A stretch of DNA of 64,000 nucleotides. Origin: Burkholderiales bacterium (lineage in GTDB: Bacteria > Pseudomonadota > Gammaproteobacteria > Burkholderiales > SG8-41). How positions within the stretch are numbered: the first letter of the stretch is position 1; each line of letters opens with the position of its first letter. This document shows, one piece after another, positions 1-64,000 of the stretch. The DNA lies in the NCBI GenBank assembly GCA_035259205.1, contig DATFWO010000099.1, forward strand, positions 812 to 64,811, written 5' to 3'. The position numbers and the translations under genes are program-made. The notes under the pieces are model-generated. The model was not told the DNA's origin and did not search any database. It saw only the letters and a list, made by a program, of their open reading frames with translations.

Positions 1-2
1 TG

Positions 3-593
3 GTGGTCGTGCATCCTTCCTTCCCGCCAAGAAGCGTCAAGGAGCTGATCGCGTTCTCGAAGAAGCATCCGGGCGAGATCAATTATGGTTCGTCCGGTAC
101 CGGCACCACCGTGCATCTTTCCGCGGAGTTGTTCCAGGCGATGACCGGCGTCAAGTGGGTGCACATACCGTACAAGGGGGGCGGCCCGGCGGTGATCGAG
201 CTGCTCGCCGGCCACCACGTGCTCTACTTCGGCAACGTGCCGAGCGTCATCCAGCACGTGCGCGCCGGCAAGTTGTGGCCGCTCGCGGTGACGGGCGCCA
301 AACGCCAGGCGGCGGTGCCGGACATCCCGACGGTGGCGGAAAGCGGGGTGCCGGGATTCGAAGTGACCACGTGGTATGGCGTGTCCGCTCCCGCGAAGAC
401 GCCGCGACCTATCGTCGAGAAGCTCAACGCCGAGATGGTGCGGGCCCTCAATTCACCGGATCTGCGCAAGCAGCTGACCAACGCCGGTGCCGACCCCGTG
501 GGCAATACGCCGGAGCAGTACACGGCCTACGTGCAGAATGAGATCGCGAAATGGGGAAAGGTCATCCGGGCTGCTGGAATCAAAGGTGAATGA
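3..593 (+). CDS. tctC: Tripartite tricarboxylate transporter substrate-binding protein (Bug/TctC family), 5'-truncated by window edge
   Basis: ORF open to the window edge. C-terminal half shows Bug/TctC hallmarks (INYGSSGTGT, HIPYKGGGPA, TWYG..APAKTP, KWGKVIRAAGI). Directly followed by tctB- and tctA-like genes. Confidence 0.85.
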   Translation: MVVHPSFPPRSVKELIAFSKKHPGEINYGSSGTGTTVHLSAELFQAMTGVKWVHIPYKGGGPAVIELLAGHHVLYFGNVPSVIQHVRAGKLWPLAVTGAKRQAAVPDIPTVAESGVPGFEVTTWYGVSAPAKTPRPIVEKLNAEMVRALNSPDLRKQLTNAGADPVGNTPEQYTAYVQNEIAKWGKVIRAAGIKGE

Positions 594-744
594 TGCGAAC
601 CTACTTCATCCTCCTCGACCTGCATCCCACATCGCCTCCGTCGCACACGCGTCTATATATGAAATAGGTTCGCAGTGAGGATGTGATTCACCCGGGCGAG
701 CTACGCTCGCCTTCCCCATCAGGGAAGGTCAGGAAGGAGGAGTC

Positions 745-1197
745 GTGAAATCCGGCCTGCTCAACAACAAGGATTTTCTCGCCGGCTTGTTGTTCATCGC
801 GATCGGCGGCTGCGCCGTGTTTTTCGCGCGCGACTACCCGATGGGCTGGGTGGAGCGGATGGGCCCGGGCTACTTCCCGACGGCGCTGGGGATCATCCTC
901 TGCTTGTTCGGCGTCTACGTCATGCTCCGCGGCCTGCTCTCCCGGGAAGCAATCAAGGGCGAGTGGGGCTGGAGGCCGCTCAGTTTCATCACCCTCTCCA
1001 TCGTGGTCTTCGGCTTCACGATGGAGAAGCTGGGCTTGATCCCCGCGCTCCTTCTCATGTTCTTCGCCGCCGCCTACGCCGGCCGCGAGTTCCGGTTCAA
1101 GGAGGTGGCGGTCCTTGCCGCGCTCATGAGCGCCTTTGCCGGGGGGGTCTTCGTCTATGGACTGAAGCTGCCGTATCCGCTGTTTGGCGGGTATTGA
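745..1197 (+). CDS. tctB: Tripartite tricarboxylate transporter small membrane subunit TctB
   Basis: 150 aa, four hydrophobic segments. GTG start preceded by aggaaggagg SD. Located between tctC and tctA. Confidence 0.8.
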   Translation: MKSGLLNNKDFLAGLLFIAIGGCAVFFARDYPMGWVERMGPGYFPTALGIILCLFGVYVMLRGLLSREAIKGEWGWRPLSFITLSIVVFGFTMEKLGLIPALLLMFFAAAYAGREFRFKEVAVLAALMSAFAGGVFVYGLKLPYPLFGGY

Positions 1198-1200
1198 ACG

Positions 1201-2697
1201 ATGGACCTCCTGAACAACCTGATCCTGGGTTTCGGCGTCGCGTTCTCGCTGCAGAACCTGGCGTACTGCCTGATCGGTGTGGCGCTGGGCACCCTGATCG
1301 GCGTGCTGCCCGGCGTGGGGCCGCTGGTGACGATAGCGATGCTCTTCCCGATCACCTTCAATCTGCCGGCGGTGCCGGCGCTCATCATGCTGTCCGGCAT
1401 CTTCTACGGCGCGCAGTATGGCGGGTCGACCACCTCCATACTCGTCAATCTCCCGGGCGAAACGGCTTCGGTGGTGACGTGCCTCGACGGCTACCAGATG
1501 GCGCGGCAGGGACGCGCGGGACCGGCGCTCGCCACCGCGGCGCTCGCCTCGTTCTTCGCGGGCTGCGTCGGCACGCTCCTCATCGCGATCGCCGGCCCGC
1601 CGATGGGCGAATGGGCGCTCGCGTTCGGTGCGGCCGAGTACTGCTCGTTGATGCTGATGGGGCTCGTGGCCTCGGCCGTCATGACCCAGGGCGATATCGT
1701 AAAGGGCCTCGCCATGGTCGTCGTGGGATTGCTCCTGGGGGTGGTCGGCACGGACGTCAATTCGGGAATGTCGCGCTATACCTTCGATGTCCCCCAGCTC
1801 TCCGACGGCATCGGGTTCACGGTGATCGCCGTGGGACTCTTCGCGGTGGCGGAAATCGTGGTGAATCTGGAAATGAAGGAGGCGGGAGAAGTGTTCACCG
1901 GGAGGATCACCAACCTCATGCCGGTCGCGAAGGACGTCCGGGACGCGGCCTGGCCCACCGTGCGGGGGACTGCCGTCGGCGCCATTTTCGGCGTTCTGCC
2001 CGGCACCGGCCCTGCGCTCTCCACGTTCGCCACCTACATGCTCGAAAAGAAGCTCGCGAGGGATCCGTCCCGGTTCGGAAAGGGCGCGATCGAAGGCGTA
2101 GCGGCGCCGGAAGCGGCCAACAACGCCTCCGCGCAGACCTCGTTCATTCCCATGCTGACGCTCGGCATACCCACGAGTGCGACGATGGCGCTCATGCTGG
2201 GCGCGATGACCATGCAGGGCATAGAGCCGGGACCGCAGGTCATGGCATCGAAGCCCGAGCTGTTCTGGGGCCTCATCGCAAGCATGTGGATCGGCAATCT
2301 CATGCTCGTGATACTCAACCTGCCGCTGGTCGGGATCTGGGTGCGGCTGCTGCGGGTGCCGTACCGATGGCTATTCCCCTCGATCATCATGTTCTGCTGC
2401 GTCGGCAACTACAGCGTCAACAACAACGCCGTCGATATCTATCTGTGCGCGCTGATCGGGGTGCTGGGCTACGTACTGGTCAAGCTTGAGTGCGAGCCTG
2501 CGCCGCTGCTCCTCGGCTATGTGCTCGGCCCCCTGATGGAGGAATACCTGCGGCGCGCGCTGCTGATCTCGCGCGGCGACCCCAGCGTGTTTTTTACGCG
2601 CCCGATCAGCCTCGCGTTCATGATAGGCACCCTGCTTATTCTGATCGTCATGGTGGCGCCGGCAGTGCGGCGACTCAAGCCGTCGGCAGGCGCCTAG
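1201..2697 (+). CDS. tctA: Tripartite tricarboxylate transporter large permease TctA
   Basis: 498 aa polytopic membrane protein with TctA-type sequence (GVLPGVGP..., GIFYGAQYGGSTTSILVN). Starts 4 nt after the tctB stop. Confidence 0.9.
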   Translation: MDLLNNLILGFGVAFSLQNLAYCLIGVALGTLIGVLPGVGPLVTIAMLFPITFNLPAVPALIMLSGIFYGAQYGGSTTSILVNLPGETASVVTCLDGYQMARQGRAGPALATAALASFFAGCVGTLLIAIAGPPMGEWALAFGAAEYCSLMLMGLVASAVMTQGDIVKGLAMVVVGLLLGVVGTDVNSGMSRYTFDVPQLSDGIGFTVIAVGLFAVAEIVVNLEMKEAGEVFTGRITNLMPVAKDVRDAAWPTVRGTAVGAIFGVLPGTGPALSTFATYMLEKKLARDPSRFGKGAIEGVAAPEAANNASAQTSFIPMLTLGIPTSATMALMLGAMTMQGIEPGPQVMASKPELFWGLIASMWIGNLMLVILNLPLVGIWVRLLRVPYRWLFPSIIMFCCVGNYSVNNNAVDIYLCALIGVLGYVLVKLECEPAPLLLGYVLGPLMEEYLRRALLISRGDPSVFFTRPISLAFMIGTLLILIVMVAPAVRRLKPSAGA

Positions 2698-2738
2698 GGT
2701 GGTTGGTGTTTCTCTTAACTGCCTATTGAGATGACGAC

Positions 2739-4274
2739 GTGTCGGCCAAGGATCTGATCAAGGACCTGGAAGAAAAGACCACCGAAGTGCTGGCGATGGG
2801 CGGGGAGGAAAAGCTCGCCGCGCGCCGGGCGCAGGGCGTGTTGAACGCGCGCGAGCGCATAGACTATCTGGTCGATCCCGGCAGCTTCGTGGAAACCGGC
2901 CGGTTCGCGCGCAGCATCCGCGCCGAGGTCGCGCACAAGACCCCGGCAGACGGCAAAGTCGCCGGCTTCGCGAAGGTAGACGGACGCGACATCGCGCTCG
3001 TGTCCAACGACTTCACCGTGCTCGGCGCCTCGTCGAGCGTCATCAACATGAAGAAGATCCGGCACGTGAAGGGCATCGCGACCAATCGCGGAATGCCGCT
3101 CGTGCTGCTGGGTGAATCGTCCGGCGCTCGCATGCCGGATCGCATGGGGGCTTCGGGGCGCGCCATCCTCGCGCAGGACCCGACCGAGTACCAGCGCCTG
3201 CGCGAGTCCCCCTGGGTCTCGGCGCTCCTCGGGCAGTGCTACGGTTCCTCCACCTGGTACGCGGCGATGTCGGACTTCGTCGTGATGCGCAAGGGATCGG
3301 TCATGGCGGTCGCGAGCCCCGGTGTCACCTCGATTGCGATCGGCAAGCCGATCGATCCCGAGGACCTGGGCGGGTGGAAGCTGCTGACCGGCGTCTCCGG
3401 GCTGGCGGACATGGCCGTGGATACGGACGAGCAAGCGCTCGCTGCGGTGAAGAAATTTCTGTCGTACCTGCCCTCGCATGCGATGGAGCGACCGCCGGAG
3501 CGCCCGGTGCCTGCGGGATCGGACGAGGGGTGCCGGAAGATCCTGGAGATCGTGCCGGAATCCCGGAACAAGGTGTACGACGTGCGCAAGATCGTCGCGG
3601 CGATCGCGGACCGGGACTCGAGCTTCGAGCTGAAGGAGCGCTACGGCAGGTCGGTCGCGACCGTGCTTGCGCGCGTCAACGGCAAGAGCGTCGGCTTCCT
3701 CGCGAACAATCCCCTGTTCAAGGGCGGGGCGCTCGATCCCGACGCCTGCCAGAAGGCGACGAGCTTCATGGTGCTGTGCGACTCCTTCAACATCCCCATC
3801 GTGTTCCTCGTGGACGTGCCCGGATTCCTGATCGGCATGGAAGGGGAACTGCGCGGCATGCCGGGCAAGATCATCAACTGGATGAATGCGATCTCGCTTG
3901 TCACCGTGCCCAAAATCACCATCATCCTGCGCAAAAGCTACGGCCAGGCCTACATCAACATGGGCGGCGGCCGCAACGCCGACGAGATCGCCTGCTGGCC
4001 CGGCGCCGACCTGGGTTTCATGGATCCGCGGGTCTCGGTCAACGTGCTCTACGGAGTCAAGGAGTCCGACGATCCCGAGCGTTTCAGGCAGCTCGTCGCG
4101 GAAGTCGAGCGGGACACGACGCCGTGGGAGCTCGCGCGCATGTATGAGGCGCAGTATGTGATCGACCCACGCGACACGCGGAGCTGGCTCGCCCGGATGC
4201 TGGAGGTGCACCGGCTGCGGCTGCGAAACTGCGTCGGGCAGCACCGGCTCGCAAACTGGCCCACGAGCTATTAG
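2739..4274 (+). CDS. Acyl-CoA carboxylase carboxyltransferase subunit (PccB/AccD5-like), orphan copy
   Basis: 511 aa carboxyl-transferase domain protein (GVLNARERIDYL, NDFTVLGAS, LVDVPGF, RKSYGQAY). GTG start. Same length and same C-terminal WPTSY as the paralog at 25623-27158. Confidence 0.85.
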   Translation: MSAKDLIKDLEEKTTEVLAMGGEEKLAARRAQGVLNARERIDYLVDPGSFVETGRFARSIRAEVAHKTPADGKVAGFAKVDGRDIALVSNDFTVLGASSSVINMKKIRHVKGIATNRGMPLVLLGESSGARMPDRMGASGRAILAQDPTEYQRLRESPWVSALLGQCYGSSTWYAAMSDFVVMRKGSVMAVASPGVTSIAIGKPIDPEDLGGWKLLTGVSGLADMAVDTDEQALAAVKKFLSYLPSHAMERPPERPVPAGSDEGCRKILEIVPESRNKVYDVRKIVAAIADRDSSFELKERYGRSVATVLARVNGKSVGFLANNPLFKGGALDPDACQKATSFMVLCDSFNIPIVFLVDVPGFLIGMEGELRGMPGKIINWMNAISLVTVPKITIILRKSYGQAYINMGGGRNADEIACWPGADLGFMDPRVSVNVLYGVKESDDPERFRQLVAEVERDTTPWELARMYEAQYVIDPRDTRSWLARMLEVHRLRLRNCVGQHRLANWPTSY

Positions 4275-4375
4275 CCGCCGATAGGACGATAATGCAGCTT
4301 GCGCTACGCGAAGGGAACGTCGCGCTGCGTGACGGTGAGGGGTGACCCGATGAATCGCCTTGGAGCCGGGGAAGC

Positions 4376-5449
4376 ATGGTGACTTTCCTGTGGCCTGACG
4401 CCCTCTGGCTGATGCTCGCGCTCCCAGCGCTGATTGGCACGTACGTCGCATTGTGCCGGCGGAAAAACACCGAGTATCTTCGTTATCCGGCCTTGAGCCT
4501 CGTACGAGAAGCGCTCGCTTCCTCGCAATGGATACGACGCCACGGCCCTCCGCTTTTCTTTCTCCTGGGGCTCGCCGCGGCCCTTCTCGCCATCGCGCGT
4601 CCCGCGGCCGTCACCACGGTGCAGTCGGAGCAGGGCACGGTCATTCTTGCGATCGACGTTTCGCTCAGCATGGCCGCGACGGACGTCGCGCCGACCCGCC
4701 TTGCGGCCGCCAAGGCTGCCATGGTGGACTTCGTCCGGGCACAGCCGGCAAACGTACGCATAGGTATCGTCGCATTCGGTGGCAGCGCGCACGTCGTGCA
4801 ATACCCGACCTCGAACAGACAGGACGTGCTGGCGGCGTTCGAGCGCCTGGAGTTGCAGCCTTATACCGGCATCGGCACCGCTTTGATCACGGCCGTCCTT
4901 ACCCTTCATCCGACGGCGGGCATTGACAATGGGAACGACATCTTCGAAAACGGATGGGAAGCTTCGGCTCCAGCGGGTATTCGCCTGCTCGCTGCGTTCA
5001 ATCCGGTGGAGAAGTCGCAGAAACGCATCACCGCCCCCACCGATTTCTCGACCGCGATCATCCTAGTAAGCGACGGGTGCGGAACGATAGGCGTGTCGCC
5101 GGTCAAAGCCGCCGAGATCGCGGCAGAGCACGGCGTGCGCGTCTATACCGTAGGTGTCGGGACCCCATATGGCGGCACGGGTAACGTCCCGGGATGGGGG
5201 CTCATTCACGGGGAATTTCAGGAGGAGGTCCTGAGGGCGATCGCCGATATCACGCGGGGCGAGTACTTTCACGCCCGCAGCGCGGGCAAGCTGAGCAAGA
5301 TCTACGGCGAGCTCACCAGGCAAGCGGTTCTGGAGAAGAGAAGAGCGGAAATCACCGTGCCGCTCATCCTTATCGGAATGGCACTGCTGCTCACGGCATC
5401 CGCGCTGTCGCTCCTCTGGTGGCATCGTCTGCCGGTCAGCTCGGCCTGA
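4376..5449 (+). CDS. VWA domain-containing membrane protein (BatA-like)
   Basis: N-terminal TM (FLWPDALWLMLALPAL), second TM, MIDAS-like DVSLSM, a further VSDG motif and a C-terminal TM. Typical BatA-type architecture. Confidence 0.75.
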   Translation: MVTFLWPDALWLMLALPALIGTYVALCRRKNTEYLRYPALSLVREALASSQWIRRHGPPLFFLLGLAAALLAIARPAAVTTVQSEQGTVILAIDVSLSMAATDVAPTRLAAAKAAMVDFVRAQPANVRIGIVAFGGSAHVVQYPTSNRQDVLAAFERLELQPYTGIGTALITAVLTLHPTAGIDNGNDIFENGWEASAPAGIRLLAAFNPVEKSQKRITAPTDFSTAIILVSDGCGTIGVSPVKAAEIAAEHGVRVYTVGVGTPYGGTGNVPGWGLIHGEFQEEVLRAIADITRGEYFHARSAGKLSKIYGELTRQAVLEKRRAEITVPLILIGMALLLTASALSLLWWHRLPVSSA

Positions 5450-5479
5450 GCGTCCGAGCCGGATGCGATCCTGATCCAC

Positions 5480-6880
5480 ATGAGCTTCACGACCCAATTC
5501 TGGAACGACGCCATCGTTCCCTCCCTGATCGACTACATCCGGATTCCCGCCAAATCGCCCCACTTCGACAAGGCCTGGGCGCAGAACGGCCACATCGACG
5601 CGGCGGTCGAGCTGGCAGCCAGCTGGTGCGGCAAACATGCGATCGAAGGAATGAAGCTCGACGTGATGCGACTCACGGGACGCACACCGCTGCTGTTCAT
5701 TGAGGTGCCTCCAGCAGGAGGTGCCGGGAAAGCGGGCACCGTGCTCCTTTACGGCCATCTCGACAAGCAACCCGAAATGACCGGCTGGGCCGACGGCCTG
5801 GGACCCTGGACGCCGGTGATGCGTGACGGCAAGCTCTATGGGCGAGGAGGAGCGGACGACGGCTACGCGGTATTCGCATCGATCGCAGCCTTGCGTGCCT
5901 TGCGGGAGTCCGGCCGCCCCCACGGCCGCTGCGCGATCGTGATCGAGTGCTGCGAGGAGAGCGGCAGCTACGATCTTCCCACGTACCTCGACGCGCTCGC
6001 GCCGCGGATAGGCACGCCCGCGCTCGTCGTCGGGCTCGATTCGGGATGCGGAAACTACGAGCAGCTCTGGGGCACGACCTCGTTGCGCGGCCTCGTGAAC
6101 GGCAGGCTCACGGTCGAAGTGCTGACCGAAGGCGTGCACTCCGGCGATGCGAGCGGCGTCGTGGCTTCCAGTTTCCGCATCGCGCGCGCGCTTCTCGAGC
6201 GTATCGACGATACTGCGACCGGTGCCGTGCGCCACGCGGCATTTCACGCGCCGATTCCGGCGGAGCGCGTCGAGCAGGCCAGGCGTGCCGCCGCAGTGCT
6301 CGGAAACGGCATACACGCCAAGTTCCCTTTCGTGCCCGGGATGCGGCCGATGGCCGCGGCGCTCGACGAGCTCGTTCTGAACCGCAGCTGGCGGCCCATG
6401 CTCGCCGTTACCGGAGCGGACGGACTGCCGGTACCGGAGAACGCCGGCAACGTGCTGCGGCCGAAGACGGTGCTTGCGCTCTCGCTGCGCCTGCCGCCGG
6501 TAGTGGACGGCCAGTCCGCGGGGAAGAAGTTGAAGGAACTGCTCGAAACCGATCCACCCTACGGCGCGCGGGTGACCTTCGACGTCGGCCAGGGCGCCAC
6601 CGGCTGGCACGCGCCCAGGACCGCGGACTGGCTCGACCATGCAGTCGACGCGGCCTCGCTGCGCCACTTCGGGAAGCCGGCCATGTGGATGGGCGAAGGC
6701 GGCACGATACCGTTCATGGCGATGCTCGGCGCGAAGTTTCCCCAGGCGCAGTTTCTGATCACGGGCGTGCTCGGGCCGCACTCGAACGCGCACGGTCCCA
6801 ACGAGTTCCTCCACCTCGGCTACGCCGAAAAGCTTACCGCGGCGGTAGCGGACGTGCTCGCTGCGCAGGCGCAGCAATGA
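5480..6880 (+). CDS. M20/M25/M40 family metallopeptidase (dipeptidase-like)
   Basis: 466 aa with YGHLDKQP, GRGGADDGY and ECCEESGS motifs typical of M20 dipeptidases. Confidence 0.8.
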   Translation: MSFTTQFWNDAIVPSLIDYIRIPAKSPHFDKAWAQNGHIDAAVELAASWCGKHAIEGMKLDVMRLTGRTPLLFIEVPPAGGAGKAGTVLLYGHLDKQPEMTGWADGLGPWTPVMRDGKLYGRGGADDGYAVFASIAALRALRESGRPHGRCAIVIECCEESGSYDLPTYLDALAPRIGTPALVVGLDSGCGNYEQLWGTTSLRGLVNGRLTVEVLTEGVHSGDASGVVASSFRIARALLERIDDTATGAVRHAAFHAPIPAERVEQARRAAAVLGNGIHAKFPFVPGMRPMAAALDELVLNRSWRPMLAVTGADGLPVPENAGNVLRPKTVLALSLRLPPVVDGQSAGKKLKELLETDPPYGARVTFDVGQGATGWHAPRTADWLDHAVDAASLRHFGKPAMWMGEGGTIPFMAMLGAKFPQAQFLITGVLGPHSNAHGPNEFLHLGYAEKLTAAVADVLAAQAQQ

Positions 6881-6962
6881 ATCCCTAGCGCAAAAATCTT
6901 GCGTCTTCCTGCTCACCGCTCATCGCGGTTTTTGTTGATACACTGCTAAGAAACGGGTCGTC

Positions 6963-7640
6963 ATGGGCACTTATTCCATCGGCGAGATGCCGCGTCCGCT
7001 GCCGGATGCGCTGTACGCCCAGCTCATTCAGGTCGAGACGGCTACCGTCGGACACCTCCGTCACCTGGGTTTCATGCATCCGGCGATTCAAGCCCTCAGC
7101 GGTGGCCGACGCATCGTCGGCAGTGCCGTCACGCTCGCACTCCCAGCACACGATTCAACCCTTCTGCATCATGCGCTTGGCTTGACGCGGGCAGGCGACG
7201 TGATTGTCATCGACCGCCTGGGCGACGAGCGGTATGCGTGCTGGGGCGGAGGCGTCACCAATGCAGCAAACAAGGCGCGCGTGGCGGGCGCCATCGTCGA
7301 TGGGCCCTGCACCGATCCTTCGGAAATCAGGAGTCAGGGATTCGCGTTGTGGTGCAGGGGTATATCGGCCCTCACGACGCGCGTGGCTGACATCGGCGGC
7401 AGCTTGAACCTGCCGGTAGCGTGCGGCGGAGTGGTCGTTCGGCCCGGCGACATCGTTCTTGCGGATGAGAATGGGGTCGTGGTTCTGGATAGAAACGAGG
7501 GCGCTGCAATTGCGGAAGCCGCGCTCGTGCGACAGGCTGCGGCGGCGGAGCGCATGCGTGCGGTCAAAGAAGGAGCCCTCCTCGGCGAGCTCTCCGGCGC
7601 TACGGCTCTGGTCACACGCAGCCTCGAGCGTGCGAAGTAG
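6963..7640 (+). CDS. RraA family protein (aldolase/decarboxylase-like)
   Basis: 225 aa. The RraA/HMG-aldolase-like core (GDVIVID...WGG..., GAIVDGPCTD) is visible. Confidence 0.75.
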   Translation: MGTYSIGEMPRPLPDALYAQLIQVETATVGHLRHLGFMHPAIQALSGGRRIVGSAVTLALPAHDSTLLHHALGLTRAGDVIVIDRLGDERYACWGGGVTNAANKARVAGAIVDGPCTDPSEIRSQGFALWCRGISALTTRVADIGGSLNLPVACGGVVVRPGDIVLADENGVVVLDRNEGAAIAEAALVRQAAAAERMRAVKEGALLGELSGATALVTRSLERAK

Positions 7641-7654
7641 CCGACTCCTCGACC

Positions 7655-8647
7655 ATGGGACAATTGCCGAAGCGCCGTTCCCTTCTCGGTCTGCTGACGG
7701 TCGCGTCATTCCTACTGCTTGCCGCCGCCACCGCCGAGCAAGCCTATCCGAACCGCCCGATCCGGCTCGTCGTCCATACGACGGCGGGCGCGTCTTCTGA
7801 CGTGACCGCGAGAGCGACGGCAGAGGAGATGGCGAAACGGTTGGGTCAGCAATTCGTGGTCGAAAACCGTTCGGGCGCGGGCGGAATGATCGGCGCAGAA
7901 CTCGTCGCCAAGTCGGCGCCCGACGGCTACACCCTGCTGGCCGGAGCTTCGAGCGTGATCGTCATGATGCCGGCAGTCTCGAAACGCAAGCTGCCCATTG
8001 ATCTCGACATCGATCTCATTCCGATCGGACGTATCACGCACTCTCCCGGCTTCGTCCTGGTCGTAAGCGAGAAATCTCCCTACAGGAGCCTGAAGGATCT
8101 GATCACCGCGGCTAAAGGCAACCCGGGGAAGCTGACGTATGGCAGCGCCGGGCCTGCGACCAATCCGCACATGCTAGGCGAGATGTTGAACCTGCTGGCC
8201 GGCATTTCGCTCAACCACATCGCGTACAAAGGCCCCGGCCCCGCGCAGACCGATCTGCTCGGCGGAGCAATCGACTGCCAGTTCGACACGCCGTCGAGCG
8301 TGATCCAATTCGTCGCCGGGGCTAGGCTACGGGCGTTGGCGATCACCGGACCAGCCCGCTACGTCGGAATGCCGGACGTCCCGACTACGGCGGAGCTTGG
8401 CTTCCCGGACCTGTACCTGCGAGGTTGGACGGGGATGTATGCGCCGCGCGGCACGCCTTCTGTTATCGTCAACAAGTTGCGGGCGACCCTGAGGGCGGTG
8501 CTGGAAAACCCCCAATTCAAGTCGAAGTTGCTGTCGTTGGACCAGCAACCCGGCCTGCTGATCGGAGATGAGCTGCTGCTCGAGCAACGCAGGGAGCGCG
8601 AGATCTGGCGCAAAGTCGCGGCGGCCCGCAACATCGTACTGGAGTAA
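7655..8647 (+). CDS. Bug/TctC-family tripartite tricarboxylate transporter substrate-binding protein
   Basis: Signal peptide, then the AYPNRPIRLVV signature. YGSAGPAT, IAYKGPGPA and RGWTGMYAPRGTP motifs. Confidence 0.9.
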   Translation: MGQLPKRRSLLGLLTVASFLLLAAATAEQAYPNRPIRLVVHTTAGASSDVTARATAEEMAKRLGQQFVVENRSGAGGMIGAELVAKSAPDGYTLLAGASSVIVMMPAVSKRKLPIDLDIDLIPIGRITHSPGFVLVVSEKSPYRSLKDLITAAKGNPGKLTYGSAGPATNPHMLGEMLNLLAGISLNHIAYKGPGPAQTDLLGGAIDCQFDTPSSVIQFVAGARLRALAITGPARYVGMPDVPTTAELGFPDLYLRGWTGMYAPRGTPSVIVNKLRATLRAVLENPQFKSKLLSLDQQPGLLIGDELLLEQRREREIWRKVAAARNIVLE

Positions 8648-8650
8648 ACC

Positions 8651-9838
8651 ATGCAAAAAAGCAAGACCTATACCCGCATACAGGACCTGGAACGCAGCCA
8701 CGATGAGCTGGTCGCATGGCGTCATGCGATTCACAGGCAACCCGAGCTTGCGTTCAGGGAGAACGCGACAGCTCGTATGGTCGCCGACAGGCTTGCGGCG
8801 TGGGGCTATGCCGTGACCGAGCGCGTCGGCACGACGGGAGTGGTCGGCACGCTAACGGCCGGCACCGGCACGCGCAGCATAGGGCTGCGCGCGGACATGG
8901 ACGCGCTGCCGATCGCGGAGCAGACCGGCCTCCCGTACGCGAGCGTGAACGAAGGCGTGATGCACGCCTGCGGGCACGACGGCCATACGACGATGCTGCT
9001 CGGGGCAGCCAGGCATCTCGCCGCCACCCGGAATTTTTCGGGCACCGTTCACATGATCTTCCAGCCGGCCGAGGAGGCGGGTATCGACTGCGGAGCGCGC
9101 CGGATGCTGGCCGACGGCTTGTTCGAGCGCTTTCCCTGCGATGTCATCTACGGCATGCACAACCATCCCGGGAAGCGCGCGCGCACGTTTCATTTTCGCA
9201 GTGGACCCTTCATGTCGGCGTCCGATCGGGTGACGATTACCGTGAAGGGCGTCGGCGGCCACGCTGCGCGCCCGCACCAGGCTGTCGATCCTATCGTGGC
9301 GGCGGCAAGCATCGTCCTGGCGCTGCAGACCGTTGTCGCGAGAAACGTCAATCCGACGCAGATCGCCGTCGTGACGGTCGGCACGATCAACGGCGGCAAA
9401 GCCATGAACGTGATCGCCAATGAGACGACGCTGGGCCTCAGCGTCCGGTCCTTCGACGCCGATGTACGCACGCTCCTGCAGAAGCGGATTACCGAGCTCG
9501 CCACGGCCCAGGCCGCGAGCTATGGGGCAACCGCACAGGTCGACTACGGGCTTGGCCATCCCGTACTGGTCAATGCCGAGCGGGAAACCGAGTTCGCACG
9601 CCAGGTCGCCGAGGAGCTCGTTGGAGCCGACAACGTCGTGGGCCATACCGAGCAGGTGACGGGAAGCGAGGATTTCGCCTATATGCTGCAGCAGCGCCCC
9701 GGGTGCTTCGTGCGCCTCGGTAACGGCATCGGAGACCAGGTGCCAATGCTGCATACCGCCCGCTACGATTTCAACGACAGCAACCTCACGGTCGGATCTG
9801 CATACTGGGCGAGACTCGTCGAGCGCTTCCTTGAGTAA
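8651..9838 (+). CDS. M20 family amidohydrolase (hippurate hydrolase / N-acyl-amino-acid amidohydrolase-like)
   Basis: 395 aa. WRHAIHRQPELAF, ADMDALP, HACGHDGHT, FQPAEE and GSEDFAY motifs of the peptidase M20D/ILR1 group. Confidence 0.85.
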   Translation: MQKSKTYTRIQDLERSHDELVAWRHAIHRQPELAFRENATARMVADRLAAWGYAVTERVGTTGVVGTLTAGTGTRSIGLRADMDALPIAEQTGLPYASVNEGVMHACGHDGHTTMLLGAARHLAATRNFSGTVHMIFQPAEEAGIDCGARRMLADGLFERFPCDVIYGMHNHPGKRARTFHFRSGPFMSASDRVTITVKGVGGHAARPHQAVDPIVAAASIVLALQTVVARNVNPTQIAVVTVGTINGGKAMNVIANETTLGLSVRSFDADVRTLLQKRITELATAQAASYGATAQVDYGLGHPVLVNAERETEFARQVAEELVGADNVVGHTEQVTGSEDFAYMLQQRPGCFVRLGNGIGDQVPMLHTARYDFNDSNLTVGSAYWARLVERFLE

Positions 9839-9857
9839 GTTCTAGACTCGAGTTCCA

Positions 9858-10661
9858 ATGAAAGCCCAACTCGAAGATCTCACGTATGTCGAATTCCGCG
9901 AGCGCCTCAAGGACGACCCCGTCGTCATTGTTCCACTCGGCAGCCAGGAGGAACAGGGACCAAGCGCCCCGATGGGGGACTTCATGCTGGCCAAGGAGCT
10001 CGCCCGGCGCGTCGCTGAAAGGACCGGCGCTGTCGCCGCCCCGACCGTGCCTTTTGGTTATGCCGATTTCTTCAGGCCCATAGCGGGCGGGGTGCAACTG
10101 TCGGCGGATACCTTCAAGCACCTGCTGCGCGACATATTGGATAATTTTCTCGCGCATGGCCTGACGAAGCTCCTGATCTTCAACGGGCATACGGGGAATT
10201 CCCCTCTGATCGATCAGGTCGTAAGGACTGTGAAGCGCGAAACCGGAGTGGTCATTCCCTGGATCAACATTTGGCGCGCTCTGCCGGACAGCGTGTGGCG
10301 CAAAGCGCACGGCGACCGTGCATCCCGCGCGCGCGGCCACGGAGCGGATCCGCTGTCCTCCGCGTATTTGCACTTGTTCCCCGAGCTATACCGGGACGAT
10401 CTGGCCGAGGCCGCGACGGCAGGAGGCGCGTTGATCGGGCTGAAAACGGCTCACCTGCAAGGGCTCGTGTTCCAGGGGCTGGAAGTGAATGCGCCCGTGG
10501 ACATAACCGATCACACGCGCAACGGGATCGTCGCGGGCGATGCGACACTCGCAAGCGCAGAAGCGGGCAGGCTGTTTTCGGATTACATCGTCGAGCGCAC
10601 CGCCGAACTGGTCGATTATCTGAAGACCGTGCAGCAGCCTGTTGAGCCGAAGTCTCGCTAA
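9858..10661 (+). CDS. Creatininase family protein (creatinine amidohydrolase-like)
   Basis: 267 aa. PLGSQEEQGP, LIFNGHTGN and GHGADP motifs typical of the creatininase fold. Confidence 0.8.
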   Translation: MKAQLEDLTYVEFRERLKDDPVVIVPLGSQEEQGPSAPMGDFMLAKELARRVAERTGAVAAPTVPFGYADFFRPIAGGVQLSADTFKHLLRDILDNFLAHGLTKLLIFNGHTGNSPLIDQVVRTVKRETGVVIPWINIWRALPDSVWRKAHGDRASRARGHGADPLSSAYLHLFPELYRDDLAEAATAGGALIGLKTAHLQGLVFQGLEVNAPVDITDHTRNGIVAGDATLASAEAGRLFSDYIVERTAELVDYLKTVQQPVEPKSR

Positions 10662-10668
10662 AAGTCGA

Positions 10669-11538
10669 TCAAAGGCCGGCGCGTTCGGCGATGTAATTGC
10701 CGAGCGCAGCCCAATCCCGATCCCCATATCCGCGCGCTAGGGCAGCCAGATGCTGCTCCATCATGAGGCTCGCCGTCGGCAGCGGCACTGCCGTATCGCC
10801 GGCGGCCTGGAGCGCTAGCTCCATGTCTTTCATCCCCAGCTTCAGCGTAAAGGTTGCTTCCGGAGGCGGCTGCAGTATGCGCTGTCCGTAGAGCTTGTAG
10901 GCCGGCGCATTCATCGATGTGCTCGTGATCACGTCGAGAAACAGAGCCGGATCGCCTCCCGACTTCCGCACCAGCGCGAACGCCTCGCCCAGGCCTTCGA
11001 TGATCGCGCCGAGCAGGAAGTTGCGCGCGATCTTGACGATATTCGCATGCCACGGCTCGCTGCCCACGTTGAACCAGCGCTGCCCGAGCGCCTCGAACAA
11101 CGGCACGCAGCGACCGATCGCGGCCGCGCTGCCGCCGGCAACGATGTCGAGCTGCCCGCTCGCCGCGATTTCCGGCCGGCCGAACACCGGCGCTGAAACG
11201 TACTGACTGCCTGCTCCGCGATGTAATTCCGCGAGTCGCCGTCCCATGCGGAGACTCACTGTCGCCATGTTGAGATGCACGGTCGAAACCGGGACTCTCG
11301 CCACGAGTCCCGGCGCGACCCACACCGCGTCGACGGCGGCATCGTCGGCGAGCATGGAAAGCACGACCTCTGCGTCGAGCAGCTCAGCGGGACTATCAAC
11401 GACGAGCGCGCCGCGCGCCCGTAATGATTCGGCGGCCGCGCGCGAGCGGTTCCAGACGGCGAGTCGGTGTCCGGAGTCGAGGAGCCGGCTCGCCATGCGC
11501 CGGCCCATCTGCCCCAGGCCGATGAATCCGATTTTCAT
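10669..11538 (-). CDS. NAD(P)-dependent oxidoreductase (3-hydroxyisobutyrate dehydrogenase family)
   Basis: 289 aa. N-terminal MKIGFIGLGQMG Rossmann motif and a 6-PGDH-type NAD-binding/C-terminal domain pattern. Confidence 0.85.
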   Translation of the reverse strand: MKIGFIGLGQMGRRMASRLLDSGHRLAVWNRSRAAAESLRARGALVVDSPAELLDAEVVLSMLADDAAVDAVWVAPGLVARVPVSTVHLNMATVSLRMGRRLAELHRGAGSQYVSAPVFGRPEIAASGQLDIVAGGSAAAIGRCVPLFEALGQRWFNVGSEPWHANIVKIARNFLLGAIIEGLGEAFALVRKSGGDPALFLDVITSTSMNAPAYKLYGQRILQPPPEATFTLKLGMKDMELALQAAGDTAVPLPTASLMMEQHLAALARGYGDRDWAALGNYIAERAGL

Positions 11539-11658
11539 GGTGCACGCTCCTCCCTGCCAGGTTTCTGCGATTGTTGCTCAAAAGGAGGACGCTCCGGTAG
11601 ATGGAGCGCGATCATGAACTACAATGACATCAAGGCAGCGCTTCGAGGAGGAATCGTG

Positions 11659-12633
11659 ATGAGCATGGGTCCGGCATCCGCGGCGCGACTGGTCGCAGCG
11701 ATCGCTTTTTTGATCGCAGCCCAGGCCGGCGCCCAGACCTATCCGAACCGGCCGGTGCGCATGGTCATACCATGGCCGGCGGGCGGCATCACGGACGTGA
11801 TCGCGCGCGGAGTGAACCTACAGCTCACCGAAGCACTCGGCCAGCAGATCATCATCGATAATCGGCCCGGAGCGGGAGGAACGATAGGTGCGGCTCTCGT
11901 GGCCAAAGCCAATCCCGATGGCTACACCGTGCTCATGCACGATGTCGCGAGCCACTGCATCTCCGCGACGCTCTATACGGGCTTGCCCTACGACAATCTG
12001 AAGGATTTCGAGCCCATAGCCCTGGTCGCGGGATCGCCCATGGTCCTGGTCGTCCATCCGTCCCTCAACGTGCGCACTGTGGCGCAGTTGATCAAGCTTG
12101 CGAAAGCCAAACCCGGGAGCATCAACTACGCTTCTTCCGGGGCCGGCGCCATCACTCATCTTGCGGCGGTCAGGTTGGAGCGCATGGCCGGCATCAAACT
12201 CGTGCACGTGCCGTTCAAGGGCAGCATCCCGGCAGCAACCTCGGTCATGAACGGCGAAACCTCCATGTCCTTTTCCACCATCCCGGCGGCGCTGCCGCAT
12301 GCGAAGACCGGCCGGCTGGTGATGATAGCGACCTCGTTTGCCAAGCGCTCGCCGCAGTTGCCGGAGCTTCCCGCGATAGCGGAAACTCTGGGTGATTTCG
12401 ATCTGGGCTTGTATTCAGGTCTGTGGACGCCGAAGGGCACGCCGGGGCCGGTCATCCAGCGCCTGCACGCCGAGACCATGGCGGCGCTGGAACATCCCAA
12501 GGTCAAGGAGATACTGGCCACCGTTTCCGCTGTCCGCGGGACCATGACGCCGGACCAATACGGAGCCTACGTGGCAAAAGAAACGCGGGCGTGGGGCGAA
12601 GTCGTCCGCGCCTCCGGTCTCAAAGCCAATTGA
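11659..12633 (+). CDS. Bug/TctC-family substrate-binding protein
   Basis: Start chosen at the ATG 6 nt after gaggagga (11645-11652). Signal peptide MSMGPASAARLVAAIAFLIAAQAGA, then TYPNRPVRMVIPWPAGG. The ORF-track start at 11467 is an upstream extension. Confidence 0.85.
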   Translation: MSMGPASAARLVAAIAFLIAAQAGAQTYPNRPVRMVIPWPAGGITDVIARGVNLQLTEALGQQIIIDNRPGAGGTIGAALVAKANPDGYTVLMHDVASHCISATLYTGLPYDNLKDFEPIALVAGSPMVLVVHPSLNVRTVAQLIKLAKAKPGSINYASSGAGAITHLAAVRLERMAGIKLVHVPFKGSIPAATSVMNGETSMSFSTIPAALPHAKTGRLVMIATSFAKRSPQLPELPAIAETLGDFDLGLYSGLWTPKGTPGPVIQRLHAETMAALEHPKVKEILATVSAVRGTMTPDQYGAYVAKETRAWGEVVRASGLKAN

Positions 12634-12703
12634 GTGACGGGTGACAAGAGCCGCGCTGCTTACCCATCATTCCACCCACTCATCACGCCTCCTAGAGAGA
12701 ACA

Positions 12704-13498
12704 ATGGATCTCGGAATCAAGGGCAGGTCGGCGATCGTGACCGGCGGCAGCCGAGGAATCGGCAGGGAAACGGCACGGCAGTTCCTCGAAGAGGGCGTGC
12801 GGGTGACGATCTGCGGGCGCAACGCGGAGACCCTGGAGCGCACCCGCGCCGAGCTCGCGCTGGCGACCGGGGGAGAGATACAAGCGGTCGCCGCCGACAT
12901 GCTGAAGCCCGAGGACATCGAGCGCCTCGTCGAGGCCGCCAAAAAACGCTACGGCGGCGTCGACATCCTCGTGAACAATGCGGGCCAGATGTACTCCGGC
13001 CGATTCGCCGTGATGACCGACGCGGGCCTGAAGGAGCAGCTGGAGACCAAGCTCTTCGGATTCCTGCGGGCGATCCGGCTGGTCCATCCCCTGATGAAGG
13101 CGCAGCGCTGGGGACGTATCGTCAACCTGATCGGCGGCGCCGGCAAGGAGCCGGATCCGTACATGTTCGGCAGCGGGATCACCAACAGCGGGCTGCTCAA
13201 CATCACCAAATCGCTCTCCACCGAGTTCGGAGAAGACAACGTGCTCGTGAACGCCGTCTGCCCCGGCTGGGTCGACACCAACCTCTGGCGCCGCAACGCG
13301 CAGGGGCTGGCGGCAGAGTTGGGCGCAAAAAGCGAAGAAGACGCGCGGCGACAAGCTGCGCGGAAGAACTCACTCAACCGGTTTGGCAAGCCCGAAGAGC
13401 TCGCCAACGCGATCGTCTTTCTGTGTTCGGAGCGCGCGAGCTATATCACGGGGATTTCGCTCAACCTGGACGGCGGGAGACTCAAGTCGCTCTGGTAG
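12704..13498 (+). CDS. SDR family oxidoreductase
   Basis: TGGSRGIG cofactor motif near the N-terminus, NNAG motif, length typical of classical SDRs. Start trimmed to MDLGIKGRSAIVTGG. Confidence 0.85.
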   Translation: MDLGIKGRSAIVTGGSRGIGRETARQFLEEGVRVTICGRNAETLERTRAELALATGGEIQAVAADMLKPEDIERLVEAAKKRYGGVDILVNNAGQMYSGRFAVMTDAGLKEQLETKLFGFLRAIRLVHPLMKAQRWGRIVNLIGGAGKEPDPYMFGSGITNSGLLNITKSLSTEFGEDNVLVNAVCPGWVDTNLWRRNAQGLAAELGAKSEEDARRQAARKNSLNRFGKPEELANAIVFLCSERASYITGISLNLDGGRLKSLW

Positions 13499-13597
13499 CG
13501 GCGTTGACGCACCGCAAGCGGTATGGTTGACTCGCCCGCTGGATGTGGAAGTGGGCCAAGGAGGAGAGATGCACTCAAATCAAAGGAGCGCGCGGCG

Positions 13598-14497
13598 ATG
13601 AAATCCATGCGCGCGCGCAACATGACGTTCTGCACGCTGGCCGGCGGCACCCTCGGGCTGAGGACGGAGCGCGGTATCCTGGACGTAGCCAGGGCGTCCA
13701 GCCTGTTTCGGATCAGCGCGCCATCGGATGTACACGCCGTCGTCGAAGGGGCCGACTGCTCGCCGCTCCTGAAGCTGGCGGGTAAGGCGTTGAACGACAA
13801 GCGCGCCAAGGGCGTGCTGATTCCGGAAGCGCGTGCCAGGTTCGGCCCGGCCGTTCCGCGTCCCGGCAAGATCATCTGCGTCGGGCTCAACTATCGCCAG
13901 CACGCGCAGGAAACCGGTAATCCGATACCGCCGGTGCCCATCCTATTCAACAAGTACAACAACGCCCTCGTCGGCCATCGCGGGAAGATCCCGCTGCCGA
14001 CGAAGGTGTCTTCGCAGTTCGACTACGAGGTCGAGCTGGTCGTAGTGATCGGCAGGAAAGCGCACGAGGTATCCGAGGAGCAGGCGCTGTCGTATGTCTT
14101 CGGTTACGCGAACGGCAACGATTTCTCGGCGCGCGACTTGATGCGCGCCAGCAGCCAGCTCATGCTCGGCAAGACGTGCGACGGATTCGCACCGCTCGGT
14201 CCCTGGGTGGTGAGCGCGGACCAGATTGCCGATCCGCAGAATCTGAAGATTGCCACTTATGTCAACGGCGAGCAGCGCCAGAACTCGAACACGGCCGACA
14301 TGATCTACGGCTGCGCGCAGATCGTGAGCTACTGTTCGCGCCACATGACCCTGCTGCCGGGCGACATCATTTACACCGGTACGCCGCAGGGCGTGATTCT
14401 GGGCTATCCGCCCGGGAAGCAGGTGTGGCTCAAAGCCGGCGACAAGGTGGTGACCGAAGTCGAGAAATGCGGGTCGCTCGAGGTGACGCTGGTCTGA
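13598..14497 (+). CDS. Fumarylacetoacetate hydrolase (FAH) family protein
   Basis: C-terminal FAH domain (KIICVGLNY..H, FDYEVELVVVIG, ND.SARD, GDIIYTGTPQGV). Start trimmed to the ATG after aaaggag (13582-13588). Confidence 0.85.
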   Translation: MKSMRARNMTFCTLAGGTLGLRTERGILDVARASSLFRISAPSDVHAVVEGADCSPLLKLAGKALNDKRAKGVLIPEARARFGPAVPRPGKIICVGLNYRQHAQETGNPIPPVPILFNKYNNALVGHRGKIPLPTKVSSQFDYEVELVVVIGRKAHEVSEEQALSYVFGYANGNDFSARDLMRASSQLMLGKTCDGFAPLGPWVVSADQIADPQNLKIATYVNGEQRQNSNTADMIYGCAQIVSYCSRHMTLLPGDIIYTGTPQGVILGYPPGKQVWLKAGDKVVTEVEKCGSLEVTLV

Positions 14498-14500
14498 CCG

Positions 14501-15568
14501 CTACTCCTGCGCCTTCTGCAGCCTGCGCTGCGTCACGGCCTCGGCCAGAGACTCCAGCAGCTGCTTGCTGTCATCCCATCCGATACAGCCATCGGTAATA
14601 CTCTGGCCGTAGACGAGGGGCTTGCCGGGAATCAGATCCTGCCGGCCGGACTGAAGGTGACTTTCGGCCATAATTCCCACGATGCGCGCATCCCCCGCCG
14701 CGATCTGCTTCGCGACGTCCATCCCTGCTTCGATCTGTTTCTCGAATTGCTTCGACGAATTCGCGTGGCTCAGGTCGATCATCAGGTTTTGCGCCAGCCC
14801 GGCGTCGCCCAACGCCTTGCACGCGGCGTCGACGCTGGCAGCGTCGTAATTCGGTGCTTTCCCGCCGCGCATCACGATGTGGCAGTCCGCGTTACCGGTG
14901 GTTTTCACGATCGCGCAGGTTCCGGCCTTGGTAACCCCCATGAAATGATGCGGCGCCCGTGCGGCTCGAATCGCATCCACGGCGATACGCACGTTGCCGT
15001 CCGTGCCGTTCTTGAAGCCGACCGGACACGATATACCCGACGCCAGCTCGCGATGTATCTGGCTTTCCGTCGTGCGCGCGCCGATCGCCCCCCAGGACAC
15101 GAGATCCGCGATGTACTGCGGTGTCACCATATCGAGAAACTCGCAGGCTACCGGCATGCCCGCCTTGTTCAGCTCGAGCAGGAGTTGCCGCGCCGTTCTC
15201 AGGCCGTCGTTGATGCGGAAGCTGCCGTCCAGGCCGGGATCGTTGATCAATCCCTTCCACCCGACCGTCGTACGCGGTTTCTCGAAATAAACGCGCATCA
15301 GAACGAGCAGGTCGTCGGCCAGGCGGTGCTTCACTTCCAGCAGCCTGTCGCCGTAGTCCCGGGCGGCCTTTACGTCGTGTATGGAGCACGGCCCGATGAT
15401 GATGACGAGTCTGTCGTCCGCTCCATGCAGTATCCGGTGTATGGCATGCCGCGCCTCGGCGACCACCCGGTTCGCCTTGGAGGTCAGCGCGAATTCACGC
15501 AGGATCTGGGACGGAGGCGTCAGCTCCTCGATTCCCCGCACGCGTACATCGTCCAGGTTCTCTTCCAT
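14501..15568 (-). CDS. aroG: 3-deoxy-7-phosphoheptulonate (DAHP) synthase, class I
   Basis: 355 aa with the class I-alpha signature (LVIIIGPCSIHD, KPRTTVGWKGLINDP, GARTTESQ.HRE, GFKNGTDG). Isozyme (aroF/G/H) cannot be decided from sequence alone. Confidence 0.9.
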   Translation of the reverse strand: MEENLDDVRVRGIEELTPPSQILREFALTSKANRVVAEARHAIHRILHGADDRLVIIIGPCSIHDVKAARDYGDRLLEVKHRLADDLLVLMRVYFEKPRTTVGWKGLINDPGLDGSFRINDGLRTARQLLLELNKAGMPVACEFLDMVTPQYIADLVSWGAIGARTTESQIHRELASGISCPVGFKNGTDGNVRIAVDAIRAARAPHHFMGVTKAGTCAIVKTTGNADCHIVMRGGKAPNYDAASVDAACKALGDAGLAQNLMIDLSHANSSKQFEKQIEAGMDVAKQIAAGDARIVGIMAESHLQSGRQDLIPGKPLVYGQSITDGCIGWDDSKQLLESLAEAVTQRRLQKAQE

Positions 15569-15782
15569 GCGAAGCCGTCTCGAGTGTGGGTATGAAAGTA
15601 TGATACCTCAATGTCGACAGTGATTGCCCTCTCGCACCATGCTCAGCCGCGGGACCGGCACTCGCGCCCGCGTTGCGCGCGGTCGCCGGCATGCGGCTCC
15701 GCCTTGCCAGCCGTAGTCTTGCAGGGAACAATAGCGCCACACCGCCTCGGCAGCATGTTTCGCGCGAGAGGAGGACCAGAGC

Positions 15783-16016
15783 ATGTTTGCAATCGTCTGT
15801 AATGCTGACGGGTTTCCGGTGAGCCGGCGGGTTGGAGGCGATACTGATCTCGTCGTGACCTGGGTTTCGCAGGCAGCGGCCAAGGCTTTTCTCTCCGCCA
15901 AGGGGATAGAGGCCGACTACCAGGTGGTCGCGCTCACCGATGACTCTCTGAATCGCATGGCGCAAGCCATGGGATGCCCGGCCGAGGCAATCGCGTTCGA
16001 CGCGTATCCCGGTTAG
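15783..16016 (+). CDS. Hypothetical small protein (77 aa)
   Basis: ATG preceded by gagaggagg. Composition looks coding rather than Arg/Pro-rich shadow. No family recognised. Confidence 0.45.
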   Translation: MFAIVCNADGFPVSRRVGGDTDLVVTWVSQAAAKAFLSAKGIEADYQVVALTDDSLNRMAQAMGCPAEAIAFDAYPG

Positions 16017-16034
16017 GCGCACCGCCGGGTCGAG

Positions 16035-17450
16035 CTACCGGACATGGGCAAGAGCGGCGAGATGATCGGCCGTGCGCAACCCCATCGCGGCTGATTTCGC
16101 CAGGCCACCGACGTAGCCGGCATTGGGTCCGCCGTCCAGGCCGCCGGTGCAGCAGCCAGCCGCATACAAACCCGGGATCGCGACGTTCTGCCCGTTCAAC
16201 ACGCGCCCCACATCGTCAGTGGCAATTCCGCCCATCGTAAAGGTGATACCCGCGCACAAGGGCAGGGCATAGTAGGGCGGCTGCTTGATCGGATAAGGTT
16301 TGTAGGAGATTGCCGTACGTGGCGGTGCAAGGCGCGCGGATTGATCCGCGGCCAGCGCGGCATTGTATTCGGCGATCGTCGCTTCCAGGGCTCCCGCCGG
16401 CAATCCCAGTTCGACGCCCAGCGATCGCAGGTCTTGCGCCTTGTGAATTTTCGCGCCGCCCGCAATCAGATGCGGATTGGCCGGCAGCACATGCCCGTGT
16501 CCGGGGCCGTTCCAGATCGCCTCGTCGTACACGAGCACCGCCGACAGCGGATCGGCGAGCCGGGCGAGCTGATTGGTCATGTAGACCCCGCCCAGCCCTT
16601 CGTCCACGAATCTGCGTCCCGCCGCATCGACGAGAATACCGGCGGTGCACACAAAATCGACCATGGGATAAGGCCATAACGCATCGTTGTGCATGGCGTC
16701 GCGGGCGAGCAGGTGCCCATAGAATCGGTCCATGCCGACGAGCTGTGCGCCAACTTCGCGCGCCATTTGCAGCGCATCGCCGTTGCCGGTGCCGGCGTTG
16801 CGCTGCTTGAGCTTCTCGGGCTTCGGCATGACGTATTCGCGCAGCAGCGCCAAATTCGCCTGGAATCCGCCATCGCATAAGACGACGCTGCGCGCATCGA
16901 CGCTCACGGCCCGGCCCTGATATTCCGTTTCGAGTCCGACGCAACGAACGCCGTCCATGCGCAGCCGTTTCGCGCTCGCCCCGCGCAATAGCCTTCCACC
17001 GCCGTTTTCCAGAGCCCTCGCGAGCGTCTGCATCAGCACGTCGGCCCCGCGCCCCGGCCAGTTCAAGCCAGGCTTCGCAGGGAGCGCCGGCGCGAGAGTA
17101 TTCTCGCGAAACGTATCCTGCCCGCCCTTGATGAACTGGATTCCCTTGCCCTTGAGCCACTGCACCGCGGTGCGCGTGTCCCTGGCTACGGCTGCCGCGA
17201 GCTCGGCTTTTGCGAACCCGCGCGTGTTTTGCCTGATCGCTTCCACCAGTCGGGCTTCGTCGTCGTTGACGTGGTGAAAGCAGATGTGGAATACGCCGCC
17301 GGAAAAGCGCGCGTTGCATGGGTAGTGCTCATCCCTGCCCTTTTCGAGAACCATTACCGGCACACCGTGGTCTGCAAGACGCAGCGCAGTGCTGAGTCCG
17401 GCAAGTCCCCCGCCGACTATGGCAACCTCGCATTTTTCGATCCCGTTCAC
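16035..17450 (-). CDS. FAD-dependent oxidoreductase (fumarate reductase/succinate dehydrogenase flavoprotein-like)
   Basis: N-terminal VAIVGGGLAGLS dinucleotide-binding motif and C-terminal GLYAAG.C.GG motif of FAD_binding_2 proteins. Confidence 0.8.
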   Translation of the reverse strand: MNGIEKCEVAIVGGGLAGLSTALRLADHGVPVMVLEKGRDEHYPCNARFSGGVFHICFHHVNDDEARLVEAIRQNTRGFAKAELAAAVARDTRTAVQWLKGKGIQFIKGGQDTFRENTLAPALPAKPGLNWPGRGADVLMQTLARALENGGGRLLRGASAKRLRMDGVRCVGLETEYQGRAVSVDARSVVLCDGGFQANLALLREYVMPKPEKLKQRNAGTGNGDALQMAREVGAQLVGMDRFYGHLLARDAMHNDALWPYPMVDFVCTAGILVDAAGRRFVDEGLGGVYMTNQLARLADPLSAVLVYDEAIWNGPGHGHVLPANPHLIAGGAKIHKAQDLRSLGVELGLPAGALEATIAEYNAALAADQSARLAPPRTAISYKPYPIKQPPYYALPLCAGITFTMGGIATDDVGRVLNGQNVAIPGLYAAGCCTGGLDGGPNAGYVGGLAKSAAMGLRTADHLAALAHVR

Positions 17451-17944
17451 GCCGGTCTATCCAACCGCAATGCGCGCGGCGCCCAACCCGATCGCCGGGC
17501 TCCCTCGAATTAATATTGACGCGGATTTATTCCTCGAGCGTCCTGACGCAGCGCAGGCCGCCGATATTTGAGCGCCTGCGCATGCTGCGCTTCAATATAG
17601 CATGAAGCCACGCGGCTCATCGGATACTCGAGGTCACTTTTACACCGCTATTTCGCCGCGCATTCTTGGTACTGTAGAATTTCCGAGCCGGTCTGTAATG
17701 GGGAGGAACCCAACCCGGATAGGACTTGCGCCGCCTGCAGGACGGAACGTGGCAGGATAAGCTGCGTCCGTATCGGGAGGTGTAACGGCGTGAGGATGCC
17801 CGGCTTCGGCTTCGGAGTGCTTCGACTTCCCGGCGGCGAGAGGAACGCCGTCCGGTTTCCACACTGAGCGGCGGCGAGCAGGTTTAACCACGTTTGTGGG
17901 CGTGGACACACCGGATCATTTCCGGCAGCAACGAGAGAGTTTGT

Positions 17945-19084
17945 ATGCTCACGATGTGGCATGTTGTTCATCGGGCCGTGCACGCGGGCGCTGTCGTGGC
18001 GCTGCTCCTCGCCGTCGCCGGCTGCGGGAAAGGCGGTGCGCCCGACTCGGAAAAAAAATCCGCGTCCGCCGGCGGCGTCGCCGCGAAGCCACTCCAGCTT
18101 TCCACCGTCCAGAAGCAGTTCCTGACGATAGAACCGGTAGGCGCCTCCGACGCGGCCGGCGTGCTCGCGCTGCCGGGTCGGGTGACATTTCGGCCACAGG
18201 CGCAATCCGCCGTCGGTGCGACTACGGCGGGTCGCGTGGTCGCATTGCTGGTGCGCACCGGCGAAGTGGTCAAAGCCGGTGCGCCGCTGCTCACGATCGA
18301 GAGCGCCGATGCCGCCGGCGCGCGCGCGGCGCTGGATCAGGCAACGACGAGGCTGGCGGTCGCGGAGAGCGTGTACCGGCGCCATCTCGAAATGATGGAA
18401 AAAGGCGTCGGCCTCGAGGTCGAGCGGCAGGAAGCCGAGGCGCGGCTGAAAGAAGCGCGCACCGAGCTCGCGCGGGCCCGGCAGTCGGTCAGCGTCGTCG
18501 GCGCCGGTGAGGGTAATCGAGTCACGGTGCGGGCGCCATCCAACGGCATCGTCATGTCGATACGGGTTGCACTCGGCGCAACGGTCGCGCCGGGCGGCGA
18601 GGCGCTTCTCGAGCTGGGCGACCCGACCCGTCTGCAGGTGGTTGCGCAGGTGCCGGAAAGCGACCTGGGCCGCGTATCCGCAGGCCAGGAGGCCGAGATC
18701 GAATTGCCTGCTCTAGCTGCCCGCGTCGCGGGACGGGTCGAGAACTTCAATCCGCGCGTGGAACCCGAGTCGCGGCGGGCGCAGGTGTACCTCGCGCTCA
18801 CACAGCCTGTCGATGGCATGCGCGCAGGCATGCTGGCGCAGGTCAGGTTGCGCGTGGGCGCGGAGCCCGGCATCACGGTCCCCGTGACGGCGGTGCTGAT
18901 CAAGGAGGGCAAGCGCCGGGTGGTCTACGTAGAACGGCCGGACGGAAGCTTCGAGTTGCGCGAGGTGGAGATCGGCCGCAACCAGGAGGGCCGCGTAGTC
19001 GTGCTCAAGGGTCTGTCGCGCGGTGAGAGAGTAGTCGTGCGTGGCGCGCTGTTGCTCGACACCCAGGCAGAGCAGCTGCTCTAG
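17945..19084 (+). CDS. Efflux RND transporter periplasmic adaptor subunit (CzcB/CusB-like)
   Basis: Lipoprotein-type signal (LLLAVAGCGKG), HlyD-like coiled-coil and beta-barrel regions. Immediately upstream of the RND pump. Start trimmed to MLTMWH. Confidence 0.85.
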   Translation: MLTMWHVVHRAVHAGAVVALLLAVAGCGKGGAPDSEKKSASAGGVAAKPLQLSTVQKQFLTIEPVGASDAAGVLALPGRVTFRPQAQSAVGATTAGRVVALLVRTGEVVKAGAPLLTIESADAAGARAALDQATTRLAVAESVYRRHLEMMEKGVGLEVERQEAEARLKEARTELARARQSVSVVGAGEGNRVTVRAPSNGIVMSIRVALGATVAPGGEALLELGDPTRLQVVAQVPESDLGRVSAGQEAEIELPALAARVAGRVENFNPRVEPESRRAQVYLALTQPVDGMRAGMLAQVRLRVGAEPGITVPVTAVLIKEGKRRVVYVERPDGSFELREVEIGRNQEGRVVVLKGLSRGERVVVRGALLLDTQAEQLL

Positions 19085-19113
19085 CGGTATGCCGGACCCA
19101 TAGTCCTAGTCCC

Positions 19114-22100
19114 ATGCTGCGACTGCTCATCGAAACCTGCGTGCATCGCCGCGTGGCGGCGGTATTCGCCACGCTGGTAATCGCCGCTTTCGGGTTGCAT
19201 GCCTACTTCAATACTCCGATCGAAGCCTACCCGGACGTCACCAACACGCAGGTTACCGTTATCACCCAGCTCCCCGGCAATGCACCCGAGGAGATCGAGC
19301 GCCGCGTGACGGTGCCGCTGGAGCGCGAGCTGAACGGCACGCCGGGGATGACCTTGATGCGCAGCGAGAGCCTGTTCGGCCTGTCGCTCATCACCCTGAC
19401 GTTTGCGGACGACACCACCGGTTTTCTCGCCCGTACGATCGTATTGCAGCGGACTTCGGCCGCCGAATTGCCGCCGGGAGCCACCCCGGAGCTTGCACCG
19501 GAAGCGACCCCGCTGGGCGAGGTATACCAATTCCGCCTCGCGAGCGACCGCCACGACCTCTATCAGCTGCGCTCCGAGGCGCAATGGAACGTCGTACGCG
19601 TGCTGCGTCAGGCCCAGGGTGTGGCCGACTTCGTGCCTTTTGGCGGCTATTTGAAGGAGGTGCACATCGAAGCCGACCCGGCGCGCCTCTACGCCCTTGG
19701 ATTGACCCTCGCCGACCTCGAGCAGGCGATCGCACGGTCGAACCTGAACGTGGGCGGCGGCTTCTTGCGCCACGGCGACCAGGAGGTAACGGTGCGCGGC
19801 ATCGGCTACCTGGAATCGGCCGAAGACATCAAGCGCATCGTGCTCAAGGCCAAGGACGGCACCGCCGTGACCATAGGCGACGTCTCCCACGTCATGCAGT
19901 CCTACACGCCGCGCCGCGGCGCCGTCGGCGTCGGGCCGGAGAAGGAAGGTGTCGAGGGCTTCGTGTGGATGCGGCGCGGGCAGAATCCCTCGCGCGTGCT
20001 CGACGGCATACACGCCAAGGTGCGGGAATTGAACGAATCCATCCTGCCCAAAGGGATGAAGATCGAGACGTTCTACGATCGCAGCGACCTCGTCGGCCTG
20101 ACCTTGAAGACCGTCCACGAGAATCTCCTGACCGGGTTTGCCCTGGTCGTGGGCGTGGTATGGCTGTTCCTGCGCAGCGTGGTCGGCTCGGCAGTGGTTG
20201 CAGTGGTCATTCCGCTCGCGCTACTGGTGGCCTTCGTGGGCCTCTACGCGCTGGGCCTTCCCGCGAACCTGATATCGATGGGCGCCATCGATTTCGGCAT
20301 CCTCGTCGACGGGGCCGTGGTCCTGGTGGAAAACGTGATCCACGCTTTGCGCCACGAACATCCTGCGGACCGGCGCGAGGTGCTGCGGCTGGTGGTGCGC
20401 TCGGCGGTGGACGTGGGGCGCCCGACCTTGTACGCCATGCTGATCATCATTGCCGCGCTGGTACCGGTCTTCACCCTGCAATCGGTCGAAGGACGCATCT
20501 TCCGGCCCCTGGCGCTTACCTATTCCTTTGCCCTGCTTGGCGCACTGGTGTTTTCGCTGACCTTGGTGCCTGCTCTGTGCGGGGCGCTGTTCCGGCCGCG
20601 GCATGCGCGGCTCGAGGAGCCGGCGTGGATCGAGCGGCTGCGCACGACGTATCGGGGCCACCTGTCGCGGATACTCCACCGCCGGACGGTCGTGCTTGCT
20701 GCGGCGTTCGCCCTCCTCGCCCTGGCCGGGCTTACGATCACGCGTCTTGGCACCGAATTCCTGCCGGAGCTGGACGAAGGCGATATCCAGCTTTTCGTCG
20801 AGATGCCGCCGAGCATCTCGCTCGAGCGGGGTCAGGACATCCTGCTCGAAGTTCGCCGCCGGATACTCACATTTCCCGAAGTGAGCAAAACCTTGAGTGA
20901 GCAGGGCCGCCCGGAGGACGGCACCGATAACGAGGGCGTCAACATGAGCGAGACCTTCATCCGCCTGAAACCCAGGCACGACTGGCGGCCGGGCTACGAC
21001 AAGATTCGCCTGATACACGAGATGCGCGCGTCGTTGACGGAAATTCCGGGGATACGCTACAACTTCTCGCAGCCGATGAAGGACAACATCGAGGAGGCGG
21101 TGAGTGGCGTGCGCGGCAAGGTTGTGCTCAAGATATTCGGCCCGGACCTTGGGAAGATGCGAGCCACCCTGGAACGCGCCAGGGATGCCCTCAAGCCGGT
21201 TGCGGGGATCGTCGACCTCGACCTCTATCGCGACGCCTCGACGCCCCAGTTGCAGGTGCGCTTCGACCGGCAGGCGATCGCCCGCGCGGGCATCTCGATG
21301 GAAGACGCCCAGCGCACCCTGGAGACTGCGCTGGCCGGGCGTGTCACGACGACGATGTGGGAAGGCGAGCGACCGGTGCCGGTGCGGTTGTTGCTGCCGC
21401 TGTCGATCCGGGAAGATGCCGAGAAGATCGCCGCGATCACGATTTCGGGTGAAGCGGGCGCACGGGTCCCGCTGCGCGATCTTGCGACCATAGAATCCGC
21501 GACCGGCCTCGCGTCGATCAACCGGGAAGGCAACAGCCGCTACCTTGCCCTCAAGTTCAACGTCGATGGCCGCGACATGGGATCGGTCGTTAACGACGCC
21601 ATGGCCGCGGTCGGCAAGGAAGTACAGCCGCCCGAAGGTCACTATTTTGCCTGGGGCGGCGAGTTCGAAAACCAGCAACGAGCGATGGCCCGCCTCAAGA
21701 TCGTGGTCCCGCTCGCCGTGCTGACCGTCCTCGGCTTGCTCTATGCGGCAATGAATTCGGGGCGGAGCGCACTGGCCATCCTGTTGACCGTGCCGTTTGC
21801 GCTCACGGGCGGCGCCTTCGCGCTGCTGATCGCAGGAGTGCCCCTGTCGGTGAGCGCGGCGGTCGGTTTCATCGCCTTGCTCGGGCAGGTGTCGTTGATG
21901 GGGCTGCTGGTGCTGAGCGCCGCGGAAGGGCGGCGGCGCAACGGAGAGGATCTACTGCCTGCGCTCATGGTGGGTGCGGCCGAGCGTCTGCGGCCGGTGC
22001 TGATGGCCTCCATGCTGGCTCTGGTGGGGCTGCTGCCGATGGCGCTCTCCACCGGGGTAGGCAGCGAAACGCAGCGCCCTTTTGCGCTGGTCGTGGTCGG

Positions 22101-22203
22101 CGGAATGATCACGACGCTCGCGGTGGCGCTCTTCGTCCTGCCAGTCGTCTATAGCCTGATCACGCCCAAACGTCTGATCACGCCGGAGGAGGCCGACGCA
22201 TGA
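19114..22203 (+). CDS. CusA/CzcA family heavy-metal efflux RND transporter
   Basis: 1029 aa, 12-TM RND architecture with heavy-metal-efflux-type N-terminus (PIEAYPDVTNTQVTVITQ.PG). Cu/Ag versus Co/Zn/Cd specificity not decidable by eye. Confidence 0.9.
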   Translation: MLRLLIETCVHRRVAAVFATLVIAAFGLHAYFNTPIEAYPDVTNTQVTVITQLPGNAPEEIERRVTVPLERELNGTPGMTLMRSESLFGLSLITLTFADDTTGFLARTIVLQRTSAAELPPGATPELAPEATPLGEVYQFRLASDRHDLYQLRSEAQWNVVRVLRQAQGVADFVPFGGYLKEVHIEADPARLYALGLTLADLEQAIARSNLNVGGGFLRHGDQEVTVRGIGYLESAEDIKRIVLKAKDGTAVTIGDVSHVMQSYTPRRGAVGVGPEKEGVEGFVWMRRGQNPSRVLDGIHAKVRELNESILPKGMKIETFYDRSDLVGLTLKTVHENLLTGFALVVGVVWLFLRSVVGSAVVAVVIPLALLVAFVGLYALGLPANLISMGAIDFGILVDGAVVLVENVIHALRHEHPADRREVLRLVVRSAVDVGRPTLYAMLIIIAALVPVFTLQSVEGRIFRPLALTYSFALLGALVFSLTLVPALCGALFRPRHARLEEPAWIERLRTTYRGHLSRILHRRTVVLAAAFALLALAGLTITRLGTEFLPELDEGDIQLFVEMPPSISLERGQDILLEVRRRILTFPEVSKTLSEQGRPEDGTDNEGVNMSETFIRLKPRHDWRPGYDKIRLIHEMRASLTEIPGIRYNFSQPMKDNIEEAVSGVRGKVVLKIFGPDLGKMRATLERARDALKPVAGIVDLDLYRDASTPQLQVRFDRQAIARAGISMEDAQRTLETALAGRVTTTMWEGERPVPVRLLLPLSIREDAEKIAAITISGEAGARVPLRDLATIESATGLASINREGNSRYLALKFNVDGRDMGSVVNDAMAAVGKEVQPPEGHYFAWGGEFENQQRAMARLKIVVPLAVLTVLGLLYAAMNSGRSALAILLTVPFALTGGAFALLIAGVPLSVSAAVGFIALLGQVSLMGLLVLSAAEGRRRNGEDLLPALMVGAAERLRPVLMASMLALVGLLPMALSTGVGSETQRPFALVVVGGMITTLAVALFVLPVVYSLITPKRLITPEEADA

Positions 22204-23480
22204 AACCAGAACTTCGACGCTGGGCCCTGGTCGCGGCGGGGTGCGCTTTCTGGAGCACGTCGGCAGTGGCGCAGGAAGGCGCGCCGCCGGACGCCGTGGA
22301 TCTTTCCGCGGTCGTTCGCCTGGTGAAGGAAGTCAGCCCGCGGCTGGCCGCCGAGCGCCAGTCGGTCGCTGTCGCCGAAGCGGAACGGGTCGGCGCCGCG
22401 GCCCTGCCCAATCCCACTGTCGGCTACAACTATTTCCGCCCGAGCGGAGGCGCCGCGACGGTTTTCGAAGGCAGCCGACAGCAGCAGTTCGGAGTCGAGC
22501 TGCCGGTTCCACTCAGCGGTCAGCGCGCGGCCCGGATGGAAGCGGCGGAGCGCGGCGTCGATGCGGCGCGGGCACGCGTGCTCGCGGGCGGCAGTACGCT
22601 CGCTGCCGACGCAGCAGCCGGACACATCGACCTGCTGGCGGCGCAGGAGCAAATGGGCCTGCTCAGCGCGTCGGTGACGGAGCTCGAGCGTCTGCGCACC
22701 ATCATCGTCGGGCGCCAGGCGAGCGGCATGGCGAGCCGCTACGAAGTGACCCGTATCGAGGTCGAGCTCGGCGGCACGCGGGCGCGCCTCGGCGAGGCGC
22801 GCGCCAAGGTTGCCGACCGTGCGGGAACACTGGCTGCGCTGCTGGGTTTTCCGCGATGGCGGCCGCAGGCCCTGGGTTCGCTTGCGCCGCTCGAAATCGG
22901 GACTGAAGCTCCGGCAACGGCCCAGGAGCGAGCGTCTGGAAGTCCGGCGGCCGTCGCGGCGCTGCGCGAAGAAGAAGCAGCGCGCGCCGGCATAGAGGTC
23001 GCCAAGCGCGAACGCATCCCGACGCCCACGTTCAACGTCGGGCGGACCTGGACGAGCGACCCGTTCGGCGCAGCCAATTTCGTGGGCATGAGCGTCGAGA
23101 TTCCGATCCTGGACGCCCGCCGGGGCCCTCAGGCCAAGGCGGAGGCGCAAGCCATCCAGGCCAACTTGCGGCGCCAACTGGTCGAAGCCGAGACCGCGGC
23201 GAACCTGGACCGCCTGGCGCAGATCATTTCCCACCGGAAGACCTCACTCGAGCATTTCGACCGGGAAGCCACGCAGCGCATTGCCGCCCTCAAACAGATG
23301 GCGGAAGACGCTTATCAACTGGGACGCGGCTCCATACTCGAGCTGCTCGATGCGGTGCGCTCGCGCTACGAGCTGCAACAGGCGCGCGTGGAACTGGCTG
23401 CGGCCTTGCTCGAAGCACAGGTGCGCTACCTTGCCCTGAACGGAACGCTGGAACAGCGGCTGGGCAGCGCGCGGCGTTGA
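22200..23480 (+). CDS. TolC-family outer membrane efflux protein (CzcC-like)
   Basis: Signal peptide plus two OEP-type repeats. Start ATG overlaps the pump stop codon (ATGA). Confidence 0.85.
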   Translation: MKPELRRWALVAAGCAFWSTSAVAQEGAPPDAVDLSAVVRLVKEVSPRLAAERQSVAVAEAERVGAAALPNPTVGYNYFRPSGGAATVFEGSRQQQFGVELPVPLSGQRAARMEAAERGVDAARARVLAGGSTLAADAAAGHIDLLAAQEQMGLLSASVTELERLRTIIVGRQASGMASRYEVTRIEVELGGTRARLGEARAKVADRAGTLAALLGFPRWRPQALGSLAPLEIGTEAPATAQERASGSPAAVAALREEEAARAGIEVAKRERIPTPTFNVGRTWTSDPFGAANFVGMSVEIPILDARRGPQAKAEAQAIQANLRRQLVEAETAANLDRLAQIISHRKTSLEHFDREATQRIAALKQMAEDAYQLGRGSILELLDAVRSRYELQQARVELAAALLEAQVRYLALNGTLEQRLGSARR

Positions 23481-23493
23481 GTCGGAAGGCGCC

Positions 23494-24444
23494 TCAGGGT
23501 GCGACCGGCGTGGCGCGCGGGAGAACGATGCCCAGCTCGCCCGCGACCTTGCGCAGCAGGTCCGGCCGGTCGGAAACGATGCCGTCCACCCGCCATTCGA
23601 TCATGCGACGCATATCGGCCATGTCGTTCACTGTCCACACCAGGACCTTCAGTCCCAGGCGCCGCGCTTCGTCGATCAGGTCCCGCCGGATTTCCTCGTA
23701 GTAGCAGGACCAGACGGCGCCGCCTGCGGCCTCGATCATGCGCGGGATGGAACCGCCGAAGCGGCTGACGTGCAGAGGTTCGGTCCACGGTGAAGCCGTG
23801 CGGGCGGCGAGGATATTGTCCTGCCACGCTTGCTGGGCGGTGAGATAGACGGTCGGGATCTCGGGCGCCTCTTCCTGCACCACTTTCAACGGCTCCCAGT
23901 CGAACGAAAGGATGGCGGTGCGTGCTGCTACGTTGCCGTCACGCACGGCGGCGATTACCTTGCGCGCGAACGTTGCGGGATCGGCTGTTTGCTCGCGCCT
24001 GAATGGAGAAAGCTTCAACTCGAGGTTGAAGCGTACGGTGTCGTTGCCGGCTTTGGCGGTAAGCGCGAAAAGATCGGCGAGCCGTGGGATGCGGGTGCCG
24101 TCCACCGGCTGCTGCCCGGAAAACCGGCCGGCGTACTCCGAGCCCGGCTTGATCCGGCCGACGTCGTAGCGCAACACCTCGGCGTAGGAAAGCTGGAAGA
24201 TTGCCGGTCCCGCAGCGTCCAGCCATTTTCCGTCGGGGGTGCGGGTGATGTCGGGATTGAGCAGCGGATCGTGACTGATGACGACGACGCCATCGCGCGT
24301 GATCGCGCAGTCGAGCTCGAACGCCGAGACGCCGATGCCCAGCGCGTGCGCGAAACCCGGTAACGTATTCTCAGGGGAGAGGCCTCGCGCGCCGCGGTGG
24401 CCTTGCAGCTCGAGCGCCCACGGGGCTGCCTTCATCATCTCCAC
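23494..24444 (-). CDS. Glycerophosphodiester phosphodiesterase family protein
   Basis: GDPD signature HRGARGL.PENTL..F and ELD...T.DG. GTG start as in the ORF track; an internal ATG 6 nt downstream is also possible. Confidence 0.8.
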   Translation of the reverse strand: MEMMKAAPWALELQGHRGARGLSPENTLPGFAHALGIGVSAFELDCAITRDGVVVISHDPLLNPDITRTPDGKWLDAAGPAIFQLSYAEVLRYDVGRIKPGSEYAGRFSGQQPVDGTRIPRLADLFALTAKAGNDTVRFNLELKLSPFRREQTADPATFARKVIAAVRDGNVAARTAILSFDWEPLKVVQEEAPEIPTVYLTAQQAWQDNILAARTASPWTEPLHVSRFGGSIPRMIEAAGGAVWSCYYEEIRRDLIDEARRLGLKVLVWTVNDMADMRRMIEWRVDGIVSDRPDLLRKVAGELGIVLPRATPVAP

Positions 24445-24453
24445 CTACTGCGG

Positions 24454-24501
24454 GTCACGGCTCGGGTTACGAGTCGCGGATCACGGATCACCGATCTTCG
24501 G
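24454..24501. repeat. Tandem heptamer array (TCACGGA type)
   Basis: gtcacgg (24454) and gttacga (24466), then contiguous heptamers tcgcgga/tcacgga/tcaccga/tcttcgg at 24474-24501. Fills the spacer between two co-directional minus-strand genes. Confidence 0.7.
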
Positions 24502-24503
24502 TG

Positions 24504-25211
24504 TTATCCGCCCGCCGGCGCAAACCCCGTCATGCGCCAGCCGCTTTCGGTCTTGACGAAGCAGGCGCTGTGCTCGATAGCGCTGCGCACCTGTTCCTCG
24601 GGAACATAACCCTCACCGCTTTTTACTTGTACCTTCACCCAAAGTTGCTTCTCGGTCGGCACCTGGTTCGCGACCTCCCAGTCGGTGACGGCCACGATAT
24701 CGTATGAGAGCGTCTGCAGGGTTTTCGCATCGCTGCTGGGGGCCGCCTTCACCAGGACGTCGCGGGTAATGATGACCCCGTAGTCGTGTGGTATCAGGTC
24801 CTGCGGCCACTTGGCGAGCAGATATGGCGCACAGAGCTCGCGCGGCCCCTTGTCGCGCTTCAGGTAGGCGGACCCGAGAAACAGCGCGGCCTTCAGTTCC
24901 CGCCACAGCGGGCTGTCCGCCGCGGTCACATCCCATTGCTTCCTGAATTCCGGTATGCCTCGCTGGCGGTTCAGGCTCGAGCGTACGTTGCGGTCGAGTA
25001 TGCTCAACACGAACTTGAGATCGCGCTTTTCCACAGCGTTGAGCAATCGGTTCCGGAAGCTGATCCACGACGGGTCCGCGGCGGCCTCGTCTACCGGCTC
25101 GAGCTTGCGTTCCTGGCAGAAGCCCGCGGTCGACGCGATCATCAGCAGCGACAGCAGAGCGTGGACGATCTTCGGCGCTGCTCCGAATAGATGCATTGCT
25201 GGCTTCGACAT
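24504..25211 (-). CDS. Hypothetical exported protein
   Basis: Start trimmed to MSKPAMHLF... with a hydrophobic signal-like segment (LLSLLMIASTAGFC). No family recognised. Confidence 0.5.
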   Translation of the reverse strand: MSKPAMHLFGAAPKIVHALLSLLMIASTAGFCQERKLEPVDEAAADPSWISFRNRLLNAVEKRDLKFVLSILDRNVRSSLNRQRGIPEFRKQWDVTAADSPLWRELKAALFLGSAYLKRDKGPRELCAPYLLAKWPQDLIPHDYGVIITRDVLVKAAPSSDAKTLQTLSYDIVAVTDWEVANQVPTEKQLWVKVQVKSGEGYVPEEQVRSAIEHSACFVKTESGWRMTGFAPAGG

Positions 25212-25310
25212 GGCGCGGCGCTGGGGACTTTGCATAGTGCTAGAATCGACGCTGCATCCTACCACTACGCGGACGCCGGCAACAATTTCCGGCGCCACCG
25301 CATTCCGCTC

Positions 25311-25532
25311 ATGGCGCGCATCGAAATCAAGTCAGAGATAACCGGCACGGTATGGAAGGTGCATTCCAAACCCGGCGACAAGGTGGAATCGGGGGATACG
25401 CTCGCCGTGATCGAGTCGATGAAGATGGAAATTCCCGTAATCACGGAGGACGCCGGCACTGTCAGAGAGATTCTGGTCAAGGAAAAGGATGCGGTAGCGG
25501 AAGGCCAGGTCGTCGCCGTGCTCGACGGTTGA
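25311..25532 (+). CDS. Small biotin carboxyl carrier / biotinyl-domain protein (73 aa)
   Basis: Complete biotinyl domain with the canonical attachment motif IESMKMEIPV. Start trimmed to MARIEIKSEITG. Confidence 0.85.
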   Translation: MARIEIKSEITGTVWKVHSKPGDKVESGDTLAVIESMKMEIPVITEDAGTVREILVKEKDAVAEGQVVAVLDG

Positions 25533-25573
25533 CGGCCAAAGGGGAAGGAAGGCCCCGCGCAGCTACGATCTAC

Positions 25574-25609
25574 CAGTCATGCTCTATCAGTCACGCATCA
25601 CCAGCCACG
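25574..25609. repeat. 14-bp-period array, core CAGTCACG (3 units)
   Basis: cagtcatg at 25574, cagtcacg at 25588, cagccacg at 25602. Exact 14 bp spacing. Spacer between the biotin carrier and carboxyltransferase genes. Confidence 0.75.
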
Positions 25610-25622
25610 CTTCATCAAAGAC

Positions 25623-27158
25623 ATGCCATTCGAGACGCTGATAGCTGAGTACGAAAAGCGCCGGGCCAAAGCGCTCGGGATGGGCGGACCGGAAAAGCTC
25701 GCCAAGAGAAAGAAAGCGGGCGTGCTCAACGCGCGCGAGCGGGTCGAGCGCCTGTTTGATCGAGGCACGTTTCTCGAGTCGGGGCTGTTCGGCGCCTCCG
25801 GGGTGTACCCGGACGAAGCCGACGAGACGCTGACGGACGGCAAGATCGCGGGCTACGGCAAGATCGGCGGGCGCGACGTGGCGGCAGTGGTGAACGACTT
25901 CACGGTGAAGGGCGCTTCCACCAGCGCGACCAACAGCAAGAAGGTCGCCCACATGAAGCGCACCGCGACCGAGCGCGGCATACCGCTCGTGATCATCGGG
26001 GAATCCACTGGCGCGCGGCTGCCCGACGCCATGGGCTCGCGCGGCATGGGACAGTTGCTCGGCAACGACCCCACGCAATTTCGTCGCATGCGCGAGACAC
26101 CTCTTGCAACTGCCGTGCTGGGTCCGTCATTCGGCTCTTCGGCGTGGCTCGCCTGCCTCGCCGATTTCGCGGTCATGCACAAGGGCGCCACGATGGCGGT
26201 CTCGAGCCCGCGGCTGATCGAGATGGCGCTGAACGAGAAGGTGAATTTCGAGGAGCTGGGCGGGTGGCGGCTGCACGCGGAGACGACCGGCCTGGTGGAC
26301 CAGGTGGTGGACAAGGAAGAGGAGGTGTTCGAGGCCATCCGGCGCTTCTTGTCCTACATGCCGGGCCACAACCAGGAAGCGCCGCCGGATGCGTCGGTGC
26401 CCGAGGGCTCGGGCGCGGAGATGGCCGCCGTCTTCGGCGTGCTGCCGGAGAGCCGCACGCAGGTCTACGACATGAAGCGCATCATCCGCGCGGTCGTGGA
26501 CCGGGACACGTTCTTCGAGCTGAAGCCCCGCTTCGGCAAGAGCGCGGTGACGGCGCTCGCCCGGCTGGGCGGCAAGAGCGTGGGGGTCGTCGCCAACAAC
26601 CCGCTGCATCGGGGCGGCGCGCTCGATGCCGATGCGTGCCGCAAGATAACGGACTTTCTCGTCCTGTGCGATTCCTTCAACGTGCCGATCGTCCTGCTCG
26701 TGGACACGCCGGGCTTCCAAATCGGCACCGAGGCCGAAAAGAGCGGCGCGCCCGGAAAGATCATGAACTTCATGAACGCGATGACGTTGCTCACAGTGCC
26801 GCGGCTTTCCGTCATCATCCGCAAGAGCTACGGGCGCGCCTACGTCTGCATGGGCGGCGGCCGGCATTCGGACGACGTGGCGGCGTGGCCCACGGCGGAG
26901 GTAAGCTTCATGAGTCCGGATTTCGCGACGCGCATCGTGCACGGCGTAAAGCCGGGCGATCCCGCCTTCCAGGAGAAACTCGCGGAGATCGAGCAGGAAA
27001 GCGATGTCTGGGGACTGGCCTCGGTGTTCGCGGCGCAGGCAGTGATCAAACCCGAAGAGACCCGCGACTATCTCATACGCATGCTTGAAGTTTACCGGCT
27101 GCGAATGACGCGCGGCGTCGGGCAGCATCTGATGCGCTGCTGGCCTACCTCTTACTGA
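25623..27158 (+). CDS. Acyl-CoA carboxylase carboxyltransferase subunit (PccB/AccD5-like)
   Basis: 511 aa carboxyl-transferase protein (GVLNARERVERL, NDFTVKGAS, LVDTPGF, RKSYGRAY). Roughly half the positions match the copy at 2739-4274 by eye. Confidence 0.9.
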   Translation: MPFETLIAEYEKRRAKALGMGGPEKLAKRKKAGVLNARERVERLFDRGTFLESGLFGASGVYPDEADETLTDGKIAGYGKIGGRDVAAVVNDFTVKGASTSATNSKKVAHMKRTATERGIPLVIIGESTGARLPDAMGSRGMGQLLGNDPTQFRRMRETPLATAVLGPSFGSSAWLACLADFAVMHKGATMAVSSPRLIEMALNEKVNFEELGGWRLHAETTGLVDQVVDKEEEVFEAIRRFLSYMPGHNQEAPPDASVPEGSGAEMAAVFGVLPESRTQVYDMKRIIRAVVDRDTFFELKPRFGKSAVTALARLGGKSVGVVANNPLHRGGALDADACRKITDFLVLCDSFNVPIVLLVDTPGFQIGTEAEKSGAPGKIMNFMNAMTLLTVPRLSVIIRKSYGRAYVCMGGGRHSDDVAAWPTAEVSFMSPDFATRIVHGVKPGDPAFQEKLAEIEQESDVWGLASVFAAQAVIKPEETRDYLIRMLEVYRLRMTRGVGQHLMRCWPTSY

Positions 27159-27163
27159 AGAGC

Positions 27164-27295
27164 GTGATGAGTAATGGGTGATGAGTGATGGGCAAAATCG
27201 TAAGTTGAACTGTTGGCTTACTACCAGAAGAAACAATCTAGCGCGACCAAGCCCTCGCTAGAGGGCAGTTCTACTCATTACCCATCACCCATCAC
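27164..27295. repeat. Mirror heptamer arrays (GTGATGR x4 / complement x3) flanking a central hairpin
   Basis: gtgatga gtaatgg gtgatga gtgatgg at 27164-27191. Complementary ctcatta cccatca cccatca c at 27273-27295. Perfect hairpin gccctc-gcta-gagggc at 27251-27266. Confidence 0.8.
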
Positions 27296-27296
27296 G

Positions 27297-28646
27297 ATGT
27301 TCAATAAGATAGTCGTTGCGAATCGCGGTGCTGTCGCTGCTCGCGTAATCCGTGCATTAAACGAGATGGGGCTACGCTCCGTCGCGGTCTATTCCGAGGC
27401 GGATGCCGGGGCGCCCTACCTGGAGCTGGCCGGCGAGTCCCATGCGATCGGCCCGGGACCTGCGCGCGAGAGCTATCTCAACCAAGATCGATTGCTTGAA
27501 GTGCTGCGCGAGTCACACGCCGACGCGCTTCATCCGGGGTATGGCTTTCTATCCGAGAATGCCGGGTTTGCGCGGCGCGTCAACCAGAGCGGCGCGCGCT
27601 TTGTCGGTCCGTCGCCGCGGTGGATAGAAGCGATGGGCCACAAGACCCAGGCCCGGGAGCTCGCGGCGCGCTACGGCATGCCCATGTCGAAGGGCTCGGG
27701 GATATTGCCGGAAGAGAGGGAGGCGATCGTGGCGGCAGCGCGCGAGATCGGGTTTCCGGTGCTGGTGAAACCGGCAGGCGGAGGGGGTGGCATCGGGATG
27801 CTGCCGGCGGCGGACGAATCCGCGCTGCTCGGCGCGGTCGAGCGCTCTCGATCCATGGCTGCCCGCGGTTTCGGCACGTCCGAAGTCTTTCTCGAGCGGT
27901 TGATGGAGCGTCCGCGCCACGTCGAGTTCCAGGTCCTCGGCGACATGCACGGCGCCATGGTGCACCTCTACGAACGGGATTGTTCCACACAGCGCCGCAA
28001 TCAGAAGGTAATCGAAGAAGCTCCCGCACCTGGAATCGCGCGCCCGCGCGCCGTCGCGCAGGCGGAGCAAGTGGCCGGCATCGTGCGCGAAATGGGCTAC
28101 GACAATATCGGCACGGTGGAAATGCTGATGGAGACCGAAGGCGCGTTCAGCTTCCTCGAAATGAACACCCGGCTGCAGGTAGAGCACGGCGTGACCGAGG
28201 AAATCACGGGCGTAGACCTGGTGAAAGCCCAGATCCGCGCCGCCGCCGGTGAGAAGCTGGCGGATATTCTGCCCGCTGGGATAGAAGTGCGCGGTCACGC
28301 GATCGAGGCCCGCGTTTACGCGGAGGACCCGAAGAATTTCTTTCCCTCGCCGGGGCGACTCAGGGTTTTCCGCCCGCCGCAAGGTGGGGGCATACGGGTC
28401 GAAACCGGCTATGCGGAAGGCCGCGAGGTGACGCCGCACTACGATCCGATGCTCGCCAAGGTGATCGCTCACGCCGAAACGCGGGAGCAGGCGGCGGCGA
28501 GATTGGCTGAGGCGCTGGAAGCGTTTGCGATCGAAGGGCCGAAGGTCAACGTGCCCGCGGTGCTCGCCGTGCTGCGCTCGGAGCCGTTTTGCGCCGGGCG
28601 CGTGCACACCGGCCTGATTCCTGAAGTACTGGGGAGAAAATCCTAG
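27297..28646 (+). CDS. Biotin carboxylase (ATP-grasp, AccC-like)
   Basis: Start trimmed to MFNKIVVANRGAVAARVIRA. GYGFLSEN, KPAGGGGGIGM, EMNTRLQVEH and HA.EARVYAEDP motifs of biotin carboxylases. Confidence 0.9.
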   Translation: MFNKIVVANRGAVAARVIRALNEMGLRSVAVYSEADAGAPYLELAGESHAIGPGPARESYLNQDRLLEVLRESHADALHPGYGFLSENAGFARRVNQSGARFVGPSPRWIEAMGHKTQARELAARYGMPMSKGSGILPEEREAIVAAAREIGFPVLVKPAGGGGGIGMLPAADESALLGAVERSRSMAARGFGTSEVFLERLMERPRHVEFQVLGDMHGAMVHLYERDCSTQRRNQKVIEEAPAPGIARPRAVAQAEQVAGIVREMGYDNIGTVEMLMETEGAFSFLEMNTRLQVEHGVTEEITGVDLVKAQIRAAAGEKLADILPAGIEVRGHAIEARVYAEDPKNFFPSPGRLRVFRPPQGGGIRVETGYAEGREVTPHYDPMLAKVIAHAETREQAAARLAEALEAFAIEGPKVNVPAVLAVLRSEPFCAGRVHTGLIPEVLGRKS

Positions 28647-28737
28647 CCACGGAAACACACGGAAGGGCACGGAATTTTCCAGAAGAAAGCCGCTGACGTT
28701 TGGTGCAACCCTCCGCGTGATTCCGTGGTTCCGTGGC
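28646..28737. repeat. CACGGAA / TTCCGTG inverted array element, copy 1
   Basis: cacggaa at 28648, 28658 and 28668. Inverted ttccgtg at 28721 and 28729. The left arm is near-identical to 59815-59848. Confidence 0.8.
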
Positions 28738-28759
28738 TGAATTGACTTCGTGATACGCA

Positions 28760-29464
28760 ATGGACGGGCGTAAACTGATTTTGGAGGCCAGGAAGCAGGG
28801 ACGGTCGGCGCTCGATGAGCTAGCGGGCAAGCAATTGCTTGCGAGTTACGGCATTGCTGTGCCGAAATCCCTCGTAGTCCGCGATGCAGCGCAGGCGGCT
28901 TCGACGTGCGCGACCCTCAAGCCGCCGCTGGTGCTCAAGGTGATGTCGCCCGACATCCTCCACAAGAGCGACGTGGGCGGCGTCAGAGTCGGTCTGAACA
29001 GCGGCGAAGCGATCGTCGAGGCGATCAGGGAGATGATGGCCACGCCGCAGATCGGCAACGCGCGCATCGACGGCTTTCTGGTCGAGGAGATGGCGCCGGC
29101 GGGGCAGGAGATCGTCATCGGCGGCGTGCGCGATCCGCAATTCGGCCCGCTCGTCATGCTGGGGCTGGGCGGGCTGTTCGTCGAAGTTCTGGCGGATGTT
29201 GCATTCCGCATTTGCCCGATCACCGGGCTCGATGCCGAAGAGATGCTTGATGAGCTGAAGGGCGCTGCGCTGCTCGCCGGCGCGCGCGGGCGCAAGCCGG
29301 CGTCGCGTGCCGCCGTTTTGGATTCGCTGCTCAAGGTGGGTGGTGCGGGGGGCCTGCTGATGGGCTACGCGGACGACATCAAGGAGGCGGACATCAATCC
29401 GCTCGTCGTTTCGGAAACCGGCGCGATGGCGGTCGATGCGCGCTTTGTTTTAACCAAAAGGTGA
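28760..29464 (+). CDS. ADP-forming acyl-CoA synthetase, beta (ATP-grasp) subunit
   Basis: 234 aa ATP-grasp_5-type domain (KV.SPDILHKSDVGGV, ADINPL), as in NDP-forming acetyl-CoA synthetase beta subunits. Confidence 0.8.
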   Translation: MDGRKLILEARKQGRSALDELAGKQLLASYGIAVPKSLVVRDAAQAASTCATLKPPLVLKVMSPDILHKSDVGGVRVGLNSGEAIVEAIREMMATPQIGNARIDGFLVEEMAPAGQEIVIGGVRDPQFGPLVMLGLGGLFVEVLADVAFRICPITGLDAEEMLDELKGAALLAGARGRKPASRAAVLDSLLKVGGAGGLLMGYADDIKEADINPLVVSETGAMAVDARFVLTKR

Positions 29465-29579
29465 CGAGGTACGGGTGACGAAGATGCGGGTGACGAGATA
29501 CAGGTGACGAGATACGGCTGGCCCTGGTTGTAGGTCACCCTTATTCGTCACCCTTATTCGTCACCTTTATTCGGCACCT
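29461..29579. repeat. Mirror arrays: 4 x GTGACGA (14-15 bp period) and 4 x GTCACC (13 bp period)
   Basis: gtgacga at 29461, 29475, 29490 and 29504. gtcaccc/gtcaccc/gtcacct/ggcacct at 29534, 29547, 29560 and 29573. The first unit contains the upstream TGA stop. Confidence 0.85.
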
Positions 29580-29584
29580 CTTTG

Positions 29585-31069
29585 ATGAGCGAGAACGTAA
29601 TCGAGCGCTTCCGGCCGCTGTTCGAGCCGAAGACAGTGGCGGTCCTCGGCGCGTCGAGCCGCGGCGGGACGGTTTCCAACATCTTCATCCGCCGCATCCG
29701 TGAGTTCGGCTTCGAAGGAGCAATCTATCCGATACACCCGTCGGCCGAGAGCATAGACGGACTGCCGGCCTATCGCAGTCTCGCCGGCACGCCCGACGTC
29801 GTCGACTATGCGTTCATCGCGATTCCCGGTGGACAGATACCGTCCCTGCTCACGGAGGCGCGGGGACGCGTGCGATTCGCGCAGGTGATTTCCAGCGGAT
29901 TCGGCGAGGTCGACGAGGGCAGGCAGCTGCAGGACCAGTTGGTCGCGGCAGCGCGCGAGGGAGGCATGCGGCTGATCGGCCCCAACTGTCTGGGCCTCTA
30001 TTCGCATCGCGGCAAGGTCACCTTTACCGAGACCTGGCCGCAGGAGCTGGGCACGATAGGGGTCATTTCACAAAGCGGCGGGCTTGGCACGGACATCGTG
30101 CGCCGGGGAATCATCCGGGGCCTCAAGTACTCCGCCGTGGTGACTGTGGGCAATTGCGCTGACGTCGGGCCGAGCGAGCTGCTCGAGTACTATCTGGCCG
30201 ACGCGCAGACCCGCGTCGTCGGAATGTATATCGAATCGGCCGGTGACGGTCGGCGGCTGTTCGAGATGCTGCGCGCAGCGCAAGCGAAAAAACCGGTCGT
30301 GATCCTGAAGGGAGGACGCACGCGACTGGGCAAGATGGCCGCGGCCTCGCACACCGGCTCGCTTGCTGGCGATGATCGCGCGTGGGTCGCTCTGTCCCGG
30401 CAAACAGGGTGTGTCCTGGTGGAGACGCTGGATCAGTTCCTGGATGCGCTGCTCGCGTTCCAGACGCTCAAGCCGCGGCCGCAGCATCCCACGCGGGAGA
30501 CCGTGTTGTTCGGCAACGGCGGCGGGGCGAGCGTGCTGGCAACCGATACCTTTGCCCGCCTGCAGCTGGAGGTCGCGCCGTTCGCCGAACAGGCGCTGGA
30601 GGCGCTCGCTGCGCTCAAGCTGCCGCCCGGCAGCAGCATATCGAACCCGGTGGATACTCCGGTCAGCACGCTCCGCCACGAGGATGGGGCGGTCGCGGAA
30701 AAAATCCTCGAGGCGATCTACGGGGTTGGCCGCCCGCAGGCGCTGGTCATGCACCTCAATCTGTCCGCGTTCGTGGGCCGCACCCAGAGCGACGTCCTGG
30801 GCAACCTCATGGAGATCGCGCTGCGAGTGCAGGCGCGCTATCCCGGGCAGGCGCACTTCATGCTGGTGCTGCGCGCGGACGGCGAGCCGGCGCTGGAAGA
30901 GCGCAAGCGGCAGTTCCGCGCCCGGGCGACGGCGCTCGGGATACCCGTGTACGACGAGCTCGAGCACGCGGCCCGCGCGCTCGCGGCGCTGGCCTTTCAC
31001 GAGCGGTTCCTGCATTCGAGAGCATTGACCGTGACTCGTGACTCGACCCCGATTACGGAAGCTTGTTAA
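29585..31069 (+). CDS. ADP-forming acyl-CoA synthetase, alpha (CoA-binding/ligase) subunit
   Basis: CoA-binding N-terminus (VAVLGASSRGG), GPNCLG, and the phospho-histidine loop AASHTGSLAGDD. ATG at 29585 preferred over the TTG at 29582 in the ORF track. Confidence 0.85.
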   Translation: MSENVIERFRPLFEPKTVAVLGASSRGGTVSNIFIRRIREFGFEGAIYPIHPSAESIDGLPAYRSLAGTPDVVDYAFIAIPGGQIPSLLTEARGRVRFAQVISSGFGEVDEGRQLQDQLVAAAREGGMRLIGPNCLGLYSHRGKVTFTETWPQELGTIGVISQSGGLGTDIVRRGIIRGLKYSAVVTVGNCADVGPSELLEYYLADAQTRVVGMYIESAGDGRRLFEMLRAAQAKKPVVILKGGRTRLGKMAAASHTGSLAGDDRAWVALSRQTGCVLVETLDQFLDALLAFQTLKPRPQHPTRETVLFGNGGGASVLATDTFARLQLEVAPFAEQALEALAALKLPPGSSISNPVDTPVSTLRHEDGAVAEKILEAIYGVGRPQALVMHLNLSAFVGRTQSDVLGNLMEIALRVQARYPGQAHFMLVLRADGEPALEERKRQFRARATALGIPVYDELEHAARALAALAFHERFLHSRALTVTRDSTPITEAC

Positions 31070-31141
31070 GCTGCCGTTAAATCACGCCTCATCAGTCGCG
31101 CCTCGCCAGTCACGAACCATCAGTCACGCATCAGCAGTTAC
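31031..31141. repeat. GTGACTC x2 followed by 5-unit 14-bp-period CAGTCACG array
   Basis: gtgactc at 31031 and 31038 (inside the 3' end of the upstream CDS). aaatcacg, cagtcgcg, cagtcacg, cagtcacg and cagttac at 31079, 31093, 31107, 31121 and 31135. Confidence 0.8.
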
Positions 31142-31147
31142 TTTCCC

Positions 31148-32356
31148 ATGTACCAGTCCGATTTCAGAGCAGTTCACTATCCCTATCGCCTTTACAGCGG
31201 CAAGAACGCCCTCGACAAGCTGCCCGATGAAGTCGGCCGGCTCAAAGCGCGCCGCGCGTACATCGTTTGCGGCCGCACCGTATCGCGCAAGACACCGCTC
31301 ATTTCGCACATGCGGGAACTGCTGGGCACGGCTTGCGCTGGCGTGTTCGACGAAGTCGACAAGGAAACCACCCGTTCTTCCATGGTGCGCGCGACCGAGG
31401 CGGCGCGTGCGGCGCAGGCGGACCTGATCATAGGGGTGGGAGCAGGCAGCGTGATACAGGGCGCGCGTATCGTTGCGATCCTGCTCGCGGAAAAGAAACC
31501 GATCGAGGAGCTGATTACGAAGTATCCGGAGCAGGGTCCCGCCGTGAGCGCGCGGTTGATGGAGCGGAAGCTCCCCATCATCAATGTACTCACCGCGCCG
31601 ACAACGGCGCAGAATCGGGCGGGTTCGAGAATGAAAGACGACGAAACCGCCCGCGGCATGGAGTTCTTCGACCCGAAGACGCGGCCCGCGGCGATTTTCT
31701 GGGATGAGGACGCGCTGCTCACCGCGCCGGTATCGCTCATACGCTCGACGGCGAGCGCGGTTTATTGCCGCGCAGTGACGAATCTGGGCGGTGTTGCGAT
31801 CAATCCGCTGGTGGAGGGCGACCGGTTGCAGGCCTATCGGCTCACTTCCAGGGCGCTCGCGCGTATCGCCGCTCTCGCCGACGCCGGCCCGCGCTACGAC
31901 CTGTGCGCAGCGACCTTGCTTCAGAACCGGGAGAACGACGACGGCGGCGCCCAGTTCGAGCGTCTGTGGGCGGTGCGCGTGGCGTATGCGCTGTCAACTG
32001 CGCTCATCAGCATTTGCGGGCACGTCGGCCAGGGCGAGGCCTACAGTTCGTTGATGGGCACGGTAACGCGGCAGCTGGGGGCGCGGGATCCGGAGGCAAT
32101 GGCGCGGATCGCCCATGCGCTGGAAATCGCGAAGGAGGGAGAGCCCCCGGCGCAAATGCCGGCACGCGTTGCCGATAGCTTCGACGCGACTTTTCGCTCG
32201 ATCGGCATGCCGATTCGCCTTTCGCAGCTGGATATCGATCGCGCGGTTTTTCCGCGCCTGGTCGAGCACTCGCTCACCAACTTCAACGCGGACCCCAAGC
32301 GCGAGTTCCGCCGTGAGGGGGAGATGCTGACCGAGGTTCTCGAAGCGGCCTGGTAA
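31148..32356 (+). CDS. Iron-containing alcohol dehydrogenase family protein (maleylacetate-reductase-like)
   Basis: 402 aa Fe-ADH fold with IIGVGAGSVIQGAR in place of the GGGS loop. Last gene of the carboxylase operon. Confidence 0.7.
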   Translation: MYQSDFRAVHYPYRLYSGKNALDKLPDEVGRLKARRAYIVCGRTVSRKTPLISHMRELLGTACAGVFDEVDKETTRSSMVRATEAARAAQADLIIGVGAGSVIQGARIVAILLAEKKPIEELITKYPEQGPAVSARLMERKLPIINVLTAPTTAQNRAGSRMKDDETARGMEFFDPKTRPAAIFWDEDALLTAPVSLIRSTASAVYCRAVTNLGGVAINPLVEGDRLQAYRLTSRALARIAALADAGPRYDLCAATLLQNRENDDGGAQFERLWAVRVAYALSTALISICGHVGQGEAYSSLMGTVTRQLGARDPEAMARIAHALEIAKEGEPPAQMPARVADSFDATFRSIGMPIRLSQLDIDRAVFPRLVEHSLTNFNADPKREFRREGEMLTEVLEAAW

Positions 32357-32639
32357 CTCGGCTCGGCATCTACTTACGGTTCCCGTGAAAGTCGTCAAGG
32401 CGATCGGGTTGAAGATCCAGTAATCCTGACGAACGTCGAACGTGCGTGGTCCGGCACATGCTCAACGATTGGACATCAAATGAGGAATATCCCTCTACTT
32501 CCAGCCATCCTGTAGCGATGTCCGCAGGATGACTGTTTACATTCTGTTACCAAATCAAGGTACACCACGGCGAGCGCCGGGGCGTTGTGGTGGGCTGGGT
32601 GGGAGTTCCCACAAACCTGACCAGCCTGAGGAGAACCAG

Positions 32640-32975
32640 ATGAAGCTCAAATCGACGATGATCGCACTGATGATTGCCGCGCTGCCCGGTGTAGCGCTAG
32701 CCCAATCCACCGGCACCAAATCCACGCCGCGCATCGACCAGCGTCAAGTCGACCAGGAAAAACGCATCGAGCAGGGCGCGAAGTCCGGCCAGTTGACCGA
32801 CAAGGAAGCGGGGCGGCTCGAAAAAGGGCAGGCGCACGTGCAGAAGATGGAGGACAAGGCGGTTGCCGACGGCAAGGTGACGAAGAAGGAAAGAAAGAAG
32901 ATCGAGCACGCGCAGGACCAGCAGAGCAAGAAGATCCACCGCGAGAAGCACGACAAGCAGACGGCTGCGAAGTGA
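32640..32975 (+). CDS. Small lysine-rich periplasmic protein (111 aa)
   Basis: ATG 6 nt after gaggag. Sec signal MKLKSTMIALMIAALPGVALA. Two imperfect internal repeats G.[LV]T.KE...[LI]E..Q. Confidence 0.6.
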   Translation: MKLKSTMIALMIAALPGVALAQSTGTKSTPRIDQRQVDQEKRIEQGAKSGQLTDKEAGRLEKGQAHVQKMEDKAVADGKVTKKERKKIEHAQDQQSKKIHREKHDKQTAAK

Positions 32976-32984
32976 TGCTTCGCT

Positions 32985-33015
32985 GTAACTGCCGCGCCGG
33001 TCGCGCGGCAGTTAC
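32985..33015. terminator. Perfect 13-bp GC-rich palindromic hairpin between convergent genes (candidate bidirectional terminator)
   Basis: gtaactgccgcgc (32985-32997), loop cggtc, gcgcggcagttac (33003-33015). Lies between the stop of 32640-32975 (+) and includes the TAA stop (33012-33014, minus strand) of the sorB-like gene. Only a short T run follows. Confidence 0.55.
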
Positions 33016-33659
33016 TTGCAGTTGGTCATGCAGCGTACCGCCCTGGTATCGGGCCGGTCATCGAGGATGAAGCCGTCGCGATTGGGCATCTGCACCTTGG
33101 GCAGGCTCGCAGCATCCATCACGGCCTCGCCCGGTATGAGGCCGTTGAGGTTGAGCAGATACGCCGAGACCGCGTACACCTCGTTTGCGGTAAGGCTCTG
33201 CGGGCGATCCATCGGCATTGCGCGCCGGATGTAGTCGAAGAGTATCGGCGCGTAGGGGTACATGCTCCCCGGCGTCAAGACGCGGGCGTTGGTTGTGAAG
33301 GACCCGATGCCCCCCACCATGGATCCGTAGACCGGACCGCCTTTCCCTTCGGCGCCGTGGCAGGAAGCGCATTTCGCGTCGTACACCTTGCGGCCTTCCG
33401 CAACCGATCCGCGGCCCGCCGGCAGGCCCATGCCGTCGGAAGTGCGAATGTCGATGTTCCAGGCCGCAAGATCGCTTTCGCTTACCGCCTGACCGAAGCG
33501 TGGCTTGTCGGGCAGTGGCTGCACCGGGTGCGCCCCGGTCGCTCCCAGTGGAATACCGTCGGAAGATTTGGGCGCCACATCGCCCACGTTGGCGCAACCC
33601 CAGATTGCGGCTGCTGCGGCTAGCGCTGCCGCGGCAAGACTAAGCTTGGCCGATCGCAT
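33012..33659 (-). CDS. sorB: Cytochrome c subunit of sulfite dehydrogenase (SorB-like)
   Basis: Signal peptide, single CASCHG haem-c motif, distal Met region. Overlaps the 3' end of the SorA-like gene by 20 nt. Confidence 0.7.
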   Translation of the reverse strand: MRSAKLSLAAAALAAAAAIWGCANVGDVAPKSSDGIPLGATGAHPVQPLPDKPRFGQAVSESDLAAWNIDIRTSDGMGLPAGRGSVAEGRKVYDAKCASCHGAEGKGGPVYGSMVGGIGSFTTNARVLTPGSMYPYAPILFDYIRRAMPMDRPQSLTANEVYAVSAYLLNLNGLIPGEAVMDAASLPKVQMPNRDGFILDDRPDTRAVRCMTNCK

Positions 33660-34899
33660 TGCGCACCTCGCCGTTCGTGTTGACGGACCATGGCTGGATA
33701 CCGTTGTGATGCTGTACGAAGCCGCTGATCGCGCGCGCCTTCTGGATGTCCTGCACGCTCGGCTGCACGTAACCCGTGCTGTCGACCGCGCGGCTCATCA
33801 GCACGGCGGGAGCGCCATCCCAGTTCCAGCCGATCTTGAAGCGCGTAAGAGACTTGTCCATGACCGGCTCCTCCAGCATCGCCTCGCGCCAGTTCCTGCC
33901 GCCGTCGAAGGACACGTCGACCGCGCGTATCCTGCCTGCGCCCGACCATGCCAGACCTCTTACCTCCTGGAACCCCGGGCCCTTCAACTGCTGCCCGCCG
34001 GAGGGCGTGGTGATGACGGACTTGCATTCCATCACCATGCTGAACTTGCGCCATTTGCCGTCCGGCATCGGATCCGTGTAACGCGCGGTCTCGCTGCGGA
34101 AATACCACGGCTGATCACCGACTTTGATGCGCCGGAGCCATTTCACGCTGACGTTGCCTTCCCAGCCGGGAATCACCGCCCGTACCGGGTAGCCGTTCTC
34201 CGGGCGCAGGGCCTCGCCGTTCATGGCGTAGGCGATGATCGTGTCGTCCAGGACCTTCTCGATCGGAATCGAGCGCGTGTGCGCGGAAGCGTCGGCGCCC
34301 TCGAACAGCGCCCATTTCCCGCGCGGATCTATGCCCGCCTCCTCCAGCAGCGTCGAGGCCGGGACGCCGGTCCACAGCACGCCCGATAGCAACCCGTGTG
34401 TCTGCTGTACGGTGGTCGAAGCAGGCTTCAGCCAGTCGGTCAGCCCGTTGCCCGAGCACTCGTGGAAATGAAAGCGCGATACCGACGGGTAGCGCACGAG
34501 ATCATCCATGGTGAAGACAAGCGGTTGCTTCACCATGCCGTGCACCGCCAGCCGATGCGTCTTCGGGTCGATATCCGGCGTGCCTGCGTGGTGGCGCTCG
34601 AAAACCAGTCCGTTCGGCGTGATGATCCCCGGCTGATGCTGCAGGGGCGTCATGCTCCAGTCGGACCAGTTCTGCCGGTTCTTGAGAACGTCGGTACGGC
34701 GCCGCGCGACGTACTCCTCGTGCTTCGACGGCATGCCGTAGGCGGCAGGTTCGATCGGTCGCCCGGTTTCCCGGGCGCTCGACGGGACCGGCAGAGGCGC
34801 GGCGCGCGCCGCGCTGGTTGCGGCGAGCGCGCTTCCGGTCAGGGCTGCTGTTCTACGGAGAAAGTTCCTGCGATCGCGAGTATCGGGCGGTTGCGCCAT
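33640..34899 (-). CDS. sorA: Sulfite dehydrogenase molybdopterin subunit (SorA-like, sulfite oxidase family)
   Basis: Twin-arginine signal (RDRRNFLRRTAALTG), oxidoreductase molybdopterin-binding domain with an ECSGN-type Mo-Cys motif, and a Mo-co dimerisation domain. Confidence 0.8.
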   Translation of the reverse strand: MAQPPDTRDRRNFLRRTAALTGSALAATSAARAAPLPVPSSARETGRPIEPAAYGMPSKHEEYVARRRTDVLKNRQNWSDWSMTPLQHQPGIITPNGLVFERHHAGTPDIDPKTHRLAVHGMVKQPLVFTMDDLVRYPSVSRFHFHECSGNGLTDWLKPASTTVQQTHGLLSGVLWTGVPASTLLEEAGIDPRGKWALFEGADASAHTRSIPIEKVLDDTIIAYAMNGEALRPENGYPVRAVIPGWEGNVSVKWLRRIKVGDQPWYFRSETARYTDPMPDGKWRKFSMVMECKSVITTPSGGQQLKGPGFQEVRGLAWSGAGRIRAVDVSFDGGRNWREAMLEEPVMDKSLTRFKIGWNWDGAPAVLMSRAVDSTGYVQPSVQDIQKARAISGFVQHHNGIQPWSVNTNGEVRNAIGQA

Positions 34900-35074
34900 G
34901 GTGCCTCCCCGGGTTGCAAGCAGAACGTGACAGCCTCGACAGCAGGGAGAGCGACATCGGGCGGCGGCATGACGATGCGGCAGTCGACATCGCTACCTTG
35001 CCTCATCATGCGAGTATAGCGCGTACGGCTCATGGAGGACTCCCGCCTGCTCACCCGGGCGCGGGCAGGATCGC

Positions 35075-35935
35075 CTACCTGCGCCGTTCGGCCCCCGGCA
35101 GCGGATCGCGCGCGTCGTATTCCATGCAGGCCGATACCATCGTCGTGAACGTCGCCCCGCCGTCGGAGAGATGCTTCAGCAGCTTCTCGAGGATCATCAT
35201 CCTGTAGCCGCGCCCGATGACGAAGGGATGAAACGTGTAGGTCAGCACGCCCCAATCGACGGTCCGTTTCATGTATTCGAACTCGTTCACCCAGTTGTCC
35301 AGAACCAGGTTCGCGTTCTGCAGGCCGGGGAGCAGGGACTCCCTGGTACGGACGTACTCGAAGTGCGGATAATCGTCCAGCGACCAGCTGATCGGCATTT
35401 CGATCAGCCGTGTCGGCTGGCCGAACGCGGCGGGTTTTTCGAGCTCGATCACGTCGCCGCGACGCACGCGGTACGGGAGGTAGTCGTGACCCATCATCGA
35501 GCTGTCGTAGAGGAAGCCGTGCTTCAGCAGCAGATCGACGGAGGACGGGCTCAAGTCCCATGACGGGGAGCGGTAGCCGCGCGCGCAGCTGCCGGTCAAC
35601 GACCTGATCTGCTCGTTGGCGCGCGAGAGCTCCTCCTCTTCCTGCTCGCGCGTCAAGGTCGCGGGCGGGCGATGCGTCCAGCCGTGATGGCCGATCTCAC
35701 ATCCGGCGTCAGCGACCCTGCGCGAGGCCTCGGGATAGGTCTCCAGGGTATGCCCTGGAATGAAGAAGCTTGCCGGCACGCGATACTCGCCCAGCAGCTT
35801 CAGTATGCGCGGTACCGCGACCACGCCGAACTCGCCGCGGGAAATCGGCGTGGGGCTTGTGAGTCCACGCGCGATGAAGCCGGACATCGCATCGAAGTCG
35901 AACGTGATGCAGACGAGAAGTCTTTTGCCGGGCAT
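35075..35935 (-). CDS. Polysaccharide deacetylase family protein
   Basis: Start trimmed to MPGKRLLVCITFDFD. NodB-type motifs (TFDFD, GHHGWTH, RGYRSP). The upstream 74 codons of the ORF are Arg-rich extension. Confidence 0.8.
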   Translation of the reverse strand: MPGKRLLVCITFDFDAMSGFIARGLTSPTPISRGEFGVVAVPRILKLLGEYRVPASFFIPGHTLETYPEASRRVADAGCEIGHHGWTHRPPATLTREQEEEELSRANEQIRSLTGSCARGYRSPSWDLSPSSVDLLLKHGFLYDSSMMGHDYLPYRVRRGDVIELEKPAAFGQPTRLIEMPISWSLDDYPHFEYVRTRESLLPGLQNANLVLDNWVNEFEYMKRTVDWGVLTYTFHPFVIGRGYRMMILEKLLKHLSDGGATFTTMVSACMEYDARDPLPGAERRR

Positions 35936-35946
35936 AGCCTTGTCCT

Positions 35947-36774
35947 CTACCGAGGCCTGCGCGATGCGTCCCGTGCGTGCTTCAGAAGGAAGCGCCTGTA
36001 GTCCTGCGCACACCTGTCGGGCACCGCGTCGGTAATGTTGTGCGGGAGTCCGTCGTATACGACGAATTCGCAGTCCGCGATCTTCTCCGGCAGCGCGCGA
36101 TAGTGATCGACGGTATGTATCGGATCGCCGCCGGGAGCAATGGCGAGCGTCGGACATCGAATCCGGTGCAGATCCGAAATGAAGTCAAAGCTGCGCATCA
36201 TCGGCACGAACCGTTCCAGGGTCGCTACCGGCGTTCGCGACGACTCGGCGATGAACCAGTCCACGAATCCGGGCTGCACCGAGCCGAGGTCGACGCGGTC
36301 CGCGATCGTGTCACGCAGGAAGGCAGCCAGGCCCTTCTCGCCTATTTTCCGCACCCAGGAACTCTGATCCTGCAGTCCGTGCCTGATGCCTCCCGTGCAG
36401 GCAAAAGCACCTAGGCTCAGCACGCGCTCGGGATAGGCGATAGCGGTCTTTGCTGCAACAGCAGAGCCTGCCGACGACCCGGCGATGTGGAAACGCTGCG
36501 CGCCGATATGATCGGCCAGTTCGATGACATCCCGGGCAAGCCGTTCCACTGTAAGCTCATCGGACGCCGTGAGACGGGTCGCCCCGTGGCCTCGCATGTC
36601 GATGCGCGCGACGCGGAAGTCGCGGGCCAGCTGCGGCACCCACGCATAAAAGCGCACCGAGCTGCCCATCGCCGCGTGCACCAGGATGACGGTATCGGCC
36701 GGCCGCCACGGGTCGGCGTAGTCATCGAGGGTGTAGGCGACTTCCAGGCCGTCCGACGCCGTGAAGCGGTTCAT
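35947..36774 (-). CDS. Alpha/beta hydrolase (3-oxoadipate enol-lactonase-like), paralog A
   Basis: Start trimmed to MNRFTASDG. Nucleophile elbow AGSSAGS, HAAMGSS and DMRGHG motifs. Start overlaps the stop of the upstream paralog (ATGA). Confidence 0.8.
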   Translation of the reverse strand: MNRFTASDGLEVAYTLDDYADPWRPADTVILVHAAMGSSVRFYAWVPQLARDFRVARIDMRGHGATRLTASDELTVERLARDVIELADHIGAQRFHIAGSSAGSAVAAKTAIAYPERVLSLGAFACTGGIRHGLQDQSSWVRKIGEKGLAAFLRDTIADRVDLGSVQPGFVDWFIAESSRTPVATLERFVPMMRSFDFISDLHRIRCPTLAIAPGGDPIHTVDHYRALPEKIADCEFVVYDGLPHNITDAVPDRCAQDYRRFLLKHARDASRRPR

Positions 36775-37595
36775 GAGATACGGTGCTTCATGAGAAAGCG
36801 CAGAAGGTCTTCGGCGCAGCGCTCCGGGGCCGAATCGGTGATGTTGTGCGGCAGCCCGTCGTACCAGATATATTCGCTGTGCGGGACGTGTTTCTGGTAG
36901 ACCTCGTACTGCGCTTTCGACCCCAGAGGATCGTGACCCGGCATGACGTTGAGCATCGGGCACTTGATCTTGTGCAGATCTGCCGTGTAGTCGACTTCCT
37001 TCATCATCGGGCCAAAGCGGGCGAACAGGTCGACATCGGTTTTCGCGGACTCATCGATGAACCACTTCAGAAAACCTTTGTCCTGGGCGTTCGGGAACCG
37101 CTCCTCGATCGTCTCTTCGAGGAAGGTTTTGAAGCCTTTCGCCTTGATGCCGTTCACCCACTTGTTCATGTCGATGTTCGAGGGCTTGAGTCCCGGCGTC
37201 GACGCGAAATTGGCGAGTGTCAGGACACGCTCGGGGTTATCGATAGCGGTGCGCATCGCGACGATCGAGCCGGCCGACGAGCCTGCGAGATGGAAGCGCT
37301 TGAGGCCGAGGTGATCGGCGAGCTCTATGACATCCTTCGAGAGCCGCGTGAGGGAGAGTTGATCGGGCCCCGGGATCTGCGTCTCGCCGTGGCCGCGCAT
37401 GTCGGGACGCACGACGCGGAAATGGCGCGACAGTATCGGGATCCATTTGTAGAGCCGGCGCGAGCTGCCCATCGCAGCGTGGATGAGGATCAGCGTTTCC
37501 TGCGGGCGCCAGGGATCCGTGAAGTCGTCCACGCAGTAGCCGAGCTTCAACCCGTCGCTTGCGGTCAACACGTTCATGACGGACGATAACGGCAT
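36771..37595 (-). CDS. Alpha/beta hydrolase (3-oxoadipate enol-lactonase-like), paralog B
   Basis: 274 aa, same motifs as paralog A (roughly half identical by eye). GAGGA SD upstream of the ATG at 37595. Confidence 0.8.
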   Translation of the reverse strand: MPLSSVMNVLTASDGLKLGYCVDDFTDPWRPQETLILIHAAMGSSRRLYKWIPILSRHFRVVRPDMRGHGETQIPGPDQLSLTRLSKDVIELADHLGLKRFHLAGSSAGSIVAMRTAIDNPERVLTLANFASTPGLKPSNIDMNKWVNGIKAKGFKTFLEETIEERFPNAQDKGFLKWFIDESAKTDVDLFARFGPMMKEVDYTADLHKIKCPMLNVMPGHDPLGSKAQYEVYQKHVPHSEYIWYDGLPHNITDSAPERCAEDLLRFLMKHRIS

Positions 37596-37707
37596 CTGGA
37601 ATCCTCGAACGGAAGATGCTGCGCGGGGATCGGAGCGCTGCGCGCTTGAGTCCGCAACACGGACGGTGCTGGCGCGCGCTGGAACCTATCTTCGAACCGA
37701 TCCGATT

Positions 37708-38715
37708 ATGCTCATAGTCGCAGCACGGGGCAACCGAAAGCCCCGGCTCCTCTCCGCCGGCGCGCTCGTCAGCGCCGCGAGCGTCTCGCTCGCGTGCGCG
37801 GCCGCTGAATCCCCCGATACCTATCCGTCGAAACCCGTTCGCATCATCGTTCCTTTCTCACCCGGTGGCGGCGCCGACAATCTCGCCCGCATCCTGCAGC
37901 CGGCGCTCAGCGAAGCGCTCGGGCAACCTCTGGTTCTGGACAACCGTCCCGGCGCAAGCGGCATCATCGGCACCGAGCTCGCCCTGCGCGCTGCGCCGGA
38001 TGGCTACACGCTCGTGCTTATCACGACGACGCATACCGTCACGCCCGGGCTCATGAAGCGGCTCCCCTACGATCCGGTCAAGGACATTGCGGGCGCGTCA
38101 TTGGCCGCGACGCAGCCCAACGTGCTCGTCGTCCACCCGGCGGTTCCCGCGAAATCGGTGAAAGAGCTCGTCTCGCTTGCGAGGGCGAAACCGGCGGCCC
38201 TGACCTATGCATCCGGCGGCAGCGGCAGCGCGCCCCATCTCGGAGGCGAGCTTCTGCAGATGGTCGCCGGCGTCAAGCTCATTCACGTGCCGTACAAGGG
38301 CGCGGGCCCCGGTGTCGTCGCACTGCTCGGCAACCAGGTGACGATGATGTTCGTCGGCCCGATCTCCATCGAGCAGCACGTCGCCGCGGGCAGGCTGCGC
38401 GCCCTGGCGACTGCGGACAGGAAACGCTCGGCGATCCTGCCCGATGTGCGGACGGTGGCGGAAGCGGGCTTTCCCGGCGTCGAATCCGGAACGTGGTATG
38501 GTTTCGCCGCGCCCGCGAAAACCCCGCGTGCGGTGCTGGAAGCCTTCCATGCTGCGACGCTGAAAGCGCTGGCCGCGCCGGAAACGAAGAGGCGCCTGCT
38601 CGCTCAGGGCATGGAGATCGTCGGGGGCGGGCCGGGCGAGCTCGATCGGACGATACGGGACGAGGTCGCGAAATGGGGGAAGCTGGTCAAGACTGCAGGC
38701 ATTACCGCCGAATGA
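37708..38715 (+). CDS. Bug/TctC-family substrate-binding protein
   Basis: Start trimmed to MLIVAARG.... Signal peptide, then TYPSKPVRIIVPFSPGGGAD. YASGGSGSAPH and VPYKGAGPG motifs. Confidence 0.85.
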   Translation: MLIVAARGNRKPRLLSAGALVSAASVSLACAAAESPDTYPSKPVRIIVPFSPGGGADNLARILQPALSEALGQPLVLDNRPGASGIIGTELALRAAPDGYTLVLITTTHTVTPGLMKRLPYDPVKDIAGASLAATQPNVLVVHPAVPAKSVKELVSLARAKPAALTYASGGSGSAPHLGGELLQMVAGVKLIHVPYKGAGPGVVALLGNQVTMMFVGPISIEQHVAAGRLRALATADRKRSAILPDVRTVAEAGFPGVESGTWYGFAAPAKTPRAVLEAFHAATLKALAAPETKRRLLAQGMEIVGGGPGELDRTIRDEVAKWGKLVKTAGITAE

Positions 38716-38776
38716 AGCCCGCAGGGCGGGAACACACGACACGCCCCGAGGCGCTCGTTTCTTACACGGAGTGGGA

Positions 38777-39163
38777 ATGGATACGCTGAAAGTCGGAATG
38801 AAGCACACGCAGGAATGGGAGGTCACCGAGGCACGGACGACGACGCGCGGCGACTACAAGGTCTTCTCGACGCCGCAGATGACACAGCTCATCGAGTCGA
38901 CGGCCAACGAGCTGGCGAGACCGCACCTCAAGCCCGGCCAGGGGCAGGTCGGGGTCGTGGTGACGGTGCGGCACATGGGACCGACACCGCTCGGCAAAAA
39001 GGTGCGCGCCGAGGCGGAGCTCGTGGCGATAGACCGCCGCCGGCTCACGTTCAAGGTCAAGGTATTCGACGACGTCGAGCAGGTCGGCGAGGCCGAGCAC
39101 GAGCGCTTCGTCGTCGACCTCGACAAGTATTTCGAAAAGCTGAAGAAGAAGATCGGCGGCTGA
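38777..39163 (+). CDS. Hotdog-fold thioesterase (fluoroacetyl-CoA-thioesterase-like family)
   Basis: About 128 aa, typical small thioesterase pattern (VFSTP.M..L.E). ATG at 38777 lies 5 nt after GGAG; the ORF track begins at the GTG at 38771. Confidence 0.65.
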   Translation: MDTLKVGMKHTQEWEVTEARTTTRGDYKVFSTPQMTQLIESTANELARPHLKPGQGQVGVVVTVRHMGPTPLGKKVRAEAELVAIDRRRLTFKVKVFDDVEQVGEAEHERFVVDLDKYFEKLKKKIGG

Positions 39164-39203
39164 GCACTCGCCGATCTGAAGCTTTGATACCGGAGACGAC
39201 GCC

Positions 39204-40970
39204 ATGACCGAGCCCCGCGACCCCTACGCACGCACTGAAGTGCGCGACGGCATGCGCATCACCTGGCACCAGCCGATCGCTATGGACGACGGACTGGTGC
39301 TTCGCGCGGATATTTACCGGCCCGTCGGAGACCTGCGTTGTCCGGTCATCCTGACCTACGGCATCTACGCCAAGGGGCTCGCGTACCAGGACGGCTACCC
39401 GTTGCAGTGGGAGAAGATGGTCGCGGACTATCCCGAGATCCTGAAGGGGTCGAGCAACAAGTACCAGAATTGGGAAACCACCGACCCCGAATGCTGGGTG
39501 CCGCACGGTTACGCCGTCGTGCGCGTGGACTCGCGCGGCGCGGGCTGGTCGCCCGGCTTCATGGATCCGGGCTGTCCGCGGGAGACGGAGGACCTCTACC
39601 AGTGCATCGAGTGGGCGGGCACACAACCGTGGAGCAACGGCAAGGTGGGCATGCTCGGGATCTCGTACTACGCGAGCAACCAGTGGCGCGTGGCGGGCAT
39701 GCATCCGCCGCACCTCGCCGCCATCATCCCGTGGGAAGGGCAGAACGACCGCTATCGCGATTCGGGCTACCACGGGGGCATCCTGAGCCAGTTCCAGGAG
39801 CGCTGGGCCAAGCACCAGGTGGCTAACATCCAGTACGGCCGGGGCGACAGGGCGAAGAAGAATCCGAACACCGGAGAGTCCGTCGCCGGTCCCGTTACGT
39901 TGACTGATGAGGAACTGGCGAGGAACCGGGTGGACGCCTTCGAGGAGCTGAAGAAACACCCTCTCGACGACGAATGGCACCGTTCGCGCTCGGCTGATCT
40001 CTCCAAGGTGCGCACACCGTTGCTCACCTGCGCCAACTGGGGTGGCCAGGGCATCCATCCGCGCGGCAACTTCAACGGTTACACGGAGACCCCGGACGAC
40101 ACGCCGAAGTGGCTGGAAGCCCACGGCGACTCGCACTGGTCGCTCTTCTCGAGCGGCTACGGCGTCGACCTGCAGAAGCGCTTCTTCGACCACTTCCTCA
40201 AAGGAATCGCGAACGGCTGGGACAAGCAGCCTCGCGTTCAGCTCAATATCCGGCAGCCGGGTGAAAAGTTCGTACGCCGCTACGAGAACGAGTGGCCGCT
40301 CGCACGCACGCAATGGACCAGGTTCTACCTCGACCCCGCGAATCAGAGCCTCAGCACGAAACCTGTGGCGCAGGCGGGAAGCGTCGAGTACGACGCCTTA
40401 GGGGGCGGCGTAACGTTCCGTATGCCGCCTCGGGACAAGGAGACGGAAATCACCGGGCCGATGGCGGCGAAGCTCTTCATCGCATCCTCGACCGCGGACG
40501 CCGATCTCTTTCTCATCGTCCGCGTCTTCGACCCCTCGGGCAAGGAGCTTACGTTCATGGGCTCCACCGATCCGAACACGCCCATCGCCAACGGCTGGCT
40601 GCGCGCCTCGCACCGCCGGCTCGACCCGAAGAGAAGCCGGCCCTACCGCCCCTGGCATCCGCACGACCGCGTAGAGCCGATGACGCCCGGCCAAATCTAC
40701 GAATGCGATGTCGAGATCGTGACGAGCTGCATCGTCGTTCCGGCCGGGTGGCAGGTCGCCCTTACCGTCCGCGGGAAGGACTACGAATACGAAGGCGAGC
40801 TCTCGGAGTTCGGGAAAAAGTTCCACTATGGCACTCGCGGCACCGGCGGCATGACCCACAACGATCCCGACAGCCGCCCCGCCGCGCTCTTCGGCGGGCG
40901 CGTCACGCTGCACGCGGGCGGTGAGCGTGAGTCGTATCTGCTGCTGCCGATCATTCCCTCACGGGAATAG
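39204..40970 (+). CDS. CocE/NonD family hydrolase (S15 X-Pro dipeptidyl-peptidase fold)
   Basis: 588 aa. D.RG.G.S.G and the GISYYASNQW nucleophile region, plus a C-terminal jelly-roll domain typical of CocE/NonD. Confidence 0.85.
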   Translation: MTEPRDPYARTEVRDGMRITWHQPIAMDDGLVLRADIYRPVGDLRCPVILTYGIYAKGLAYQDGYPLQWEKMVADYPEILKGSSNKYQNWETTDPECWVPHGYAVVRVDSRGAGWSPGFMDPGCPRETEDLYQCIEWAGTQPWSNGKVGMLGISYYASNQWRVAGMHPPHLAAIIPWEGQNDRYRDSGYHGGILSQFQERWAKHQVANIQYGRGDRAKKNPNTGESVAGPVTLTDEELARNRVDAFEELKKHPLDDEWHRSRSADLSKVRTPLLTCANWGGQGIHPRGNFNGYTETPDDTPKWLEAHGDSHWSLFSSGYGVDLQKRFFDHFLKGIANGWDKQPRVQLNIRQPGEKFVRRYENEWPLARTQWTRFYLDPANQSLSTKPVAQAGSVEYDALGGGVTFRMPPRDKETEITGPMAAKLFIASSTADADLFLIVRVFDPSGKELTFMGSTDPNTPIANGWLRASHRRLDPKRSRPYRPWHPHDRVEPMTPGQIYECDVEIVTSCIVVPAGWQVALTVRGKDYEYEGELSEFGKKFHYGTRGTGGMTHNDPDSRPAALFGGRVTLHAGGERESYLLLPIIPSRE

Positions 40971-41020
40971 CGTCCCAGGTACATCGTCCCAGGTAGGGCG
41001 TCCCAGATGCAGCGTCTTAG
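40971..41020. repeat. 14-bp-period array, core CGTCCCAG (4 units)
   Basis: cgtcccag at 40971, 40985 and 40999, and cgtcttag at 41013. Begins 1 nt after the CocE/NonD stop codon. Confidence 0.8.
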
Positions 41021-41221
41021 AGGAGGCGCCGGTTTCAAATTGCCAGGGCGCTCAGCTGGCCGGGTCCTGTCGGAACGGCTGACGCCTGAAACTTTCCCCT
41101 CCTGCAAATAGGAGGGTGGCGCGCGTAGGCCCGCCGGGGTGGTCAGGTTAGTGGAAGAAACCGCGAAGCTGGAAGGCCTGCTTCTGCCTTCCTCCTTCCG
41201 CCGTCTGCCTTATGTAGTGAC

Positions 41222-41743
41222 TCACTCCTGCGGATACCGCCACGGCTTGTCGGGCTGCGTGGCGCTCTCGTCGATGGCCCACTGCGGGAGCGAGAGGCCC
41301 GGGCCGGCGTCGGAGAACACCATGCGCACGCGCGTGCCGATGCCAACATTCTTTACGAGGTCGGGCGGCGCGAGCTTGCCGTCGGGCGTGACCAGGTTGC
41401 CGACGACGCGCAGGGCCTCGTCAACGGTGGGCTTGCCCTTCTGGGTGTCGAGATCGACCAGCAGGATCAGGTAGGGCGTGTAAGCCCTGAACGCCGGCTG
41501 GATGGCGTGATGCACCTCCGTGTAGGAGTGCACCGCGCCTTTGCCCTCGACGAGCACCCATTCGGCCCCGCGGCTCATGCACCAGGGGCAGGCGGTGGTG
41601 GGCGGATAGCGCAGCAGCTTGCAGTCGTCGCACTGCTGCAGGTGGAAACCGTGCTCGGCGCAGTGCTTGAAGTACGCGACGTTCTCGCCGTCGAGATCAT
41701 CGAGCCTGAGACCCATTCCGAGATAGTCGGCCGTGATGGACAT
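41222..41743 (-). CDS. Zn-ribbon/OB-fold protein (DUF35 family)
   Basis: 173 aa with a rubredoxin-like CDDC...CPWC zinc ribbon followed by an OB fold. Sits 16 nt downstream of the thiolase-like gene. Confidence 0.8.
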   Translation of the reverse strand: MSITADYLGMGLRLDDLDGENVAYFKHCAEHGFHLQQCDDCKLLRYPPTTACPWCMSRGAEWVLVEGKGAVHSYTEVHHAIQPAFRAYTPYLILLVDLDTQKGKPTVDEALRVVGNLVTPDGKLAPPDLVKNVGIGTRVRMVFSDAGPGLSLPQWAIDESATQPDKPWRYPQE

Positions 41744-41759
41744 GATGTTGTCTCCCCAC

Positions 41760-43016
41760 TCAATCGCGCCGCATGACCATCGCCGACCCGGTGCCCGGAT
41801 TGGCCCAGCCGAGGTTGGCGGTCACCTCGCAGTTCTTCACCTGCCGACAGCCCCCTTCCTTGTAGTCGTAGGTGTGCCTGCGCCTGCCGTCAGGGCCGAC
41901 GGGGCAGCTGTCGTCGACGTCGTGGCGCAGCTGGCGTACGTTTTCGATCACCATGTTCATGCCGTGCGTGTAGCCCTCGCACAGATGGCCGCCGCTGGTG
42001 TTGTTGGGGCGCCTGCCCCCGAGCCGGATGGTGCCGTCGCTCACGTACTGGCCGCCTTCGCCCTTCCTGCAGAAGCCGTAGTCCTCGAGCTGCAGCATGG
42101 TAGTGAAGGTGAAGGCGTCGTAGGAGCCGGTGACGTCGACATCCTGCGGGCCGACACCGGCGTTGGGCCACAGGATCTCGCGCGCGTATCTGCCGGCCAC
42201 CGTCGAGATCGGCCCCGTCTGATAGTGCATGTCGGCGCGCGGCTTGCACACGCGGCCCGCAATGGCGCGTATCAGCGCTCGGGGGTGGCGGCAGTCCCTG
42301 GCGCGGTCGGCGCTCGTCACGACGATGGCCGTGGCGTTGTCGGTCTCCACGCAGCAGTCGAGGAGATGCAGCGGCTTGCAGATGACGCGGCTCGCCAGCA
42401 CGTCCTCCACCGTCACGCGGTTCTTGTAGAGGGCCTTGGGGTTGTTGGAGGCATGCGCGGAGTGCGTGGCGCGCACCGCGGCGACCTGCGCCGGCGTAGT
42501 GCCGTAGTCGTGCATGTGGCGCATGAAGGTGAAGCTGAACATCTGCCCGGCGCTTTGCCAGCCGTAGGCGCGGGAATGCAGCATGTCGCCGACGATCGGC
42601 GCGGCCGAGCGGGCCCCGGTGCCGCCGATACGCACCTGGGAGTAGCCGTTCATGGCACGGAAGATGACGACGGTCTTGCACATGCCGGCTTCCATCACGC
42701 CCATGGCGATACCGATCAGCGCTTCGGTCGACGAGCCGCCGCCGAACACGTCCATGAAGAAGTTCAAGCGGATGCCGAGATCGCCGGCGATGAAGGTTCC
42801 GAAGGTGGAATCGCCCGACTGGTAGGACAGCATGCCGTCGACGTCGGCGGCCTTGAGCCCGGCATCGAGGATGGCGTTGCGCACCGCCCAGGCGCCGAGC
42901 GCGCGGGTGGTCATGCCGGAGCCGCGCGTGTAGGTGGTCTCGCCCACCCCCACGATGGCGTACTTGTCCCTGAGGTGCTTCGGACTGGTGACGTCCGTGT
43001 CGGCTGGCAGTGGCAT
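41760..43016 (-). CDS. Thiolase-like protein (SCP2/lipid-transfer-type thiolase)
   Basis: 418 aa. YAIVGVGET... N-terminus and the thiolase-fold pattern characteristic of non-specific lipid-transfer/SCPx thiolases that pair with DUF35. Confidence 0.8.
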   Translation of the reverse strand: MPLPADTDVTSPKHLRDKYAIVGVGETTYTRGSGMTTRALGAWAVRNAILDAGLKAADVDGMLSYQSGDSTFGTFIAGDLGIRLNFFMDVFGGGSSTEALIGIAMGVMEAGMCKTVVIFRAMNGYSQVRIGGTGARSAAPIVGDMLHSRAYGWQSAGQMFSFTFMRHMHDYGTTPAQVAAVRATHSAHASNNPKALYKNRVTVEDVLASRVICKPLHLLDCCVETDNATAIVVTSADRARDCRHPRALIRAIAGRVCKPRADMHYQTGPISTVAGRYAREILWPNAGVGPQDVDVTGSYDAFTFTTMLQLEDYGFCRKGEGGQYVSDGTIRLGGRRPNNTSGGHLCEGYTHGMNMVIENVRQLRHDVDDSCPVGPDGRRRHTYDYKEGGCRQVKNCEVTANLGWANPGTGSAMVMRRD

Positions 43017-43088
43017 GGGGCGCGATCCTCCGTGCTGTCGGGCGATTGTGCCGGGCTGAACGGCTGATGGCTAGCATCGAGCTCCGCA

Positions 43089-43126
43089 GTGACGAGCTGC
43101 GCGGTGACGAGTTTCACGGTGACGAG
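43089..43126. repeat. 15-bp-period array, core GTGACGAG (3 units)
   Basis: gtgacgag at 43089, 43104 and 43119, in the spacer between the cupin and thiolase genes. Confidence 0.75.
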
Positions 43127-43300
43127 CTGAGCGGTAGCGCGTCGAGGGGCGGGGTAGTGCCCCGTTTACGTGTCTGCCTGAGGGTCAGATCACGTTCCTC
43201 AAGCGAAGCGTGTTGCGAGGATGTCAGACCGTCATGTCAAGACCTGAACCCCGTCAACGCCTGCGCCTGACCGCTGACGCCCGACCCCTGACGGCCTCGT

Positions 43301-43774
43301 TCAGCCACGCCGTTTCTCCTTCGGATACGGTGTCCCGTCTCGGTGTGCGTAGCCCTGTCCGGCGACCGTTCTCAAGTCGATGTCCGGATAGAACGCCTCG
43401 TCGCCTTCGACGCGCGTTCCGATTTCCATGATCACTGCGTCGCTTGCGGAGCGGTTCTGGAAATGATGCCCGTTGCGATCTCCCGCCTTGAACCCCGCGC
43501 TGTCACCCGTCCGCAGGGTATCCTCGCCCTCGTCGGTCACGAGCACCACCTCGCCGGAGACGACATAGATGAGCTCGTCTGTCTTTGTATGCCAGTGGCG
43601 CTGACTGGACCAGGCGCCCGGGGGTAACGTGCAGAAGTTGACGCCGAACTGGGTCAATCCGGCGGCGTCACCGAGCTTGATCCGCCGTCGCGCCCGACAC
43701 GGCTTGTCGAAGGGTGGTGGATACAGTGTGCCGTCGGCCCTTGGTGCGGTGGCGAGGTCGATCTTCCGCGACAT
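43301..43774 (-). CDS. Cupin domain-containing protein
   Basis: Start trimmed to MSRKIDLATAP. Cupin motif HWHTKTDELIYVVSGE....GD..GF. Confidence 0.75.
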   Translation of the reverse strand: MSRKIDLATAPRADGTLYPPPFDKPCRARRRIKLGDAAGLTQFGVNFCTLPPGAWSSQRHWHTKTDELIYVVSGEVVLVTDEGEDTLRTGDSAGFKAGDRNGHHFQNRSASDAVIMEIGTRVEGDEAFYPDIDLRTVAGQGYAHRDGTPYPKEKRRG

Positions 43775-43963
43775 GTTCCCTCCCTGTGACGCGAACCTTG
43801 ATATGGGGAGCCGAAATTGCTGATGACTGGAACAGAAGCATAGCGGAAACACGAGCCCGGTTCCTCCCGCTCGCTTCTTACATCGGGCGAAAGGGGTGCG
43901 TCCCCTATGGTCCCCGCGAACGGTGCTACGATGCCACGTCCGTTTTTCCGGGGGAGCTTGCGA

Positions 43964-44938
43964 ATGCCGACGATCTCTTCAAAGGCGCTGTGGACGGCGG
44001 CGGCGGTTGCGATGGGCTTTGCCGCAGGTGCTGCGCACGCCCAGACGTTCCCGTCCAAACCGCTGCGCATCATCGTGCCGTTCCCGGCAGGCGGTAACGC
44101 GGACCTGACGAGCCGCATGCTCGGCGAGCCCTTGAACAAGGCGCTGGGACAGCCGGTGATCGTCGACAATAGACCGGGCGCGGGCGCGGTCATCGGCTAC
44201 GAGCTGGCCGCTAAAGCGCCGCCCGATGGACATACGCTGCTTATCGTCTATCCGAGCTTCATCATCAATCCGTCGATTCGCCGCGTGCAGTACGACCCGC
44301 TCAAGGATTTCCGTCCCGTGACGCAGTTGATCGCGCTGCCGATGATGATCGCGGTCCATCCGTCTCTGCCGGTGCGCACGTTCAAGGAATACGTTGCGCT
44401 TGCACGTGCGCGTCCGGGCGCGATTTCCTACGCCTCGCCCGGCGTGGGCACCATCCAGCACGTCGTCGCCGAGCTGATCAAGCAGACGACGAAGACAGAC
44501 CTCATCCACGTTCCGTATACCGGCTTCGCAATAGCGATGCCCGCGCTGGTGGGCGGACACGTCACGAGCGCTCTCGGGAACGTCTTCGACGTTGTCCCGT
44601 TCGTGCAGAGCGGCAAGGTGCGTGCGATCGTCGTCACCGGTTCCGCGCGCACGGAGTTGCTGCCGGACACTCCGACGATGCGCGAGACGGGCTTTCCGGA
44701 ATTCGAGGCGATGAACTGGGGCGGCTTCGTCGTGCCTGCCGCAACCCCGACGGCCGCTGTGATACGGCTCAACAACGAGCTCGTGCGCATCCTCAGGACG
44801 GCCGAAATCCAGGAGAAGTTCCGGATGCAGGGACAGACCGCAGTGTCGAGCACGCCGGAGCAGCTCGCGTCGCTGCTGCAATCGGAAAGCGCTCGCTACT
44901 CGAAGATCGTCAAGGCGGCGGGAATCCGCGCGGAATGA
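43964..44938 (+). CDS. Bug/TctC-family substrate-binding protein
   Basis: ATG 7 nt after gggggag. Signal peptide MPTISSKALWTAAAVAMGFAAGAAHA, then QTFPSKPLRIIVPFPAGG. Earlier in-frame ATGs at 43907 and 43931 are possible. Confidence 0.85.
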   Translation: MPTISSKALWTAAAVAMGFAAGAAHAQTFPSKPLRIIVPFPAGGNADLTSRMLGEPLNKALGQPVIVDNRPGAGAVIGYELAAKAPPDGHTLLIVYPSFIINPSIRRVQYDPLKDFRPVTQLIALPMMIAVHPSLPVRTFKEYVALARARPGAISYASPGVGTIQHVVAELIKQTTKTDLIHVPYTGFAIAMPALVGGHVTSALGNVFDVVPFVQSGKVRAIVVTGSARTELLPDTPTMRETGFPEFEAMNWGGFVVPAATPTAAVIRLNNELVRILRTAEIQEKFRMQGQTAVSSTPEQLASLLQSESARYSKIVKAAGIRAE

Positions 44939-45001
44939 CAGCGTAAGTGGGGCTGCCGCTGCTCGGTCGGCAGGTCTGAAGACGCATGACCCCTCACGGG
45001 G

Positions 45002-45484
45002 TTAACGCCCCCGCCGCGCCGCCTCGATCTTGGCGATGTCGATCTTCCTCATCGTCATCATCGCGTCGAACGCACGCTTGGCCGCTGCGCGGTCCGGGTC
45101 TTTGATCGCGTCGGTCAGGGCGCGTGGTGTGATCTGCCAGTTCAAGCCCCACTTGTCTTTACACCATCCGCACGCGCTTTCCTGACCGCCGTTTCCGACA
45201 ATCGCATTCCACAACCGGTCAGTTTCAGCCTGATCGTCGGTCGCGATCTGGAAGGAGAACGCCTCGTTGTGCTTGAACTGCGGCCCGCCGTTGATGCCGA
45301 GGCAGGGGATGCCGACCACAGTGAACTCGACCGTCAGGACATCGCCCCGCTTGCCGCTCGGATAGTCGCCCGGCGCATGCATCACCGCGCCCACCGCGCT
45401 GTTGGGAAGGGTTTTCGCGTAGAACCGAGCTGCGTCCAACGCGTTATCGTCGTACCAGAGGCAAATCGTGTTCTTGTTGGCCAT
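45002..45484 (-). CDS. VOC family protein (3-demethylubiquinone-9 3-methyltransferase-domain / PhnB-like)
   Basis: 160 aa. CLWYD....A..FY and GWC.DK.G..WQI motifs characteristic of this small family. Confidence 0.75.
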   Translation of the reverse strand: MANKNTICLWYDDNALDAARFYAKTLPNSAVGAVMHAPGDYPSGKRGDVLTVEFTVVGIPCLGINGGPQFKHNEAFSFQIATDDQAETDRLWNAIVGNGGQESACGWCKDKWGLNWQITPRALTDAIKDPDRAAAKRAFDAMMTMRKIDIAKIEAARRGR

Positions 45485-45579
45485 TCCAGTTACTCCTGTA
45501 AGGGTTAAGAGGCATCCACTCCTGATCTAGTCGAACGGGAGCGTGGGAAATCGACACCGCCGACCCGCAGAAAATCCAG

Positions 45580-46767
45580 TCAGAATACGTCAACTGTCGG
45601 GAAGTGCGGTTCCCCCGTGATGCAATCCCAGAGATAGATCGCCAACCCGACGTCGCCGGTCCATAGCGAGAAGCGGCCCCTCCCCAGCTCGGCGCGCGCC
45701 TCGCGGCACTGCGCGATCGCCGTCATCGCGAACGCGCGGGCGCGCTCCAGCCAGATCGAATCGCCCGTCCTGCCATGAAGCTTGAGGAAAGCGTATCCAT
45801 TGCCGCCGGTGCCGTGGCAGAGGTTCGACCCCTTGGCGAGGGGCCCGGCTGACCAGGTGAACGTGCCGCCTTCGACGAGTAGCGCATCAAGCTCGGGCGA
45901 CGCGAACGGCGTGTCGGCGAACGTCGTCACCATGCCTGGCGCGCCGTGACAATGCTGACAAAGGGCCGGCGGGTTCGTCCGCGTCGCGACCGGACGCCAC
46001 GTCGCGCCGAGCTCGGACCGGTACGCCGTCGCGGCCAGCGTGCGGGGCACGGCGCCGGCGACCGTTGCGCGCTGGGAGGCCGTCAGCCATTCCCAGCCCC
46101 TGAGCAGCGGAATCATGTTGCCCGCGTATCCGTGCACGGGCCCGAGCCAGGGCTGCACGTTGCCGTAGAGGTCCACGTTCCACAACGGGCCGAGGACCGT
46201 CTCCTCGAGGTCGTCGAGCAGGCGCGCGGCCTGCGCTGAGAACAGGTGGCGCCACAGCGGCTCGTGCGTCATCGCGTGCATGTGGATGCAGGCCAGCATC
46301 GAGCCCGACAGCCCCCACATCAGCTCACGGATCGGCAGCGCGGCGTTCCTCGCGCAGCGCTCGTATACGAGGTCGGCGATCTCCGCCGACCCGCCGATTC
46401 GCATGGCGACGAGCGCGGTGCCCAGGTCGCCGAGCAGGAAGGCGCCGTGCGCCGCGTAGTCTCCCCGGGTAGAGAGTTCGGCGGCGCCGACCTCGAGCAA
46501 CCGCGGCAGGACGGGACCGAAGTCCAGGCGCGGGTGCGTCACGCCCGAGCGCGCGAGATAGTCGAGCCCCCAGATCACGCCCGCGGCCCCGACCCAGAGG
46601 TTCGCCATCCCGTCCGGCAGTCCATCCTCGCGGGGGTGCGACGGCCAGAGGCGCTCGGCGTCGAAGTGCGCAAGCGCATCCGCAACGATCTCCTCGATCG
46701 CCGCGGACGCATCGACCGGGCTCCACGGGGTCGACCGCAACGGGACGTGCCGGGAGGGGTCGATCAT
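45580..46767 (-). CDS. LanC-like (lanthionine synthetase C-like) protein, stand-alone
   Basis: 395 aa alpha-toroid-like repeat pattern with G-rich repeats. Zn-ligand-type motifs CQHCHGAPG and NLCHGTGGNGYAF, plus SLWTGDVG near the C-terminus. Confidence 0.75.
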   Translation of the reverse strand: MIDPSRHVPLRSTPWSPVDASAAIEEIVADALAHFDAERLWPSHPREDGLPDGMANLWVGAAGVIWGLDYLARSGVTHPRLDFGPVLPRLLEVGAAELSTRGDYAAHGAFLLGDLGTALVAMRIGGSAEIADLVYERCARNAALPIRELMWGLSGSMLACIHMHAMTHEPLWRHLFSAQAARLLDDLEETVLGPLWNVDLYGNVQPWLGPVHGYAGNMIPLLRGWEWLTASQRATVAGAVPRTLAATAYRSELGATWRPVATRTNPPALCQHCHGAPGMVTTFADTPFASPELDALLVEGGTFTWSAGPLAKGSNLCHGTGGNGYAFLKLHGRTGDSIWLERARAFAMTAIAQCREARAELGRGRFSLWTGDVGLAIYLWDCITGEPHFPTVDVF

Positions 46768-46798
46768 CGGGCCTCGCTGCCCCGCAACCTGAAAAATG

Positions 46799-46878
46799 GT
46801 GATGAAGGACAGTAATGAATACTGGTGACGTACATCATCATTTTCTCATCACTTCTTCTCAGCACCAGTTCTCATCGC
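46799..46878. repeat. Mirror 13-bp-period arrays (GTGATGA type / TCATCAC type)
   Basis: gtgatga at 46799, gtaatga at 46812, gtgacg at 46825. Then catcatc, tcatcac, tcagcac and tcatcgc at about 46833, 46846, 46859 and 46872. Confidence 0.7.
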
Positions 46879-46886
46879 GCCCCGAC

Positions 46887-47131
46887 CAGCTGACCGGGTC
46901 CTGTCGGAACGACCGGCGCCTGCCTCCGATTCTCCCAGCGTACCTGCAAGAAGGATTTGGCCGTCGCGTTTTCATGAGATCGTACCGAGCTCGGGAGAAT
47001 CGGATCAGTCACCGGCCATTCCGCCACCCGGCCGCTGTTCGGAGACTGGACTGCCCGCGAAACCATATTTCTTAAAGTGGGCCCGCCAGCCCTCCCCATC
47101 CGCCCCAGCAAGGACAGGACCCGGCCAGCTG
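46887..47131. repeat. MITE-like element bounded by 19-bp imperfect terminal inverted repeats
   Basis: cagctgaccgggtcctgtc (46887-46905) versus the reverse complement of gacaggacccggccagctg (47113-47131), 18/19 match. Internal perfect 11-bp inverted repeat ccgattctccc / gggagaatcgg (46926-46936 / 46993-47003). No ORF with coding character inside. Confidence 0.6.
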
Positions 47132-47161
47132 CGAGGCCGCAGTTCGGGTCTGTGCGAAGAT

Positions 47162-48190
47162 ATGCGGATGACACTAAATAAGCCACGACAGCGCGTGGGT
47201 CGCCTGGGATTCTTCACGCGCTTGCTCGATCAGGCGCCCCCTGCAGAGCGCTATCGCCTGGCCACCGAGCAGATCACGCATGCCGAGCGCCTGGGCTTCG
47301 ATGCGGCCTGGGTCGCCCAGCACCATTTCCACGAACCCGAGGGCGGGCTGCCGGCGCCCTTCATCTTCCTGGCGCAGATCGCCGCGCGGACCTCGCGCAT
47401 CCGGCTGGGGACCGCGATCATCACCCTGCCGCTGGAGCTGCCGATCCGGGTGGCCGAAGATGCGTCGGTGCTCGATATCATGTCGGGCGGGCGCCTCGAG
47501 GTCGGCGTGGCGCCGGGCGGCAACTTGAACAGCTATACCGCCTTCGGCCTGGACAGCAAAGACCGTCACACCCTGATGGTCCATCACCTCGATATGATGC
47601 GCGATGCCTGGACCGGACGCGCGCTGCCCGGCGGGGACAATCTCTATCCCGTGAACCCGACGCTCGCCGACCGCATCTGGCAGGCGACCTTCAATCTCGA
47701 CGGTGCGCAGCGCGCCGGGCGCGCCGGCGATGGCCTGATGCTGTCGCGCAACCAGCCCCGTGAGTTTGGCCCGGGACGACTGACGCTGGACCAGATCCAG
47801 AACCCGTTGATAGACGCCTATCTGGAAGCGCTGCCTCCAGGCCGGGAGCCGCGCATCCTCGCTTCGCGCACGGTGTTCGTGGCCGACGATCGCAAGGAGG
47901 CGCTGCGATTCTGCGAAGCCGGCTTTTGCGCCTACGGTGCGAGGCGGGCCGGCATGAGGCGCATGCCGCCGGGCGCTTCTCTCGAGGAAACCGTCGTCGC
48001 GCTCGACATCCACACCGGCACCCCCGAGGAAGTCATCGCCTCGCTGCAGGCCGACACCGCGCTGGCGCGTGCGACCGACTGGAGCGTGCAGGTGCATTCG
48101 ATCGATCCGCCGCACCCTCACATCCTGCGCTCGATCGAGCTGATGGCCCAGGTCGTGGCGCCGGCCCTCGGCTGGCAGCCGGCCCTGTAA
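47162..48190 (+). CDS. LLM class flavin-dependent oxidoreductase (luciferase-like monooxygenase)
   Basis: 342 aa. AERLGFDAAWVAQHHF and RLGTAIITLP motifs of luciferase-like monooxygenases. Start could be the second ATG at 47168. Confidence 0.8.
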   Translation: MRMTLNKPRQRVGRLGFFTRLLDQAPPAERYRLATEQITHAERLGFDAAWVAQHHFHEPEGGLPAPFIFLAQIAARTSRIRLGTAIITLPLELPIRVAEDASVLDIMSGGRLEVGVAPGGNLNSYTAFGLDSKDRHTLMVHHLDMMRDAWTGRALPGGDNLYPVNPTLADRIWQATFNLDGAQRAGRAGDGLMLSRNQPREFGPGRLTLDQIQNPLIDAYLEALPPGREPRILASRTVFVADDRKEALRFCEAGFCAYGARRAGMRRMPPGASLEETVVALDIHTGTPEEVIASLQADTALARATDWSVQVHSIDPPHPHILRSIELMAQVVAPALGWQPAL

Positions 48191-48300
48191 GGCAAGGAGG
48201 AAGGCAGAAGGCGGAAGGAGGAAGTAACGGCCGGCGTCGTCACTGTGGAACTCGTCACCGCGCAGTCGTAACTGCAACGCTCATCACCGCGAAGCCGCGA
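48189..48300. repeat. Purine-rich heptamer array (AAGGNNG) followed by 14-15-bp-period CGTCAC array
   Basis: aaggcag aaggcgg aaggagg aagtaac at 48201-48228, with looser units from 48189. cgtcac, cgtcac, cgtaac and catcac at 48238, 48253, 48267 and 48282. Confidence 0.7.
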
Positions 48301-48312
48301 AAGGAAAAGACC

Positions 48313-49164
48313 ATGGCTCTCAAGTATCCGCTGGTGCACGTCGACGATGTCCGTCCCGAGAACATGAAGGAAGGCGAGGGCTGGGCGATTTCCGAGTTCC
48401 GGCTGCCGATCTCGGGGCGGAATGGCAGCTCCACGACCGTTTTCCACTCTATTTTTCGGCCGGGGTCCAGGCACGCCAAGCATCTGCACAGCCGCTGCGA
48501 CGAGATCGCCGTCTATCTCAAGGGTCATGGCGTCGTCGGGCAGGGAGCGGAGCGCACGGAAGTCCGCGGAGGTCACTGCCGCCTGATGCCCAGGGGCTCC
48601 GAGCACTTCTTCTTCAACGAGACGAAGGACGAGGAAGCGCTCGTCATCGGCTTTTACGTAGGCGCAAGGAGCGTCGCGGACACCGGCTATGAGTTTCGCG
48701 GCAACGTGACGGAGGCGGACATCGGCATGCCGCGCCGCCAAACGTTCAGCGAGGGAATTCTCATCCATATCGACGACGTGAACCCGGCTCGGATGAATGT
48801 GAAGGAGGGCTGGAGCATCACCGACTTCCGCATGCCGATCGGCCGCCACAACGGTAGCTCGAGCACGCTCTTCTGGGGAACATTCCTGCCCGGCGCGGTC
48901 CACAAGAAGCACCGGCACGAAAACTGCGAGGAGGTCTACTACGTCATCCGCGGTCACGGCATGGCAGGAGCCGGCCCGGACCGCTCCGCAGTCCGCGGCG
49001 GCCACGTCCACTACATTCCCAAGGGCGTGGAGCACTTTCTCTACAACCTGAGCCCGACCGAGCCGCTCGAAGTGATCGGCGTCTACACAGGGGCGGGCAG
49101 CGTCGAAGAAACCGGCTACGTCTATTCGGGCGACGTGACCGACGCTGATCTCCACGCGCCCTAG
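48313..49164 (+). CDS. Bicupin protein (two cupin_2 domains)
   Basis: Start trimmed to MALKYPLVHVDD (ATG after aaggaaaag). Two homologous halves, each with H.H....E..Y...G and G...Y.P.G..H motifs. The 129 upstream codons of the ORF are Arg-rich extension across the spacer repeats. Confidence 0.75.
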   Translation: MALKYPLVHVDDVRPENMKEGEGWAISEFRLPISGRNGSSTTVFHSIFRPGSRHAKHLHSRCDEIAVYLKGHGVVGQGAERTEVRGGHCRLMPRGSEHFFFNETKDEEALVIGFYVGARSVADTGYEFRGNVTEADIGMPRRQTFSEGILIHIDDVNPARMNVKEGWSITDFRMPIGRHNGSSSTLFWGTFLPGAVHKKHRHENCEEVYYVIRGHGMAGAGPDRSAVRGGHVHYIPKGVEHFLYNLSPTEPLEVIGVYTGAGSVEETGYVYSGDVTDADLHAP

Positions 49165-49225
49165 ACGCGAGGCCGGAAACGACGCCCTTTCGCCGTAGCC
49201 TTCAAAACAGGCCCGGACTGCTGTG

Positions 49226-49690
49226 TCACGCGACCTTTGAGCCCTCTGAAGACTGTCGCGGGACCATCAGGACGGCCGCGATGACGAGAACGACGAGCAC
49301 GGGCATGACGTATTCGAGAAATACCTGCGCCACCCCGCCCGCCGTTCCCTTCTCCTGAAACATGCTGGCGCTCACGAGCCACAGCATGCTGTAGTACGAG
49401 GAAAGCGCGGCCAGAAACGAGTCGGTCGTCATGGTGGTCATGCGGAGGACACGAATGACGTAAAGCAACAGATAAATCGACGAAGCCAGTAGCACGGCGG
49501 CACGCCAGTACTTGAAATTGAAAACCACTGCCGCGCATGCGACCACGCCGCAAAGAGCCGCAATCTGCACCGAGGCGAGGTAATTGGGGTAGTACAGAAA
49601 GGCGGCGCACAGTATGAACATCAACCATGTAGCAACCGCCAGTGCTCCCGGTACGGTGGCGAGAGGGTGTTTTTGAGTGTATTCGGGCAT
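49226..49690 (-). CDS. Hypothetical integral membrane protein
   Basis: Start trimmed to MPEYTQKHP (gggagaaac SD). Four or five hydrophobic helices. No family recognised. Confidence 0.55.
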   Translation of the reverse strand: MPEYTQKHPLATVPGALAVATWLMFILCAAFLYYPNYLASVQIAALCGVVACAAVVFNFKYWRAAVLLASSIYLLLYVIRVLRMTTMTTDSFLAALSSYYSMLWLVSASMFQEKGTAGGVAQVFLEYVMPVLVVLVIAAVLMVPRQSSEGSKVA

Positions 49691-49705
49691 GTTGTTTCTC
49701 CCAAT

Positions 49706-49758
49706 GTAACTGACTCTGATGAATGTGACTGTCTCATCAGTCACGCCGCACCAGTCAC
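49706..49758. repeat. GTGACTG / CAGTCAC palindromic units
   Basis: gtaactg at 49706 and gtgactg at 49725. cagtcac at 49738 and 49752. 49725-49744 is a perfect 7-bp stem with a 6-nt loop. The last unit overlaps the stop of the hydrolase gene. Confidence 0.75.
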
Positions 49759-50639
49759 TTCTTTTGAATCCTTGATCGCGGGTCGCGCGGCCGCCAGCGT
49801 CCGGAGTCCACCAGGGTCAGGAACTCGTCGGTGATCTGATTGAACAGGCCGGGTTCCTCGATGTTCACGACGTGACCGGTGGCCGCCACCACCGTCAGGC
49901 GAGCCGCGGGACAGGTGCGCTTGATGAACAGACCGGGATCGAGGGAGCTTTCGTCCTCGTCCCCGACGATCACGTGGGTCGGCACTTTCATGCGCGCAAG
50001 CTGACGCGCGAAGCTGTAGAGCACCGGGCGGCGCATCTGTACGCCACGCAGGGTATTTGCCTGGCCGCGTGGCGAATGCTCGGCGAATCGCATCAGGAAC
50101 TCCCGGAAGCCGCGCGGATCCTTGTTGTCGAGCTGTATGCGGTTGGGAGCGTTCTTGTATCCCTTGAGCGCCCAGGCCAGACCTTCGTTCTCGAAACGGC
50201 GTGCCGAAGCTGCGCTGGACTTGATGAACGCGGCCCGCCTGCCGGGATCCGAGCCGGCGCCGGCGCCGACCGACGTAAGAGAAAGCGCCCGCCGCGGGTA
50301 GCGCAGGCCGAACTGGAGCGTGGCGTAAGCACCCATCGAGCAGCCGATAATATGGGCTCTCGCGATTCCCAGATGCCGCATCACGCTGGCGATGTCATCC
50401 GCGGCCCCCGTATAGGAATACCTGGACGCCGAGGCGGGAATCTCGGAAGGAGGGTAGCCGCGGGCGTTGTATGCGATGCAGCGGTAGCGCCGGCTGAAAT
50501 AGCGCATCTGCGCCTCCCAGCTGCGGAAATCGCCCGAAAATTCGTGCACGAACACAATCGCCGTGCCGCGCCCCGCTTCCTCGTAGTAGAGGCGCACTCC
50601 GTTCGAATCGGCGTATGGCACTGTTCCTCCATCAGTCAC
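49755..50639 (-). CDS. Alpha/beta hydrolase, paralog 1 of second tandem pair
   Basis: 294 aa. HEF...RSW and the GCSMGAY nucleophile elbow. GTG start overlaps the stop of the upstream paralog (GTGA). Confidence 0.8.
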   Translation of the reverse strand: MTDGGTVPYADSNGVRLYYEEAGRGTAIVFVHEFSGDFRSWEAQMRYFSRRYRCIAYNARGYPPSEIPASASRYSYTGAADDIASVMRHLGIARAHIIGCSMGAYATLQFGLRYPRRALSLTSVGAGAGSDPGRRAAFIKSSAASARRFENEGLAWALKGYKNAPNRIQLDNKDPRGFREFLMRFAEHSPRGQANTLRGVQMRRPVLYSFARQLARMKVPTHVIVGDEDESSLDPGLFIKRTCPAARLTVVAATGHVVNIEEPGLFNQITDEFLTLVDSGRWRPRDPRSRIQKK

Positions 50640-51517
50640 TTCGTTCGAGCCATGGTGGATGGGTTGTAGGAGCGCGGATCGCGCGGGCGCCAGCGGCCCG
50701 AGTCCACCAGCGCGAGGAAATCATCGGTAATGCGGTTGAAGAAATCAGGCTCTTCGATGTTCACCGCGTGACCGGTACCCGGCACTACCGTGAGCCTTGC
50801 GGCAGGGCAGGTGCGCTTGATGAATATCCCCGGTTCCAGGCAGTTGTTGTCTTCGTCGCCCGTTATGATGTGCGTGGGCACTTTCATGCGCGCCAGACCG
50901 CGCTCCAGGCTGTAGATCGTCGGCCGGCGCGCCTGCACGCCGCGCAGCGTATTCGCGCAGCCCAGTGCCGGATGCTCCGCGAACTGCGCGCAGAATTCCC
51001 TGAACGCCCGCGGATCCTTGTTCTGCAGCTGCACCCGGGCCGGCCCGATCTGATAGACCTTGATGGCTTCGGGCGTGTCCAGTTCATCGAATCGGCGCGC
51101 CATTACCTCGGTATCCCGCAGAAACTGCCGGCGCTTGTCCGGGTCGGAGCCGTAGCCTGCGCCGATGACGGTGAGCGAGCTGGCCATGCGCGCATGGCGC
51201 AATCCGAAGTGCAGCGTCGCGTACCCTCCCATCGAGCAGCCTATGATGTGCGCCTTGCGGACGCCTGACTGGCGCATGACCGCCGCAATGTCGTCCGTGG
51301 CGATCGCCTGCGAATAGGCGGAGACCCGCTTTGGCACGTCCGACGGCGGGTAGCCCCGCGCGTTGAAGGCGATGCAGCGGTAGCGCCGGCTGAAATGGCG
51401 CAGCTGCGCCTCCCAGCTTCGAAGATCGTCGGCGAACTCGTGAACGAACACAATGCTTGTTCCACGGCCCGCTTCCTCGTAATAGAGCTTCACTCCATTG
51501 GACGTCGCGTACGGCAC
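50636..51517 (-). CDS. Alpha/beta hydrolase, paralog 2 of second tandem pair
   Basis: 293 aa. Long identical runs with 49755-50639 (LYYEEAGRGT, SRRYRCIA, IIGCSMG, KRTCPAARLTVV, LVDSGRWRPRDPRS). GTG start after gaggaggag. Confidence 0.8.
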   Translation of the reverse strand: MPYATSNGVKLYYEEAGRGTSIVFVHEFADDLRSWEAQLRHFSRRYRCIAFNARGYPPSDVPKRVSAYSQAIATDDIAAVMRQSGVRKAHIIGCSMGGYATLHFGLRHARMASSLTVIGAGYGSDPDKRRQFLRDTEVMARRFDELDTPEAIKVYQIGPARVQLQNKDPRAFREFCAQFAEHPALGCANTLRGVQARRPTIYSLERGLARMKVPTHIITGDEDNNCLEPGIFIKRTCPAARLTVVPGTGHAVNIEEPDFFNRITDDFLALVDSGRWRPRDPRSYNPSTMARTK

Positions 51518-51536
51518 TTCGCTCCTCCTCGTGAGG

Positions 51537-51680
51537 CGTGACTACTAAAACGTGACTGATACAGCGTGACTGATGAATCGTGACTGTTAATGCGTGGTCT
51601 TCTGGGGGCGCTCTTTCAGATACGTTACACCAGTCACGCCGTTTCAGTCACGTGGCACCAGTCACGCATCAACAGTCACG
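51537..51680. repeat. Mirror-symmetric array: 5 x CGTGACTG then 5 x CAGTCACG, exact 14-bp period
   Basis: Direct units at 51537, 51551, 51565, 51579 and 51593 (degenerate). Inverted units at 51617 (degenerate), 51631, 51645, 51659 and 51673. The 16-nt centre is 51601-51616. The 6-nt inter-core segments are not complementary between arms. Confidence 0.9.
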
Positions 51681-51687
51681 CACCATC

Positions 51688-52608
51688 TCACAGGGTTGGC
51701 TCGCGGCGTGCGAGCTCGGCCTCGTGGGAGATGCGGATTCCGATCAGCACCACGATCCCTCCCGCGATCTCGATGGCGCCCAGGGTTTCACCGAGCAACA
51801 CCCAGGCGAGCGCCGCTGCCGTCACGGGCTGCAGCAACAGTCCTATCGAAGAAAAGGTCGCGGGCAGGTGCGCCATGGCGTGGGCGATGAGGCTTTGTCC
51901 CGCGACCTGGGAGATCAGCGCCAGCCCGAAGAGCTTCACCCAGCCCATGGCCGTCACCGGCAGGATCTGTTCGCCCGAAAGAAGAGCAACCGGCAGGAGA
52001 GCCACGGCGGTGACGAGGCTGCTCCACGCCATGATGCTGGAAGTGGCGGCGCGGCTGCGCAAGCGCGTTACCGTGAGCTGGTATGCGGCGTAAAACATCG
52101 CCGTCACCACGCCCAGGCAGTCTCCGACTAGTGCTTTGCCGGAAAGGCGGAAATCACCGCCAAGCAGCGCAGACGTCCCTCCGAGCGCCGCGGCGAGGCC
52201 GGTGAGGAACAGGCCTCCGGGGCGCCGCCCGTACAGCATCCATACCGCCAGCGTGACGAAGATAGGCGCGATGTTTGCCAGCAGCGTCGCGTTCGCGATA
52301 CTCGTGAGCACGATAGACCAGTGCCACACGGCAAGATCGCCCGCGAAGAACAGTCCAGCCGCGATCATCAGCGGTCGCTCGCGCACGAAGCTCTCACGGT
52401 GATCGCCGCGCCGGCCGATCACTGCCCACGTCCACAGCAAAGGCAGCGCCAGGGTCACGCGCCAGAACCCCGTCGCCACCGGTCCGGCCTCGCTTACCCT
52501 GACGAAGAGCGCGGAAGTCGCGATCGCGACCGCCCCTGCAAAGAGAGCGAGCAGCGCCGCGGTCCGGGCGCGCTCGCCGCCGCCGGATGGCGATTGGGTC
52601 TTCACCAT
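51688..52608 (-). CDS. DMT family transporter (EamA-like)
   Basis: 306 aa, ten hydrophobic segments arranged as two EamA-type halves. Confidence 0.8.
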   Translation of the reverse strand: MVKTQSPSGGGERARTAALLALFAGAVAIATSALFVRVSEAGPVATGFWRVTLALPLLWTWAVIGRRGDHRESFVRERPLMIAAGLFFAGDLAVWHWSIVLTSIANATLLANIAPIFVTLAVWMLYGRRPGGLFLTGLAAALGGTSALLGGDFRLSGKALVGDCLGVVTAMFYAAYQLTVTRLRSRAATSSIMAWSSLVTAVALLPVALLSGEQILPVTAMGWVKLFGLALISQVAGQSLIAHAMAHLPATFSSIGLLLQPVTAAALAWVLLGETLGAIEIAGGIVVLIGIRISHEAELARREPTL

Positions 52609-52618
52609 GGCGATAGGA

Positions 52619-52716
52619 CGCGACTGGTGAAGCGTGACTGGTACGACGTGACTGATATAACGTGACTGCTGTGGCGTTCTTGTCGCACCCGTTGCCTGCT
52701 AAGCCCGATCAGTCAC
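52619..52716. repeat. 14-bp-period array, core CGTGACTG (4 units) plus one distal inverted unit
   Basis: cgcgactg at 52619, then cgtgactg at 52633, 52647 and 52661. Single cagtcac at 52710-52716. Confidence 0.85.
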
Positions 52717-52719
52717 TGT

Positions 52720-53700
52720 CTACTGTTTCGCGAGACCCAGCTCGACCAGCACGGCTTTCATGCCGTTATAGTCCTCGGCGAGGTCTTTGCGGAATGGCTC
52801 GCCGGTAACGAAGTCATCGGCCCAGAAATTCTGCTCGATATCCGCCTTCCATTCCGGCGCCTGCGTGGCTTTGCGCAGCACCCCTTCCCAGTAGGCGACC
52901 TGCTGCGGGGTCAGGTTTTTCGGCGCCATGATCGCCCGCCATCCGCCGAATACGAGATTGACGCCCTGCTCCCGCCACGTTGGGATATCGGCCAGCGGCC
53001 CGGGAAAGCGCTGGGTAGCCGAAACCGCTACGACGCGCAACCGCCCTGCGGCGACGTGCGGCGCGGCATTACCGGCGGCGGTCGTCACAACCTCTATATG
53101 CCCGCCGATGGCGGCTGTAATCGCCTCGGCCGATCCTTTGAACGCTACGACCTTGAGGTCGCGGGCGTTTCCGCCAAGCGCCTTCATGAGGAGGCCCGCC
53201 GCGATGTGATTGTGACTGCCCAGCACCGTGGCAAAGCCGATCGTTACCGACTTGGGGTCCTTTTTCAACCGCTCCGTGAGATCCTTCCCGGACCTGATCG
53301 GCGAGGCCGGGCTTGCGGCAAATACCACGAAGTCATTGAAGAGCGAGGCGATCGGCGTGAAATCGGTGTAGTTGAGCGGGCTCAGGCCCACGATATGGTT
53401 GGTAAGCAGCGACGGCGTGCCGACCAGCAGGTAGTGCGCATCTCCAGGATGCTGGCTCACGTAAGTGAAAGCGATATTGCTTCCGCCCCCGGGTTTGTTG
53501 ACCACAGCAAGGCTCGCGTTGACCAGCTTGTTCGAGACCACGATACGCTCGACCGTGCGCGCGGTCTTGTCGTTGCTGCCGCCCGGCGCGGAGCCGACGA
53601 CGATCTCCACGTTCTTTTGCGGCGACCAGCCTTGAGCCGCCGCAGCCGCGCACCAGCAGGCGAGCGCCAGTGTCGGGATGACTCGCAGGGGAGCTTTCAT
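52720..53700 (-). CDS. Bug/TctC-family substrate-binding protein
   Basis: Start trimmed to MKAPLRVIP (gaggagg SD at 53709-53715). Signal peptide, VVGSAPGGSND, AFKGSAEA and GGWRAIMAPK motifs. The upstream 124 codons of the ORF are shadow extension. Confidence 0.85.
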   Translation of the reverse strand: MKAPLRVIPTLALACWCAAAAAQGWSPQKNVEIVVGSAPGGSNDKTARTVERIVVSNKLVNASLAVVNKPGGGSNIAFTYVSQHPGDAHYLLVGTPSLLTNHIVGLSPLNYTDFTPIASLFNDFVVFAASPASPIRSGKDLTERLKKDPKSVTIGFATVLGSHNHIAAGLLMKALGGNARDLKVVAFKGSAEAITAAIGGHIEVVTTAAGNAAPHVAAGRLRVVAVSATQRFPGPLADIPTWREQGVNLVFGGWRAIMAPKNLTPQQVAYWEGVLRKATQAPEWKADIEQNFWADDFVTGEPFRKDLAEDYNGMKAVLVELGLAKQ

Positions 53701-53717
53701 TCTGATTTCCTCCTCGC

Positions 53718-55929
<2,212 letters not shown>

Positions 55930-55941
55930 CTGCTCAAGAAA

Positions 55942-56514
55942 GTGCGCAGCGACAATCTCTACGAACTTCCGCCCAACCTCCCCGTTCCGGAGAACGATGG
56001 GGCGTGCGATCACCTGCCGGGGCTGAAGCTGCCGGGGATAGCGTTGCTTTCCACGACGGGACGCAAGGTCGAGCTCCGCGCGCTAAAGGGCAGAACGGTC
56101 GTCTACGTTTATCCGCGCACCGGCAGGCCCGATCAGGAAACGCCTCCAGGATGGAACGAGATTCCCGGCGCGCGCGGCTGCACGCCGCAATCGTGCGCGT
56201 TTCGCGATCACTACGAGGAGTTGAGGCGCAGTGGCGCGAAGGAGGTCTACGGCTTGAGCACGCAGGATACCGACTACCAGCGCGAGGCCGTGGCGCGCCT
56301 GCACCTGCCCTTCGAGATACTCTCCGACCAGAAACTGGAGCTCGCCCGCGCGCTCAGGCTGCCGACCTTCGAGACCGCGGGCATGACGCTGATCAAGCGC
56401 CTCACCCTGATCGTACGCGATGGGGTCATAGAGCACGTCTTCTATCCGGTGTTCCCGCCGGACCGCAACGCCGGCGACGTGCTCGCCTGGCTATCCGCGA
56501 AATCACCAGGCTGA
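55942..56514 (+). CDS. Peroxiredoxin (AhpC/TSA-Redoxin family, BCP-like)
   Basis: 190 aa. GCTPQSC active-site motif. GTG start as in the ORF track. Confidence 0.75.
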   Translation: MRSDNLYELPPNLPVPENDGACDHLPGLKLPGIALLSTTGRKVELRALKGRTVVYVYPRTGRPDQETPPGWNEIPGARGCTPQSCAFRDHYEELRRSGAKEVYGLSTQDTDYQREAVARLHLPFEILSDQKLELARALRLPTFETAGMTLIKRLTLIVRDGVIEHVFYPVFPPDRNAGDVLAWLSAKSPG

Positions 56515-56563
56515 AAGCTTCACCGCAAAGTAGCAAGGGGCGCACTTTGTAATGAGGCGTTCC

Positions 56564-57532
56564 TCACTCGAACTTGAGCCCGGCGCTCTTGGCTACCCTA
56601 CGCCACTTCTCCAGCTCGTCTTTGATCAGCTTACGGAATTCCTCGGGCGAGCTCGAGTCGGGATCCGCGCCCAGGCTGCGGAAACGCTCGCTCACCGCCG
56701 GCGTGTCCATCACCTTGACCATCGCGGCATGCAGCTTTGCGACAACCGGCTTGGTCATGCCGGCCGGGCCGAGCACTCCGATATAGGTCGAGGCCTCGTA
56801 TCCCCGTAATCCCGACTCGTCGAGCGTGGGCACGTTGGGCAGCAGCACCGAGCGCTTTGCGCTCGTTACCGCAAGTGCCCTGAGGCGTCCGTCGCGAACG
56901 TAACCGATCGAGGCGCTCAACTGGTCGAACATGGCGTTCACCTGCCCGCCGAGCAGCTCGGCGAGCGCCGGGCCGCTGCCCTTGTACGGCACGTGCAGAA
57001 CCTTCGTGCCCGTCATCGCGACGAAGAGCTCCAGGCTCAAATGGTTGCTCGTTCCGGTTCCAGGGGAGGCGACGGTCAGCTTGCCGGGCTCGGCTTTCGC
57101 GCGATCGATTAGTTCCTTCACCGAGGTGATGCCGGATTTCTGGCTCGCCAGCACGATGAGCGGAACGACGTGCACGGTCGAGATCGGTGCGTAGTCTTTC
57201 TCGGCGTCATAGGGCATGTTGGGCGTGACGATCGGGTTTACGGACAACGGTCCGCTCGATCCCATCAGCAGCGTATAGCCGTCTGGCGCGGATCTCGCGA
57301 CCAGCAGGGCTCCGATGTTGCCGCTAGCGCCCGCGCGATTGTCCACGACGATCGTTTGTCCCAGCAATTCGCCCAAGGTAGGACTGATGATGCGGGCCGT
57401 AAGGTCCACGTTACCGCCGGGCGGGTAGGGCACGATGAGCCGGATCGGCCGCGCCGGATACGGTTGCCCTGAGACGACACAGCTCGACCCGGTCAACAGG
57501 ATGCCTATTGCGACAAGGAGGCAGCGCTTCAT
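56564..57532 (-). CDS. Bug/TctC-family substrate-binding protein
   Basis: Signal peptide, then PYPARPIRLIVPYPPGGN. VASPGTGTSNH and VPYKGSGPA motifs. Confidence 0.9.
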   Translation of the reverse strand: MKRCLLVAIGILLTGSSCVVSGQPYPARPIRLIVPYPPGGNVDLTARIISPTLGELLGQTIVVDNRAGASGNIGALLVARSAPDGYTLLMGSSGPLSVNPIVTPNMPYDAEKDYAPISTVHVVPLIVLASQKSGITSVKELIDRAKAEPGKLTVASPGTGTSNHLSLELFVAMTGTKVLHVPYKGSGPALAELLGGQVNAMFDQLSASIGYVRDGRLRALAVTSAKRSVLLPNVPTLDESGLRGYEASTYIGVLGPAGMTKPVVAKLHAAMVKVMDTPAVSERFRSLGADPDSSSPEEFRKLIKDELEKWRRVAKSAGLKFE

Positions 57533-57537
57533 GGTCT

Positions 57538-57577
57538 CGTCACCCGTTAGTCATCACTAAGTCATCACTCGTCACCC
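57538..57577. repeat. 10-11-bp-period array (GTCACC / GTCATCAC units)
   Basis: cgtcaccc at 57538, gtcatcac at 57550 and 57561, cgtcaccc at 57570. Spacer between the MBL hydrolase and Bug genes. Confidence 0.65.
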
Positions 57578-57602
57578 ATCGGCGACGATTTCGTCGATAT
57601 TC

Positions 57603-58673
57603 TTACAGATCAACCACGGTCGAAAGGACAACCTGCGCCGGAGCGAATACGCGCGCCCAGTCCTCTCCCGTCTTGGGTCCTCCAAACGCCGGGATCACGA
57701 TCTGCGCTCTGGTCGCTCGGACGAGGGCAACGTTGTCGGAAAAACGAGGATGCACGTTCCACCGGATGTACTTTGCACGCCCGCTTCGCGTCGTGCGCTC
57801 GGCCGGCGTCCCCGGCGGCAGGTAGCCGGTGAAGATGATATCGGGCGCCGAGGCCTGCTCGTACTTTTCGATCAGACGAGCGGCCATGCCGGCTGTCCCA
57901 TCGGCCGTGGCGGCGAGCGAGATGCCGCGCCCGCCGATGGCAGGCGCGTCGCGGGCGATGCGAGCGAGCTCGCTCCGCACCCCAGGCAGCGCGCTCTCCG
58001 CGTGCTCCGCCCCCAGCCAGCCGGTCGCCTGTCGCACGGCGTCATCGAGGGCCGGCGCGACGCCCTTGCGCACAAAATGGAGCGCGATCTCCGGCGCGCG
58101 CCCTCCGGGAGGGAGCGGCATCAGCACGTCTTTTCCGAGGCACTGCTCGTCGAGCATGCGCGCGCATTCAGTGAGCGGCGTCTCGTATGAGCCGTATGAT
58201 GTGTCGATAATCACGATGCGTGCCGGAGGTGGCGGGTCGTAGGCATAGATCAGGGACTCGAAGCAGCAGTCTCCCATGTAGAGCACGCCGCCGCAGGTAT
58301 CGACGTGTATCCACACGCCTCCGGGCGCGTGTCCGTTGCGGCCCGTGGTGACCTTGAATCCCATTACCTCGGTCGTGTCGTGCAGCGGAAATATCCCGCC
58401 GATCGCATGGTCTTTCAGCAGGTGCGCGAGTGGCTCGCTCAGATACAGCGGCGGATTTCCGATATCGGGCAGGAGCTTCAATCCTCCGGCGTGATCGCGG
58501 TGCGCGTGCGACAGCAGCAACGCATCAACCTTGCCGACGCGGGACACGTCGGGCCACAGACCGGGTTGGGGGCCGTAGCCCAGGTCCAGGAGCAGCCTGC
58601 GGCCCTCCGCTTCCAGCAGAAAGCACGCCGGACCTTTGGCGCCGCCGCCGGATATTGCGGTTAGCAATCCCAT
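57603..58673 (-). CDS. MBL-fold metallo-hydrolase
   Basis: 356 aa with the HAHRDHAGG (HxHxDH) motif. Confidence 0.75.
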   Translation of the reverse strand: MGLLTAISGGGAKGPACFLLEAEGRRLLLDLGYGPQPGLWPDVSRVGKVDALLLSHAHRDHAGGLKLLPDIGNPPLYLSEPLAHLLKDHAIGGIFPLHDTTEVMGFKVTTGRNGHAPGGVWIHVDTCGGVLYMGDCCFESLIYAYDPPPPARIVIIDTSYGSYETPLTECARMLDEQCLGKDVLMPLPPGGRAPEIALHFVRKGVAPALDDAVRQATGWLGAEHAESALPGVRSELARIARDAPAIGGRGISLAATADGTAGMAARLIEKYEQASAPDIIFTGYLPPGTPAERTTRSGRAKYIRWNVHPRFSDNVALVRATRAQIVIPAFGGPKTGEDWARVFAPAQVVLSTVVDL

Positions 58674-58706
58674 GATCGAATAGTACGCTGCGATGCCTGC
58701 TTCATT

Positions 58707-58870
58707 GTGCGACCGGGGGTGCGGGGGGAAACGGGAAGGCTCCGATGATTTAGAGGAAGGGACCGTTCGTCACCGTTCATCTCTCGCTGAGGATGTTCCA
58801 CGTGTGACCGGGGGGCGCGGGGGGAACGGGAAGGCTCCGATGATTTAGAGGAAGGGGCCCGTTCCCCCCG
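58707..58870. repeat. Two ~65-bp direct repeats 95 bp apart; second copy carries a perfect 13-bp inverted repeat
   Basis: Copies at 58707-58775 and 58802-58870 share an identical 31-nt core acgggaaggctccgatgatttagaggaaggg (58731-58761 and 58826-58856). In copy 2, cggggggaacggg (58818-58830) pairs perfectly with cccgttccccccg (58858-58870). Confidence 0.85.
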
Positions 58871-58876
58871 CTCCTT

Positions 58877-59872
58877 TCACTCAGCCTTTGCGCCCGACTG
58901 CTTTACAACGCGGGCCCATTTTGCGACTTCACTTCTCAAGTAGGCGCCGAATTCCTCCGGCGAAGAGGGAGCGGGCTCGAGGCCTTGCGCGGTGAACTGT
59001 TCGTTGAGCCCGATGGAGCTCAACACCTTTGCTGTTTCCAGGTTCAGCCGGGCTATCACGGGCCGGGGTGTAGCGGCCGGTCCCAGCAATCCGTACCAGG
59101 TGCTGAATTCGTAGCCGCGCACGCCAGCCTCGTCCATGGTCGGGACTTCCGCAAAGAAGGGCGAGCGTTTTGATGTGGTAACGGCCAGCGCTCGTATTCT
59201 GCCGGCTTTTATCTGGGGCAATGCGGAGGCCATGGTCGAGATCACGGTTTGCACGTGTCCGCCCATGAGATCCGTGAGCGCCGGCCCCAGCCCCTTGTAG
59301 GGAACGTGGACCAGCTCGACCCGGCTCATCGTGCTGAGCAGCTCGGTCGCGAGATGTCCCGCGGTTCCCACTCCGCCTGATCCGTAGTTGATCTGGCGCG
59401 GCTTGGCCCTCGCGAGGGCCAGGAGGTCGCGGACCGACCGTGCCGGCACTGACGGATGCACGACCAGGACGCTGGGCTGCCGCCCCAGGAGCGTGACCGG
59501 CGCAAGGTCCCTCAAGGTGTCGTACGACAGCCTCGGGTACAGCGTCGCGTTAATCGCCAGGCTGATGTTGTTGACGAGCACGGTGTATCCGTCGGCAGGC
59601 GCCTTGGCCGCGAGGTCCGTTCCGATCGTGCCGCCGGCGCCGCCCCGGTTGTCGACGATGACCGTTTGGCCGAGCTCCTCGCCGAGCCGCTGCGCGACGA
59701 TGCGGCCGACGATGTCGTTGCCGCCGCCGGGCGGGAAGGGGACGATCAGGCGGATGCTTTTCGCCGGATAGCCAAGCTGAGCGCCCGCCGGTGGCGCAAC
59801 CAACATCAATAAGGCTGCGGAAACGCACGGAAGGGCACGGAAATTTCCCGCGGCGCGAATGATTCTGCTCAT
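58877..59872 (-). CDS. Bug/TctC-family substrate-binding protein
   Basis: GYPAKSIRLIVPFPPGGGND, YGSGGVGTAGH and VPYKGLGPA motifs. Start at MSRIIRAAG is uncertain (no clear SD); the signal-peptide codons overlap a DNA repeat arm (59815-59848). Confidence 0.8.
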   Translation of the reverse strand: MSRIIRAAGNFRALPCVSAALLMLVAPPAGAQLGYPAKSIRLIVPFPPGGGNDIVGRIVAQRLGEELGQTVIVDNRGGAGGTIGTDLAAKAPADGYTVLVNNISLAINATLYPRLSYDTLRDLAPVTLLGRQPSVLVVHPSVPARSVRDLLALARAKPRQINYGSGGVGTAGHLATELLSTMSRVELVHVPYKGLGPALTDLMGGHVQTVISTMASALPQIKAGRIRALAVTTSKRSPFFAEVPTMDEAGVRGYEFSTWYGLLGPAATPRPVIARLNLETAKVLSSIGLNEQFTAQGLEPAPSSPEEFGAYLRSEVAKWARVVKQSGAKAE

Positions 59873-59983
59873 GACTTGGGTGGAAGTCGGTGCCTTGGGT
59901 CTGCACCGCGCACGCACCGCCTGAAAAACGTCCGCCTCAGGAAGTGCTGTCTTGTCCGTGTGTTTCCTTGTGATTCCGTGGCC
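59815..59983. repeat. CACGGAA / TTCCGTG inverted array element, copy 2 (arms about 100 bp apart)
   Basis: Left arm ctgcggaaacgcacggaagggcacggaaatttcc (59815-59848) is near-identical to 28646-28680. The right arm (59950-59983) contains ccgtgtgtttcc and gtgattccgtggc, matching the complement and right arm of copy 1. Confidence 0.75.
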
Positions 59984-59988
59984 GGGAT

Positions 59989-61368
59989 CTATCGCGGCGA
60001 GTGGCGCTGGCCTGCAACGCGTGCAGCCTGGGCTGCCGGTTGGTCGAATTCAACATCCGGCAGTTTCTCGAGGCGCCACAGCACGGCGAGCAGCGCGCGC
60101 GCCGCCGGCTCGCCCACCACAGGCATCGCGAGTTCGAGGAACTTGTCATTGATATCGTCATCGGTGAGCGGCATCTCCGGATCGCCTTTGCGGGTCTCCT
60201 GGAAATGCGCGACCCGGCGCCCGTCGGCAAGCTCGATCTCGACTCTTGCGGCGCGCTGGCGGGGGAACGCCTTGGACAGCTCCGGGTCGGCCGTAAGCTC
60301 GGTTTTCTTCATGAGCTCCCGGATCGACGGGTTGCTGAGCTTGTCGGCGCCGTATGCGTCCAGCCGCACGGGACCGTACACCAGCGCGTGCGCGACGACA
60401 TAGGGCAGGCTGAACTTCGCCTGGTAATCGCCTTCGGGCTCGTAGTTATTCACGACGTCGAGGCCCCCCTGGTAAGTCGCTATGCGGATCTTGCGGACGT
60501 GCCGGTGGTCGAGCTGGTGCTTTTCCTTGAGCACCTGGACGGCATCGATCGACGGGAACGTGTGCCCGCAGCAACCGTGATTCTTGAAAGTGATGCGCGT
60601 GATGTGATAATCGGTTCCCAGCCCGCGCGTCGCCTTCGACCAGTCCGCGCCGGCGCTCATCGCCGCCCCGAAACCCACCTCGCCTTCCAGTATGTCGTGC
60701 ACGCCGGTCAGTCCTTTCGCCGCCCCCATTGCGGCGAGGGCTCCCGCTTCCGCGGCGTGCCCGGCATGCATGGGCTTGCTCATGGCTTCCGACCGGAACG
60801 CCTGCTGGAGCCCGGCGGCGAACGTTCCTACGGTGCCCAACGCGTTCATGAACTGCTCGCGGTCGCAGCCGAGCACCGTCGCGGCCGCTGCGGCGGCGCC
60901 AAAGCAGCCGACGGTGCCGGTGGTGTGCCAGAACTTGTAGTGCGAAGGCATGACCGCATCCCCGATGCGCGTCGAGACCTCGTAGCCTACGATTACACCG
61001 CGCAGAAACCGCTCACCGCTCGCGCCCTGCGTTTGTGCGGCGGCGAGCGCTGCGGCGATCACCGGCGCGCCAGGGTGATACACGGCGTCGCGCCAGATGT
61101 CGTCGAACTCCACTGCGTGAGAAGCTGCGCCGTTGACGAGCGCAGCCGCGCGCAGCGTGGCGCGGCGTCCCGAGCCCAGGCGCGCCTTCCCGCGATCGAG
61201 CTCCTCCGCGAGCGCCTGCTCGAGGAGCGTCGCGGGCGGCACGCGGCTCCCGGGCAGGAGCGAGGCGTACCAGTCGATCACCGCGCGCTTCGCGTGGTGA
61301 ATGACTTCCGGCTTCAGATTCGCGGTCTGTTCCTTGACCGCGTAGTCAGCGATGGTTTGCAGCAGCAT
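59989..61368 (-). CDS. MmgE/PrpD family protein (2-methylcitrate dehydratase-like)
   Basis: 459 aa, two-domain MmgE/PrpD pattern (NGAASHAVEFDD, HPG...AAALA). Confidence 0.85.
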   Translation of the reverse strand: MLLQTIADYAVKEQTANLKPEVIHHAKRAVIDWYASLLPGSRVPPATLLEQALAEELDRGKARLGSGRRATLRAAALVNGAASHAVEFDDIWRDAVYHPGAPVIAAALAAAQTQGASGERFLRGVIVGYEVSTRIGDAVMPSHYKFWHTTGTVGCFGAAAAAATVLGCDREQFMNALGTVGTFAAGLQQAFRSEAMSKPMHAGHAAEAGALAAMGAAKGLTGVHDILEGEVGFGAAMSAGADWSKATRGLGTDYHITRITFKNHGCCGHTFPSIDAVQVLKEKHQLDHRHVRKIRIATYQGGLDVVNNYEPEGDYQAKFSLPYVVAHALVYGPVRLDAYGADKLSNPSIRELMKKTELTADPELSKAFPRQRAARVEIELADGRRVAHFQETRKGDPEMPLTDDDINDKFLELAMPVVGEPAARALLAVLWRLEKLPDVEFDQPAAQAARVAGQRHSPR

Positions 61369-61398
61369 GGTGGTTCTCCGGAGAGCGGGGCAGATAAG

Positions 61399-61449
61399 GC
61401 GACTCAGGTGAAGCGGCTCAGACAGGGCGGCTCAGACAGCGAAGCCTGA
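61399..61449. repeat. 14-bp-period array, core GCGGCTCAG (4 units)
   Basis: gcgactcag at 61399, gcggctcag at 61413 and 61427, gaagcctga at 61441. Spacer between the Bug and MmgE/PrpD genes. Confidence 0.8.
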
Positions 61450-61525
61450 AGTATAGTGAACTTCCGATAGCCCCACTCGCGCTCGAGCTATGCCGCGCTG
61501 CGTGGCGGCCACTTGAGGACTGGCG

Positions 61526-62515
61526 TCATTCGAGCACGACGCCGGTTTCGCGGAGGTGGCGAATGATCTGCTCCCACTTTGCGATTTCCAGCCTCAGGAA
61601 GTCGGCGAGAGCCCGCGGTCCATTTATCGCCTGCTCCATGCCTTCCTGGACAAGTGTTGCTTTCACGGCCGGATTCTCCGCCGCCATGCGGACTTCATTG
61701 AAGATCCTTTCAGCGATGGCCGTCGGCGTGTTCCTGGGCGCGAACAAGGCAAACCACTGAAGGGACTCGAATCCCGGCACGCCGGACTCCGCTACGGTGG
61801 GAACTTCGGGAAACACGGCCGAGCGCCTGGCGCCGGTGACGGCAAGCGCTCGCAGGCGCGATGCTCTTACATGGGGCAGAACCGGGATCGCCGTGGTGAC
61901 GACCAGCTGCACGCGGCCGCTCATCGTATCGATTACTGCAGGTGGGCCGCCCTTGTACGGGACGTGCACCATGGCAATGTCGGTGGCGCGGTTGAGCAGC
62001 TCGATCGTCAGATGATGGATCGAGCCGATCCCTGGCGACGCGAAGAGAAGCTCTCCGGGCTTGGCCTTTGCGAGGCTGACGAGCGCCTGCACCGACGTGA
62101 CGGGCAGCGCGGGATGGCTCGCGACGACGAGTGGCGCAATCGCGACGAGCGTCATGGGAACGAAGTCATGCACCGGGTCGTACAGGCGCTTTTTCGCGAG
62201 GAACGGGACGATGGAGACACTACCTCCACCGCTGAAGAGCACCGTATAGCCGTCGGCGGGCGAAGCCGCGACGATCTGTGCCGCAAGGACGCCGGCCCCG
62301 CCCCCGCGATTGTCGACGATGACGGACTGTCCCAGCGATTCGGAAACCTTCGGCATGATGACGCGCGCCATCACGTCGGGAGCCGTACCCGGCAGCCCTC
62401 CGATGACGAGCCTGACGGGCTTCGCGGGGTAAGGCTGGCACCGCGTGGACGGGCTCGCCGCCAGTGCAAGGGTTGCGCACCCTAACGCAACCGATCGAAA
62501 CAGCGCCGTCCTCAT
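61526..62515 (-). CDS. Bug/TctC-family substrate-binding protein
   Basis: Start trimmed to MRTALFRSV (aggagg SD at 62523-62528, 7 nt spacer). PYPAKPVRLVIGG and VPYKGGPPA motifs. Confidence 0.85.
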   Translation of the reverse strand: MRTALFRSVALGCATLALAASPSTRCQPYPAKPVRLVIGGLPGTAPDVMARVIMPKVSESLGQSVIVDNRGGGAGVLAAQIVAASPADGYTVLFSGGGSVSIVPFLAKKRLYDPVHDFVPMTLVAIAPLVVASHPALPVTSVQALVSLAKAKPGELLFASPGIGSIHHLTIELLNRATDIAMVHVPYKGGPPAVIDTMSGRVQLVVTTAIPVLPHVRASRLRALAVTGARRSAVFPEVPTVAESGVPGFESLQWFALFAPRNTPTAIAERIFNEVRMAAENPAVKATLVQEGMEQAINGPRALADFLRLEIAKWEQIIRHLRETGVVLE

Positions 62516-62635
62516 GCGCGTGCCTCCTGCAGGTCGCCGCCGCCGCAACGCTCGCCGGGTGCCTGCTTTCCGGGCACCTTACGCCCGAGGCCCGGGCGCG
62601 GCAAGCGCGCTTCCGCCGCCGCATCCGGGCCACCC

Positions 62636-64000
62636 TTACGCCATCACGAGCAATCCATCCACCGCCACCACGCCCTCGGGCTTGACGATCAAAGGATTGA
62701 TCTCCGCTTCCTGTACCGCCGGGGCGAGATATGCGAGCTGGGAGAACGCCGCCACGGCCCGGGCAAGCGCGTCGCAATCCCCGCGCTGCATCCCGCGATA
62801 GCCGCGGACGACGGCGAGCCCTTTCACCTCGTCGATCATGCAGCGCGCTTCCTCTACGCTCACCGGTGCGAGGCGAGATGTGAAGTCCTTGTAGATCTCG
62901 GCGAGGACGCCGCCGATCCCGAGCACCACCACCGGGCCGACCTGCGGGTCGCGCTTGAAGCCGACGATGACCTCTGCAAGACCCTTCACCATTTGCTGCA
63001 CAAGCACGCCTTCGATGCGGGCGTCCTTCCGATAAGCGCGCGCGTTTGACAGTATTTCGTCGTGCGCTGCCGCAAGTTCCTCGCGGGATTGCAAATTGAG
63101 CCGCACGGCGCGCGCTTCGGTCTTGTGCAGGATGTCGGGCGAGAGGATCTTGGCTGCGACCGGAAACTCGATATCGACCGCTTGTCCGCGCGCGGCGATC
63201 ACGGCGGTCGTTGCGGGCGTGACGCCGAGCGCAGCAAAAATCTTGCACGCCTCGTATTCGTTGAGCCGCGTGGCCGCGCTTGCCGCGAGCACCTTCCCTA
63301 TGGCATCCAGTTTCGCCCGGTCGGGCGCGGGAAATTCCAGCGGAGCCCTCCAGTCGCGCCAGGCACGCACGGCGTCGGCACAGGCCTCGGGCGTGCGGAA
63401 TCCGGCGACGCCTGCCGCGCTCAGCAGCTGGAGCGAGCGCTCCGCGTGCGGCGCGAGGAAGGCCGCGAGGACCTTGCCGCGTCGATCCGCCTCGATGACC
63501 GGCGCAACCGCGACTTCCGGATGGAACTGGGCCGAGCTGCCCGCGACGGCCAGAACCATCTCGCAATGGTCGGACGCAAGCAGCTCGTTCAACACCGCGC
63601 TGTAGATCTCCTTCTTCGCGCCCGCGAGCGTCAGATCGGTGATGCGCGCCTTGTTGATACTGATGTTCTTGCGCGCGAGGGCCGCGATCACCTGCTCGGT
63701 CGGCTGCACCACGTCCACCCCGTAAGTCCCGAGCCGGTCCACAACGGCGGCGGCCCCGCCGCCGGTCGTGGTCATGACCGCGACACGGTGACGCGTGCGG
63801 GGCCTCTCGTTCGCTATCAGCGGCGGCAGCTCGAAGAGCGTTTCCAGCACGTCCACACGCAGCATGCCGTGCGCGCGGAAAAACGTGTCGGCCAGCTCGT
63901 CCGATCCGGTCATTGCTCCAGTGTGCGAGGCGGCGAGATCCTGTCCGACTTCCGAGCGCCCGAGCTTGTAGACGACGACGGGCTTGCCTGCGGCGTGTGC
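62636..64000 (-). CDS. ADP-forming acyl-CoA synthetase, fused alpha-beta type, 5'-truncated by window edge
   Basis: Reading frame stays open upstream of the ATG at 63913 to the window edge (..KPVVVYKLGRSEVGQDLAASHTGAMTGSD, the phospho-His loop). C-terminal ATP-grasp part matches the beta subunit at 28760 (SPDILHKTEA, EINPL). Confidence 0.8.
   Translation of the reverse strand, partial: AHAAGKPVVVYKLGRSEVGQDLAASHTGAMTGSDELADTFFRAHGMLRVDVLETLFELPPLIANERPRTRHRVAVMTTTGGGAAAVVDRLGTYGVDVVQPTEQVIAALARKNISINKARITDLTLAGAKKEIYSAVLNELLASDHCEMVLAVAGSSAQFHPEVAVAPVIEADRRGKVLAAFLAPHAERSLQLLSAAGVAGFRTPEACADAVRAWRDWRAPLEFPAPDRAKLDAIGKVLAASAATRLNEYEACKIFAALGVTPATTAVIAARGQAVDIEFPVAAKILSPDILHKTEARAVRLNLQSREELAAAHDEILSNARAYRKDARIEGVLVQQMVKGLAEVIVGFKRDPQVGPVVVLGIGGVLAEIYKDFTSRLAPVSVEEARCMIDEVKGLAVVRGYRGMQRGDCDALARAVAAFSQLAYLAPAVQEAEINPLIVKPEGVVAVDGLLVMA

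Follow-up and report, generated by a model that had tools for sequence, protein, structure and literature searches.

Convergent arrays of a 14-nucleotide repeat unit fill the spacer between a transporter gene and a hydrolase gene in a Burkholderiales operon

The stretch of DNA analyzed here, called the window below, is 64,000 nucleotides long, and at positions 51537 to 51680 it holds an array of short repeats between two minus-strand genes, one for an EamA/DMT-family transporter and one for an alpha/beta hydrolase (Table 1). Orthologues of the transporter at syntenic loci carry the PF00892 EamA domain, and a protein identical to the transporter of the window was found on Logan contig L205. A paralogue of the hydrolase lies at 49755 to 50639 and overlaps the first hydrolase gene by 4 nt. 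Three arrays with the same core occur in this operon, and the window contains about ten arrays overall.

Table 1. Features of the repeat array at 51537 to 51680, its flanking genes and its sister arrays in the same operon
Feature	Position	Strand	Details
Upstream gene: EamA/DMT-family transporter, 306 aa	51688..52608	-	ORF; TGA stop 51688-51690
Outermost degenerate stop-side unit	51681..51694	-	sense CCTGTGAGATGGTG; holds EamA stop codon
Stop-side arm (5' in mRNA)	51631..51680	-	four exact units, sense CGTGACTG + 6 nt
Innermost degenerate stop-side unit	51617..51624	-	plus strand CAGATACG
16-nt center	51601..51616	.	apical loop region of predicted rod
Innermost degenerate RBS-side unit	51593..51600	-	plus strand CGTGGTCT
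RBS-side arm (3' in mRNA)	51537..51586	-	four units, sense CAGTCACG; outermost TAGTCACG; C/A-rich
Half-unit, SD and start	51515..51536	-	CGTGAGG 51530-51536; SD AGGAGGAG (reverse complement of 51522-51529); GTG 51515-51517
Downstream gene: alpha/beta hydrolase, 293 aa	50636..51517	-	ORF; homologues with PF12697/PF00561
Sister array, TctC/Bug to EamA spacer, same operon	52617..52717	-	one G-type and five C-type units
Sister mini-array (2+2) after second hydrolase	49711..49759	-	first core AGTGACTG

A first-pass annotation of this DNA had described the array as five direct and five inverted units with an exact 14-nt period around a 16-nt center, and the unit coordinates, the period and the center all check out. 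On the plus strand the core CGTGACT is exact at 51537, 51551, 51565 and 51579, followed by A at the first of these positions and by G at the other three, and the inverted arm has exact copies of CAGTCACG at 51631, 51645, 51659 and 51673. The innermost unit of each arm is indeed degenerate (51593 and 51617). There is also a sixth, degenerate unit on the stop side, within which the EamA stop codon lies, and a half-unit adjoins the SD of the hydrolase gene. The array had been said to fill the whole spacer, in agreement with the spacing at both ends, where 7 nt separate the last core from the stop codon (which reads TCA on the plus strand) and 7 nt separate the SD from the first core. Units of the stop-side arm contain TGA at two offsets each. 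The 8-nt cores are complementary between the arms and the 6-nt segments between them are not, as had been noted; on direct reading about 2 to 3 of 7 spacer positions match. A two-unit pattern allowing up to two mismatches matched the window 16 times, whereas shuffled sequence is expected to give 0.01 matches, and in the self-similarity data of the window the period of 14 stands far above every other period. A chance origin of the array is excluded.

In the sister arrays of the operon, units occur in the TGA-bearing orientation (G-type) and in the opposite, G-poor orientation (C-type). The array ahead of the transporter gene has its G-type unit (AGTGACTG, the reverse complement of 52710 to 52717) 2 nt past a TAG stop codon, and the last of its C-type units ends 8 nt ahead of the EamA ATG, next to which no SD was evident by eye. 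The first core of the mini-array includes the TGA stop of the second hydrolase gene (49755 to 49757), and the array is followed by GGGAGA and the ATG (49688 to 49690) of a small ORF. Sister arrays of the same core with a 7-nt period also exist, one elsewhere in the window at 31026 to 31045 and others in the form of CAGTCACGAGTCAC arrays.

Comparison with known classes of sequence gave no assignment. A search of the window against Rfam found no match at the gathering threshold and only noise at E ≤ 1 (mir-2319 with 23.5 bits against a threshold of 89; BTH_s19 with 14.7 against 153), and a tRNA/tmRNA scan found none. The promoter/terminator scan showed nothing at the array, and no T-run follows either arm, so an intrinsic terminator made of a GC-rich hairpin and a U-tract was rejected. 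The triple-core pattern had 0 matches in viral contigs, a plasmid blastn gave no match, a literature search on the core strings returned primer noise only, and the survey "Satellites in the prokaryote world" describes nothing comparable (PMC6749651). A plasmid iteron or centromere array (parC, omega heptads) does not agree with a chromosomal-type metabolic operon, about ten arrays in 64 kb and no plasmid match. A DNA-uptake sequence or Chi-like site was rejected because isolated core copies are not enriched, with only two isolated CGTGACT sites outside arrays in 64 kb. CRISPR arrays have repeats of roughly 23 to 50 nt, unique spacers of similar length and a single orientation; here, the repeat is 8 nt, the spacer is 6 nt and there are two inverted arms.

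The array belongs to a family of fast-changing repeats in uncultured soil Burkholderiales/Betaproteobacteria. At least 120 metagenome contigs carry the pattern (CAGTCACG-N6)x3, and a census of the sequences examined gave 71 arrays against 1 after shuffling. Each repeat unit consists of two heptads, an invariant CGTGACT(G) and a degenerate copy of it (unit logo CAGTCAC / G-C-Y-N-Y-A-Y). Over approximately 290 units the cores are 95 to 100% invariant and the spacers are constrained in composition only (CYNYAY); 64 core positions are perfect, whereas the spacers share only about 30% identity. C-type arms are G-poor and carry a UCAY motif in every heptad. At many loci that are not orthologous, the core is the same while centers and spacers are unrelated. 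The exact 14-nt period emphasized in the first-pass annotation is specific to the CGTGACT core family but does not extend to other repeat families, which use periods of 7, 13 or 15 nt. The dominant period of the remaining arrays is 7 nt, some arrays consist of fully identical units of 13 to 15 nt, and the same genomes hold heptad arrays of many other sequences. The dominant unit differs by genome; the window, L204 and L012 have the 14-nt CGTGACTG, and L002 and L004 have the 15-nt GCGTGACGTGATACT. Perfect mirror symmetry, in turn, is not a rule of the family; arm sizes within pairs are uncorrelated (rho 0.06), and one array in two consists of a single arm. An apparent preference for four units may be an artefact, since three perfect cores were required and degenerate neighbors were then added.

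Family-wide, arrays begin at, or include, the stop codon of the upstream gene. In paired elements the distance from the stop to the first core clusters at -5 and -9, which means that the stop is a TGA within the core, and in 22 of 28 single arms an ORF stop lies -19 to +14 nt from the first core. The second, C/A-rich arm of the paired form reaches the RBS or start of the next gene. The gene context was co-directional for 43 arrays, convergent for 12 and divergent for 1. On either strand, the TGA-bearing G-type arm comes first without exception for this core (26:0), at a ratio of about 110:9 for all families, where most of the 9 are false positives, and at 9:0 between convergent genes. As the polarity holds between convergent genes too, start-codon avoidance is insufficient alone as its cause. 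This polarity and the stop anchoring are the most pronounced regularities of the family; neither had been noted in the first-pass annotation, nor had the minus-strand location of the two flanking genes. Among same-core single arms with a determinable flanking gene, 20 of 26 are G-type in sense orientation and 6 of 26 are C-type. A crude test of partner-less arrays of all families gave 23 G-type and 16 C-type arms, which is no clear bias; the clearer result refers to the single-core family only, with stop codons located.

Rho prefers C-rich, G-poor, unstructured RNA of roughly 70 to 80 nt, and the C-type arm, with YC every 7 or 14 nt, could be read as a rut site that is masked by the G-rich arm transcribed before it. 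The G-poor composition and the UCAY in each heptad are consistent with such Rho control, as are the G-type arm always coming first and the majority of sense G-type arms among single arms. However, the same polarity is seen between convergent genes, where termination would be harmless, and unmasked C-type single arms lie directly ahead of start codons, for example at 25554 to 25630 of the window and in 6 of the 26 single arms mentioned above, so we regard Rho control as very improbable.

The RNA of the array folds with a predicted energy of -82.6 kcal/mol for the minus strand and -76.8 kcal/mol for the plus strand, with z of about -7 and 0 of 200 shuffles folding as well for both. Single-stranded DNA gave -38.5 kcal/mol (z of -5.4) and a diffuse ensemble. 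The predicted folds are segmented rods on both strands, with 8-bp helices separated by internal loops instead of a simple long hairpin, which is the shape that the first-pass annotation had anticipated. From these predictions, a rod probably forms in the transcript of this array. In the minimum free energy fold of the stop-to-start segment, 9 of 12 nt of the SD window and 3 of 3 nt of the stop codon are paired; across arrays, predicted SD pairing ranges from 0 to 11 of 12 nt.

In the family as a whole, sense folds had no advantage in stability over antisense folds (25 versus 18, p = 0.18), and the spacers showed no excess of G-U over A-C, results which argue against selection on the sense-strand RNA. 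Spacer complementarity between arms was the same in register (2.16 of 6) as out of register (2.18 of 6), and together with the independence of arm sizes this led us to reject co-evolution of the arms. An obligatory hairpin was rejected as well; 28 of 54 same-core arrays lack a partner arm and show no extra pairing either, so the hairpin cannot be an essential feature of the family.

Turnover of the arrays is very fast, and whole units are gained and lost. In the relative L204, which has a 97% identical protein, the orthologous array differs by a 28-nt, two-unit indel and by replaced spacers, with unchanged cores, and there, too, the first unit (CCTGACTG) supplies the TGA that serves as the stop codon. 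The center diverges by approximately 38% from that of L204, compared with only 7.8% at third codon positions. In L002, L004, L001 and L003, the orthologous spacer holds arrays of other unit types, and more distant relatives have no array at the same operon junction. Three roles had been offered for the array earlier: a protein-binding array, a segmented RNA or the product of a repeat-generating mechanism. A repeat-generating process is supported by the gain and loss of units in close relatives, by the arrays of identical units and by the many heptad arrays. There is no sign that pairing outside the cores, or the RNA of one strand, has been under selection.

The array could also be a selfish or neutral slippage-prone satellite without a cell function, which expands until constraint stops it on either side, survives only in the harmless orientation and forms a hairpin as a by-product. 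The confinement to one lineage and the absence from the same junction in more distant relatives are in line with this, and so are the fast turnover with variable copy number, the many unrelated heptad motifs on the same contigs, the independently varying arms without compensatory change or strand asymmetry, and the occupation of the entire stop-to-RBS spacer. The heptamer repeats of Xanthomonas are also not kept at the same genes between two related species (PMC4692102). On the other hand, neutral decay should strike cores and spacers alike, which is not what the perfect core positions and divergent spacers show; one core is present at hundreds of loci with no sign of whole-element copying; and the EamA-hydrolase junction has kept an array of one kind or another in the window, L204, L002, L004, L001 and L003 despite the change of unit type. 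A purely selfish satellite is a candidate explanation, but an unlikely one.

The invariant cores could instead be phased sites for a putative lineage-specific factor that reads the 8-nt core every 14 nt and marks cistron ends, either a protein on double-stranded DNA or a binder of single-stranded RNA that is itself a protein or an RNA, with the mirrored arm as a second set of sites or as a mask. Such a factor would account for core invariance beside spacers constrained only in composition, for one core at many non-orthologous loci with unrelated surroundings, for cores left intact where the spacers and center were replaced in a close relative, for single arms being as common as pairs, and for each genome having its own dominant unit family. 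But several cores and periods (7, 13, 14 and 15 nt) in one genome would require several factors or very loose specificity, lone core copies are not enriched, and a binder of double-stranded DNA alone leaves the strict polarity and the stop anchoring unaccounted for. We consider this factor, too, a candidate explanation but an unlikely one.

A mobile element such as a MITE, a foldback transposon or a REPIN-like element, with the arms as terminal inverted arrays of transposase-binding sites, is suggested by inverted arms with repeated subterminal sites, by dispersal over many loci and by an intergenic position biased to gene 3' ends, like that of REP elements. REP/BIME elements and REPINs are short, species-specific intergenic repeats at gene 3' ends or between operon genes, often in inverted hairpin pairs, and they can protect mRNA 3' ends or, near a stop codon, lower translation of the upstream gene. 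Their unit is an imperfect palindrome of 20 to 40 nt with a conserved 5' tetranucleotide that is recognized by a RAYT transposase. In contrast, the present units are tandem, 14 nt long and not individually palindromic, the 8-nt core not being self-complementary, and the copies share the core only. Different loci have unrelated centers and spacers, which shows that whole elements were not copied. Moreover, no target-site duplications were seen by eye at the ends inspected, half of the arrays are single-armed, phage and plasmid collections gave no matches, and arrays vary in situ, orthologous sites differing by whole units or unit type rather than by clean presence or absence of an element. The foldback (FB) transposons of Drosophila resemble the present array in architecture, with inverted arms of tandem short repeats, variable arm length and a non-repetitive center, but they are eukaryotic, kilobases long and mobilized by a transposase, and there are no signs of mobility here. 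A mobile element appears extremely improbable.

Template-switch mutagenesis at quasipalindromes, reportedly described by Ripley and by Lovett and colleagues, copies one arm of an imperfect repeat onto the other. It could create and homogenize complementary cores, but it is a mutational mechanism and not an element family, and it should copy the spacers too, which show no such complementarity in this family.

The closest known system is found in Xanthomonas, whose GGGAATC heptamer repeats form convergent pairs. In X. campestris and X. axonopodis, these repeats form head-to-tail arrays of a 7-nt unit, most commonly of four units, which are 89 to 93% intergenic, lie near the end of the upstream ORF and mostly separate co-directional or convergent genes, few being found where genes diverge (Rehm et al. 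2015, PMC4692102). Each genome has 70 to 75 convergent pairs, with one array per strand and the G-rich arm first, and a G-quadruplex explanation was proposed for them (PMC4692102). The heptad base, the convergent arms and the intergenic gene-end bias are shared with the present family. The present family differs in having a 14-nt unit of two heptads, in which an 8-nt core is invariant and the second heptad is loose, in having units that hold TGA and often supply the stop codon, which GGGAATC does not contain, and in its host lineage of uncultured soil Betaproteobacteria. The present core, CGTGACTG, has no G-run, so the quadruplex idea is not applicable to it. A second related system is that of the TAACTGA direct repeats of Beggiatoaceae and cyanobacteria, which are intergenic, occur in 2 to 6 copies, adjoin gene boundaries and have been proposed to act in translation (MacGregor 2015, PMC4679880). 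Cyanobacterial STRR heptamers are grouped with them as a similar system. In TAACTGA as in the present core, a C links two stop codons (TAA-C-TGA and TGA-C-TGA, respectively), an arrangement that places stops in several frames. TAACTGA repeats are, however, direct only, with a single inverted case, and most of them closely precede a start codon in forward orientation (PMC4679880), whereas the stop-bearing orientation of the present family abuts the upstream stop and about half of its arrays have an inverted partner arm.

We tentatively favor, as plausible though far from secure, a reading in which the array is a stop-codon-anchored convergent tandem-repeat pair, that is, a foldback minisatellite made by slippage, whose rod joins stop and RBS in the mRNA. 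Replication slippage would create the arrays and drive their turnover in a lineage prone to heptad slippage, and the second arm would be made by inverted copying. Selection on the flanking genes would permit one orientation, with stop-rich units at gene ends and units free of start codons and SDs at gene starts. In the polycistronic mRNA, the fold model predicts a rod of 8- to 10-bp helices and internal loops, at about -83 kcal/mol, whose base would hold the EamA stop together with the hydrolase RBS. Such a rod may serve as an intercistronic structural element that blocks 3' exonucleases, the array may offer stop codons in all frames at the end of the cistron, and the hydrolase gene may be translationally coupled, in that its initiation relies on ribosomes that terminate at the rod base.

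Slippage and a hairpin alone do not explain perfect 8-nt cores beside near-random spacers, a combination that indicates sequence-specific recognition or a homogenizing mechanism. Given the invariant cores beside free spacers, the strict stop anchoring and the unit families that differ by genome, it is conceivable, though quite unlikely, that an undescribed bacterial process is at work, either a sequence-specific factor acting on RNA or DNA that marks cistron ends or a stop-seeded mechanism that generates repeats and homogenizes their cores genome-wide. The same process would then also have given rise to the Xanthomonas-type convergent heptamer pairs.

If functional, the arrays would represent a widespread structuring of operon junctions in abundant soil bacteria, with consequences for insulation, coupling and mRNA stability. 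If they are selfish, they would be a clean natural case of flanking-gene selection filtering the orientation of self-expanding repeats. Three testable regularities are added by the present family, namely, stop-codon anchoring, the stop-bearing arm coming first, and invariant cores beside free spacers. Many bacterial genomes show an excess of heptamer-based arrays, and the only study to treat such arrays in detail, in Xanthomonas, invoked G-quadruplexes. The same architecture is found here without G-tracts, so the quadruplex idea is not the general answer; G-runs are present only in some sister families, such as GGGATAG in L001.

The mirrored 5+5 array between the EamA/DMT gene and an alpha/beta-hydrolase gene is clearly not a product of chance. 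With up to two mismatches allowed, its two-unit core pattern was counted 16 times across the window, where shuffles predict 0.01, and its period-14 self-similarity stands far above that at all other periods. The first-pass annotation had placed the units at a 14-nt spacing around a 16-nt centre; its coordinates match the sequence exactly, inspection showed the 14-nt period to be kept across the entire array, and the anatomy it described is correct and statistically secure. The minus strand is the coding strand of both flanking genes, so the arm next to the EamA stop codon reads CGTGACTG in sense (G-type, with TGA in its units) and the arm next to the hydrolase ribosome-binding site (RBS) reads CAGTCACG (C-type, rich in C and A). 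A sixth, degenerate unit (sense CCTGTGAGATGGTG) includes the EamA stop codon itself. The element is a stop-anchored tandem array with an inverted copy, built from heptads and filling the spacer from stop codon to RBS, and it is one of three same-core arrays in a single operon.

Features of the focal array, its flanking genes and other repeat arrays in the window
Feature	Coordinates	Strand	Details
CGTGACT units, focal array	51537, 51551, 51565, 51579 (starts)	plus	from sequence
Degenerate unit CGTGGTCT, focal array	51593	plus	from sequence
Centre of focal array	51601-51616		16 nt; from sequence
Degenerate unit CAGATACG, focal array	51617	plus	from sequence
Inverted units CAGTCACG, focal array	51631, 51645, 51659, 51673	plus	from sequence
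EamA/DMT gene	51688-52608	minus	TGA stop at 51688-51690
Alpha/beta-hydrolase gene	50636-51517	minus	GTG start 51515-51517
Hydrolase SD AGGAGGAG	rc of 51522-51529	minus	ahead of GTG start
TctC/Bug-EamA junction array	52617-52717		1 G-type unit 2 nt past TAG stop, then 5 C-type units, the last stopping 8 nt short of ATG
Hydrolase 2-small ORF junction array	49711-49759		2+2 units; TGA stop inside first core
GTGATGAG / CATCACC array	27164-27295		
GGTGACGAG (14 nt) + GTCACCCTTATTC (13 nt) array	29460-29578		
CGTGACT (7 nt) + CAGTCACG (14 nt) array	31026-31148		
GGTGACGAG (15 nt) array	43078-43135		
Further arrays	25554, 40969, 46835, 57549, 61395		

The small ORF that follows the 2+2 array (49226-49690, minus strand; start MPEYTQKHPL...) has an SD-preceded ATG at 49688-49690 and appears hydrophobic. 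Its composition is apparently less GC-rich than that of the adjacent genes, which is why GC3-based gene calling missed it.

Over about 290 units of the family, the 8-nt core is 95 to 100% invariant, and the 6-nt spacer is constrained in composition only (C-Y-N-Y-A-Y, where position 13 is A in 80% and G is avoided), which makes the spacer a degenerate second heptad. Plain heptad repeats (CAGTCAC/GAGTCAC) make up some arrays. Of 167 arrays with other sequences on the contigs that carry the family, 84 had a period of 7 nt, the commonest value. The 14-nt period, stressed in the first-pass annotation, is not a family property, since 7-, 13- and 15-nt arrays coexist with it.

Unit number in the family is dynamic and polarity is fixed. 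In all 26 cases, the same-core partner arm lay upstream, never downstream, of the C-type arm. With all families counted, the partner of a G-type array was downstream in 57 cases and upstream in 6, and that of a C-type array was upstream in 53 and downstream in 3; the exceptions were mostly chance matches. The one convincing exception, at 2456-2562 of the array-bearing contig L117, has CACAAGT heptads first and CTTGTG heptads second, with an SD and an ATG between the arms, so that the second arm lies inside the start of an ORF. A palindrome is identical on both strands, and polarity is therefore a property of the element type and not of the strand. It was also kept between convergent genes (9:0); overall, 43 arrays lay between co-directional, 12 between convergent and 1 between divergent genes. 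The distance from stop codon to first core in paired elements clustered at -5 (n = 6) and -9 (n = 4), where either of the two TGAs in CG-TGA-C-TGA is the stop. The stop in the remaining paired elements was mostly no more than 20 nt from the first core, and the last core mostly ended 4 to 28 nt ahead of the next start codon. Single-arm arrays, viewed as G-type, had an ORF stop -19 to +14 nt from the first core in 22 of 28 cases (six at -5). The flank could be determined for 26 arrays, and in 20 of them the gene reading the array as G-type in sense adjoined it at a distance of no more than about 20 nt.

The segmented rod proposed in the first-pass annotation was obtained in predicted RNA folds of both strands of the focal array, with energies of -82.6 kcal/mol (minus strand, the sense strand) and -76.8 kcal/mol (plus strand) and z about -7 for both. 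The single-stranded DNA fold reached -38.5 kcal/mol with a diffuse ensemble. The minimum free energy of the 188-nt stop-to-start segment was -83.4 kcal/mol, and in that structure all 3 stop-codon nucleotides and 9 of 12 SD-window nucleotides were paired at the base of the predicted rod. A weak Rfam match at 51557-51646 to mir-2319, a microRNA precursor model, is noise produced by the long hairpin; it scored 23.5 bits (threshold, 89; E = 0.067).

Pairing is nevertheless clearly not the essential feature of the family. The lack of complementarity between 6-nt spacers, first described for the focal copy, extended across the family (2.16 of 6 positions in register versus 2.18 of 6 out of register), and spacer oppositions showed no excess of G-U (0.92) over A-C (0.90). 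Sense folds had no stability advantage over antisense folds (25 versus 18, p = 0.18). Perfect mirror symmetry did not generalize: arm sizes were uncorrelated (rho = 0.06) and the partner arm was absent in 28 of 54 arrays. These partner-less arrays paired no more with upstream than with downstream sequence (0.37 versus 0.37), and array centres at different loci were unrelated except for GCGTG...CACGC.

Comparison with relatives showed rapid turnover. The Logan contig L205 was identical to the window. In L204, a close relative whose hydrolase is 97% identical (third-position divergence, 7.8%), every shared core was intact, the stop-side arm was shorter by two units (28 nt), two RBS-side spacers were wholly different (CTGTAT/TATCAT, TTTTAG/CACCAT), two stop-side spacers were identical, and the centre differed by about 38%. 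Here too the TGA of the first unit served as the EamA stop, and the C terminus had changed (EPHT* instead of EPTL*). At 84 to 86% protein identity, the EamA-hydrolase spacer held other unit types, either a 15-nt family, GCGTGACGTGATACT, with arms of 7+5 or 7+4 units (L002, L004) or heptads such as GGGATGG / CCCTATC (L001, L003), and in three more distant relatives (L018, L023, L025) it was short and plain. Like the window, L005, L006, L010, L013 and L019 had a 4-nt overlap at the hydrolase-hydrolase junction; the paralogues were parted by 94- to 150-nt arrays in L001-L003 and L012, the last built on the window's own core. Units of 13 to 15 nt that are fully identical within some arrays indicate recent slippage. 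Together with these comparisons, they indicate that arrays change by whole units and outpace synonymous sites, with cores still perfect. Near-identical sequence directly upstream of both L002 hydrolase starts (TAGGAGATAA[A/G]A-ATG) suggests that an array-plus-gene unit was duplicated there. A RES-domain toxin/Xre-like antitoxin pair (PF08808; PF20432/PF09722) is inserted at L003 2574-3658, between peroxiredoxin and M20 peptidase genes, and is absent there in L001 and L002.

We propose that replication slippage would generate the arrays in a lineage with a tendency to heptad slippage, that the second arm would be made by inverted copying, and that polarity may be a residue of selection on the flanking genes. 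Each G-type unit carries TGA at two offsets and the 14-nt period shifts the frame, so an array can adjoin or enter a gene end and leave the ORF no longer than before. Units of the C-type are safe beside a start codon because they have few G in sense, and hence few ATG or GTG codons or SD-like runs. G-first would then be the sole order to satisfy both conditions whether the genes are co-directional, convergent or divergent. In the operon transcript, folding of the focal copy into a rod of about -83 kcal/mol is physically hard to avoid. Its most likely effects would be to protect the 3' end of the EamA cistron, terminate ribosomes in any frame, and couple hydrolase initiation to termination at the base of the rod; we favour this putative function, though tentatively.

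Slippage and pairing leave perfect cores beside free spacers unexplained, and this pattern keeps two alternatives alive. It would be expected if a sequence-specific factor acted on the array, which we consider rather unlikely. It would also fit a purely selfish or neutral satellite with its cores kept uniform by some conversion process, a reading that seems to us doubtful to a like degree. Both are stronger than a mobile element, which is very improbable given that only the cores are common to copies, target duplications were not seen at the ends inspected by eye and arrays vary in situ, and than masking of a Rho site, which we likewise regard as very unlikely.

The host is an uncultured soil betaproteobacterium. 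A pattern scan found (CAGTCACG-N6)x3 in at least 120 metagenome contigs and in none of the viral contigs scanned, and a blastn search of plasmids gave no match. A census of at least three exact 6-mers at one fixed period of 7 to 16 nt counted 71 arrays in about 928 kb, versus 1 after shuffling. With the metagenome loci included in the data set, array density reached 0.125/kb for the window and 0.40/kb for the closest syntenic loci; it fell to 0.05/kb for beta MAGs at greater distance and to 0.02/kb for alpha-like outgroup loci.

Among described systems, the nearest counterpart is the set of GGGAATC heptamer repeats in Xanthomonas (Rehm et al. 2015, PMC4692102). Those are 89 to 93% intergenic, are found close to where the upstream ORF ends (mean, 28 nt), mostly between co-directional or convergent genes (70 to 75 convergent pairs per genome), most commonly have four units, and are not kept at the same genes between two species (PMC4692102). 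The family here differs in its 14-nt double heptad with an invariant core, in the stop codons inside its unit, and in its lack of G-tracts and hence of a G-quadruplex. The TAACTGA repeats of Beggiatoaceae share a "stop-C-stop" heptad and a gene-boundary position with it, but are direct repeats only, in forward orientation ahead of start codons (PMC4679880). The focal array was also compared with REP/REPIN, MITE, CRISPR, iteron, terminator and Rfam families and belongs to none of them. It is a case of convergent heptamer-type repeat arrays, which are known and poorly understood; what is new is the stop-bearing double-heptad unit. Stop-codon anchoring, absolute polarity and invariant cores beside free spacers are unexplained regularities that make the old heptamer-repeat question directly testable.

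Spacers with CAGTCACG arrays in the metagenome contigs L088, L121, L110 and L119 often hold other heptad runs too (e.g. GGATGAG, GTTCAAG/CTTGAAC, GGATTCA, CGTTAGT, AAGGCAA), so heptad arrays of varied sequence coexist in these genomes; GGATTCA is close to the Xanthomonas unit. Within the window, one plus-strand operon has an array at every junction, with differing cores (25554-25630, with core CAGTCACG, 27164-27295, 29460-29578 and 31026-31148). The first unit at 29460 contains the TGA of the upstream gene, and two heptads at 31029-31044 lie within the final codons of the upstream ORF, in the sole TGA-free frame. The arrays at 40969-41016, 57549-57569 and 61395-61440 have unrelated cores (CGTCCCAGGTA, AGTCATCACTA and GCGGCTCAGACAG), no obvious inverted partner and no clear fit to the GTGA-type rule. 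The 15-nt GGTGACGAG array shares a 284-nt spacer, flanked by minus-strand genes on both sides, with a CCTGACGCCCGACC array (43260-43293) at a distance of about 125 nt, and the long centre between them holds a GC-rich hairpin-like stretch, GGGGCGGGGTAGTGCCCCG.
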